Of a stretch of 64,000 bases of DNA, positions 1 to 64,000 are shown one piece after another. The number at the start of each line of letters is the position of its first letter. Within the stretch, counting starts at the first letter, position 1. Source of the DNA: Squalus acanthias. Lineage: Eukaryota. The stretch spans positions 19,468,001 through 19,532,000 of the forward strand of contig CM059438.1 in assembly GCA_030390025.1 (NCBI GenBank), given 5' to 3'. The position numbers and the translations under genes are program-made. A model generated the notes under the pieces. That model did not search any database. It worked only from the letters and a program-made list of their open reading frames with translations, and was not told where the DNA came from.

Positions 1-3000
1 ACTTTGTGCAACCAGGCTATAAATGTATGAATAAAAATGTCCAGATTTATTAATTAATTGGTTTCTGCTGTAACATACTGTCAGCAAAATGCTTTGCAGA
101 ATCCAATGGTATTATATACCACTACGCTATTATTGAATTTTATCAGGATGAACAAATATTTTCCATAGTCCATTTGGATTTTCCTCAAAGTGCATTTTGA
201 CCGGTCACCGGTGCATGCATCTCCAGCTGTGAATTCTATAATTCCACTATTCACCTCACCATCTTTGTCATAATTATTAATGTCTAGAAAGGTTTCGTCT
301 TTTTGGTGCTTTGAAAATGTGGAACAGTAAATCTTCCCTCACCTTCAGGTCAGTTGCCATTGACTTGCTGTGCCTTTCCAGTGTTTTCAGGTTTTAATTC
401 AGAATTCCCACATTTGTGGTTTTCTTCCATTTCTCCCCTCACTCTTTCATTTTGTTTCATTGCGTTTACTGCATATTACAAAAAATGAATTTGGTCACTT
501 TAGTGGTGCATCAGCAGTTTAATGTTAATGAGTTACTGTATGTTTCTAGGTAATAATATGTTTCACATTAATTCATTCTGTTTTACCTATTAAAACCAAA
601 TTTTTTTTTTTTAAATGGATTGATTTTTTGAGTAAGGGCAATGAGCTTTGTAAAACAGGGAACAAAAGTTCTGAATATTCTACCTTGCCAAATGAAATGT
701 TGCTTTAATCAAGTTTTTAATATGATTTTATCAACATTGCAATCAATCAACATGCCAAGGAAAATGAACACTATAGGTCATGGGATTCGACACAAAGGGT
801 CTGTGAATGCAAAAATAAAACAAAAGCAGCTGTTGGAAACCCACCATCACACTATAATAGCTCCTACTTAAAAGAAACAATGTGAATTGTAGTCTGAATC
901 AGATAAACAATTGCTATCGAGGAGCAAATGTTGCAGTGGCAAATATTAATTTCAGTGTGGTGAAAATAAGTAACAGGTAAAGAAATGTCACTATTGAATT
1001 ACAAAGCTAGAATGGATTTCTAGGTAACAGGTAAAGAATGGACTGCAAGGAAAATACCACTGAAGATTTAGTCTACGGGCTGAGGCATTCAGTATATGTT
1101 ACTATTGACTATGAAGCAAGCTAATTGCATTAAGTGCTTTGTACTTACTCTCTATGATTTAACAAAACTATTGAATGACGTTTCTCATAGAAGTTTGTAA
1201 ATCTTGACACGACTGAATAAGGCAAGTCTGAGATCATCACCAATTTCATACTCCCTGTCATACCATGTAATTTTCCACTACTTTATTTGGGTTTTTTTTT
1301 TTACAATGCAGCCTTTGAATCCATGTAGGATCATTTTAAAAAAAAAATCTAAGTTAACTTGAGTAAAGTCACTATCAAACCCTTGGTAACACTCATGTGG
1401 CCTGCAAGAGTTGCCACAACATCACCCAACGCACCAACAACAGAGACTGCCCAGTAAATGAAGGTGAGTGGAAGTAACTGACCTTGGATGGGTTCGCTAC
1501 ACAATGGCAGTTAACTTGGTCGCAGTTTGTTTTTAATCTTTTGGTTTTTTTTGGTCACAAAAGTAACATTTGCTCTAGCTTTGCAACTCAATGATGAAAT
1601 AAGCAATATTTAGGTTTCAAAGCGGTCAGCGATTTTAATATTTAATCCTCAGCCTTTATATTTGAATATTTAAACAGCCTGTTTTGGGTGCCCATTCAAA
1701 GCCCTGCCTGAAAATTGAATCAGGCGGGCAAGTGGGTGTACAAGGCCCCGTCCAGATTTCCTCTGCCATTTACCTGATTTTCAGGTGAGAAACGGGCAGC
1801 CGACAGTTGAAAATCCCCCACCTCCATGGAGACTTTCAAAATGGCAGCAAAATAAAATAACCTTAAATTGCAATGAGGAGTAATAAAGTACTTTCAATGC
1901 TTGCATTATACCTCGTTAAAATGAAATACAGTAAAAACAAAACATGTCTACTGACAAATAATTTAATTGTAAAACTTCCTCAGTGTTATAAACAGAAGAT
2001 GCTGTGGTGGGCAGTGAAATACAATTTTTGTTATCATTCATGAGAAAGCTATACCTCCCTTATCAAAATGCAAATTAAACTTAGTTGTGCCCCATACAAT
2101 ATCCCCAACCTATACGGTCAGGAAGCTAATTAGCATTAATCCAGGTAGTCAATATCTGCAAAAGGAGAGAGGAGAAAATTGGTAGAGAAAAGAAAATAAT
2201 TTTGACCGTTTCTGTATTTAATCCTTTTTTAATCATTCAATATTTTAATGAGAAAAAGCTGCGGATAATGGACCTTCCCATAATCAATTGCTGTAATTGA
2301 AGCAAAATAATGGACTTAGCTTGCAAGTCATCCAAAGTTAGATTCCATGTTAAATGTCAAAAATGAGTCTATCATATTCAGCAATGAACCAATTATCAGT
2401 GTGGCCAAGGGTGAGGAGGAAAGCACAATACATCTAATAGTTCCTCCTGTAATGACCTGGCAGAGAACAGTCAAAGAAGAGGTGAGGCCACTTAGAAACA
2501 AAGGGGGCCAATCTTGCACTGGAGACTGAGGAAAGGCCAGAGGTTTTTAATAAATATTTCATAGGTGTTTATAGAGGAAAGGGAACTACCTGAGGAAAGT
2601 GTGGAGGAGCCACCAGTGGAGATAAATATTCAAAAGGACACTGGATGCTAAAAGGTTAATGGGGCTAAAAATAGGAACACCTCAGAAAAGTGAAGGGCCT
2701 GGGGAGGAAATAGCAGAGGCACTGTTATGTTTTGTTTAATTTCTAACTACGTTGCTATGGGGATACCTTGGTGATATATATTTAAAAATGCTATTATTTA
2801 ATTAAACTTAGCTCTCAAGGGATTACATTCACAAACAGCAGATTAAGATGCAAATAGGATGTTTGAACCATTGTGCTTCCAATAATAAAAGTTAGTTTGG
2901 ACATTTCAGTGAGTGCTCTTACCTGTTCTGGGGAGATGACTCTATTGATTTGAGCTCCGCAGGGGTTGTTGTCAGGGTAATCTGGTAAGATTCCAATTCC

Positions 3001-3501
3001 TGGGGTCAGAATTAACAAAAAATGAGAGAAAAACCCTGGTTGAGAGTCAGTTGGGTCCAACAAAGGCTGCAAGAAGGCAGATCATGGCCTGAGCTGGGAA
3101 TTAAAATGTAGCAGACTGGATTACCAAGCTAGAAGCTGACCCAAAAGCAAATAAAACAAAAAGTGAATATTCCATCCACTATTCAGGATAGTGTGACGTG
3201 CTTTCATTGTCTTGTGTTGTGGGAGAAGTTGGCTAGGATCATCACATCTTGTATAGAGAGGAGAGTCTGGAGTAAGCTCGATTTCTGATAGAAGTATTGG
3301 GAGAGTGCGATAATCCCTTGCACCATCCACTTGTGTATTTAAAAAATGCTCAAGGCCATCACAGAAAACTTACCATCGTCCACTGCCATATTGCCCATCA
3401 TAAGTTTCTGTATCCCCACAAAAGTTGTTGGGCAAGTAGCTGCCATCTCTAGATGGAGATTAAATGCCAAACATAGGTAGCAATTTTTCTTTAAAAACTA
3501 C

Positions 3502-4255
3502 GGGCTCGAAATTTGCCTCCTTTGCACCTCCAGTTAGTGCCTCCGGGGGGGGTGGGGGCGATAAGGGGGCGCTACCGGCTTTGCGACCGGGCGCGGCGAG
3601 AGTACAGACGCCCGCGAAATTCTCGTCGAGGTTTGCGGCGGCGGTAACCCCTAGCTCCACGATCTCCTGTGCCCGGAATCGTGACGTCATCGTGCTGCGC
3701 ATCGCCCCGGACCCGAAATTCGGTTCCGCCCCCTGCAGCATCGCCGGGCGACAACACCGACAGCTGTAGGAGGCGTTGTCAGGGAGGCCGGCCGCTTGGG
3801 GAGTGGTATTTAAAGGTGATGATGGTTGCGTGAAAAAAAAATGTTCTTAATGCCTTATGTCCATTTTTCAGCATTTTCTTCGGCCGCGATCGATCAGCCC
3901 TGCACTCTGCCAGAGTGCTTGGGGCTGATCGTGTCGGATTGCGGCTGCCGTCGGCGACGAGGGACCTTGTTTTAATGCAGAGCCTGCAGCGATGGCCCTT
4001 CCCTTTAAGGGAGGGAAGGAGCCTCCATTCCCGGCAGCGCTGCCCTCGACATTGGGCAGCGCTGCACCGCTACCGCCCCTCTTATTGGTTTTAGCGCTCC
4101 AAGGGCTGTGGTAGCACTTGATTTAGCGCTCCACTTCCTTCCTGGAGCGCTAACAGCCAATTTACTGGAAGCTCACAATCATTAGTGCCTGGGGTTAATT
4201 TTTCAAGTTTTCAAAAGTTAGCGCCCCAAATAGGGAGCTACCGAATTTCTCTCCC
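3502..4255. mobile_element. PIF/Harbinger-type MITE, family A
   Basis: Imperfect TIR GGG..GAAATT/AATTTC..CCC; 3-bp TSD TAC on both sides; CpG-rich; internally similar to 11078-11707. Confidence 0.75.
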
Positions 4256-4689
4256 TACAAATTTCCAAATTCTCCAGTCAGTTTTTAATTCCCTTGGTTG
4301 GTGTTTAATTCCTTAGTTATCAATCTGCTGTGTCCATATTTTCCAATGGTAGAGAGGAAATTGTGTTTGATTCCCTGATGGTTTACTTGTACATACATGA
4401 CAATCATTTATGTTTCACGCAGACAGCAGCATTTTGAAATTAGTGTTCTCTTGCCCAGGCGAACAGATGAAAAACTAGTGCTGCTCTTAACTCGACCTCA
4501 CAACTCTCCTCCTGGCTTCTATCCAATGCTGCTGCTGCCCTGAGAAATGTAACTCTACTGCACACTGGGTGTGAATTCTCACAACAGATCAGGAATTGCT
4601 GCTCATATCGTGCAGCAGAGTTCCACCTCAGGGAGCAGGAGTATCAGAAGGACCACGTGCGGTAGTGAGAGAGGAGGGGGGAGCGATTG

Positions 4690-4985
4690 CCGTCATGAAC
4701 TAAAGGGGAAAGAGTGCCGGTGTGAGCTAGGGCGGGGGCAAGGGCAGGGGTCTACTGCTAGCATGAACTGAGAGGGAAGAAGGGTGAGTGTCAATATTAA
4801 CTGGAAGGGGGAAGAGTGCCAGCATGAACTGAGGGGAGAGAAAAGGCTGAGGTGGAAAACAGTGCCAATGCAAACTGGGGGAGAAGAAGCCATCATGAAG
4901 TGGAGGGTTAGGGAACACAATATAGACAGCATGAATTGGGGAATAAGAGTACTTCTGTGAATGGGGGAGGGGGGAGAAGGAAGTG
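4690..4985. repeat. Degenerate purine-rich tandem repeat
   Basis: Recurring gcatgaactga.ggg.ga.ga.gagtgcc units at roughly 30-60 bp spacing. Confidence 0.5.
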
Positions 4986-4999
4986 ATGAGTATTTCTGT

Positions 5000-5560
5000 G
5001 TCACAGTGACACGCGTATAATTTTAAAACCATTTAAACAATCAGGGTTGGGGGGGGGGGTTCAGTAGGGTCCAGGGGGGGAGAGAGCGGAAGGGTTGGGG
5101 GGGGGGGGGGGGGGAGATCGGAAGGGTCGGGGGGGAAGGGTCGGGGGGCGGAGTTCAGTAGGGTCGGGGGGGTGGAGATCGGAAGGGTCGGGGGGAGTTC
5201 AGAAGGGTCGGGAGGTTTCCGATCGCAGGAGGGTGGGTGAAGCAGGTAAACTGGATCCAGCAGGACCGTTGAACGGCTCTTACCTCCTGGATCCAGCAGT
5301 CCTCGTCTTCCTTTAGCTGACAGGTTCCCCATTCCGGGAAACCCGTCCGGCCAGGGTTAAATTAAAAATGGTGGTTAATTCTGAGGCAAGCAGGCTCATT
5401 ATAATATTCAAATGACCAACCCGCCTCCTGTGAGCGGGTTGGTTGAATGCCCCCCGTGCCGTTGCCATTAAAACCAGAAGTGGGCCGGTTGGGGTCAAGT
5501 TTCAGATTTTTTGCATGCCACATGACCCAAACCCACCCATTTTTGGGGATTAAAATGTCA
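5000..5560. mobile_element. Degenerate Harbinger-type MITE with internal G-rich tandem array (about 5043-5215)
   Basis: ccgcctcc/ttaaaa motifs shared with neighbouring MITEs; repeats of ggaagggtcggggg and gttcagtagggtc. Confidence 0.45.
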
Positions 5561-5685
5561 TAGGCCTGTATCCAGAGCTTTTTTTTTGAAATTGTTAGCT
5601 TTTTTAAAGCTGTTGGCCAACATTTACATTTTTCTGGGTCAGCATGTGTGCTGGTGGATCTGCGTCTGTTGACACTAACAATAAT

Positions 5686-6214
5686 GGGGGGAATTTTACC
5701 CTAAAAAAACCATGTGGGCTGGGGGCGTGAGGGTAGTTAAAGTGTTAAAAATCTGAATCCCGACCAGAACCCGCCTCCAACCCGCCCACTTCCGGGTTTA
5801 ACGAGGCGGGATGGTGAGTGGGCAGCCAATGCGCTGCCAGGAGGCGGGTCATCTATTTAAATACTAAAATGAGGCTGGAAGCCTCTGCTTTAACTTCTAT
5901 TTTGAATTTAACTTTAGCTGGTTGGGTTTTGTAGGCCCAGCCCCATATCTCTTCAGACCCGCCCCCCCCCCCCCCCCCCACCCCGGCCCCATGCGATCCC
6001 TCCCTCCCTCCTCTGTGAAGCCTAGGCCTACCCACCCGGAGCCAGCCAGCCTCTCAATCTGGCTGGCTCCGGTTGGGGAAACAAGAGGCTTCCCATTCAA
6101 ATCAGGCACTGCTGTTAAATTCGGCCGGGGCTGCGGGAAACCCGTTCGCCTGGGTTTCCCGACCGCCTCGGAGCCTCCCCCTCCTCCTCCCCCTCCCCCA
6201 TTAAAATTCAGCCC
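5686..6214. mobile_element. Harbinger-type MITE, family B
   Basis: TIR GGGGGGAATTTTA/TAAAATTCAGCCC; GC-rich interior. Confidence 0.65.
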
Positions 6215-8135
6215 TTGTATTCAGTGTGGTTGATAATATCCAGTACATGTCTTGAATTTACCGAGTTTCACAAACTGTTGTTTTCTTACTTAATGTTGAG
6301 TTCAGAAACTACTTAATGCTTAGACAAAATAATGAATGTGCTTTTGGAGGTTTTGTCTTTAATGTATTTGATATCCTGTTCCCTCTTGCCTAGTAGAAGG
6401 CTCAGTACCACATATCCTCCGACAGCCAGGAGGACAGGCATATTTTGTTCACCCCACCATCAGTGATGCTCCATAGTCCAGAAGCATTAAGTGCAATTCA
6501 AGTGGGATAAATTGGACATTCTCAGTATTCGCTTTCCTCAGTCGTAAGACACTCCATCTAGCAGCCTTGTTTACAACTCAGGAAGTTCAGGTAAGCAAGT
6601 TCGAGAGAGAGGCAGTGCTTGAACTTGAACTCCTGACCTTCTGGTAAGGAGTCAAGTGCTTTCACTCAAGCTACTGGGCTGTCAGATCCTGATGTGCTTC
6701 TTCATACACAGTTTACTTGTTGATCAATTCTGGTAATTATGGGCCACACTTTTGCTCAACATCTTCCCTGTGTGGTCTACATTTTTAAACCTGGCCACAC
6801 TGCATCATTACTGGAATAATCCTGCAGGGGCAAAAATGAATAGAATGCAAACATAAAAGGATACCCTCTCTACAATTATCTTATGAAGTAAACTTGGCAA
6901 TCCTTTCTAAATTTGCTGAAAATTCGAAGGAACTGTTAAAATAAACATCGCACAGACAATGTTAAAGTTAAGAGCCAATACACGACACAATCCCATAACT
7001 TTGTCTCCAGCTTTCATTTCTTTCAAATTCAGCCTCCAGCAGGCCAGATGGCACCAATGCAATTGCCAGAAAGTCAATACATCTGGCCACATTCCTGAAA
7101 TGACACTTCTGATGGATAGCACTGCTACTCCAGCACAATGCTCCTTTCAAAATTGAACCATTACTAGTCTGCTCAAAGTACTGCCTGATGTGTGAAAACA
7201 AAAAAATGAGCACACTAAATCCGAGAAAAAAAAAGCTGGGGGACATTAAAATATTGGTGCAGTGATATAGAAATGGTGCACCGACCGTAGCTTAGAAGGA
7301 AGAGGAAAAGCATGAAGCACTGACCTTTCAAGGACCTCAGCTGCAGTTGCGCCCTGGAGTTTTTTGGGAGCAGAGTTCATTCCAAAAAAATACTATTAGT
7401 TAAGAAAAAAGCTATTCATTGGAGTTTTTCTATAAGTCTAACTTATAACACACACCAAGAAAGATACACAGTAAAACAGTTACATGAAAAAGAGTTGCTT
7501 TGATTGAAAGCCGAAAGAATTCTTTCAGCTCTAAGCTTATGCAGTTAGCATGAGTCAAAAAACAGGCAGACAGTCAGCTAAAGGGTTCTCTATAGTATAA
7601 ACATTTATTTAAGGCTTAAATTATACTTTAAAGTGGTTGAAATAATTTAGTATACAATGTATAGCTCTCAACATAATTAAACACTATGTGACCACACTTG
7701 TAGCTTTAAAAATGTGTTAAATTCTCTCTTGTCCTTCCCACTTCGCCCCCCATCCCCCGCCGCCCGTCCCCAGAAAGTTTAGAGGGAAGTTATGCTTAAA
7801 GTTCTGACTTCTCAGACTTCCAAGTATAAGACTTCCTAGCTGATTTGTTTTACATAATAATGTTCAATGTAACTACACATTGTAAATCAGGGAGCATCAA
7901 GATAGATTTTTGTCACCGTTCACCAAGTAGCATAACACTAGATATGATACATTTGCTTTTTTTAACAAAAGGGTACATCTTTGTCCAGCAAATGCGAAGC
8001 CCTCTCTTTGAAATGTAGACTTCTTGAAGGCTATATAAAGTGGCCATGATGCGGAGATGCCGGTGTTGGACTGGGGTGGACAAAAGTGAGAAGTCGCACA
8101 ACACCAGGTTATAGTCCAACAGTTTTATTTGAAAT

Positions 8136-8172
8136 CACAAGCTTTCGGAGCTGCTGCCCCTTCGTCAGGTGA
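8136..8172 (-). ncRNA. Minimal hammerhead ribozyme motif (minus arm)
   Basis: Reverse complement reads TCAC-CTGACGA-AGGGGCAGCAGCTCC-GAAAGCTTGTGA. Confidence 0.6.
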
Positions 8173-8252
8173 AGTGAAGGAATACAGATCGGCAAAGCAT
8201 ATATAGACAGAGAACTGTCTATATGTGCTTTGCCGATTCGTATTCCTTCACT

Positions 8253-8289
8253 TGACCTGACGAAGGAGCAGCACTCCGAAAGCTTGTGA
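8253..8289 (+). ncRNA. Minimal hammerhead ribozyme motif (plus arm; weakened stem I)
   Basis: TGAC-CTGACGA-AGGAGCAGCACTCC-GAAAGCTTGTGA. Confidence 0.55.
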
Positions 8290-8773
8290 TTTCAAATAAA
8301 ACTGTTGGACTATAACCTGGTGTTGTGCGACTTCTCACTTATATAAAGTGGAGATGTGTAGCATTGGTAAAATGATAAGTGCCTTCCTATTCTAAAATGA
8401 TTTGCTACTAACCTAGGAGGTATTACCTCTGTTTCCACACTTCCAACACCCAGCTCTCACTGTGACTCCTAAAGGTTCAGGCATTTTCCTTCTGGATCAC
8501 TTTTTATGAAAGGTAAATTTTATTGAGTGCAGATACAGAAATTAACTTCCATTACAATGATAGCAATCTAAAAGCGAACTGATTGCTTCTTCCCCCCAAA
8601 CATCAGCAATTGGTAACAATCCCCACCAAAATCCAATTTGCATCCATCATTGGAATGACCACTTTTCCATTTTTATTGCCAGGCTCAATCTGCAATTTAA
8701 ACTTACTCTTGCAGATTCACAAATTAATTTAGGATTTTGTTACACAGGCTTGTTGTTAAGAAAAACAGTAATA

Positions 8774-9137
8774 CAGGAAACTCTTTATTAACCGGCACCC
8801 AAATATCCGGAAATCTCTCTTAACCGGCAAAATTCTTGAGTAGGTAACCGGGGTTTTCCTTCATCTCTCGTTTAAGATTAACTTTAAAAAAAAACCCGAG
8901 GCGTTTGCCTTGTATCGGAGCATGTAGATTGGGAGGGGAATATGCAGCCCGGGTAGGCAGCGGACACGACAGATGGTCAGCTGGCGGTCCCCGGGGAGAC
9001 GGAGCTCCGAATGCAGGCGCATGTCAATGTGTACGGGGCTCTCGTACGTTGGTAGATATAACTCACCGTTATCCGGACTTTTTGATAAACTGGCACCATG
9101 CCGGTCCCGTCGGTGCCGGTTAATAAAGAGTTTCCTG
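8774..9137. mobile_element. Tc1/mariner (pogo/Tigger-like) MITE
   Basis: Perfect 26-bp TIR CAGGAAACTCTTTATTAACCGGCACC with TA on both flanks. Confidence 0.88.
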
Positions 9138-9169
9138 TACATCATTAAACGCACTATTGTTTGCTGCTC

Positions 9170-10440
9170 CTGGCCTGCACGCATTCCACAGAAAAGCTAC
9201 ATTTTTAAACTTACCTTGGCCTCTTCCGGCCGCTCCACGACTCCCGCCATTGTTTGTCTGTCGGGGTTGGCCCCGTGTGGGCCTCTCAAATCAAAGTTAC
9301 AATGCCATTGTGGCACTGATGACATCATCGGGCCACCAATTTCCAATGTAAAGCAGGCCCCCACCTGCCAGGTACGGGTGGCCCTCCAGTGCCTGTTTTC
9401 ACGTAAGTTAAAGCGGGGGGCGGGAACCCATCGGGAATGCTGATCGACCACCCTCACCATCTTAATCCCGCATTGTTCCCATCTATCGTTCTCATCTACC
9501 CCATTATTCCCAGCACCAGGCACACACTCTGATGGATCGAGGGATGATAGGGGTGGTGGGAAAGGAAAATTGCATTTAAGTCAAATTTAAAGGGGTGGAG
9601 ACAATTAAAAAGGGAGCATCACAATGTGGGACAAGCATTTAGAAAGCTTTTGAAGATGCTTGAAAGGCTTCTCAACCCATCATCAGGGCCGAAGGGGCAC
9701 AGAATAAGGAGTGGCAGGCAAAAAGAAGGGAAAGGGAACCCAGGTGCAGGTAGCAGTCTACAGACAAGTTGTTCTCTTATTTGTTTGCTGTTGAAGTCGA
9801 GATTCTACTCCATCAGGTGCTTGCACCGAGGGTTAGCTTCTGTGCCGTTCCATGGCACCATCCATTGCAGCATGCCTGCAAAGACATGTAGCCAAATTTC
9901 TGATCACATCTGACCATCGCACGTGCCAGCTCTCTGATGTATGGTAGTTGCAGGTGTTCTTGCAGCATATGGCACAGCTCTGCATCTGCTTCTCTGCGGA
10001 TCCGGATCCTATGAAAACAAGGCCCTAAGATCATTGGCAGCTACGTTCACCAGGGCCTGCAGAAAGGTTTTGGAGGCACCTTGGTGGCTGTGATCAATCA
10101 GGCAAAGCTGATTCTTCATCACCCTGGCATGCCCTCTATTGTGCGGTACCACGTACAGCGTGACATGCTGCGATTGAGGTGCTCGCGAAGAACTATCCAG
10201 TATAGCAGTTAGTCAGGTATTCATAGTGAAGCCATTGGGGGTCTGCTAGCACAGCTTACTCTGAGCACCTTCTCCAGCACAATGTTGGCCAAAGTGAAGT
10301 AAATCACCTCTCCCTGCTAATATATGGGGCTGCGGGAGAACACGGAGCACCTCTTAGATGGCCTGATCTGCCTGACATCCCTTCAGCACTTCTCCTCTTC
10401 TTCTGAGAATGTCAGCTCAAAAGATTCTCATTGGCAAACC
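9170..10440 (-). mobile_element. Possible decayed Harbinger element with transposase remnant
   Basis: Minus frame 9945-10020 reads CFHRIRIRREADAELCHMLQEHLQ, like the Harbinger transposase N-terminus; MITE-like motifs at 9170-9480. Confidence 0.35.
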
Positions 10441-10481
10441 CACTGGTGTCAGGAAAAGAAGCAAAAAAATTAATAATAATT

Positions 10482-10905
10482 ACATAGAAATTACAATAAG
10501 GAAACAGGCCATTCGGCCCAACCAGCCCAAATTGGTGTTTCTCCTCCACATGAGCATTAGTCTAATCCCCTGTGCCCGTTCTGTTCCCATATCCTGTATT
10601 CTCCTTTCCTTCAACCACCTATCAAACCTATCCTTAAATGTTAACATGGTCACTGCTAAGGTTACAAACTCTGGCAGTGCATTTCACAGCCTCAGAACTC
10701 TGTGTAAGTAGTTTCCTCCTGCTCTCTGTCCAAAATCTCTTGCATTTAATCTTATATCTATGTTCCTTTGTTCTAGACCCATCAATCACTGGAAACAGCA
10801 CTTCTATCTACTCTGTCCCATCCATTCATAATTTAAGACAGCTCTATCAAATTGTCCCTTAATCTCCTCTATTCTAATGGAAACAACCCCACTTTTTCAA
10901 ATCTT
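10482..10905 (-). mobile_element. CR1-type LINE 3' fragment
   Basis: catagaa...aggccattcggccc is the reverse complement of the CR1 tail; decayed ORF2 end. Confidence 0.6.
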
Positions 10906-11077
10906 AATAATGACAACCGGCACAAAGGTTCATGAAAGCCAAAGTGCCAACAGGAAAGAAAGAAAAAGAAAATCCAAAAAGGGCCTAAAAATACCCAGAA
11001 AACGCATCGCTTCATAATCTTGTCCTTTAAATATGCTGCTGCCTTAGAAGCCCACCCCGGGAAACCCTGGTCACCAG

Positions 11078-11707
11078 GGGGGGAAAATTGGGTTGCTTTG
11101 CGCCTCCTGTTAGTGCCCTAACGGGGCACAAAGCTCCTAGCGCCCAGGCGCGGCATCGCTAACCCCTCCGGCAAAATTCAGCGGGAGGTTAGCTGTGGCG
11201 GTAGCCAGTAGCGTCCCGCGGTGCTGCGCCTCCGGTGACGACGTCATCATCATGCGCAGCGCCCCGCTCGCGCCCTGGCCGCAAACTTCGCCTGCGCCCC
11301 CGACCTACCGCCGAATGATATGTCCAACAGGGCCAGGGTGGCGTTTTTGCGGCCACGGCGGCGCAAATTAAAGGGCGGATGCCGGCCGCGATCGGTCAGC
11401 CCGGCACTCCTCTTGAGTGCTGTGCTCTTGTCCTGGCACCCCGCTCCCTGGTGGTCCAGCAGGGCCCCGGTGCGCGCTGCGCTAGGCCCCTCCCCTTTAA
11501 TCAGGGGAGGGAGGCCTGTAATACGTGCCAACACGTGTGGCGCTGTTGCACGTAGCACCGCGATATTGAATGGTAGCGCCCCAGGAAGGAGGGGGAGCGC
11601 TTCCAGTAGCGCTTGATGGCGCGGGGGCGCTAACCTTTTCAGGGCACTAAAAGTAACGCCCCGGCGAAGTTAGTGCCCCAAAGGGGGCGCGACCCAATTT
11701 TACCCCC
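11078..11707. mobile_element. PIF/Harbinger-type MITE, family A
   Basis: TIR GGGGGGAAAATTGGGT/ACCCAATTTTACCCCC; TSD CAG; shares gacgtcatc, cgcgatcg.tcagccc and ccctttaa motifs with 3502-4255. Confidence 0.75.
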
Positions 11708-12009
11708 CAGGTTTCCTGGGCATGCTATGGACTTGGTATCCAATGTATCTGCTGGCTGCAGAATGCGGGGGTGGGGGCGGGGGGCTGGTGGTGGAGGGTA
11801 GGCTTCCATGCCTTGTTTTAATAAGTTAATGAAGCTCTCACCTGCTGCAGCCCTCCCCAAGGACTGTTGGAAAAAAAGACAAAGTGCAAACCGAACAGAA
11901 ATCAGGCGGAATTCATTTCTGCGCTATTTCGCAGTTCATTGCACCCACCTGTTCCAAAAGTCCTGTCATAATGACAAGAAAATTGTCTCCATTAGGCCTT
12001 AAACTTGGT

Positions 12010-12352
12010 AATTTAACAAGTCACAGAGATCAGAAGGTCCCAGGTTTGATCCCTGCTCTGCATTGAGTTTGCTGATCCCAACCAGGAAAGCAATTAGGCT
12101 GTTACTATTGGTCTCAACACCCCTGGGCTAGAGAAAGAAGAATTCAGCCAGGATTCCTGCTTTTGGTTGCTGTTCAGTGGACGCTGTTGCAAAGTTTAGA
12201 TGTATGGATGTTTCTTGAGAGCTGTATAAGCTCAACCAGGATGTCCCCATGATTGAATAACCTCATTCACTCTGTAGATTCACACGCAATGCATGAGTAC
12301 CGGGGGCAGGGTACTAGAGGACGGCCAGTGCACATGGAACTGTACCCCAGCC
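12010..12352 (+). mobile_element. Old tRNA-derived SINE
   Basis: cagaaggtcccaggtttgatccct B-box-like head; homologous to segments at 14176-15100 and 52750-53000. Confidence 0.45.
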
Positions 12353-14246
12353 AGAGTCCTTTGGTCTGGCTGTGATATCCACATGGTCACATAGCCAGGA
12401 CATTCCTTCTTTTTCTGCTTGTCAGCTTTTCCCGCTTGCAAACCATCCTATTATTGTTGGCTAATTGGGTCACCCCGGAACAAGGATGATATTCTGAGAG
12501 CTTGACCCACAATTGAGTAAAAAGGGAATCGCAAATGAAGCTATTGTAAAACACAGCTATAATGGAAGGTCTTGCTAATTTTGAAGAAGGGCAAGGCTGA
12601 CAAAAATAAACCAAAAGACAATTGTTTTCTAATTGAACAAATGTTGCCCATTTTATTTGGCTTCTGCCCAATTAATAAGTCAGGTCATTCCACACTGGAA
12701 TCAGGTATTGTCCCTCAAAGAGCTCAAAGAGGTTGCTTTCCTCTGGAAAACTAAGCATTGTGTATTTCAGTGAGATTAAATTAAGCAGGAGAACAACACA
12801 GAGGCCAAGATTCCTCACTACTAATTTTAGTGAGTAAAAAGTGTTAAAATGTAGGTCGGAAGTGCAAACAATATTCACCCATAATTAGGGTGTTTAAGTT
12901 ACCCGTTCAAAAATGGATTAATGAACATTACCGAAAAGTGGGGTTTTGCTTTGGTCAGCCGGGTGTCTGACGTGAGGACATCCAGCAATGTGTTCAAGAG
13001 TCTCTGATCCACACTACTGAAAAATCAATCGAGTACACACACAACCCCCAGAGGGAAACACCACACTTAACTGAAGCCAAAGTCCATAAGCACAGAATAG
13101 CACAGCCAAAGTTTAGGAATCCCAAGACTGTGCACAGGAGTACTGCTGGAGTATAACCAGCTGAAACTGTGCAGTTTACTAGTACAGAGCATTGGTAAGC
13201 TTTCTGTTGCTTGTCCAGCTGGGGCTACCCTAGCCATAAGGTTTTGGCTTGCACGGTTATCTGGAGCTGAATAAAAACAAATCCCAGCTCTAGAGACAGG
13301 TCTACCCCTTCAGGTGCTATTACTGGGCCAGGCTAGTAAATCATCAGCAGTGCCCTGGAGTAACATGGGCCTGACTAGTTCACATATCAGATTACTGAAT
13401 CTGTCACAGAGAATTGACATTTCTGAAATTCCATCACGAGTGTGTCATGGTTCATTCTAGATAATGCTATCAATATTTACACCTTCATCATGTCAACTTT
13501 CTACCCTTGCCTCCTCCTCTCTGGAAGAGGTCAACCCCTTCTGGGGCAATGGTTCTATGGACCTCTGTTACCCTACAGTACGTTGGCCATTCTTCATGTG
13601 TAAGCCCGGGCAGTCAGTGTTTCAGGCTACATGAACATGTGGGTATCGCAGGCAATCCTAACACTATCCTCACCTGTCTTACGCACATACACTTCCAGCA
13701 GGATTGCTGCATAGTGATTAGGAGCAGCAACCCCAGCAGATGTTCTTCTTCTTCACCCAAAGTGCTGATGCCAATTGTAGCGTCCTTACTGTCATCCAGT
13801 TGAGTTCAACGAACTCAACACATACCAGGGATCAAACATGAACCATCACAAGTCTTCCTAGATCACTACCTTTCATCAAAACAACAATGGGGGCCAGTTT
13901 AACCTCACGCACCCGGCGGGAAACCAACAGGATCAGATCGGATGCCAATGTTACACCCCATCGGATTTTACTTTCTATTAGCTGACTCAATGTAGAATGA
14001 CGTGCTTTCCGACTTCTAAAATATTGTACATTTCCTTCTGTAGTCCTAGTGGGGCCACAGACAAGCAGGCCTTCATTTGGCCAGCAAAAAAAGTAACAGG
14101 TAATCCATATGAAAATTTTGGAAAGGCTCAGGTGCTTGGATTTTGTCCAGATGATTTTGAGCCTGAACACATTTCAATGGCTCAGTTAGTTTATCCAATG
14201 AGTAGTCGAAGCACACTGACCAGGGAGGTCCCAGATTTGATTCCAA

Positions 14247-14904
14247 GGGGTCACTTTCCAGCCTACCTGCCCAGCAGAAACCGAGCGGGCTGGCAGTTAA
14301 AAACAAACCCGTTACTTGCCACTTGGACCTTGACCCCTTTCAGACATCTCCGATTTAACCTGCAAGGTTGTCCAGGCAGCCGCGGCACCAGTCTAAAAAC
14401 AGGCGGGAGACGCGTGAATTTATGCAAATCGGGTCCTGTTACATCAGCAGGACTCCAATGGCATTTTGACGAGGTCCTGAGCAGGGAAGCCGCTGTGGCT
14501 CTCCCGTCAGGCTGACTTAGGTCAGCAGCTGGTGGGAAGGACGAAGAGACAAATCATTTCATTTGTCGGAGCCCAGGGTGAAGTGCTCCTGGCCGGGACA
14601 CCACCGCTTTCCCTCCCACGATCCCCTCCCCTCCAGGAGTACTGCTGGAGTATAAGGTTTTGGCGTGAAAGCCGATGGGCGGCCAAGGACTGCCCGATCT
14701 TCGCCTTCCAGCAGCTGCTTTACGCCCTCTTCGTGCCAATTTCAGGCCCAGGGTATTTCAACTCCTGGAACTCATTCAAAAGCCACCAGTCTACTTTTCA
14801 TCTGAGCGGAAAATACTCCAGGCCTGAAACTTAAACCAATGAGTGCGTTTCGCACTTACCCCATCCCTGCCCGCCTGATACCAGCTCTGGTTAAAATCGA
14901 CCCC
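14247..14904. mobile_element. Harbinger-type MITE inserted in an old SINE
   Basis: TIR GGGGTCACTTT/AAATCGACCCC; flanks CAA/CGA; SINE head before and SINE body after. Confidence 0.65.
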
Positions 14905-16296
14905 CGAGTCTTTGTTGAACTAGCTGATCACAGCCAAGACAGCTGTAAGGGGGCAAAAATTGTCCTCTTGGCCCCTGGTTTACAGAAGGGAAAATTGGCC
15001 AGTCCTGATCATTTTCCATTGACCCTTGCTGCTCAGTGAGCCAGGGTGTTGGGCAAGGACAGGATCAGGCTTGGCTGTGATACCCTCTGTGGTTGAAAGC
15101 GCACTAAGATTCTCTGTTATGGCTCACACACAAATAATGGAAGAATTACTGAAGGCTGCCCCACTCTCCATGGAACTGCACCCCAGCCAGGGGTTAATGC
15201 CTTGAGGAGTGGAGACGAGAGGAGAAAATTGATGGAGAAATAAAGAGTTACAACAATTACAAAATTTATCAATGAGTAGATGTTTAATGGTTTGTATGCA
15301 ATTAGAGAAAATAATAAAAAATAAATTAATTCTATGAGATGTTACGGGTCCTATTACCTTTATATCTTCCTTTAGTACTGGAATCAGCATGAATGCTGAT
15401 TGCTAATATTTCCAAAGCAATAATAAATAATAAGAATGCTGGAAGTGGCACCTCGTCTAGTCTCTTTATTGAGAGTTCCAAAGGAGAAATATTTAGAGGG
15501 ATGTTTTCATTACATCCCCAATTTAAATAAAAAGGATGCTCCTTCTATTCCCACAATAGTTAAAATATTGTTTCTACATTGGCTTCCTGTCCCTCAAGGT
15601 TATCTGAATTAAAATCCTTGTGTTCATCTTCAAATCCTTACATGAGCTTGCATCTCCCTATCTTGTACCTTCCTTCAGCCATACATCCCTGCCTGCATCC
15701 TTCGATCCTCTGACTCTGGCTTCCTCTGACATCTTGGGGTGGAAAGTGGTCTTTGTTGCGCCCATTTTCCAGGTGGAAAATGGGGGCAAAAATGACCTGT
15801 GCACCAAAGACGGCTGAAATCCATCCGACACCATATTGGCCTTGGACGATTTTCAGGCGTCCTGGGCAGCTGCCTTAAACAGGCAATAGGACACTTGCAT
15901 ATGTTAATGAGGGGTCTAAAACTCCAGTCCCACACTCCAACTGACCTGATTGGTTATTATTGGCACCCTTCCCAACCTCCAACAGAACAGATTGGTATGG
16001 ACAACCTTCAGTCCCACTCTTGAACTGATCGGCAAGATTGATACTGATGATCTTCAATCCTAATGAAAAAGTTAAATTTTCTTGTGCGATGCTGACAAGC
16101 TGACAGAAATTAAAACATGTACTATCAGATTAAAATGCTGACAGTTGGCATGTATGAAAATGCCATTTCATCCATGTAGTTTTTGAAAAGTAGGCCTTGA
16201 AGTTATGCTTGTGATATTATGTAAAAGCACTTACTATGCCTATTCCTTTGTCTGCTATTTTAGTAGAAAACAAAATATTTAAAAAAAAACAAGTTA

Positions 16297-17059
16297 GGCC
16301 CGAAAATTAGACCTAATACGGGAGAGTACGCACTGTGTACTCTCGCGTATTAGGTCCCGAAGTGCCGGTTTCCTGCATGCACTGCGCATGCGCGGGAAAC
16401 CGGCACTTCGTGTATGGCAAAGGGGACGGTTCCTAAGTGAACCGCGTGTGCACTACAGGCTGTGCGCACGCAGCACACTTAGTTTTTTTTTCAGGTTTGA
16501 ACGCGCAGGTAAGTGTTGAAGATTTTACACATAAAGAAAGCAGGCGTAAGACCCCTTTTTAACAAGGTAAGTAGTTAATTAAGTATTATTTTAAATTTTT
16601 TTCAACAGGTTTATCTTTTTTAGCGACTTTAAAGAAAGGTAAGTTTATTTTTATAACTTTTAAAAAGAATTTAAATTTTTTCAAAAATTTACATTTTTGT
16701 TTAAAGTGGTTAATTTATTTAACTATAGTTATTTTATTAATGTGATGGCTTTTTTTAAATTTAATTGAGGTTTAGCTGTTCTTTTGGGGGCTTGTTGTAT
16801 TCATAGCTTTGACAGCTCTTGCTGTCAAAACTATGAATGAAAGATGGTGTGCTGCCATTGGCTCTAACTGGCCCACGTGATCCCAGAGGTCGCATCGCAC
16901 TAACTGCGCCTCGGGGTACGCACACACTGCGCGCCGGCACCAGGGAGAGGCCCAGGAACTGAAGTTCGTGTGGGCCAAAACCATAAAGGTAGGCGCGGAG
17001 TGCGATATCGCGGGGGATCCTTACCCCCGCGGCAACCATCGAACTCCAATTTCTGGGCC
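16297..17059. mobile_element. PIF/Harbinger-type MITE, family C
   Basis: TIR GGCCCGAAAATT/AATTTCTGGGCC; TSD TTA; subterminal hairpin 16310-16357; AT-rich core. Confidence 0.8.
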
Positions 17060-17944
17060 TTAATTTCTCCATCAGAATAGCAGAGGAAGAAATGTTAAGC
17101 ATCTATACACTAGTAACCCATGGTACAAGCCCATAAATATTACAAGTGAAGATAAAAAAAACCCCAGTTAGAAATGTATAAATATGCATCATGAGCGAAT
17201 TACAAGGTAGTTCAACATTTATTTCTCAACAGTATTCTATAATGTTAGCAAAAAACCCAGGTGAAATTGTAGATCACGATACTCCTGCTTCAACAAGCTT
17301 TTCATTGCATACTCATTCCTATGAGTCTCTTCTTGTATTTGGTTTAGTTATGTGCATTTACGCAAAAAAAACTTGTATTTTGTGTCAAAGCCTGTCAAAG
17401 TATTTTATGGCAAAGAAAACACTAATTTATCTTCTAGCCGCTCAATATGTGTTTGTGTGTGATATGTTTGTGTGTGTGTGGGGAGAAGGGGTATCCCAAG
17501 TAACTCAATGAATGCATACACTGTAGTTAGAAGACATAAAGCACCAGGAGTCAATTCTTGGACAAAACCTCCTTTCAGGAAAGAAGTTATTTAGCCACCA
17601 TTTGAGGTTTTGATGGAATGTATCAAAGACCAGAAGAATCCTTGCTTTGGGGATTAGTGTTCCAACATGTTGTAATATACTTTATGGATGTGCAATGCTG
17701 AAGTGCAAAGTTTATGACTGCCAACAGCTCCAGCATCTTCAGATAACCTTGTGCCTGAACCGCACAACTTTGAGTCCATTTCAAGAGTTTATAAATGGTC
17801 TGGTAACTTTTTGGAATGAGCTATTACGAGTTCATTCTTTGAAAACATTATTGATTAAAGAATAATAAGGAGGCTTGAATTATAGCAATTTACATCCAGA
17901 AGTTAAAATACTTCATCCAAATTGTTTTGGTCCTGAGTCTATAA

Positions 17945-18440
17945 GGCCGATTCCGTGACCCCGAGAAAGTGGCTCTGGGATTGCGGTACAGGTCAGCACT
18001 CTTGCACTGCTGGAGTAGGGGGCCAACAGTGCCAGATTCTCCGAGGCCAGCTAATTAACACAATTGTAACATGCTCCCTGCACATTTTCCACAAGTACAG
18101 GCTGCAAGTGGGCAAGGAATAGTGAGTGGAGCAGCTCAAAAGGATTGCTGCTCTTAAAGGGCTGCTAATCCATTCATTTGCAGGCGACTGTTGTGCCTGA
18201 CTTCTGTGAAGAAGATGGAGCATTGCTAAGAGTCAAGTGTGAGAACTGCCCCATTTGATGAAGAGACTCTAGATATATTGTTTGAGGTGGTGCAATGGGG
18301 AATGTTTATTTCAGAGGGGAACCTTCTCCTCAGCTAATATGCACTCGGGCAGAAGGTAACCCATATAGTCAATGCAGTGCTCCCACATCCATAGGTCAAG
18401 GGAGTAGATCAGGAAGAAGTTTTGTGGCCTATGGAAGAGT
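17945..18440 (+). mobile_element. Decayed Harbinger element with Myb/SANT-like gene remnant
   Basis: 18240-18432 reads RTAPFDEETLDILFEVVQ...RSRE*IRKKFCGL across frameshifts, resembling the Myb_DNA-bind_5 domain. Confidence 0.4.
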
Positions 18441-18954
18441 GCCAAAGTACTGTTGACAATAGTTTACCAACTCAAATAAGATGAATGCCTGTAGTATATA
18501 TTCACAAAGCACTGGGCCAACAACATGAAGCAATGCAACCTGGAAAGCACTGGTACAATTCCTCACAGTCGCACTCCAATCTACCATGTCTGCAAAACAG
18601 CAACTTGGTGGCAACCGAAGGGATAGCCTTTCATTGACCCACAATTCTGTTATATGTTTTGGCACCAATTCCATAAGGCACCTTGCATGCTGGGAAAGGT
18701 GAAATGCAGGCTGTGCATTGGGTAGAACCTCATGTTACATCGAAACACCAGAAGCATTAGTTTGTAAAAGAGAAAACTACATACCAAAAGAGAACCCGCA
18801 CTGGTGGCAGCCCAGCCAACCTGTGCTGCAACACCTGCAAAGAAGTCCGCCTTACAAATTGTAGGGGTGGATGCCACGGAGTATGAAGGGAGAAATTGGT
18901 AGCTTCATGTTATCCCATCCAGGTGTTTTCTTCAACTTCTTTCTACCTAGGGGT

Positions 18955-19472
18955 CAGTCTTGGCTCAATGGTACTGCTATTGCCTCTGAGGCAGAGGTTG
19001 TGGATTCAAGCCCTGCTCTAGACTGACAGTTCAGTACTGAAAGTGTGTTGCACTATCGGAGGTGGTGTCTCTTGAATGAGACATTAAACTGAGACCCTGT
19101 CTGCCCTCTCAGGTGGATACAAAATATCCAATGGTACTATTCTGTCATGTGCTTTGGCGTGAATTCCATGAGTTAAATGAGGAAAGACAGGAGGCTCGAG
19201 TGGAGCATAAACGCCAACATGGACTGGTTGGGCCGAATGGCCTGTTTCTGTACTGTATATTCTATGTATTCAAAGAAGAGCACGGTGGGGGTGGGCGATT
19301 CTCCTGGTGTTCTAGCTAACATTTATCACACAACCATCGTCCCTAAAACAGCTTATCTGGTCATTTATCTCATTGCTGTTTGTAGGACATTGGTGTGTGC
19401 AAATTGGCTACATTACAACTGTGCCTACACTTCAAAGAGTACTTCACTGACTTTGAAGTGCTTTGGGATGTC
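18955..19472 (+). mobile_element. DeuSINE (SacSINE1-like) interrupted by a CR1 3' tail (about 19143-19271)
   Basis: tRNA-like head tggctcaatggta...ggattcaagccc; Deu-domain-like ctgccctctcaggtggata...atggtactatt. Confidence 0.7.
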
Positions 19473-19989
19473 ATGAGCTCTTCAAGCTCACTCACTCAGC
19501 AACATGTTGCTACACCTACCCAGCAGCAACATGGCACTATATTATTGCTACGGCACACAGTACCTTTTCCTGGCATGGAATGGTACTGTTTCCATGTTGT
19601 AACTTTTATGCATTTCTGAGTTTCAGAGTAATACCTGTCCATATCATTTTCTGCAGACTGCCTTCTTTCTACCTTTAATCTAGGTAGGTGTAAAATATCT
19701 AGTAAGTTGTTCATGCAGGGCCTGAGGTGCCCAGATTCCCAGCAGGGGTCTCTGGGCATGGACATCGCTTGACAGTATAATGCAGTATCATGAAAAGGCT
19801 GTGGCCTAGCTGGGCTTTGGGGTAGCTTGTTGGCTATGCGACAGGGCTCTTACAAGGGACCTTGCTTTTCATAGCCATCATAGTATGTATGCTGCAGTGG
19901 TTCCTTTACCGGTCTCCTTCCTCCCTCCCCCCACAAAAACAATACCTCGCCATCAAATGGTAAGGCAGTAAGTGACCTCGACGGACAGT

Positions 19990-20256
19990 CTTGCATTTAT
20001 ACAGCATCTTTCAAAACCTCAGGACATCCCCAAGCGCTTTACAGTCAATTAATTACTTTTGAAGTGTAGTCACTGTTATAATGCAGGGAAGTACAGCAGC
20101 CAATTTGCACACAGCAAGGTCCCACAAATAGCAATGAAATAAATGACCAATTAAACTGTTCTAGTGGTGTTGGTTGAAGGAAAAATGTTGGCCATGGGAT
20201 CATTTATGTCCACCTGAGAGGGCAGATGGGATCTTGTTTTAACGTCTCATCTGAAA
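19990..20256 (-). mobile_element. DeuSINE fragment
   Basis: gtccacctgagagggcaga and gccaatttgcacacagcaaggtcccacaaa are reverse complements of the same family. Confidence 0.7.
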
Positions 20257-20839
20257 AACATTAAAAACTCTGACAGGGTGTTAGCAGAATGTCGGTGACA
20301 CTCTAACGTCTAACTACTCCTGTAGAGAGACTGGGATCTTTGTCCCAAATCTTTGGGAGTAAGAGGTCTGAAGCAAGAAGCAAAGAACTTTTAACAAGAC
20401 AAATCCTGGGCTTTATACGAAATTAGAATAGAAGACCATGTAAGGAACTGCCTATCTGCAGCCTTAACATTTTTACATGCTTGTGTACTGCAGGGCTTCC
20501 GTAAAACCTACCAAGCTAGTGTAGGAGATGTGTAATGAAGAACGGTTAGCTCTGATGAAGATTTCCACTCAAAACATTAGCCTTTTTCAGATGAGCAAGC
20601 TGATGTGCACTTTGTTTTTATTCCAAATTTCCAGTATTCAGTGTTATTTTGCCTGCACTAGAAAATGCTTAGTTTGTACGTTATCACTAACCTACTAAAT
20701 CCTAAAAGTCAATGATTTGCCAAAGATACAATGACTCTCATTCTTCAACCAAAGACACAACTTTGACAAAGCTTTTAGGTCACTCCTCCAAATCTCTCCT
20801 TTGGCACAGCATCCAGGTGTTTTTCTACGTAAAGGTAAT

Positions 20840-21550
20840 GGCCCGTATTTTCCGATCTGGAAGAAAATCTATACACTTACCTGAGGGCTCCCGAGGTGCG
20901 TATAGTTCCGATCCTGGGCCACTCCAACTCCAAGTGTGCAGGGCCCACGTATCCCAGAGGCACAGGTGGTTCGCAAGCGTCCCTGAGATCACGTGGGCCA
21001 TGGGGAGCCAATCAAAGAAGGGAATCTCCCTTCATACACTTGACAGATAGACCTGTCAAATATATGAATGGAGATCACCCCAAAAACACTTCAAAACATT
21101 AAATAAATTTTTTTTAAATCACATTTTTTAAATTAGTTGAAATTACAATAAATTAAATATTTTAAACAAAAAATTAAAGTTTTTTACAGGGCAAAAAATA
21201 AATTTACCTTTTTTTTAAAAAAAAAGTATTTTTAAATGATAAATGACTGAAATTTAAAAAAAACTTTTTTTCAACTCTTATCCTGGTAAAAGCAGGCCTT
21301 ATGCCTGCTTTTACCAGGCGTAAGAATTTTAAAGGTTTTCTGCAGGCGGAGGGTCTCCAGAAAGCGGAACTATCCGCCCGCAGAGGCCCTTCTCCAGGGC
21401 AGGCGTCTGATCTGTCAAGAGCATTCTTGACAGATCGGAAATGCCGGCTTTCAGCGCATGCGCTGTGCAAGCCTGAAACCAGCATTTCCGATGTCCCTAC
21501 AGGTGTGTACACAGCTCGTACACACCCGTAGGGATCGGAATATCCGGGCC
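20840..21550. mobile_element. Harbinger-type MITE, family C (opposite orientation to 16297)
   Basis: TIR GGCCCG.ATTTTCCGATC/GATCGGAATATCCGGGCC; closely similar to 43913-44642. Confidence 0.8.
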
Positions 21551-22879
21551 ACTATATATAAATGCAAGTTGTTATGACATTCTTTGAGCACAGTATTTTT
21601 TCCACCTTCAGAGTTATTATTCATTACTTCTGTAGCATGCATTGGGTTATTAGGTTGTACATCCATTTACCAGAATATATTATGTAGTAGGATTGCTTTT
21701 TATTTCCCCCTGTAGTGCAGTTGTGTCACTGAGAAATATAAATAAAACCCTACAATAAAAGGGTGAGGTGTTAATTGGTCTTTTGATGGTGGCTTGCTTT
21801 TCTTGGAGTTATGTTAGGCTGTAATCTAAATTCCCAGGTAACAGACCTGTGTCTTGAAGTAACCACATCTCAACACCGAAGACAAGTACAAACTTTGAAA
21901 TCATAAACTCACCCAACATTTGTTGCAAGGTTTAAGGCGGTGGACACACATTTCTCCACCTCTTAATGAGTTTGCCACTCAGCATATGAAAAATATGTTA
22001 TCTTCCTCTTACCAAATGTCAACAGTCACCATTGTGGGGAATGCGAGACTTGAGCAATAAGCCAGAGGTGAAGGCCAGACCCCCAACTCGACTGGTGGTG
22101 GCAATAATGTGTGGCAATAGTGACCAACAAGTCTTTGCTGTGTGATACCACAGAACAGTTTCTACTTTATTGCCCGCTGATTTGGGTGACAGAAGACCAT
22201 AGCAATCAAAGTAACAGACGAAACTGGAAACGGTTTACTGCTGGACAATTTTTCCTATTCAGGTTTAGCCCATTCCAAACTACAGCTTGTTGATATCCTG
22301 ACACTACCAACAGTCGATAAGGTTGAGTTTTAATTCATGCCGGCAAAGTAGTGGCAATCAGTAGGCTGCATGTAACACATTGTTCTTCAGGCTGTGTGGG
22401 CAGCCATACCCATGTGGCATTATGTAATTGGCCTGGCGAACGAACAAAACTTGATGTCATTAATTATAACATGTGCATCTAAAATTCCCCAATGTAACAG
22501 CCAAGTAGTGATAGGTGTAACAAAACAAATAGCGATTACAATCTCCTTTTAGCTGTGCTAACATTTGCTTTTAAATTACTGCAGTGACCTCTAGTATATA
22601 ATCATCCCCTGAGCCTTTTGTTTTGTGTGTGCTGGCACTACTGGTCAATCCAACCTATTGGTGTAAACAGTTTGTAAATATACCCTAGAAAATACCTGAA
22701 CAGTGTATTAGGTGTTCCTGTACTCGAATGGACAAAGTTCCTCTTGTGCTCAATACCACCAATCGCTTATCTTTCCGAGTACAAAAGATGAGGTTAACAC
22801 CCATACTCAAACAAAGGTGATATTTATATTCCTAAGCAACTACCCATTTCAAAACACAACACCAACAGCTGTATGACTG

Positions 22880-25800
22880 ATAGCTAAAGTCTCGATTTAT
22901 TGCTTTTACTGGTGGCAAAACACTGTTAATACAAAAGCTGCCATTTTCATAGTGGGCTTAGAATATTTTATTGTCTCCTTTAAGATCTCTCAAATAATCA
23001 GCATCAACAAAATACAAAACATTTAAATACCTTTGTGTCGGTCAACAATTTTACAAGAACACTTCAGGGAAAAAAAAATGATAAACATTTAAATTAAATG
23101 GGGATGGCCTTTGGCTTTTAAAGGCAAATTAAACTAGGTAAAGTTTTTGGTTACATTTTCTTTTTGCTGACTAGAAATGTGTCCAGCAGTATTTAGGAAA
23201 AAAAAAGTATAATATAGAAGCAAATCTTTCATATAAACAAATCATTTACAGCCTTAACTAGGCTTTTAACTATTTGAGAAACTGCAACAACAAAATAGAA
23301 ATTTTTTGTAAAAAAAAAATTCAATAAATTAGATGTACATCGTATTATGAAATTCATGCACAAATCGACAATATGACACAGAGGATCACAAATGCTTTAT
23401 AAAAATATACAAAGTACTGGAATGTAGATAAGTGTGAACCAAGCACTTTCTCACTGAAGCAAAGCAGCTATACTAGTTTGGTCTTGTGAGCTTTCCTGCC
23501 CATCACAACTTATTACATCATCTAATTACTTCACGTATCTTAATTTGGGCAAACAAATCTTACATTATTGTTTCTTTTACTTATTCCACTCTGACACACT
23601 GAATTTGAAAGGAAATGCTGGATAATATTATTTTTTTGAGTTGGTAATGTTTCTGCTTTAACTGAAGTGGCGAGCTGTTATAGCTGAACTAAACAAGTAA
23701 CGTGCTCTGTCATGCAGGAATATTTTCTCAACTGGCTCACATTTGATTGAAACGACTACACCTATAATTTGCAGCAACATAGTTACCCCTTCTGGTGAAG
23801 GTGATCTAATTTGGGATAGCTGTTTGCTTTTTTTTTGCTAAAGTGCACTTTTAAATCATTGATCTAGAAATAGGTCACACATACAGCAATCACAACAAGT
23901 GAGGGTTACTCAAGCTGAATGCCACATTATTTAGAGCACAGAAAAACACAAAAGGAAACTGAACAAGCTAGTTGAAATTCTACTGAGTCCTTTTCCATTG
24001 TCTTCAAACCTAATTCAATGTCCAATGGAAGAGGTATATTTTCTGGAGCAGGATATAAAACATCCAATGAGTCAGGTCTGTTTTGGACCATAAATCACTT
24101 TCCAATCCAGAAATCTAGTCCATTGCTCTCCCGTAATTAGCAGAATATCCTTACTTGAATATATGTCATTTTAATAAATGAATGGAAGATCAAAAATGTA
24201 ATTTTTTAGATATAAGAGTTTGAATAGGGCACATCGTATGTTTGGTCCTCAGTACACGGAGGAGGGTACATTCTGGCCTCTCAGGTCACACAAGTTGTGT
24301 TCTATAAAATCTGGTGATGACCTGCAAGGGTATCCTTACTTCACTGGTCATTTTGGCACTGACAGTAAAGCTCACTGCTAGAGGTAATAAAATGAACGCA
24401 TATTTCTGATGTAATAAAACAGGTTTCTTGGGAAATTATAATACTGAAAAACAATGAAGGTAATTGTTCGGGACACTTGAATGACCCCCTAACATTCATA
24501 TCTGTGATACTGCACCTTATTAAAAAAAACACAACAGAATGTGCCCTGGTTAGCCAGTGAACAGTCATGCTCAGAAGACACAGATTAAACTTATTACAAT
24601 ATAATGCCAAAGCAATACCAGCTGTGGAAACCGACTCGGTCTTGTCAGACAAGAAAAATTCGACATTCTTTAGTGTTTATAATTTTATCAAGTCAGACTA
24701 ACTTTGTTTCTTATTTCACAATTGACTCTAAATTTTAACAATCTTTGTGTCCATGTCTAACAGCCATTGATGTTAATATGGTTGGAGTTTCAAAAGGGAA
24801 TGGTTTTAGGCCTTATTATTTCAGTGAATAAAAGTTTTTGTTTGATAATCTAGGTTGGACAAGCTTGCATCTCATCTTTTAAAACCAAAACCACGTTAAT
24901 GTTCTACATGTTTGGAAATGTATAATAGCAAATGAAGACTTTAGTGGAGGTTAGGTCATCTATATCCAGATAATTAGATCAAGGTACTTTTGAATGACTG
25001 GTGTCATTATCTTGTAATCCTGTGAAAAAATGATAATACGTACTATTTTTTCCATATTTTTATGGGCCACGGTATAATTGTTAGAATAAAACTTGCAGAT
25101 ATTTTTGGTGTTAGCATTATCTAAATAGGATCATGGCAGGGGGGGCCCTGTGTCTGCAGCTATGCCCCTGCCATAACTCTTAACCCATTTACCGGGGTCA
25201 GGGTCAATTCAAATGCAGGGCAGGCCCCGCTGCCATAGGGCAGCACACTGATGCCCAAGAGGAGAGTCCTGGCGGTGCTGCAGCAGGACACCTCTGGCAG
25301 CACTCGAGAAGGCAATTGGCCCGTTAAGAGGAGTGGAAGAGCCATGAAGAGGAAAGAAAGATTTTCATGAAGTCTTTGGAGCAGTTATGGAGTGAGAGGC
25401 AACTTTTACTAGACCCTCCTCCTCCACTGAAGAACTTTGGCGACTTACTGTCACTGCCTCAGGGCCTACCACCACCATTACCCAATGGTCCCTGGGGATG
25501 GCAGAGACAGTGGCGATAAGGTAGGAAATGGGTCCGGAACCGGACCCCTGTTAACTCACCCCTGCCATCAGTATTTACATGAGTGGGTGAGGAAGGGGCA
25601 GATGGCGAGATCAAAATTAAGCTTGGGGCGGGAATGAGGCGGTCAGTCTTACCACCCAATTTTGCACTCCCCCACCCATTTCACCATTATCATAGGGGAG
25701 GAAAACCAAGCCATTGCGTCCAAAACCATGCCATACCAAATAATGTCCTCGATGGACCACTACATTTGTACATCAGCTTGTGTTCAAACCCAGTAGATGG

Positions 25801-26647
25801 CCAGATTTGGGAGCATCAATATGACACGTTATCCCTGTGCAAAACCTTAACTGAATATCTGTTTGCTGCTTTCTAACGTAACATTTTTCTGGACATGGAC
25901 TTAAACAGAGCCATGAAAACACCCATTCCATTGTGCTTTAAAGGTCAGTCCATTTCCTGTCTAGCAAAAGCCACGCAAAATACAAGAAACATCAAAGATT
26001 AATTGTTTTAATTGTTGCTGTTAAATACCAATCAGTTAAATAAATTATTATTCCCTGAAAACAAAGAATATTTTAAGTGTCTTGAAAATGTTTCATAACT
26101 GAAGTGCTAGGAATTGCTGTAGAAGCAGTTTTCAAAAGCGGTTAGCTATTTAACAAAAGTTGCTTTCATTTTCAGGTTGCAATAGAATCACCTTTTCATC
26201 CATACAAAAAATAATTCACTGTAAATATATATATAATATATATTTATACATATTTGGGTATATTTACAAATACAGCCAGCACATATTTTGACTCTGAAGA
26301 TCCATGCTGGATAAATTTTCCAATATTACAAAATTAACAATCTAGGCAGAACTTCCTACTTCAAGTCTTGCCCGAAGTCCAACTAGTCAGCTTTTGATGG
26401 AATGAAAATAGGCCTGGTCACCAAAGCAAAATTTTGGTCGTAAGACTTATTCTGTCTTCTTTTGCAACAAAATATATTCGGCTGCACATTTCTTCATGAA
26501 CAGCCTGTTACAATCCTTGTATTGCATCGTTTCCATAATAACCGTACCGAACCAACATTCCATTCTGGAGCTCAAGTTCCTCGAAGACATGTGTGAAACA
26601 GGGAAGGCCACATTCAAAGTCAGTTTGGCAAGTGATGGCTTTTTCAT
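22880..26647 (-). other. FGFR2: Probable FGFR2 3'UTR; distal end uncertain
   Basis: AU-rich, mostly repeat-poor sequence after the stop. Pumilio-type UGUAAAUA at 26261-26268; ATTAAA at 26007-26012; AATAAA at 22967-22972 and 22896-22901 (all minus strand). Confidence 0.45.
25130..25700. mobile_element. Decayed GC-rich MITE-like insertion in the putative 3'UTR
   Basis: GC-rich island in AU-rich surroundings with family B-like motifs (ttaag, gggcggga, caatttt). Confidence 0.4.
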
Positions 26648-26812
26648 TCATGTTTTAACGGTGCCATTCATGTGTTGTTGATACTTTGAAAGACATGGCT
26701 CATTGGGCATAGGGTCAGAGAACACAGAGTCATCTCCCGATGAGCAGGAACTCCTTGTATCAGGATAACTGGGTGAATACTGTTCTAGAGGTGCAGAGAG
26801 GTCCAAATATTC
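26648..26812 (-). CDS. FGFR2: FGFR2 last coding exon (C-terminal tail with PLC-gamma-binding YLDL), 165 bp to TGA
   Basis: tggcag|GAATATTTG...ACATGA; encodes [54 protein letters not shown]. Confidence 0.96.
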
Positions 26813-28102
26813 CTGCCAACAGAGAGGTGCAGATATATTAAAAATAGCAAGTGATGCCATTTATATTCTTGCTAATATACTACACTATACTCTATGAAAG
26901 AAGCAAATTTTTATGGGTTAATTGTGTTAAGTCAACACAAATGTATTTGAAAACCATAATGCATTAGCATAGCAACAGAAAAATTAACCTGTGTGTTACA
27001 TTAAACCTATAACTCTACATAGTGAAGACATAAATATGTTAAAACATTGTAGAAAAAGCATCCTATTACAGTCTTACCTGCTTCATTTTGATTTTGAAAT
27101 GTTACTGTCCTCATCAAATAGATTTGTTCAAAGTATTGAAAATGCAATATTAGACTATATCAGAGATTTCATGTATATTTTGTTATCTGCCCAAACTGCA
27201 CAATATTCCAAAATGTAATATAATACAGTATCAGAAAACAGGATTGCAAATTTAAACATCCAGTAAATGTTCATTTCAATCCAAAATCTCCTACCTGATA
27301 TATTTGCCACAAGTTTCGATAGGTCATGCTGTAAACATAAACCCCATTAACATAATGCGTGGCAGAAATGCAGACTACAGGTCTGAACTACTATTAACAT
27401 GTAAATAGTGACTCGTTGGTGGGTACAGTAATAACCTGCACACCCGAGGTTAATAGTAAAAGTATTATTGTTCGCTCAAGGTCAACTTTGTAACCCAAGA
27501 GGCAATGGTTAACTTTATAGCCTGAAAACTACAGTTAATATTTGTAATTAGCTTCAGACTCACATTTATTTAAAAAAATCTGACAACAACAAAGACTGAA
27601 AAGAACACAGATTCTGTACTTTTTGTATTCTTCGACAACAAACAATGGTAACGGATGTTCTCCAAAATCAAGTGTACACATTTTCAGTGTGTAGCAGTAT
27701 TCAGTGCCAAATGTCACTATAAACCCTTTCATCGATTCTGGATAGACTATAACTATTGTGGATTGTGACCATCAGCAGGAAACCATCTCTTTTTATTGTC
27801 CTTTGATGTCACTTGTGGAAGATTACTGATTGTTGGTGCCAATTAGCTGGCAACAGTGAAAATGCTTTTCTTCAAACAATGAGTCTTCAGTCGATCAAGA
27901 TTATAAGTTGTCTAACAGTCTTTATTGCATCAAATAAATATAGTTTACAATGCATAATCATCCACAGCTTACCCATGAGGCAAAAAGGAGCTGCTTTTGC
28001 TTATTTTATAATATTTATGAACAAAACATGTGCAAGGGGCACTAAATTGTGTTAAACATGTACGCTGAACAACATTACGATCAAGTATTATTGTAAGCTT
28101 AC

Positions 28103-28208
28103 CGCATTGGATGTTAAAGTGAGAATTCGGTCCAAATCTTCAACCAACTGTTTGAAAGTTGGTCGCTGTGAAGGGATAGCATGCCAGCAATCGCGCATCA
28201 TCATGTAC
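28103..28208 (-). CDS. FGFR2: FGFR2 exon 18, 106 bp
   Basis: ctgtag|GTACATG...AATGCG|gtaagc; encodes [35 protein letters not shown]. Confidence 0.97.
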
Positions 28209-29169
28209 CTACAGCACAGACAAGAAATGGATTTTCCTCATCATACCACTTTGTAGTAAAATTGGCACAAACTTGTAATACAAACAGTAAAAGTTTTCTC
28301 TGCATAGCTTAGCAACTTTTTGTAATGTAGCCACAGATTATCTGGGCCAAATCAGAGTGTAAAGATTAATGGCTATATTTCCTTTTCATTTCTAATCTAT
28401 CAACAACTTTCAGTGATCAAAAATGGCCATAGTTCCAAGACTTTTAACCTAACTTTTAGTGTCCAGGGAAAACTGCAGACTAGTGTATTATTGGCAAGTA
28501 GCCTGAAGACTGTAGAAATATACTTGGATGGACCTGATATTTAATTCTCAGAAATTCCATCATCAATTGCTTTTTATTTTGCAGTTTTCAAAAACAGTTT
28601 TAAAATGAATGTCTGCAAATAAATAAGTACCGCTAGTAAATAATGTTTAGACATACAATAACATTGTTATCTAGTAGGTAAACCAAGATCACCAAGACCT
28701 GGGAGAGTCCTGCCAAATGTGCTCAGCTTTTTGGCAGGTTAATTGTCATGAATAAAAAGAGAGTTGTTTCTCCCTGCTGAATGCTGTAAGAGTTTGTATG
28801 TCTGATTCATGGGTGTAGGTTGGGCACTTGTGCCATGAGAAATCCCATTTAAGTGGGCCACCATTAGGAGTGGCTGGCGCTTCCCTAAACACCACCTAAA
28901 TACCCAAGCTGTTGTTAATTCAAGACAGGGCCTTAAAGTTACAGTCACAAGTCTTTACCTATTGCTAATGGATAGCACATTTCAAATGATATTCTGGAAT
29001 TGCCACTGATTCATTTGTGAACACAACTGTCATGGAATAGAACTTCAAACCTCTGAACACTTCAGCAATTTTTTAAAGCTTTCTAATGAATGTTTTAGGT
29101 GAAATTTTTGAATTCACATAAGGGATGTTAGTGCTGGGAAATGGAATGCTTTTCTAGCTTTGGCACTAA

Positions 29170-30580
29170 GGCCGCGATTTCCCCTACCTCGGCGGGTCCG
29201 TGGCGGGCGACGTCGGTGGTGTGTCCCGGCCTCGCTGCTGGCTCCAGCCCGCTGTCCAAAATGATTTTCCCCTGATTGGGCTTGTTAAGCCCGCCCAGCG
29301 CGTTTGCCAGCCAATTGAAGGAAGCGGGTCTGACGACATCATTTGATGATGCGGCATCAGCCTGTTTCCTTAAAGGGACCACAGCCACATTGATTTTGAC
29401 AGTTATGTTGTCAGTGTTCTACAGCATTGAGGTGTTGCAAACACTGACAAGCTCTGCACAAAGGTGCACGGCTGCACCCAGGCTCTCCCATGACTCCCTC
29501 CATATGCTTATGGAGGGAGTCACAGCACACAGGGAGGTTCTCTTCCCTTCCAATGGGCAGAAGAGACCTCCCCAGGAGATCAACGCAGCCTGGTTGCACA
29601 TTGCACAGGAGGACACAAGCATTGTGAAACATTGAAATCTTTATTTTCAACACTTTGCGTTCTTGGACAGATCTGTCTGCACCTTTGGAAGTGGCTTAGT
29701 GAGTTGCAGTGAATGGTGAGACATAACGGTACCCCCCGCAATGGTCATGAGTGTGAAAGGAATGGCTTGGGCATTGTAAGGATGCTTTATGGTGTTGGTG
29801 TGGGGTGGTGCCAACCTGGCGCATCATGTGGCAGCCAGGGTGTACAGCGTCAAGTGAAGTAAATCTGGCCATGGGGAGGCCATCCCTGGCCTCCCGGGCA
29901 GCAATGTGCTCGGGTGCTGATGCCTTCTGTCCTGTGCAGCATCAGTTGATTGCGGAGAAGGTTGGTGTTGTTGTTGGTGCTGCTGCTGGTGTGCCTGGTG
30001 CTGCTGGTGTTGGGGCTGATAGTGCTGGGATAGTTTCAAGGGCACCGATGCTGATGTAATAGATGGCAGGTGAACTTGAGATGACAGAAGCGATCTGTCA
30101 ATGGTGAGAGAGGTTGTTCCAATGAGGTGACACTGGATAGAGAGTTTACTCCAAACACTTGCAACCTGCATAAAGACCAATCTGTCTTCCAAATGCAGTA
30201 AGCAACAGCTTCTGAGCTTGGAAAGTGAACAGCTGTGTGATGAGAGCTTTTATAGCACATTTGCAGCTGTCTAGTAATGAGATGATTCCACGGTCATACA
30301 ACTCCCGACCTGCTTACCTGACGTGATCCCCGAGTAGCGTGGACCCCGTGGGCGACCTCGTAAAATGTAAAGGTGAGCTCAAAATACTTCTTAATGGGCT
30401 GTTAACAAGGTCATAATGACCTGAATAGCCTCCCCCCGCTGCTGCATGTTGGGTCTGTTCAGTGCTGACAGACCCGACATCTGGGAAAGGCATGTGGTGG
30501 TGGGTTGACAGCAGGGTCCCGACCCGCTGTCAAAAGAAAATTTCCCACCCGACCCGCTGACCCCTCGAAAAATTCCCCCC
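29170..30580. mobile_element. Internally deleted Harbinger transposon with Myb/SANT (+) and transposase (-) remnants, in FGFR2 intron 17
   Basis: TSD TAA at 29167-29169 and 30581-30583; imperfect TIRs; + strand AAPRLSHDSLHMLMEGVTAHREVLFPSNGQKRPPQEINAAWLHIAQE; - strand AAREARDGLPMARF. Confidence 0.7.
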
Positions 30581-30733
30581 TAAGCGTCACCTTTAACAAT
30601 TCCAAGGTAAGGTGTAACATAGCCAGATGCAGAATAAAGCTCCTTCTACTCGTCTCTAATCCCAATTTCAGAAAGGCTTTCCTTACTTTCACAAATGTGA
30701 CATTTTCTATTCCCACAACAGCCATTCGTATGA

Positions 30734-31358
30734 GGGCAGATTTTCTTGGCACCTTTCTGCCCGGGTGTTGGGCAAGAGCAGCACACCCATAGTCCGTTGC
30801 TCTTGTCCAGGACAAAAGTGGAAGCATTTCCTGTCTCAGATCATTAACATGATTTGGAGGCCCCTCAGCACTGGCCCACTCCCCTAGCAGGGCCTAGTGC
30901 TGCCAGAAGGGAGAGGAATTTTGAGCAAATCTGTGTCAGGCCTCAGACTGGGGCCTTCTTGCTGCTAATGGAGCTGCATGCAAACATCCTTGAGGTGGGG
31001 TGGGGGGGGGAAGTGGGGTGGAGAAAAATGTAAAACATTCCACCATAGAGCGTTCAGTCAGCAGCAGGGGTCTAGGAGCTGGCCACAGTGCCATGTTTCA
31101 CTCGGCACCCCTTTGGCAAGCTGCCTGGTGAGGGCTGTCCCAGGAAATTGGGGTGGGAGGCTGGGAACATCCTCTCCTGCCACACCAGCATCAATGCAGG
31201 CACAGGACCAGCTCACCCTCTCCAGGGATATTTCAGAAATCGCAGGACAACATAAAGGGAGTGGAGACCCTGCAAAATCAGCCTCCGCCCCTTTTTCATG
31301 ACCTTCGCACCTGGGGAAATCAGCATTCCCCAGGGAAAAGATCAGGAAAATTGGCTCC
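30734..31358. mobile_element. Decayed Harbinger-type MITE
   Basis: Ends GGGCAGATTTTC / GAAAATTGGCTCC. Confidence 0.45.
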
Positions 31359-31468
31359 ACAGGCATCTCTAAGTGAGATTGCTAATTTAGGGGGAGATTT
31401 TCCATTCCCGTGCCATGCCATGCACAGAAAACCAGGGCCAGAGGCTGGGTACCCAAAATGTGCTGGTA

Positions 31469-31866
31469 GCATAGAAGATAGGAGCAGGAGTAGGCCATTC
31501 GGCCCCTCGAGCCTGCTCCACCATTTAATGAGATCATGGCTGATCATCCAAATTCAGTACCCTGTCCCTGCTTTCTCCCCATATCCCTTTAGCCTTAAGA
31601 AATATATCTATCTCCTTCTTGAATATATTTAATGAATTGGCCTCAACTGCCTTCTGTGGTAGAGAATTCCACAGGTTCACCACTCTCTGGGTGAAGAAAT
31701 TCCTCCTCATCTCAGTCCTAAATGGCTTACCCTGTGACTGTGACTTATCCTTAGACTGTGACCCCTGGTTCTGGACTCCCCCGCCATCGGGAACATCCTT
31801 CCTGCATCTAGTCTGTCTAGTCCTGTTAGAATTTTATAAGTTTCAATGAGATCCCCTCTCATTCTA
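31469..31866 (-). mobile_element. CR1 LINE 3' fragment
   Basis: Reverse complement closely matches 61640-62030. Confidence 0.85.
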
Positions 31867-32014
31867 AACTGGTAGTGCATTCAGGGATGAGAAGTACATG
31901 TGAAATAGACAACGATGTGTGGTGTGCAATCTTTGGGCCATCCACATCCATTATATTCTATGGTTCTGCCTTACAAAACCATTAAAACATAGTATCACAG
32001 AGTTATGAAGCTTA

Positions 32015-32161
<147 letters not shown>

Positions 32162-34333
32162 TTAATCAGAATTAGTAAGAGTTTCCAGAATGTTCACTCT
32201 CTTCTAACTTCTCTCTCTCTCCCCCCACCGCTCAAATGTTCTTCCCTTAGCTCAACTCTACTGAAGACAATGACTCATGCAATGGTACAATTCTATGGGC
32301 GCTGGTAGTCTATTAGCACCTCATCTAGGTGACTGTTTTGCATGCATCTGTGGATTACTTTGTTATGGGGCATCATAGCCAAGTCCAATTTTGCCTTCAC
32401 CTGATGTCCACAATACATTTACATTTTACAACAAGAATAACTGAACAGTGAGCAAGAGATCAATAGATGTATCCATTCCCTAGCTCAGGGATGCTGAGGC
32501 CCTTTGTAACATCCATACTGGTACCCCAGCTGACAATGGTTAATGCAACACAGACCAGGGATTGAAGCTTGGACCTTCTTGCTCCGTATAGTTCAGTACT
32601 GCACCGCAGGGTTTTATGTACTGAGGCCACCAAAGGAGACCAGTTTCTGTTTTTTGTTGAACATTTCATGATTTGAAGACCTGGCCGGATTATTAATGAT
32701 TCCATTTGCTCATATTTTCACAAAGAATGCCAAATCACAATTTTATTTTTAGGAAATTTGGTCTCCAGTTACATTTCCTTCCTTTATTAAATGAACACAA
32801 ACAGAATTCAGCACTTGTATTTTTGTTAAACGGTAAATGAGTCTCACCGGAGTTTTAAACCAAAGCTAGGCACGTTGTTTTTTTTAAAAATCAGGTGCTT
32901 GTCTTAATATTCTGCAGAACATTTAGGAAGACTTAACCTGATAGCCCACTTCCTCAGCGAGTTATGCTGATCCCATGTTTTTAAAACTACAAGACTTGCT
33001 GACAGTCCAGATCAGACGACAAGTTAATGAGCTCTTCAATGTGAAATTCAAAGATTAGCAAGTTTAGGTTGTTGATGGGATGAAGCATGTGCTGGACAGA
33101 CAAAGTGAAATTATTCTTTAGCTCTACATCTGTGAACTTCAATAAAACTTTCTACGGTAACAGAGGTAAGTAACAGTTTAATTTCCCTATGTGCTTTGAA
33201 GATAGATTAGTATCAGCGTTGGTCATCAGTCTACCATGAAATCGTTACTTTTGGTGCACGCATTTCCTTTAACTTAATCCGTACAAAGGATCGATCATGC
33301 TGCAAGCAATTAAGAATTAGTTGCTGGTTGACAAAAGCAGAAAAATGAGATTTATTTCACTGTTGAGTATTGTAGACATCACGGGTATGATGAAAGAATT
33401 TTTCAGTATAAAAAGCAGCTTTTTTTTAGCATTATATACAAGAGGAACAGTCTTTTACAGTTCTGAATTGACCATTTTTCAGAGTATAATACTTACATTT
33501 GGACACATTTCAGAAAGGCCTCATTTGATGCTTCTAACCCTACATTAAAACTAGATTCTCCCACCTGGGTTAAAACAATTAATGATTTAAAAATAGCTGC
33601 TTTCATTCTCCACCCCACCTACCAACATACATATGTACACATAAATCTAGTTCCTGGATACGTTCCTCTGTGGCCTCAACGCTGCACCATAACTGATAAA
33701 CTAAAGTTATTTTTGCACTGACACTTGTTTAGATAGGATTCCGAGCCAATGTTAGTGAGTCGACTTCTGTTACTTAAACTACCAAATCTATCTGCCTTAT
33801 CCCAATGGGAGAATCATAGTTCCAGGGAAAACTGGGTCTATGATTCTGCTGCCAGGATAAGGGATTCAGGGTATAAATATGAGGAGACAGCTCATGGATG
33901 CTGGTATTTCAAGAAATCAAACTAAGCGAGCACCAGTATAAGAATTTTGCTTTAGGGTCAACTTTTATTTCCTCTCTCAGATCTGCACAAAAATGCCAAA
34001 TCTGTCCCCAAGTTTAGAGTCTCAATAAAATGTCCTGCTTCTGTTTTAGATTTTGAAGTACAGTAAAACAGAATTGTCATGCTAAAATAATTTTCAATTA
34101 TTTAATTGCACACACACACACACATATATATCTATCTCTGGGGAGGTAAAGAGAAAATTTACCAATATGCAAATATTCTCATTTTCCATTATTTACAAAA
34201 CTGGGTGGCAATAAATCTGCAGCATTTGTGTCAAATACAATACAGCCTGGCAGCCCTGACAAACCGGCTACAATAAATTGATTATTAAAAGCGAGAATGC
34301 ATATTTCCATTTGGTGGAGTCATCAGTACTTAC

Positions 34334-34404
34334 ACATCACTCTGGTGCGTGTAAACTCTGTCAAAAAGAGCTTCAGGAGCCATCCATTTAACTGGCAGTC
34401 GACC
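34334..34404 (-). CDS. FGFR2: FGFR2 exon 16, 71 bp
   Basis: ttttag|GGTCGACTG...GATGT|gtaagt; encodes GRLPVKWMAPEALFDRVYTHQSDV. Confidence 0.97.
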
Positions 34405-34489
34405 CTAAAACACAAACAATTTTATAAACAAAAAATACTGTGGTAGAAAATGTTTAAGCAATGTCATATCTGAATAATCTTAAAACTAG

Positions 34490-34760
34490 AGCTAGGCCAT
34501 TTAGGAGTGAAATCAGGAAGCACCTTTTTTCCCCACAGAAAGGGTAGTGGAAATCTGGAACACTCGCCCCTAAAAGGCTGGGAATGCTAAGCCAATTGAA
34601 ATATTCAAGACTGAGAACGATAGATTTTTGTGAGGTAAGGGTAATAAATGATATTGAGCAATGGCGGGTAAATGAAGTTGAGCTACGGATCAGTCATGAG
34701 CTAACTGAATGGCACAAGACTCGGGCTGAATGGTCTACTCTTGTTTCTATGTTCCTATCT
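34490..34760 (+). mobile_element. CR1 LINE 3' fragment
   Basis: aggccatttaggagtgaaatcaggaagcac...gggctgaatggtctactcttgtttctatgttcctat. Confidence 0.7.
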
Positions 34761-35269
34761 TAGCGATAGTTCATTCAACAGGTTATAACCTACAAATTAC
34801 AGCTCTTTGTGGGGCAGAATTCAGGCAGCGCTTTGGTGAATGTTCAACTGACAGCAGACATGGGGCCTTGTGAGTCTACAAAAGGCTGAAGATGAAAATG
34901 TGCACAATTAATCAATCCCAAAATGCCGAAGTTCCCTGCGGAGGAAATTTTATTTTTCTACTTTGATCTTCAGCCCAATAAAAGCCTCAGCCTCCGTGAT
35001 TCCGACAGCACAGCAGGCTGGATGCCTCTGTTGTGCCTCAATAGGCATGGGTCACCTGCCTCAATTATTCCAATGACACTGTCCCTGCAGTTTGCAACAG
35101 GGTCATGGCAAGGCCAAAGCAACTTGCAGAAGTCCACTCAATCGCTCATATAAACTAATTTCAGCTTCTAAATGTCCAGAACTTAAACCTTTATTAATAT
35201 TTTTATATATATTTTGTTCCATTTCTCTTACGTCACATGCAATTTCCTGGATAAGAGAAGGCCTATCAC

Positions 35270-35592
35270 TTACTCCAAGGTATCTGTTGCAGTTACACAT
35301 CCAATGGTGTAGGGGAATGCAGGAGCCAATTTGTACACAGTTTTAGTGATGTTAGTTAATGGATAAATATTGGCCAGGATGCTGATAGAACTCACCTGCT
35401 GTTCTTCAAATAGTGCCATGGGATCTTTTATATCTACCCAAGAGAGCAGATGTCTCATCCGAAAGATGGCACCTCCGACAGTGCATCATTCCCCAAGTAC
35501 TGCCAGCCTGGATTTTATGGTCAAGTCTCTGAAGTGGTACTTGAACCTGCAACCTTTTGACTGAGGAGTGAGAGTGCTACCACTGAGCCAAG
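35270..35592 (-). mobile_element. DeuSINE
   Basis: aatagtgccatgggatcttttat... and gagagtgctaccactgagcca (reverse complement of the tRNA-like head). Confidence 0.7.
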
Positions 35593-37035
35593 GCTAACAA
35601 CTGACACTGTAGGTGATTTAACTTACATTTCTCTCTCCCTCCAACTACAAACTGTTGGGAAATGCTTTGCCACCACTTGCTATCTCTTCAAATTGACCAA
35701 GAACGGGAACACACTGTGGTGTAATAAAATGGTGTGCTACCTCACTGTAGGTCCTGCCACTAGTTTCTGCCTCGCTTATACTGGCCCTGAGATTCCTTGG
35801 GCACCTGACGGCACCCTCCAACATTATCTCCGCTGGAGTTTGTGGAGTCAGCAGGAGGGCACCTCATTTGCAATGGCCAGGCTGGCGCAATTGCCACTTC
35901 GGGCACATTTTTAGCAACTGTTTGCTAATGAATGCCGGAAACTCTGGACCCACTCCCTGACCCTGATAATGTTTCTATTGGCCCCCCCTAGCAAGGGGAC
36001 AGATTTGGCTAAATCTTTTGAAAAAATTCTAATTCTTCAAGTAGGCGCAAATGTCATTCGCTTGTCACAGCAACCACCACTGAAAAACGGCAGGTTCAGA
36101 TTGAGCCTCAGGAATGGGAACTCTCGGCTTATTTAAAAAATTGCATTCTAAAACGCTGCCCGATTAAGCTGGTTCATGGCAGATTTTGCATTTGCCGATA
36201 TGCAAACATGTTCGAGCGTAAACTTGAGAAAAAACTAGCACAATTTGCGCCCGGATTGCCTATTGCACCCAAAGCAGAAACTCTATGCAGCATAGTATAA
36301 CTGATTTGGAGTTGCTGACTATATATATGCACCTCCAAACTCATACAGCCATGACCCCAACCCTGATGGGTGTGATTTTCAACTGAACAGGATTACACAC
36401 TGTTTAATGTGTGCTTAATAGCAACAGGAGATTGTTCCAGTTTAGCATTAAATTGGCAGTCTAACAAAACAATAAATATCAATGAAATATTAAAAATCAA
36501 CTGTAAAAACAGTGCAGTATGGCCATTTACTATGTAGTGGCCAAAACAGCTCAAGTAAGGCAACGTAACAATAAAGACGGTTTTAATTCAATAGTCTGTA
36601 GATTTTGTCAGAGAACTGGTCAAGTGGAACTACACAGCAATAAAATCCCTATAAATATGGCAGTCACTATTTCAATGACCTTGACTGTAATTTGGCAGAC
36701 ATTTTGGCTACATTTGAATAGAATGCTACAAGTGCTCGTTTCTGACTGCTGTTAGCAATATTGCAAGAGTGCATCCATGCTTGAAAATGTGCTGGAGAAA
36801 AAGTCAGAAACAGGAAGGAATTAAGAATAAACATTATCCGTAATGATCCATTGAAAAGAAACGGAGACTTTAGTAATTTAGTTGTTTTCCCATAGTCTCC
36901 TCTCACAACGTTTCTTTCCTGAACAAGCCAGAACCCTGTTCTCAGGACGATGCTTATGCTGCTCCACAGGCAGCTGCCAGGAGATATGTCAGACTAACCG
37001 GGCCAACTCACACCCTCCACGTACAGAAACACCTA

Positions 37036-37097
37036 GGGGGTGAAATTCTTCTCGTTAATACTTTTAGTGGACAACTAGTCAGGAGAATTTCACCCCC
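37036..37097. mobile_element. 62-bp mini-MITE
   Basis: Perfect 14-bp TIR GGGGGTGAAATTCT/AGAATTTCACCCCC. Confidence 0.6.
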
Positions 37098-37257
37098 CAA
37101 CCTCTATTCAGTGCCTCCCACGGTGGCTGGTGGCATGACTCAGATGAGGAAGTTAACGTGCAGAAAACTGCAGGGAATAAACCTGTGTCCTGCTATACTT
37201 GCTACTAAAATGAACAAGGCTTTAATAAGCAGCAAAAAGTAAAGAGGTCAATATTTA

Positions 37258-37437
<180 letters not shown>

Positions 37438-38303
37438 TTAATTTACATAAGTACGGCCTAGAAATTTGCTGCTACTGTGCCTGTTTTTCAGGTGCAAAGA
37501 CGTGAGGTGTGGGGAAGTGAGGGTTACAATAGCGGTGAGTATGAGGAGAAAGAGGTGGAGTGAAGTATGATGTAGTGATTGTAGGATGAGGGTCCTCGGA
37601 AACAACTTTTTACAATAATAGAGTGGTTTATTTTAGTGGTGGGGAACTGGGCAAGAGAAAGCTGTGTGGTTCCTCAACAAAGCACCTCAAAAATAACAAC
37701 CTCAGGATGAACAGCTCCTTTTCCTGGATTGATGATTCTGTTCTCCAGTCTCCCAATTTTATGCCTTTTCAAGAAGGCCCTAACAAGTTATGAATTAAAC
37801 TAGGATCAGTTTTCAGAATATGGACTGTTAATGGGAAGTAGGCCAAAATTAGTGCATAGCCAATGCCAGATAGACAACCATTCCCTTTTTGCCAGACTGG
37901 ATTCAAATTCTAATCTCATAGATGAAGAGTAATGACTGGGGCTGTGTCCATAAGCAGATGTCTATTCCTGCACTGAGAAATTCCTTAAAAATATTAGTGC
38001 AAGAGTCAAAAGTAATATTTTTTCTGTTTGTCCCCACTGGATACAAACTTTAGCAAGAAATTGTATGGTGCAATAATGCAGCATCAATCTTCGAGGGTTA
38101 GCACTTTAGTATAAATATTTAACTTATCAACAGTATTTAGAGTAGTTTGATAAGCAGATGTCTGCTGTCCTAATAGCAGTGATAATCAGGTGAGGATCTA
38201 GATTACACCTGAAAAACTACCTTTGTAAATTTGTATTCGTTTATCTAATATTTACAATACATTTTGCATTTCAGTGGACTTCGTCCTCTTCAAGGCTGCA
38301 TAC

Positions 38304-38494
38304 CTTTTGTGAAGCCAAGTATTCCATGCCCCTTGCCACTTGATAAGTGCAGGACACCAGGTCTTTGAACGTTAACTGTTCATCAGATACACGGTTTATA
38401 TCAAATGTATATTCCATACCAGGGGGACGCCTTGCCCGCAGGTACTCGCGCAGGTTGCCTTTGGCTGTGAATTCTACAATTACATACAATGGGC
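38304..38494 (-). CDS. FGFR2: FGFR2 exon 14 (hinge and kinase insert), 191 bp
   Basis: gtgcag|GCCCATTG...CAAAAG|gtatgc; encodes [63 protein letters not shown]. Confidence 0.97.
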
Positions 38495-38811
38495 CTGCAC
38501 AAAAACAAAGAGAGAGATAAATAAGCACATAGACAATATATACACATACTCATGCTCATATGAGATCTCATTTTCCACTTAAAACAAAGCAGGTAGGTGA
38601 GCCACTCTCAGGTCTGTGCCCATGCCAGTCTTTATCCAACTGCTAGAAAGTGCAATTGCTGGGTAGGGTGTTTCGCACAATGTTGTTTTCTCCCTCTCTT
38701 TAAGGATAGAGTCTAACTTCCATTTGGTAACTCTACTGAGATTGGCAGAAACCAGGAGTCATAGGTATGAACTCCTGTTCTATCCTTCTATGCTACAGTT
38801 TGCAAAAATCA

Positions 38812-39006
<195 letters not shown>

Positions 39007-39376
39007 TTAGTTAAAACTGTTAACAGAACAGGTACATCATAGTTAATTTGGAAACACATACGAGCATATCTCTACTTCTCAAATTAGCTTTGGACTGAAG
39101 AGACATTTTATGGACTGTGTAATTCTTTCATTGGTTCAATAACCTTCAAAATGTAAAACAGACCACAATCCTTTCAAAAATAAGATGTCATAGCATCATT
39201 TAGTTAGTGGAGAAATACAGAAGTTTATTAGATTTGATTCAATGGAACTTCTTCTAACGATTCATCTAAATAGCCAAAATATTTTCACATGACCAAATAA
39301 ATGCAGAGGCCAAGTACTGAATCTGACCTTTCCAAGGTCAGCCTTCAATCCTCAAAAATAAATAAATGTGGTCTTA

Positions 39377-39532
<156 letters not shown>

Positions 39533-40525
39533 TTAGCACAGTTGGACTTCAAACCTTGTTTTGCTTTTAATTTTTGCGGAAATGGAAACTTTAATGTCCT
39601 GTGCAGCCAAAAAAGAATAATGTCCCCTCCATCAGTTAGGAGATTTACACAGCACCATAGTATGTTGCTAGAACGCACCAGGAAACCAATGCAGGTCAAG
39701 TAACAACTGGCAAGGCCAACTTTGTAAGTCATAATATCCACTGAAAATAGAGCAATATCTACCAGCTTAATGATTTATGGCTGTATCATTTAGATTAAAC
39801 ATTGTTAAGTACAATTGGAGGCTCAGTTTAACCTGTTTTTAAAATATATTTTCAATAATATCAGTTCTCTATAAAACAACCATGTTCCCATAAAGCATGC
39901 ATCTTTTTACATTATTGAACATCTACATTTTACTGAGAAAATATCACTTCAAGATCTCTATCAAATGTGTATTGTATTTTCAAACAGTGAAGTTATACAA
40001 ACATTGACATTTGCAGGTGGTCAATTTAAGTTCCATTAGTTAGTGTATTTACCAGAATTCTACAATCCTTTCATTGTGCTAGAAATGTGCCCAAGATCTA
40101 ATAAGTGACTCTCAAAGCTCTCTTTCATTGCAAACCTGCTCCACCTACATTAGTGTTAACCACTGTTTTCTTAAATGTCAATGCACTAGAATTTCCCAGG
40201 TTTAGTATGTCCCCCGAGGCTTCTAGGCAACAAGTAGGTTCACAGACGGCAGCACTAACCAGAATAATGCAGGCATTAATTAGAGTACATTGCTTTTTAG
40301 AGGCATCTAATTTAACTGAAATACTTGCTGGGAACAAATAGACCAAGAAGATTACATACTTTCTCACACCGACAGCTACAACTTTAAAACAAGCCAAGAC
40401 CATTTTTTAAATAAACATCATTTTCATCTTATTCCTTGAAGAATACTGTTTTACAAATACTTTTTAGGGGTCAGTCCCCTAACCTATCTGATTCTACCTC
40501 CCTCCATTTCATCTTTAGATCCATA

Positions 40526-41981
40526 GGGCAGAATTTTCATTGACCCGTGGAGGTGGGTTTGGAGGCGTGTGGGGGGTTAAAATTGCGAAAACTGGCGGGC
40601 GGGCACAAGTCCGCCTCCATCACGCCTCCACGCAATTTTCATTAAATCGTGTCTGCTGGTCCCGACTCCGTCCCGCCTCTAAGAGGCGGGATAGGCTGTT
40701 AAGGCCCTTAACAAGCACTAAATTGCCTCTATAATGCCATTTTGAAAGGCCTTTGTGATTTTAAGCCTTTTTCTACGTGAAGCACGCCTGTTCTGAACCA
40801 CGAATGTGAAACCTGGCGGGAGCACATTTCGATAGCTGACTATCAGCTGCAGGTCCACTATTACAACAGAGATGTGTTGTTGTAGGAGGAGGAGGAGGAG
40901 GAGAAGGAGATGGAGATAATGGGCTGGATTTTGAATGACCCATGGAGTCGGGTTTGGAGGCGCGTGGGGGGTTAAATTTGCGGGGTCGGGGTTTCCGACC
41001 CCATCCCGCCTCCACACAATTTTGACAAAATCAGTCGCGGGGTTCCCGACTCCGTCCCGCCTCCAAGAGGCGGGAGAGGCCATTAAAGCCCTTAACAAGC
41101 TCTAAATTGGCTCTGTAATGCCATTTTGAAACGTTTTAGCTAGTTTAACCATTTTCTGACGTGAAGTACGCCTGGTGTGAAACACTCCAGTGAAACCTGG
41201 CGGGAGCACAAGTGGACAGCTGACTATCAGCTGCAGGTCCACTATTACAACGGAGATGTGATGAAGGTAGTAGTAGTATTAGGTCTGAAAGTCGCCGCTG
41301 CTGCATTGAATGTGTTCAGAGACTGCCTGGCCTTTGCTGTGAGAGGACTTGGATAAAAATTCTCTCTCCCCTCCCCCCCCCATATTTTGCATCCAGGTCC
41401 ACTCACATCAAAAGCAAGCCAGGCAGGTCCTCTCTCACCAACAGTCTCTGAGACTAGGCAGTCAGCAATGATGACATCATCAGAGGCGACTTTCAGACTG
41501 AAACCACTAATTGGTTCATGGGTTCCCATATGCTGGAACTCAATTGCCCAATTAAGTGAAAATTGCATCATTCATCCACATTAATCTGGAGTCGGGGGGG
41601 GGAAACACAAAATGCGGATTACACGACCCCAACCCGACCCCAAGACAAAATCCAGCCCAATATATCTGGGAGTGGTGGTGGTGGTACAAAAATATCTGGG
41701 AGCAGACTTAGGGTTGCTGCTGCTCATTTTGCCTCCAGGTCCTTTCACAGCAAAGGCCAGGCAGTCTTTGCAGACCTTCAATACAGCAGCAATAATGACA
41801 TCATCAGAGGCGACTTTCAGACTGAAAACACTAATTGGGTCATGGGTTCCCACATGCTGCAACTCAATTGCCCAATTAGGTGAAAAATCACATCAATCTC
41901 CCACATCCAATTGCAGTCGGGTGGATAACACGAAAAGTGGATAACATGACCCCAGCCCGCCCCAGTATCAAAATCCAGCCC
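40526..41981. mobile_element. Harbinger-type MITE (outer copy of a nested pair)
   Basis: TIR GGGCAGAATTTT/AAAATCCAGCCC; TSD ATA at 40523-40525 and 41982-41984. Confidence 0.8.
40921..41658. mobile_element. Harbinger-type MITE (inner copy, same family)
   Basis: Perfect TIR GGGCTGGATTTTG/CAAAATCCAGCCC; TSD AAT at 40918-40920 and 41659-41661. Confidence 0.85.
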
Positions 41982-43403
41982 ATAGAGTGACAAATATCTA
42001 CTGTGTCTGTCAGCGTCCTGGGTGCTGCCTAGAAATACAAGCTCAGGAATACAGTTTGCTCAATCTATCAATGTTCAAATGTTAGCCCTAGTGAGATCAA
42101 TAGTGCTACTCTCCTTTAGCAGAGCAGTGTATACAGGTTGTGCATAGTGCAGTGAAGTTAGTGTCCTAATCCTTGATACTACAGAGCGGAAGACCCAGGT
42201 TTAATTACCCACTCTGCTCAGTGCTGAATCAAGGATTCACTGGGCATTGAAAAATTGGATACAAATCTCCTTTCTGAACAGTACTTAGTAGCTCAAATAT
42301 TCTGATTTTGCTGAATTCTGGAACACCTTCATTGGGGCATGGCTTCCGCCTGATACAGGAGATGCACCCCTGACCCCCTTCCAAATGTCCAGGCTCAGCT
42401 GTGAGGGACAGAGGTTAATGCTGCAGGCCTTTGAAGCCTGCTGTAATGTACTGTTGCCAGTGAATTTTGTGCTGTTGGGAGAAAACTGTGAAAAAAAATG
42501 TTGACGCAAGAAAAAAGCGCACCAAAGCAATGGCAATTGATCACCCTGTGATTGACTGCACATTCTCTTAGTTTTAAAACTTAACTCTCACCCTTGCCAC
42601 CATAATAATGCTGGATGTCAAGAACAAACAGGTGTCTCTGACATCCAGTGTTGCTACAGCGCTAATGCCAAAAAAAAACAGGTGATGTTATTGCCATCAG
42701 CACATTGTTATAATTAGCCTGTCACGGGAAACTGGACCGTTATAAAGATGGGTGGAACAGACCGTATCTCTGATCCATTATCCTCCCACCCCAGTTCCAC
42801 TGAAAAATTGGCAGAATGAGGGTGGAAATTCCTGGCCAGTGTCTCCTGGTGCACAGGCAAAAGGTCATCACTGGCAGAGATCTGGAAACAGACTGTTCAG
42901 CTACCTTACTACAACAGACAAATACTTGGGGATAAATATAAATAAAAATAAATAGGTTGCACTGAATATAACTCTTTTCCAATATTTTAAAGAGCAAGTG
43001 TATATAAAAAAAATTACACAAGACCTGGTATGTCACAGGCTTATCTGACATGATGGTTGGGGAGGAAGAAAAGGTGAGCTATACACTGGTGTGAGTGACG
43101 AGTTGGCACCTGCCATAACAGCCTACATGCCAATATAGATTGCAAATCATTTATTTTTATTTTTTTCCTGGTAAATCACTCAATATTTGGTTAATAACTG
43201 TCACTCTGGATTAACTCGATGTTGTGAAAATTGCCTTTCAGAAATTACCACCTTCGATATTTACATGTATTTTCACTCAATTTCCTTCTACGCATGTACT
43301 ATTCATTAAACCTAACACAGGATCAAGCAGTTCGATTCCAATCTAATCCAGACAGATGAGTTTTAAAGCGTTCTATCTTTACTTATTATTTGGCTGTTTT
43401 AAA

Positions 43404-43520
43404 CATACATAGAAACATAGAATCTAGGAGCAGGAGTAGGCCATTCGGCCCATCGAGCCTGCTCCACCATTCAATACGATCATGGCTGATCATCCAAATC
43501 CAGTACCCTGTCCCTGCTTT
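43404..43520 (-). mobile_element. CR1 LINE 3' tail
   Basis: catagaaacatagaa...aggagcaggagtaggccattcggccc. Confidence 0.75.
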
Positions 43521-43785
43521 AATCCCCACAGTACACATATCCCACCCTACCCCCGTAACCCCACGTATTTAATTCCCCCTAACATATCCCATCCTATCCC
43601 CATAACCCCACATATTTAATCCCCCCCTAACACTAAGGGTCAATTTATCATAGCCAAATCAACCTAACCCGCACATTTTTGGACTGTGGGAGGAAACCGG
43701 AGCACCCGGAGGAAACCCACGCAGACACGGGGAGAATGTGCAAACTCCACACAGACAGTCACCCGAGGCCAGATTCGAACCCGGG
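43521..43785 (-). mobile_element. HE1-like V-SINE, 5'-truncated, with internal tandem duplication
   Basis: Reverse complement of 47345-47605; duplicated unit of about 50 bp at 43534-43632. Confidence 0.8.
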
Positions 43786-43912
43786 TTTTAAGTAAAGTTA
43801 GTTTGAATAATCAGTGCAGTTCCCAGTGGGCAGGAGTTCACAGCAAAAAGAAGAGAGATTCTCATTCTGTGCCAATTAGGCAATCTCCCTCAGAAAGGCC
43901 GTAAGACACATT

Positions 43913-44642
43913 GGCCCGTAATTTCCAATTGGAGGCTTCCTGCATGCGGATGCCTCCTATCGGAAAAAAATCTACGAACTTACCTGAGGACTCCCGAGGT
44001 CCGGACACTTCCGCTCCTGGGCCTCTCCAAAGTCGAAATGCGCAGGGCCTACGTATCCCAGGGACGCATGCAGTTCGCAAGCATCCCTGGGATCACGTGG
44101 GCTAGGCCAGCCAATAGGAGAAGGGAACCCCCCTTCATACTTTTGACAGATAGACCTGTCAAATATATGAATGGAGATCACCCCAAAAAAACACTAAAAC
44201 ATTAAATAAATTTAAAAAAACCCATCATGTTTATAAAATGAGTTAAAATTACATTAAATTAAATATTTTAAGCAAAAATTAAATTTTTTGGAAAAAAATT
44301 AATGTTTTTTAACGGGGCTAAAAATAAACTTACCTTTTTTAAAAGTATTTTTAAATTATAAATGAGTGAAATTTTTTTTTTTTTTTACTAACTCTTATGC
44401 TGGTAAAAGCGTAAGATTGTAAGGGTTTTCAGCGGGCGGAGGTTCTGCAAAAAGCAGAACTCTCCCCGCGCAGAGGCCCTTCTCTAGGGCAGGCGTCCGA
44501 TCTGTCAAGAGCATTCTTAACAGATCGGAAATGCCGGTTTTCAGCGCATGCGCTTCTCGCATGCCCGAAACCTGTATTTCCGATGTCCCTACGGGTGTGT
44601 ACACAGCTCGTACACACCCGTAGGGATCGGAAAATGCGGGCC
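43913..44642. mobile_element. Harbinger-type MITE, family C
   Basis: TIR GGCCCGTAATTTCC/GGAAAATGCGGGCC; closely similar to 20840-21550. Confidence 0.8.
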
Positions 44643-44899
44643 AATGGTATGAGAAACTAAATGTCAAATTGGCACATTGGTGGCTGGAGGCTCTTCTGAG
44701 GCTGGCCCTCAAGCACACACACACACTTTATTGATACAACATGGGAGGAGCTGTACCTAATTGCTGTTATATCTGGTATATGAGCAATCGGACTGGTTTC
44801 TGAGTGCAAAAAGAAACAGATTTCATTTTTCTGCAATCTACCCTCACCGTGATGAGCATAACAATGGAAATATTTAGAAGAATTAAAATAGATACTTGT

Positions 44900-45305
44900 A
44901 ATTTGAGTCAGAGGGTTCAAGCCCCACTCCAGGATTTGAATATATAACCTAGGCTGACTCTTTAATGACGTACCGTGGGAGTGCTGCACTGTCGGATATG
45001 CTATTTTTTGCATGAGATGTTAAACTGAGACCGGACTACCCTCTCAGGTGGATATAGAAGATCCTATGGAACTAGTCAAAGAGCAGCAGGGGAATTTCCT
45101 GGTGTTGTGACCAATATTTATCTCTCACCAAACATCACCCAATACGATCACTTATCTCATTGCGGTTTGTGGGTCCTTGCTATGCACAAATCGGCTGCCA
45201 TGTTTGTCAACCTAACAGTGACTATACTTCAAATGTAATTCATTCGCTGTGAAAAGCTTTGGGACAACCTGAGGACATGAAAAGCGCTACAGAAATGCAA
45301 GTTCT
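44900..45305 (+). mobile_element. DeuSINE
   Basis: gggttcaagccccactcca...ctctcaggtggatatagaagatcctatgg...gaaaagcgctacagaaatgcaag. Confidence 0.7.
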
Positions 45306-45530
45306 TTCTTGATAGATAAAAGGGATGTGAAGAGGGTATTAAGACCTGGGCCATCCTTAGCAAGCTCCCAATGTTATTAGCTGTCTTCTTGATATAAATT
45401 TTCACTTAAGCATACAGTGACTGAATAAAATGAACTGAATCTCAAACAATCTGGGACTTTTAAGTTTAAACTTCTGATGAATTTGATAGCATGGGGAAAC
45501 AATTAGGAAAAATGTCACAGTGGGTACTTA

Positions 45531-45719
<189 letters not shown>

Positions 45720-45809
45720 CTACAATGTCGTGATGCAGCGCAATTAACTACATTTGTATACTAGGCTATCTGCATAAAGTGTCTGTATTTATTACATGAA
45801 TACACTTAC

Positions 45810-46486
45810 GGGCGAATTTTACCCACCACTGTCCGGTGGAAAATGGGCTTGGGGGTAGGGGCAGTTAAAATGGAGCAGGCGACATACCCACTTGCATTCC
45901 GCCCGATTTTGTCGACTGCAATTTAAAATGTCAGGCACTGAAGCCGGTGGGGTCCTTTTTTACATAAGCATATAGGGCCTCGATGACGCCATCGGGACTC
46001 GACTGCAATATTAACCCCAGGCTTTCACAGAGAAGCCTTCATGGCATCCCTGCAAGGCCAAACCCTCTGGGAACGGGAGCCGGGGCCAGAAGAGCCCTAA
46101 CAAGGTAGGCTTTTAAAATATTTTTTTTAGATTCTTTGTGGGCCAGGAGGAGCAGGAGTGGTCCTCTTGGCCCCACAAGGAAACTTGGGCCTCCTCTGCC
46201 CCTGGCTTCCCTCCCCTGACCGCAATCGCCTCTGGATCCCGCTACTTACCACCTACCTTAGTGCCGGGGACCGATCCTTGTGGTCCCTGGCGGCGGCCTC
46301 CTGCCGCAAGGTTTTACCGGCCAGGCAGCCGCTTACCGCCGACTGTCCTGCCGTTTTGGTCGGAACGTGGCCAGCGGCATGTTAACGAGGCCCGGCCGTT
46401 AAAATCGGCTGGACCTCTCCGCTGCTGCTCCTGGACGAGCCGACCTCGTTAGGCCGCGTTCCCGCCCGGGAGTTAAAATAGACCCC
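45810..46486. mobile_element. Harbinger-type MITE, family B
   Basis: Ends GGGCGAATTTTA/TAAAATAGACCCC; interior related to 14247-14904 and 50031-50644. Confidence 0.65.
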
Positions 46487-47293
46487 TTGAAGTATAAAAT
46501 CAGCCAGTTAACAATTAAATAGGATTACTGTACATCTTGTTTGTTGAGTAAAGAAAAATACATTTTGAATTTCAGGTTTTTGAAGAATTTGGGGAAGTAT
46601 AGAAACCTGCAGCCTTGTATTTAGGAGTTTACAGATGCAACTAACAATTCGGCTGAGGGTACATTTAAACTGTTACTAAGTTTACTACCAGAAAATACTT
46701 CATTATTAAGTAAACCACTATGGGGAAATTCTACTGTTTTACCAGTTAAATGCTTGCCCCTAACAAAAAGAATGTGAATTTGAATCCTAGCCTCGGGTAA
46801 CACTCAAATCTACTTGCTTTATCTGGGTGTGTTTTGCCAGCTCTCGGCTTGGCTGCTAAATGAAATACTGGGTGAATGTGAAGCATTTATATCTCCGGAG
46901 GAGTAAAGTCTGTCCGGAATAGTCCTGCCAGCAGAAGAGCTCATCCTGCCAGGCCATCGCACAGCTGCACTGGCGTAGTCAGCACACTTACAAAAAATGC
47001 ATCCATTAAACCAGGCGAGATCCCAAAAGAAACACCAAATTTTCTACAGTGATTACTGCATGCCTGAAACTATCATGCCTGAAGAGCTTTAGTTTCAAAC
47101 TTTTAGTTGGACGAATTTATCTCATAAATTTAGGATTAGTACTTAAAGTAGAAAGGAATATTTTAAGCTAATGCGTTATTAGGATTTTGAAAACTTTACC
47201 ACAAGTAGCTATTGAAGTCAAGTCAATCACGCCATTTAAGAGGGAACTATACAGCCACTTGATGAAATTAACTAGTTTATAGATATTAAACGG

Positions 47294-47605
47294 TGGCAGC
47301 ACAGTGGCATAGTGGTTAGCACTGTTGCCTCACAGCGCCAGGGACCTGGGTTCGAATCCGGCCTCGGGTGACTGTCTGTGTGGAGTTTGCACATTCTCCC
47401 CGTGTCTGCGTGGGTTTCCTCCGGGTGCTTCGGTTTCCTCCCACAGTCCAAAGATGTGCGGGTTAGGTTGATTTGGCTATGATAAATTGACCCTTAGTGT
47501 TAGGGGGATTAAATACGTGGGGTTACGGGGATAGGGTGGGATATGTGTCGGTGCAGGCTCGATGGGCCGAAATGGCCTCTATCTGCACTGTGGGGATTCT
47601 GTGAT
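47294..47605 (+). mobile_element. Full-length HE1-like V-SINE
   Basis: A box tggcatagtgg, B box ggttcgaatcc, V-domain gtgtggagtttgcacattctccccgtg, CR1-derived tail gatgggccgaaatggcct. Confidence 0.88.
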
Positions 47606-50030
47606 TAAAGGTCAGAGGAGTAGGGAACTGGCATTATAGTAGTCAGCCCCAACAGATACATGGGGGAAGCGATATCAGCACTGGCACACTGGGACGAGCA
47701 GCCTCCATCTGTACTGAAATTTGTATGAAACCAAACTGTTTGATGATGTTATATGTCTGCTAGTGGCATTGAGATATATCCTTTTAGCAATCAAGCTTCA
47801 TTTTAAAATTTATTCCTGACATACTAAATACAGTATTAGAAATGGCAAATAACTTTTGTTGGGAGAGAAGGATAGTCTGAATTCCACATTTATGTCATTT
47901 TTGGTTATTTTTCTTTTTACAGTCTATTACACCAGTCTGTTGGCAGTGCTACAACCAGCTATGGCACATTTGGTTGTAATTTCTATTACGTGTTTTAACC
48001 CAAACCATCGACTGCAGCTCTTGGAGCACACATGCTGTGAATGTTTGTAATAGGGTACTTGAAACTCCTGGAGGTCGTCCAGGCACAGATTTTTCCACAA
48101 CTTCACCTCCCATGATGGCTTTTTTTCTCTCTGAGTGTGCAGTGTGAATTCACATTCATATATACGGTTACTAAGTCATCATCAAGCATTATGTGGAGGG
48201 TCCCCAATTTTAACCAATAAATGCAAAGTATTTAAGTTAGTGATTATTTTCAGGGCACCAACAAAACATGAAAAATTACAAAGATAAATGCTAACAAAAT
48301 ATTTTCACCAGCAGCTCTCTACAAGTCCATCAGTCTGATTTAAAAAAAATTGAAAATGAACTCTCAGCTACACAATTACGTCAAATAACTCATGTCCAAG
48401 AGGTTCATGCCTGCACTGAATCACAGTTCGTTTTCTGGATTAATTGTGTATTGCCTGCTTCTATGATTGAAACCTTTTTGCCTCAATTTTCACTTTTTTT
48501 TTAAAAAACGAAAAGCATCAGGAAAACACCAGATTTGGTGAAACCACAAGACTGCTAAAAAAAAATAAGCACCAATATCTAGAGAGCCTAGTTAAATGCC
48601 TACACATTTCTGGCAGTACAATATTTCCCTTTCATGTGCTATAGCTAATCAAATATTACATTTTTTTTTAAAAAGACAATGCAAATGTCTCCAAAACTGT
48701 ACATCACTGGAACGTCTTGAAGACTCATACTGATGAATGGAACAGTTGACAAATCAATTTTCAAGCAAATTGCTCCAAAGCAAATGCATTGACTAATCTG
48801 ACAAGAGCATTGTTTGATTGGAGTAATTCTTGCATATAAAGCCAGTAAACAACGCCAGCACATTCCTTGCCTGATACAGATTGCAATGAAAAACGGTCAA
48901 GGAAAAGTAGCAAATGTTACTCTCGAGTGTAAATTGCTTCCACTAATCAATGGTGCTGCTGACAACAGACATTCTCCCTCAAATACCACTGAAAAGGCTG
49001 AAGCGGTTTCTTATGCAAACTTAATAAAATAGCATCACTTTTCACAAAAACTTATTCTGATATGCACCTTTAATGATGCCTACATTAAAAAGAGCAATTA
49101 ATTTACACTGTTAAGATTGGATGAAAGGCTAAAGATATGTAATTTGGGGTGACATCTGGCAGTTGGAGGTGACAGAATGGGGTCATGCGTGCATACATAG
49201 AATTCCTTTGGTATTATCACATCCTGTCACTAGGGTTGCACCATGTAGGGTTTAAGTCTTTAACTATTTATGGACTATAGAACCATATCAGTATCAAAAG
49301 TGAAATATATATTCTCAGAGCAAATTTTCAATAATTACATTTTCCAATGATTAATTTTAATGTTTAACAGGAAGCTAAGAAAACTGAGAGATTTTATAGT
49401 ATGTATTATGAAAAATACTAAAGACATTCAGTACTCACAGGTTAATGAGTATGGCACTTATTTAAACCTTTATTTATAAAATACCATCTTAAAGACAGCC
49501 CCACGAGATCATTACAGTTTTATTATTCGTGAAAGAGACAGACTGAGGACAGCCCACAGGCAAAATTGTTAGTTTTGGTGCAAAATGACAGAGCTGGGTT
49601 TGAATTCTAGTCTTAACTAATCTTTACAATTACGCTCCTAAATACCTCCCTTCTCTCTCCTCCTCGGAGTTGCTGCTTTTGGCCGTGCTGTCAGGCAAAG
49701 CACCAGTTTGGAAGAGAGGTGCCCAGCCGACAGGATCAGACGGAAAACTGACATATCACATTTCAGCTTTCCAAAGAGCAGCATTGGTGAAGGCCATGGA
49801 GATGTCCAGAATAACTGTATTCCATATTAATTATATGATGTGGAAGCTAACAAGACTTGAAAAGGCAGAAAACAAGGTTTTACATTAAGGACTATCTTCT
49901 TCTGCAAATCCACTTCTATTTACCTGATAATTAGTCCTTCTTTTGAACAGGGTGCTGGCATCTTACAGACTGCACCCAATTGGTTTGCATGAAAACACTG
50001 ATCACTTTCGTTTCAACCTTCTGGAGAAAT

Positions 50031-50644
50031 GGCCCCAATTTTAACTCCAGGCGGGTTTGGGCAGGTGGGTAGCGGAGAGAGTGAGAAACCCATCAACGGC
50101 TGTAGAAATTAAGGCTACTTTAGCTCCCGGCCCAAATTTAAATCCCGCTGGTGGAAAACCACGTGACCTGGAGCCTGCTCACCGCGAGGTGACGGGATCC
50201 GGTTCCATGGATGTCTCACATTCGGGAAAGGGGGGGGGGCGCGGTGTTTGAGTCGGGGGGGGGGGGGGGGGAGGGGGAGGAGGAGAGTCTGGGGCAGAGG
50301 AGGCCTAAGCTTTCCTTGCAAGGCCTGGAGCAGCACTCCTGCTCCTTCTGGCCCCACAAAGGAAAGAAAAAAACTATCTTCTTCGGCCTCCTCCTCTTCC
50401 CGGTAGGTCCTATCTGGCCTTCGCCTGGTGGGAAAGCTGTAGGGGCTTCCCCACTCAGGCCTCGATTAAAATAGAAGTTGGGTCTCGATGACATCATCGG
50501 GACCCGACATGCATATGTAAAGAAGAGCAAGTTAAAATCCTGGATGGCAGGGTCCTTGTGGCATTCGGGAAGGTAAGTAACGTGGGTGATTTTAACGGCC
50601 CACCCTCTTAGTTTCCACCAGGTGGGTAGGGTTAAAACTGCCCC
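50031..50644. mobile_element. Harbinger-type MITE, family B
   Basis: Ends GGCCCCAATTTTAAC/GTTAAAACTGCCCC; gatgacatcatcgggacccg motif. Confidence 0.65.
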
Positions 50645-50714
50645 TGTGTTTTTTTTTTAAATACAAAAGTTAACCTTCACATACAATAAATGATTCTGAA
50701 GCTCAATGATTGCT

Positions 50715-51058
50715 GTTATGAAATCAAATGTAGCAGCCAATTTGCACACAGCAAGATCCCACAAACAGGAACGAGATGAATAACTAGCAAATCTGTTTTT
50801 GATGTTGGTTGAAGGAGAAATCTTGGCCAGAACTCCACGGTCTTTGAATAGTATCATGGGATGTTTAAGAGCCATCTGAGCCATGAGAACAGCCAGATGT
50901 AATCTCGGGTTTAACATCTCATTCAAGAATGGCACCTCCAACAATTACTCTCTCAGTATTGCGCTGGAGTGCTGGTCTACATTATATGATTAAATCCAGG
51001 AGTGGGGATTCAACCCAATCCCTGACTCAGAGCTGAGACCGTACTACCAATTGACCCA
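50715..51058 (-). mobile_element. DeuSINE
   Basis: gccaatttgcacacagcaagatcccacaaac...aatagtatcatgggat...ggagtggggattcaaccc. Confidence 0.7.
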
Positions 51059-52149
51059 AGTTAACATTTTAGTTGATTTTATCCTGTGCACTGCATATCT
51101 TACCATTAGCTTATTTAAACACAAAGGCCCAAAAATTCAGGGTCTTGCCATCTGCTGCTATAAGTCTGGTGAAACAGAACTCCCACCCACGCAACTGACC
51201 CAATGCAGGGGTCTTGGGGAGGGGTCAGAGCCTTAATGTTGTACCAACATGCAGTAATTTCAAACCATGGATCGAAAGGGAAGAGGAAGAGAACCTGAAA
51301 TGTCTCGGAGAGTGACGTAAATATGATTCTGATGAAAAGTAGGCACTTGGGGGGGGGGGGGGGGGGGAAGAGGGGGTAAATATTAGGAGGCTAGAGATCT
51401 GCCAATACAGCAGTTAGGACTATGTGAAAGGAAGTGCAGTGAGTGGCAACTCCCGAAATCTCAGGATCCCTCTCTAATGCTGGATGAGGTTTAATGACCT
51501 CACAAGGGCGGAGTGGTAGTGGGACGGGACTTCCACTCATCATTCCGACAATGCCATAATCCCGACCCATTTTCCAGGGTCGAGATTCTTTTCCTATGCA
51601 GGGCAGGCACCCGAATGGAGCCCACTGCTGCAGGTCAGCACTTGGTACTAGGTGATAACATCCAAAACCTCTACCTGGGCGACAAGAAAGTGAAGATTCT
51701 TCAACTTTGAGTTTTTGATTCATAATTATCAGGAGTATAATAGATTAAAAATTAAGTTAATAATAAAAAAAAACTATCTATCAGCAGAACGAATTCCAGA
51801 ACAAAACTAAAAACATTCTTTTGTATTTTCTCACAATTACATGAAACACGGTAGTAAATTGAAACATCTATTTTTGTTGCCGAACATTATTTGCCAAGTA
51901 CTATTAAAAAACCTAATTATTTGATAAAAACCTTGAGGAGGGGGAAGCAGCTTGATGTTAGAAATGTGGGCAAAGCCAGAGGTCTGTTTAAAAAGATAGG
52001 CAGTGTTTTGGTTGGCATTAGTGAAGGAGGAAAATTTACCACATTGTACGATCATTTCTGAAATATGACTTGGAAGTCTGGTAATGCCTTATGATAACAT
52101 GTGAGAAGTCGCACAACACCAGGTTATAGTCCAACAGCTTTATTTGAAA

Positions 52150-52186
52150 TCACAAGCTTTCGGAGCGCTGCTCCTTTGTCAGGTGA
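52150..52186 (-). ncRNA. Hammerhead motif with G8A-mutated core on the FGFR2 sense strand
   Basis: Mirror arm reads TCAC-CTGACAA-A-GGAGCAGCGCTCC-GAAAGCTTGTGA; differs from the other arm only at 52177. Confidence 0.6.
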
Positions 52187-52188
52187 CT

Positions 52189-52225
52189 TCACCTGACGAA
52201 GGAGCAGCGCTCCGAAAGCTTGTGA
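52189..52225 (+). ncRNA. Minimal type I hammerhead ribozyme motif, intact core, antisense to FGFR2
   Basis: TCAC-CTGACGA-A-GGAGC AGC GCTCC-GAAA-G-CTT-GTGA: stem I TCAC/GTGA, CUGANGA, stem II, GAAA, palindromic AAGCTT helix III, CUU cleavage triplet. Confidence 0.7.
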
Positions 52226-52371
52226 TTTCAAATAAAGCTGTTGGACTATAACCTGGTGTTGTGCGACTTCTCACATTTGTCCACCCCAGTCCAACACCGG
52301 CATCTCCACATTATGATAACATGGTCACTAACTAAGTCAAGTAAAGGTTTTTGAACTCTTTATCTACTTTC

Positions 52372-52574
52372 TGTTACCTGTCTGCGCAGAGGGATGCGTT
52401 TGGTCAGCTTGTGCACCGGTGGCGGAGCATTAAAATCCGGCTTCTTTGCTGTGTTCTTCATTCGGCAAATAATAACCGTCACCACCATACAAGCGATAAC
52501 AAAAACACCAATGCAATAGATAGCTATTTCCAGATAGTCAGGAGAGGTCAACCCTTTTGGTTTGTCTTCAGGAA
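52372..52574 (-). CDS. FGFR2: FGFR2 exon 10 (transmembrane); ends at 52378 (GT donor, -VT) or 52372 (GA donor, +VT)
   Basis: atccag|TTCCTGAAG...AGACAG|GTAACA|GAAAGT; encodes [47 protein letters not shown]...KRIPLRRQ(VT). Confidence 0.95.
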
Positions 52575-54472
52575 CTGGATTACACGTGAAGAAACAATTG
52601 CGTCAGACATTAACATATAGATTCACACACGATAATGTAACTGAAAAAGAAGTGAAACGTTATTAACAGTACCAATACTATTCTTCATAACATTTACCGG
52701 AAGAAAAAAAGAGTAAATGCTCCACAGCTGACTTTGTGGGTAAAGGGTGCTGCCAGTGTGATACTGAGCCTTACACAACTGGAAAACCCCCGCTGCACAC
52801 TCAGCTAGATGACCACAGCTGGTACAGTACCAGTGGTGTTACAACTGGCCTCAGCACCCCCAGTGTAGCGAGACAAAGTTCCACTCCTGTTCACTATCTA
52901 GTGGCCCCTACTAAGAAGTATGTGCCTGTAGATACCAGGTGAGAAACATTATCATGGTTGGCTGTGATACTCCATGACAGGATAGCCAGGTCCACACATT
53001 AAGAACAGCCACGTAGCTGAGATACTGGGAAGGCTGTTGATAGCTATGGAATCATATGACTCCATGAAAAGAGGGAAGAAACCAAGGGGTTGAGGAAGAA
53101 TCAAGAATACACTTGTGGTATGATATAGTACTGGTGTACCATTGCACCAGATTCTGGAATGATAGAATATGCAAAGAATTAGGGGGGGGGGGGGTGAGGA
53201 GCAAGGTGACTTAGTCACATTCTTGCACCTCTTAGAATCTGGTTAGAGAAACTGGTAGAGTCCTTTTGGATGACCATCTTCCAGCTCTGTTGGCTGTTAC
53301 AGTGGGAAAACCAATAATGGCAGTAAATAACAAACAAAAGAGGAAATACAAACAAAATATATAGATAAATAACTGGTACATTAATGATTTCTTCAGCCTG
53401 AACATACTGCAAACATTTTTGCCCAAGACTACAGTTGCATTCAGTTATGAATATTGATACTAAATTTAAAACTTTACATGCTTTGGTGCAAAGTACAAGA
53501 CATTTATAGCCAAAGGTTAAAACTGAACCAGCTTGTTTTGTTAAAATGATAAACATTCTGTTACAAAGTTTCATGTATTTCACACAAGCAGAGTACAATT
53601 CAACATGTTAGACGGTGCCTCAAATTTTATCATTACCGTACATCTACAGCATAACATATTTAGCATAATGAATGCTGTTCAAGCTTCTGCCATCCATAAC
53701 AAGTAGTACTGCCAAAAGCTACCAAGCATAAAATGCCCGCTGAAGGCTTTAAGGTGAAACAAGAAGCAAACAAAACCAGAAACAGTCCCAGATTCCTAGT
53801 GAAAGCAAAGCTGCGCAAAGGTTTTCGCCTGATTGTCTATGAAATTAGAGACTACAGGAAAGGTTTGTAGCAGTTTTAAAGAGACAATCATGTTACGTGG
53901 TGAAAAACCTCAACACTTCATTCAAATCAAACAGTGTGGTTGCAGGTCACTTTCTCCAGGGAGAAAGGATTAGTTGTCATTGCAACCCGCAAACTTGATA
54001 ACCACCATTGTTCAATAGAATTGAAGTTTCACAAGGGAATTACCGAGCAGGTGCAGTGCGTTGAGGACCGATAATTGAGAAAGTTTCATCTGGGCTGGGT
54101 TGTGTAGCGCCAACTTTCTTCCCCTGCCAATTATCAATCAGTTAAAACACCACTGATGACCATTTCTTAAGGAAGAGAAACAGCATCAGATTCAACATGC
54201 TCAGTAAGACTTTGCATGCCCTCTGCTGCAAATGAATCAGACCCTCATTTTGAATGCATGCAATCACTGAAGAAATAAAGTTGATTCATTGAGTGAATTC
54301 CCCAAGAAATAACACTGCTCTGTTACAGAAGGGGAACTGGCATTACAATGACAAAAGGAGCAACTGTCAGTGTGACTCACCCCTTAATTGTTTTTCAAAT
54401 ATATTATATATACAATTATCTATCTATAATGATAATACAATACACAAATGGGATCTTGGGTTTTTTGCATTA

Positions 54473-54703
<231 letters not shown>

Positions 54704-54940
54704 CTAGAAGAAAAAGGGAAGCAAAAACAAAAAAATATACAAGCAAGACAACATGAGATATTTGTGGACAGGGACAACAAACCAGTACCGTTGCTTAACA
54801 GCAGAGGTGCAGCAACCTGATGTACTCCCTATCCACAACCCTTCATCCAAAGCTTGCTCCAAACTCCAAGCTTGTTTTATGGAATAATCACAGATATCCG
54901 TCACCATCTTTAACTCACCCTTCTAGGCATGCAATTTAAC

Positions 54941-54962
54941 TCATGGAAAAATAGGCCCATAA
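54941..54962 (-). promoter_or_regulatory. ISAR/IAS3-like intronic splicing element (3' arm of stem)
   Basis: Minus strand UUAUGGGCCUAUUUUUCCAUGA, followed by RBFOX motif UGCAUG at 54928-54933. Confidence 0.85.
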
Positions 54963-55216
54963 TAATTTGTTTTCTTTATCCTATTTTTCTTAGAATAAAG
55001 GAAGCATGAAATGAAGTAGAAGGTAAAGCACATAAAATGGGGAAAGGGAAATGGAAATGTACTATCGGCTTAAGAAAGAGGCATTGAGGTAAATAGATAC
55101 ATTTAAATATTGACAGGAGAAAGAAAAAAAACTGCATAGAGATGAACAAGACAGAATAAGTTTAACAGACGAAAATTTCAGTCGTAATGTACAGCAAGGG
55201 ATAGTTTGGCCACATA

Positions 55217-55236
55217 TTGTGGGTATTTTTCCATGA
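55217..55236 (-). promoter_or_regulatory. ISE-2/IAS2-like intronic splicing element (5' arm of stem)
   Basis: Minus strand UCAUGGAAAAAUACCCACAA downstream of IIIb, complementary to 54941-54962; resembles the mammalian FGFR2 ISE-2. Confidence 0.85.
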
Positions 55237-55412
55237 CTAGCGTGCATCAAGTTGCATCACGGAAAGGAGGTTAAGGGACCATTAATAACCCAAAGCCCAA
55301 AGATCCCGTAAGTTGCTTGCAATCTTCCAAGCATCTCCCAGCATGAATCAGCCGTTTCCCAAATTCATTTACCATGGGCAGAGCTTTGTAATTTGTTTCC
55401 TAAAAGTGTTAC

Positions 55413-55563
55413 CTTTTGGGGAGAATTGAGCAACAGTGAGCCAAGCAGACTGATTGACAGCTCCAATATAATTGGAGACCTTACATATATATTCTCCACT
55501 GTCCGCCTCAGTCACATTGTACAGATTCAGCACTTCTGCATTGGAACTATTTATCCCCGAATG
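55413..55563 (-). CDS. FGFR2: FGFR2 exon 8 (IIIb, epithelial isoform), 151 bp
   Basis: ttctag|CATTCGGGG...CCAAAAG|gtaaca; encodes [50 protein letters not shown]; not in the ORF track. Confidence 0.95.
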
Positions 55564-56044
55564 CTAGAACAAACCAATAACAGAAGATAACAATATAACC
55601 GCTGTTCTCGTATGAACAGAGCTAATATCCCACCACCAGCATCAGTCCTCTATATGAAATAATTTCATGAAATAAATAAAAGAAACTATTTTCTCTACCA
55701 AAATGCGTGACAATCTATGAAGGAAGAAAATAGAGCAAGTAATATCAAAAATAACTAAAAGGACTATTCTGTATGAACAGTTCATACCGGCTTTCTTCAG
55801 CATATTTTAACACAATTTAAACTTAAAATGTATTGTAACTGTCTAGGAAATAGAATACAAGATATAACTTTGGAAGAAAAGCAATTCAATTAATATATAT
55901 ACATGCTTTGGATATTTACAAACATTTGTACTTAAAAATGTAACTTAAATATGGATATTCCTTGCTCTTCTTGATAATGAGCATCACTCTTTCACAATTT
56001 TCATTAAACATAAATATTTAGAAAGCCTTGTTGAATTCTCAAAC

Positions 56045-56235
56045 CTTTAAGACATGGACGTAAAGGGACCCGTCTGGACGATATCTACTGCCATTACTTT
56101 CAACGTTCTTTAGCCATTGTATATGGGGCTGGGCATCACTGAACACTTTACACACAAATTCCACATCACTCCCCACCAACACAGTTTTGTTAGCAGGCAA
56201 TCCTGCTTGAAGGATAGGCCTGTGGGGTGACCGCT
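56045..56235 (-). CDS. FGFR2: FGFR2 exon 7 (IgII-III linker and IgIIIa), 191 bp
   Basis: ttcag|AGCGGTCACCC...TTAAAG|gtttga; encodes [43 protein letters not shown]...YVHVLK. Confidence 0.97.
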
Positions 56236-59196
56236 CTGAAATAAATTTGAAAAAAAACCTCAATTTACATTGGTACATACAACATGAGTGCAACTAAATG
56301 CAGCATATTTTTTGATATTTCCCAGATCTTCACATTCCATTAATACATTTAAAAGGCAACAATTGCACGTTTGATGAAATGGAGCTTATTTGAGTTTCTG
56401 CTTTGACCCTCCTCTCCCCTTCGGAGGGGCCAAGTATGTTTTTTTTAAAGAGAAGTTTTGCACTTTTTAAAATCAGATTTAATCTTTGTTGTTTTCATTG
56501 GATTTTAATTTTAGTTGCACAGCATGACTGGTAAATTGACTGAGAATGATTGATGAGGATATTTAGTTTCATGGATTTTTTTAATCACCGAGAAAAAATC
56601 AGTTAAATTAAAATACTTACAAAAATAAAATTTTTACATCAGCTAACATCTTTGTGATGTAAATGAATATAAAAGCTATCTATGCTTCAGCTATTGCGAG
56701 AAGTTCAGTATAAAATTATGTTCTGCCTCATGGAAATATCATTTTAAATATATAGGTAGTACTTAAGTGCGAGCCTGGTTAATGAAGCTATTCCTTTGTT
56801 TTTCCATTACGTATGAAGCAACATCCTGCTTTAATAGCTATGAGGCTTGTAAAAAGTATCTAGTTTAAAAAGTACTGAAACTCCTTTAAACTTTGGAAGG
56901 AGACCACAGAGCAGCTACAGACCCCCAAAGAAAACATTGGAAGTACTAACAGCACTTTTAAGGATGTATGAAGAACAAGCTTAGAAATACAAATGAGAAT
57001 CAACACCACCATCTATGTTACTTTTATTAGCTTGCCAGCATTTCTAAATGGGTGTTTTGAATTTGCCAACATATTCTTTCACAAGCAAACATTTTGATTG
57101 CATTGCAAAGAAATGGTGCCCCTGGTTAACAATAAGACCTTTGATATAGTCAAACATATTTGGCTGGATCCAGGCATCTACTGGGAATTAATTCATGGGG
57201 CAACCTTGCCTTATTATAAGGCCACAGTTAACTCAGTGGTACATTCACTGAAATGTTCTCATTCCCACATTCATATGTTAGAGGCTCACCTGAACCTCAA
57301 GTCAAGGATTTCTACTCCTATACTAAACAATCAAATACAAGTAGCTTCCAGTTGCCTTTAGGTTATTACTGAAAAGCATTTTCACTTTTCTCAATTTTTT
57401 GAGCAAAATATAAGGCCTCAAATTGGTTATCAGAATTCAGATTTCCTTGCAAATTATCTTGTGCTTCAAAAACTATTTAATGTCCTTTAAGCATACTGTG
57501 CCCAATCATCTGGATATATGAGCTTTTTATCTGAAAACAAGGTCTTTTTGTTATTAATGAATATTAACAGACTATAGATGATCATTTGAGTAGTATGAAA
57601 GACCAAGAGGTTTTCATTTCTGGGAATAGGTCTGAAATGGCCATTAAAAACTACATGAACTAAGTTTGACAAAGAGGCGAACGACCCATGCACAGATGCT
57701 GTCTGAAGTTTAATTGGGAAATGAGAATGCCTCGGTCACTCCTTCCCATTTCAAAAACAAAAAATTGACACGCAACAGTTAAAGCTGAGCATTGTGACTG
57801 GACAACTATCAGTTACATTACTATATCTGACTTCTAATTGCCAATGACAGGCCCAAATGAGGAGAAGATCCTATAGACATGAGCATTTGACAGTCAGTGA
57901 TTTTCAGGTTAATTTTTATTTTCATCCAATATTCAAGTGCTGCATGTTATGAAACACATTAACAATCTACCAGCATATCTTAACATATGTCAATGCCAGT
58001 TTTAGCAACCATCACTAATCTGTGCCAAAATAATTTCAGTTTGTTAACACAGCTCTATTTTTTTTAAAACCTTAGCAAATATGCACAGATTTAAGTTAAA
58101 GCTTGGGCGTTTAAAACTTATTTGAAACAGACCGAGTAAAGCTACTCCTTAGGAGACTTCCAGTCTCCGTTCAGCTATAGTACAGTGTAATTTACACCAT
58201 GGACTCAAAAAGAGTGACTATTCTATTTGTTGCTCCTAAGATTTTGGATTTTACAGTATCACAAAAATAAAGCATTAAAAAAAAACATTTATACAGAGTA
58301 CAGTTTGCACAATTCAAATAAATTAACTTAAAAATTTTAAAAGATATACAACATAAAACAACATATCTGTTACACATTTGGAAATTTTACTTGCACTTCA
58401 AACAGGCCAATGTAAAAAAAAAGATAATCCAATTTACAAAAAATAATGTTTATACAATTTTAAAAAATGAACACTTTTCCTGGTGCCATAACTTCATGCG
58501 CCAGAACTCCAGTGGGGATAGGTCTCCCCGGGAAAGTATTTCATTTACGAAACAAAGGTTATAATTGTTTTCCTAAGGATATGAGATATAGAGATAGAGC
58601 ATTCTTCATTCCACTTTCCACAATTAAACATGCCTGCTGCTGACCGAAGCCATCAGTCCCTGAAAAAAACCTCAGGGAACAACTAAACTAATTCCATTGT
58701 GTTTGTTCAATGATGTGATGAGGTGAAGTTGAGAGTGACTGGTGTAGGGGGAGGGGCAAAGAATAAATGAGGCAGCTGGTTGGCACTGGGGCTGTCATTA
58801 ATTAAGGTCATGGAGCTGCGGCCAAATATCAACAAAGACTCTTGCCAGCTTCATGTCACTTTTGCTGGTCTTCTACAATCATAATTCAAAACTTGACACA
58901 CCATAACCTCCCCCACCCCCCCAAAAAAAATACTGGGAGCTAGAAATCTGTGTTTTGTAATATTGCAACATTCATAATGCAAGTTAATAATCCTATGTAG
59001 AACAGTCCACAACTATTTGGCAGATTTAAGAATATAAGATTTTACATTTTGAATCCAAGTTCTGGAAAATTCAGATAATCCTATTTTTCGTAAGGAACTG
59101 CATATCATATTCACAAAACGATTCACAGAACGTACCAAATGTCAACCTATGAAATAGATTATTTAACAATTCATGGACATTTATCATAAAGCTGTT

Positions 59197-59282
59197 ACAT
59201 AGGAACAGGAGTAGGCCATTCAGCCCCTCGAGCCTGTTCTGCCATTTAATGAGATCATGGCTGATCTGTGACCTAACTCCAT
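59197..59282 (-). mobile_element. CR1 3' tail fragment
   Basis: acataggaacaggagtaggccattcagcccctcgagcc. Confidence 0.7.
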
Positions 59283-59339
59283 GTTGGTCTGTTAGGGTTA
59301 ATAGGGACGCGAGAGTGAAAAGTATGAGACTGTACCAAA

Positions 59340-59917
59340 CATGATCGAACTACAATTTCAAAGGGGGTGCAAAAACAGAGAGACCTGGGGGTGTTTGTGC
59401 ACAAATCTTTGAAGGTGGCAGGACAGGTTAACAAAGCAGTTAATAAAGCATATGGGATCCTGGGCTTTATAAATAGGGGCATAGAGTACAAAATCCAGGA
59501 AGTTATGCTAAACCTATATAAAACACTAGTCCGGCCCCAGCTGGAGTATTGTGTCCAATTGTGGGCACCACACTTTAGGAAGGACGTGAAGGCTTTGGAG
59601 AGGGTACAGAAGAGATTTACTAGAATGGTTCTGGGGATGAGGGATTACAATTACGTGGATAGACTGGAGAAGCTGGGGTTGTTCTTCTTAGAGCAGAGAA
59701 GGCTAAGAGGAATGCACTGCCTGATATGGTGGTGGATACAGATTCAACAGTAGCCTTTGAAAGCGAAGGGGATAAATACTTGAAGTAGAAAGAATTGCAA
59801 GGATATGGCGAAAGAGCAGGGGGCTGGGATTAACTGGATTGCTCTTCGAAAGAGCCGATGCAGACTCGATGGGCCGAATGGACTCCTTCTGTGCTGTACT
59901 ATTCTATGATTCTATGA
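59340..59917 (+). mobile_element. CR1 LINE 3' fragment (ORF2 C-terminus and tail)
   Basis: RDLGVFVHKSLK...LYKTLVRPQLEYCVQLWAPH; ends in attctatg repeats. Confidence 0.9.
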
Positions 59918-60106
59918 ATTACACTACATTTTAGAACTATTAAAAAGGTAAAATATATTCATCATGTTGGCACTACCTTCATGTGAAAAATATTACTGTA
60001 TCAAATGTTCAATCTATATAGATTTAAGCACATGTAGATTTACTGATTGCAATAATATAATTTTATTTTATTAAATGTTTTTAACATTGGAAGTACTTTG
60101 AATATA

Positions 60107-62036
60107 GGATTCAGCAAAGGAGGGCAAAGGGATTAATTAAGAGGGGGGAAATAGAGTATGAGAGTAAGCTTGTAGGGAACATAAAAACTGACTGTAAAAG
60201 CTTCTATAGATATGTGAAGAGAAAAAGATTGGTGAAGTCAAGCATAGGTCCCTTGCAGTCAGAATCAGGGGAATTTATAACGGGGAACAAAGAAATGGCA
60301 GACCAATTAAATACATACTTTGGTTCTGTCTTCACAAAGGAGGACACAAATAAACTCCCAGAGATGTCGGGGAACATAGGGTCTAATGAGAGGGAGGAAT
60401 TGAATGAAATCACTATTTGTAGGGAATTGGTGTTAGGGAAATTGATGGGATTGAAGGCCGATAAATCCCCAGGGCCTGATAATCTACATCCTAGGGTACT
60501 TAAGGAAGTGGCCCTAGAAATAGTAGATGCATTGCTGGTCATCTTCCAAAATTCTATAGACTCTGGAACAGTTCCCATGGATTGGAGGGTAGCTAATGTA
60601 ACCCCACTATTTAAAAAAGGTGGTAGAGAGAAAACGGGGAATTTTAGACCGGTAAGCCTGACATCGGTAGTGGGGAAAATGCTAGAGTCCATTATAAAAG
60701 ATGTAATAGCAGAGCACTTGGAAAACAGTGACAGGATCGGACAAAGTCAACATGGATTTACAAAAGGTAAATCATGCTTGACTAATCTACTGGAATTTTT
60801 TGAGGATGTAACTGGTAGAATAGATAAGGGAGAACCAGTGGATGTGGTGTATTTGGACTTTCAGAAGGCTTTCGATAAGGTCCCGCATAAGAGATTAGCG
60901 TGCAAAGTTAAAGCACATAGGATTGGGGGTAAGGTACTGACTTGGATAGAAAACTGGTTAGGAGACAGGAAGCAAAGAGTTGGAATAAACAGGTCTTTTT
61001 CCGAGTGGCAGGCAGTGACTAGTGGGGTACCGCAGGGATCGGTGCTAGGACCCCAGCTATTCACAATATATATTAATGATCTAGACGAGGGAACTAGATG
61101 TAATATCTCCAAGTTTGCAGACGACACAAAGCTGGGTGGGTGTGTGCTGTGAGGAGGATGCAGAGAAACTCCAGTATGATTTGGACAGGTTGGGTGATTG
61201 GGCAGATGCATGGCAGATGCAGTATAATGTGGATAAATGCGAGGTTATCCACTTTGGTGACAAAAACAGGAAGGCAGATTATTATCTGAACGGCAATAGA
61301 TTGGGAAAAGGGGAAGTGCAACGAGACCTGGGTGTCCTTGTGCACCAGTCGCTGAAGGTAAGCATGCAGGTGCAGCAGGCGGTTAAGAAGGCAAATGGTA
61401 TGTTGGCCTTCATAGCGAGAGTATTCGAGTACAGGAGCAAGAATGTCTTGCTGCAGTTGTACAGGGCCTTGGTGAGACCACACCTTGAGTATTGTGTACA
61501 GTTTTGGTCGCCTTATCTGAGGAAGGATGTTCTTGCCATGGAGGAAGTGCAGCGAAGATTTACCAGACTGATACCTGGGATGGCAGGAATGACGTATGAA
61601 GAGAGATTGGGTCGATTGGGCTTGTATTCGCTAGAGTTTAGAAGAATGAGAGGGGATCTCATTGAAACTTAGAAAATTCTAACAGGACTAGACAGACTAG
61701 ATGCAGGAAAGATGTTCCCGATGGCGGGGGAGTCCAGAACCAGGGGTCACAGTCTAAGGATAAGGGGTAAGCCATTTAGGACTGAGATGAGGAGGAATTT
61801 CTTCACCCAGAGAGTGGTGAACCTGTGGAATTCTCTACTACAGAAGGCAGTTGAGGCCAATTCATGAAATATATTCAAGAAGGAGTTAGATATATTTCTT
61901 AAGGCTAAAAGGATCAAGGGATATGGGGAGAAAGCAGGGTACTGAATTTGGATGATCAGCCATGATCTCATTAAATGGCAGAACAGGCTCGAGGGACTGA
62001 ATGGCCTACTCCTGCTCCTATCTGCTATGTTTCTAT
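60107..62036 (+). mobile_element. 5'-truncated CR1 LINE with frameshifted reverse transcriptase ORF2
   Basis: 60214-61152 has RT motifs [39 protein letters not shown]; frameshift near 61140; continues LYRALVRPHLEYCVQFWSP; CR1 tail. Confidence 0.95.
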
Positions 62037-63230
62037 TACTAACTGTCTAGGCCAACAATATGGACCTTATCCCTTTAAGAGGTGTGTTTGGTATAGGCTG
62101 CCAGCTCAAGCCTCTTCACCACTTAAACCCCATTGTCTTTCCTGTCATGTCAATCACCTTCTGGAAAAAATAGATTAATTTTACTCAACAATGTGCAATA
62201 AAAATCTACTGCAGTAATAATCTTACTGATTACTCATTTTATCCCGGATATGGCACATGTTTAAGCGACAGGTTTAGGCACTTCTTACCAAAATAAAAAA
62301 AGTCAGTTCAATCTCTCTTTCTAGAAATAAAATGGCAAGGAGGCAGAAAAACTATCCAAGAACTTATTTGTTTCCAGAGTTCTAGTAAAAATCTGGAATT
62401 CTGAAGCAAAAGAAAGAAAATCTGAATCTCCCGCCAAATCTAGGGATGATTTAGAATTAAAATGTTTAGGTAGTTCAAAGCTGGATGCCAACGAAAGGAA
62501 CTGCCAAAAAATAATAAATTGAGGCCTTAGCAAAAAAAAACCTGTCAGGCTTTATTTTTTCATTTTGCACCAACAATTTTGATTCAAATTATTTGGTAAT
62601 TTTACAACCCAAGTTTTAATTTTTAATTACTTTTCATTTTTAAGGTTTCTCCACATTCTGTACTATTTCTTGGCCAAGACACCTACTCCCAGATGCCTCC
62701 GTCAATTCTGCTTTTGAGCTGGCTGGTAAAGAGATGTGTGAAAGCAGCAGGGGGTAATTCGTCCTCATTCTCTAGATATATCTAGGGTTCTGGTTTGTAG
62801 TGTTTATATTTTATGGGGAGTCAATGGAAATTAAAATTGGGGCCGGCGGGGGGTGTAAAATGGCAGTCGATCTGATCGCAGGGCGGGTTAGGTCAAAATT
62901 ACCCAAGTGTCAGCATTTACTTTTCACTTGCACAATTAAAAAAGTATAAACGGAGTAAAATAAAGTGAAAACCACAACCCTATTTATCAGCCGCCCATTC
63001 TACATCCTCGAGGAGCAGGGGCTTCAAACACAGAGGGCTGTGGAGGAGTCAGGAATCCCATGGGCTGGAACTAGAATTCTATTTTTAAGTTGACTTAACT
63101 TTTATTTGCTGAATCAGCTGTTATTCTGCTCATCCCTCATATCAGAATGAAAAATCTATGACAATGTATTAATAATGCAAGAATTACATGCAATATTGGA
63201 GTTAGTCTTTTACTGTTAATGAAGAAACAT

Positions 63231-63387
63231 TGGAGTATAAATTCAGTTTGAGCGGTGGTGCAAAATGGGTGACAGCAAATTGGCAGCCTGTTTCACTCTC
63301 CACCCAATTTTCATTTCCATTGGAAAGACGGGCTGCCAATTCACTATCACCCATTTACCGCTACCGTACAAGGTGAATTTATACCCT
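63231..63387. mobile_element. Short palindromic MITE
   Basis: GTATAAATTCA/TGAATTTATAC ends; inner arms aaatgggtga..aattggcagcc / ggctgccaatt..tcacccattt. Confidence 0.65.
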
Positions 63388-64000
63388 ATTTCTTTTTTAA
63401 ATGGGGGTGGGGGGAATGATTGATCACTTTAACCCAAACACTAGAAACATAAATGCATGATATAACAGGTGGTAAAGTTCGGAGTTCACATGCTGTCATT
63501 TTTTGGCTTTTGCCTGTTCTAGGCTGGCTGGCAATGCACAGCACTGGTCTGGTACAATCAGTCTGATGTGAAGGAAGTACACCTCTTAATGACTAATCTT
63601 TGAGCAGGTGGCAGGCAAGGAGAAGTTAATGGCCCAATCCTATTGCTGAGGGAGGAAGTGTAAAGAGGGTTTCAATAATAAAAAATGATGGATACCACAT
63701 TTTAGAGATTCATGTCGGCTTGAAGATCATTTTGAGACACCATTAAGGTCAAGCTGACCTGACTAACGTTATATTCAGACATCATTAGAGAGTCTGGAAC
63801 GTCTGTGGTCACACTAACCTGTACATGACTAATATTTGTGGTCATTTTAGTCATAAATAAAAATACAGTTCTGCATCTTAACCAGCATTCTCAAGTGCTT
63901 TCAGTCTGTACAACTGTAACTAGTTAAACAACATGCAATAAATTATTTTACTTTTGTAATGTAACGTTCTAACTTCTGACATCTTAATTTCTCTTGAGTA

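Follow-up and report, generated by a model that had tools for sequence, protein, structure and literature searches.

The window analysed here is a 64,000-nt stretch of the Squalus acanthias genome (assembly GCA_030390025.1, contig CM059438.1, positions 19,468,001 to 19,532,000). It carries a gene of the FGFR type on the minus strand, where the frames of a transmembrane exon and of kinase exons are translated. Exons for the Ig domains were found with Pfam in the order I, IIa, IIb, IIIa, IIIb, IIIc, and a signal-peptide exon of 109 nt lies at L140:1640. The transmembrane exon is number 10 when IIIb and IIIc are both counted. We take the gene to be FGFR2, and this name and the exon and intron numbers are assumed by analogy with the human gene. 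Fragments of a DDE_Tnp_4 transposase are present upstream of FGFR2 (L143:9580-9999 and L144:79-663, minus strand). The transmembrane exon ends in tandem donors, a GT and, 6 nt downstream, a putative non-canonical GA, an arrangement described for FGFR1-3 in the excerpted text of PMC4176328. The intron that follows contains a palindrome, and the features in and around it, together with a related one at the other end of the window, are as follows.

52378..52574, minus strand: FGFR2 transmembrane exon (from the translation, with boundaries read from the sequence).
52370..52377, minus strand: tandem donors of the transmembrane exon, GT at 52377 and GA at 52371 (from the sequence; use of GA is putative).
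52311..52323, no strand: putative target-site duplication, right copy, 13 bp (direct repeat).
52277..52310, plus strand: one-sided tail of 34 nt, typical of Penelope-like elements, between the tailed arm and the right flank.
52189..52276, plus strand: tailed arm of the inverted repeat, antisense in the FGFR2 pre-mRNA and made first there (self-comparison of the window).
52189..52225, plus strand: intact minimal hammerhead motif, predicted to cut after 52221.
52150..52186, minus strand: minimal type I hammerhead motif with G8A at 52177 (a CpG transition), predicted to be inactive.
52099..52186, minus strand: left arm of the inverted repeat, the short (tail-less) arm, a putative ribozyme-bearing end of a Penelope-like element, sense in the FGFR2 pre-mRNA (self-comparison of the window).
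52089..52101, no strand: putative target-site duplication, left copy, 13 bp (direct repeat).
8045..8340, no strand: second twin of the same family, about 18 kb past the last FGFR2 coding exon, with CUGACGA in both cores.

Self-comparison of the window gave arms of 88 nt each and a spacer of 2 nt, and the inverted repeat with its 13-bp direct flanks is thus as the first-pass annotation had described it. That annotation placed its start about 60 nt downstream of the donors, which holds for the nearer direct flank, 54 nt below the GT at 52377, but not for the inverted repeat itself, which begins approximately 100 nt below that GT. The arms have a single mismatch, T at 52177 opposite G at 52198, and reading both arms bears out the change that had been reported, namely CUGACGA on the plus-strand arm and CUGACAA, with A at position 8, on the minus-strand arm, the strand transcribed as FGFR2 pre-mRNA. 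The same self-comparison also returned two short, unrelated palindromes, at 16310-16356 (47 bp) and 44577-44633 (57 bp).

Helix II and loop II are not the same in the two arms of the twin at 8045-8340, whose longer spacer is itself palindromic. Intron 2 of FGFR2 contains another twin (L138:6615-6820), which has a 12-bp direct flank, a sense arm cut at the junction and an antisense arm with a U4C core change, so that an intact sense core is present in neither of the two FGFR2-intronic twins. The intronic counts leave out one further twin, at L141:5911-6102, which has an intact minus-strand core and is situated 14 kb above the signal-peptide exon.

The plus-strand arm fits a minimal type I hammerhead, with a 4-bp helix I, the CUGACGA core, an extra A between positions 9 and 10.1, a G10.1-C11.1 pair, a 5-bp helix II and GAAA, and with a palindromic GC (positions 15.2-16.2) in place of helix III. 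Among 20 aligned variants, 96 % of the 180 cells of helices I and II are paired (25-49 % in slid controls). One helix I pair changes from C-G to U-A in 6 of the 20 and one helix II pair from A-U to a G-U wobble in 7 of the 20, though the variants are related to each other and represent few independent covariation events. They were chosen by a pattern that requires the core, and the invariance of the core among them is by construction. Position 7 is C, U, G or A across variants of the family. Subfamilies (L001, L017, L060, L172, L240 and others) differ at this position (C, G, A), in the length of loop II and by a compensatory change in helix I, and keep the catalytic positions. An Rfam search gave no hammerhead match up to E = 10, and returned only microRNA hairpin look-alikes below the gathering score. 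With A at position 8, the FGFR2-sense hammerhead is predicted to be inactive. According to excerpts of the source papers, a G8C change abolishes cleavage by the hammerhead of PAc, a Penelope-like element of the anole, a ribozyme that also needed protein (PMC11167929), and minimal hammerheads showed no cleavage as monomers and little as dimers (PMC4209133).

In the 3.7-Gb genome there are 53,154 occurrences of a 21-mer from the arm, and in many cases a plus-strand copy comes shortly after a minus-strand one. This and all further genome counts are of exact sequence patterns. Longer copies contain, upstream of the arm and contiguous with it, a reading frame with the order RT, thumb, Cys4 and GIY-YIG, which is absent from the clipped FGFR2 copy. 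In L028 the open frame is 370 aa and includes the RT motif YIDD, a C-x4-C-x2-C linker and a GIY-YIG-like endonuclease, the last matched by Pfam at E = 6e-4 and 20.4 bits, below the curated cut-off of 22.6. The C-terminal piece in L028 had no Pfam RT match. Close twins, in which an inverted 5'-truncated copy lies beside a pseudo-LTR, number at least 2,077 in the genome. After removal of duplicate loci, 90 of the 92 distinct twins had the tail on one arm and not on the other, and a flanking direct repeat of at least 9 bp, mostly 12-13 bp, was found for 39 of 44. Many insertions of the family lie inside sequence that translates as another, LINE-type RT (L012, L015, L021, L022), which we take to be CR1-like. 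Compared with the left flank and the element, none of the contigs from four public runs crossed the FGFR2 insertion site and no empty-site allele was seen among them; sequencing depth for the family was high in three of the organisms and almost nil in the fourth.

To judge from the reading frame of the longer copies, the one-sided tail and the inverted truncated copy, the FGFR2 palindrome arose when a Penelope-like retrotransposon, probably of the Neptune type, inserted head to head in clipped form. This bears out the earlier identification of such an element with minimal hammerheads in both arms. On the basis of the Cys motif, the clade would be Neptune or Nematis; a CX2-5CxxC motif before GIY-YIG is given as the mark of these two clades in part of PMC8557442. 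Many places in the genome have short twins whose spacer is 2 nt, as would be expected if the palindrome were a self-contained mobile unit of the foldback or MITE-like kind rather than the end of a Penelope-like element. However, the spacers in the twins range from overlap to more than 1,300 nt, the long ones consist of RT and endonuclease sequence contiguous with the arm, and the tail is one-sided. The contiguous reading frame and variable junctions largely refute a foldback or MITE identity, which we consider extremely improbable. The palindrome is real yet common: its retrotransposon class is a known one and has left tens of thousands of such footprints, and both its layout and the minimal hammerhead are already in print.

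The first-pass annotation suggested that G8A may reflect selective silencing, in that an intact sense hammerhead near the FGFR2 donor would have cut the pre-mRNA and its loss would have been favoured by selection, and offered neutral CpG decay as the other account. Three CpGs in the arm precede an A, namely those of G8, G12 and one non-core site, and their changes to CpA therefore share a trinucleotide context on the deaminated strand. Genome-wide, G8A was found at 2.79 per 100 intact (673/24,131), G12A at 2.66 (1,412/53,154) and the non-core CpG to CpA at 2.95 (2,177/73,844). Changes from CpG to TpG were similar, at 2.94 per 100 intact for the non-core site and 2.97 for C11.1U. Relative to the non-core site, G8A has a ratio of 0.95 (95 % interval 0.87-1.03) and G12A one of 0.90 (0.84-0.96). 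A fourth CpG, in the reading frame, gave 2.09 (CpA) and 2.82 (TpG) per 100 intact, and G8A is 1.34-fold higher than its CpA (1.15-1.55), though the pattern used for this site also counts the position-7-G subfamily, which may be younger. If one fifth of the arms are assumed to be sense-intronic, these figures allow a rise of G8A in such arms of at most 1.17-fold with the non-core control and of up to 3.7-fold with the reading-frame control. G8A thus stands at the rate of the non-core CpG, which supports neutral decay as the account of this change.

Among the close twins, both cores are intact in 1,632, G8A is paired with an intact partner in 103, which is exactly the FGFR2 arrangement, and G8A is paired with a changed partner in 14. 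As G8A is thus found on an arm in 5.6 % of close twins (about 1 in 18), the FGFR2 arrangement needs no special cause. Among 43 sampled twins, G8A was on the short arm in 23 and on the tailed arm in 20.

Simple symmetric CpG decay does not fully describe the dinucleotide at positions 7 and 8, since the tolerated change C7U (window position 52197), which keeps the core consensus, was found at 10.4 per 100 intact arms versus approximately 2.9 at the other CpGs, a 3.6-fold excess. Most cases affect one arm (309 close twins with C7U and an intact partner, 19 with C7U on both arms). Inheritance from source elements with U7 on both arms was rejected as the origin of the excess, as the 19 both-arm cases compare with 15.7 expected by independence. 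The ACG context was rejected at the four-base level, as an ACGA site in the reading frame has 334 TpG and 247 CpA (1.35-fold). The excess may reflect a wider sequence context, or pre-insertion variation filtered for ribozyme function, and is the only family-level signal that possibly deserves another look. The length of loop II differs between the arms in 15 of 86 twins, and a downstream marker agrees in 85 of 89.

The orientation check that had been proposed was made on 43 arms in 1.2 Mb inside four large genes, which were marked by same-strand clusters of CUB-domain exons and each taken as a single gene, nested genes being possible. Of the 21 sense arms, 11 are intact, 6 changed and 4 truncated, and the 22 antisense arms comprise 12 intact, 7 changed and 3 truncated (intact 11/21 vs 12/22, p = 1.0). 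Two of the intact sense arms (L172:3660 and L189:1721) have no mirror arm in their 10-kb stretch. G8A was found in 2/21 sense and 0/22 antisense arms (p = 0.23), and G8A or G12A in 4/21 and 2/22 (p = 0.41), small counts that lean towards silencing. Four arms near MTHFR were excluded as the limits of that gene were not established (47 found, 43 counted); with these included, 11/23 sense and 13/24 antisense arms are intact. With so few arms, the four-gene sample could miss an effect that is modest or local.

In a head-to-head twin, the antisense arm is made first and the hammerhead arm second on either strand. Since this order also applies in the FGFR2 pre-mRNA, the hammerhead arm is predicted to close into a hairpin. 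In an equilibrium (not kinetic) model, applied also to shortened transcripts, the hairpin beats the hammerhead fold in the FGFR2-sense transcript by 54.8 kcal/mol as found and by 60.8 kcal/mol with G at position 8. For transcripts ending within the hammerhead arm, the mean predicted probability of pairing with the upstream arm is 0.68-0.94 as found and 0.87-0.97 with G8, and the nascent hammerhead bases reach a mean of at least 0.9 once helix II has been made. The mirror arm is thus predicted to mask the ribozyme whatever base is at position 8. In the predicted hairpin, 52177 and 52198 form an A-C mismatch in an otherwise perfect long duplex. An A-C mismatch in a long duplex is a preferred site of editing by ADAR.

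Selective silencing of the sense ribozyme would account for a sole arm difference that is G8A on the sense strand, and is consistent with the second FGFR2-intronic twin, which is also without an intact sense core, with the two sense arms and no antisense arm carrying G8A in the four genes, and with a reported depletion of tandem retrozymes in Xenopus introns (bioRxiv 10.64898/2026.07.22.740005, in the part available). However, G8A is at background genome-wide and recurs among close twins generally, more than half of the sense intronic arms are intact, the intron 2 twin has a core change in its antisense arm too, and prediction has the motif locked in the hairpin whichever base stands at position 8. 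If the ribozyme is silent with or without G8, there is little for selection to act on. The proposal is not supported, and we regard it as very unlikely. About equally improbable is a narrower form, in which the host silences retroelement ribozymes only in the few copies that lie beside weak splice sites; here the FGFR2-sense hammerhead, 200 nt from the GA donor, would have folded for a short time, or as a dimer helped by protein, ahead of hairpin closure, and would have cleaved the pre-mRNA until G8A switched it off. As this donor-proximal class is narrow, it would be invisible in genome-wide rates.

The insertion could alternatively affect FGFR2 through the hairpin and not the ribozyme, if a duplex 54-100 nt below the GT and GA donors shifted the choice between them or attracted dsRNA editing. 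In favour of this, the sequence has both donors at a distance of 6 nt, the hairpin is predicted to be very stable with its one A-C mismatch, and use of the GA donor reportedly depends on a pair of intronic sequences farther downstream (PMC4176328, citing Brackenridge 2003, in the excerpted text). Against this, similar twins are found in many introns, and such hairpins are evidently tolerated. An influence on donor choice is possible but unsupported, and we rate this explanation as improbable, if slightly less so than selective silencing.

We therefore favour, with a probability of about 0.9, the following reading. A very abundant Penelope-like retrotransposon inserted short copies of its ribozyme-bearing end head to head, which left the palindrome, and a methylated CpG in it then most likely decayed neutrally to give G8A. 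The endonuclease of the element is likely to have nicked an AT-rich site on both strands, approximately 13 bp apart. From the layout and the excerpted account of PMC11167929, reverse transcription would then have begun at each of the two neighbouring start sites that are known, giving two short transcripts, of which one has the 34-nt tail and the other lacks it, and these would have been joined back to back. G8A would have come later, when a methylated CpG was deaminated. In the FGFR2 pre-mRNA, the hammerhead arm is expected to pair into a hairpin of 86 bp while it is still being transcribed, and the ribozyme would have been silent both before and after G8A.

The outcome is a negative one. From the three CpGs of matched context and the sense and antisense counts, the family shows no sign of a host need to disable intronic minimal hammerheads. 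The head-to-head layout offers a reason, in that the mirror arm comes first on either strand and is predicted to mask the ribozyme. Donor-proximal silencing, if true, would mean that, within a developmental gene, selection had acted on one catalytic base of a ribozyme derived from a transposon.

Among known systems, a non-LTR retrozyme, reported as tandem head-to-tail repeats with a hammerhead in each unit (in part of bioRxiv 10.64898/2026.07.22.740005), was ruled out, as the FGFR2 palindrome is a head-to-head twin and not a tandem. The likeness is to endonuclease-bearing Penelope-like elements (PMC8557442, and Pen2a_Av in PMC3846280), which, in the excerpted descriptions, share head-to-head inverted pseudo-LTRs with an inverted 5'-truncated copy, a tail of 30-40 nt at one end and the CX2-5CxxC motif, and which have a short target-site duplication like the putative one here. 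The FGFR2 copy differs from these in its extreme truncation, with only about 90-120 nt of the end left and a spacer of 2 nt, and the putative target-site duplications here are 12-13 bp versus 8-10 bp in the rotifer examples given there.

The motif itself resembles the minimal hammerheads of metazoan Penelope-like elements (Cervera and de la Pena 2014, PMC4209133) in the extra base between positions 9 and 10.1, the G10.1-C11.1 pair, the palindromic 15.2-16.2 and the short helix I. In contrast to those covered by the available text of that paper, helix II is 5 bp here rather than the 7-8 of Schistosoma, position 17 is U (C in some subfamilies), and the two motifs are a few bases apart, whereas the pairs on opposite strands reported there are 100-700 bp apart. 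PAc, the Poseidon element of Anolis carolinensis (Frangieh et al. 2024, PMC11167929), belongs to a different clade, and its ribozyme is described, in the same excerpts, as overlapping the start codon and as dispensable for insertion in vitro. It has, as we propose for the family described here, two RT start sites by which the tail is defined, a cut in both strands of AT-rich DNA and a hammerhead that depends on G8.
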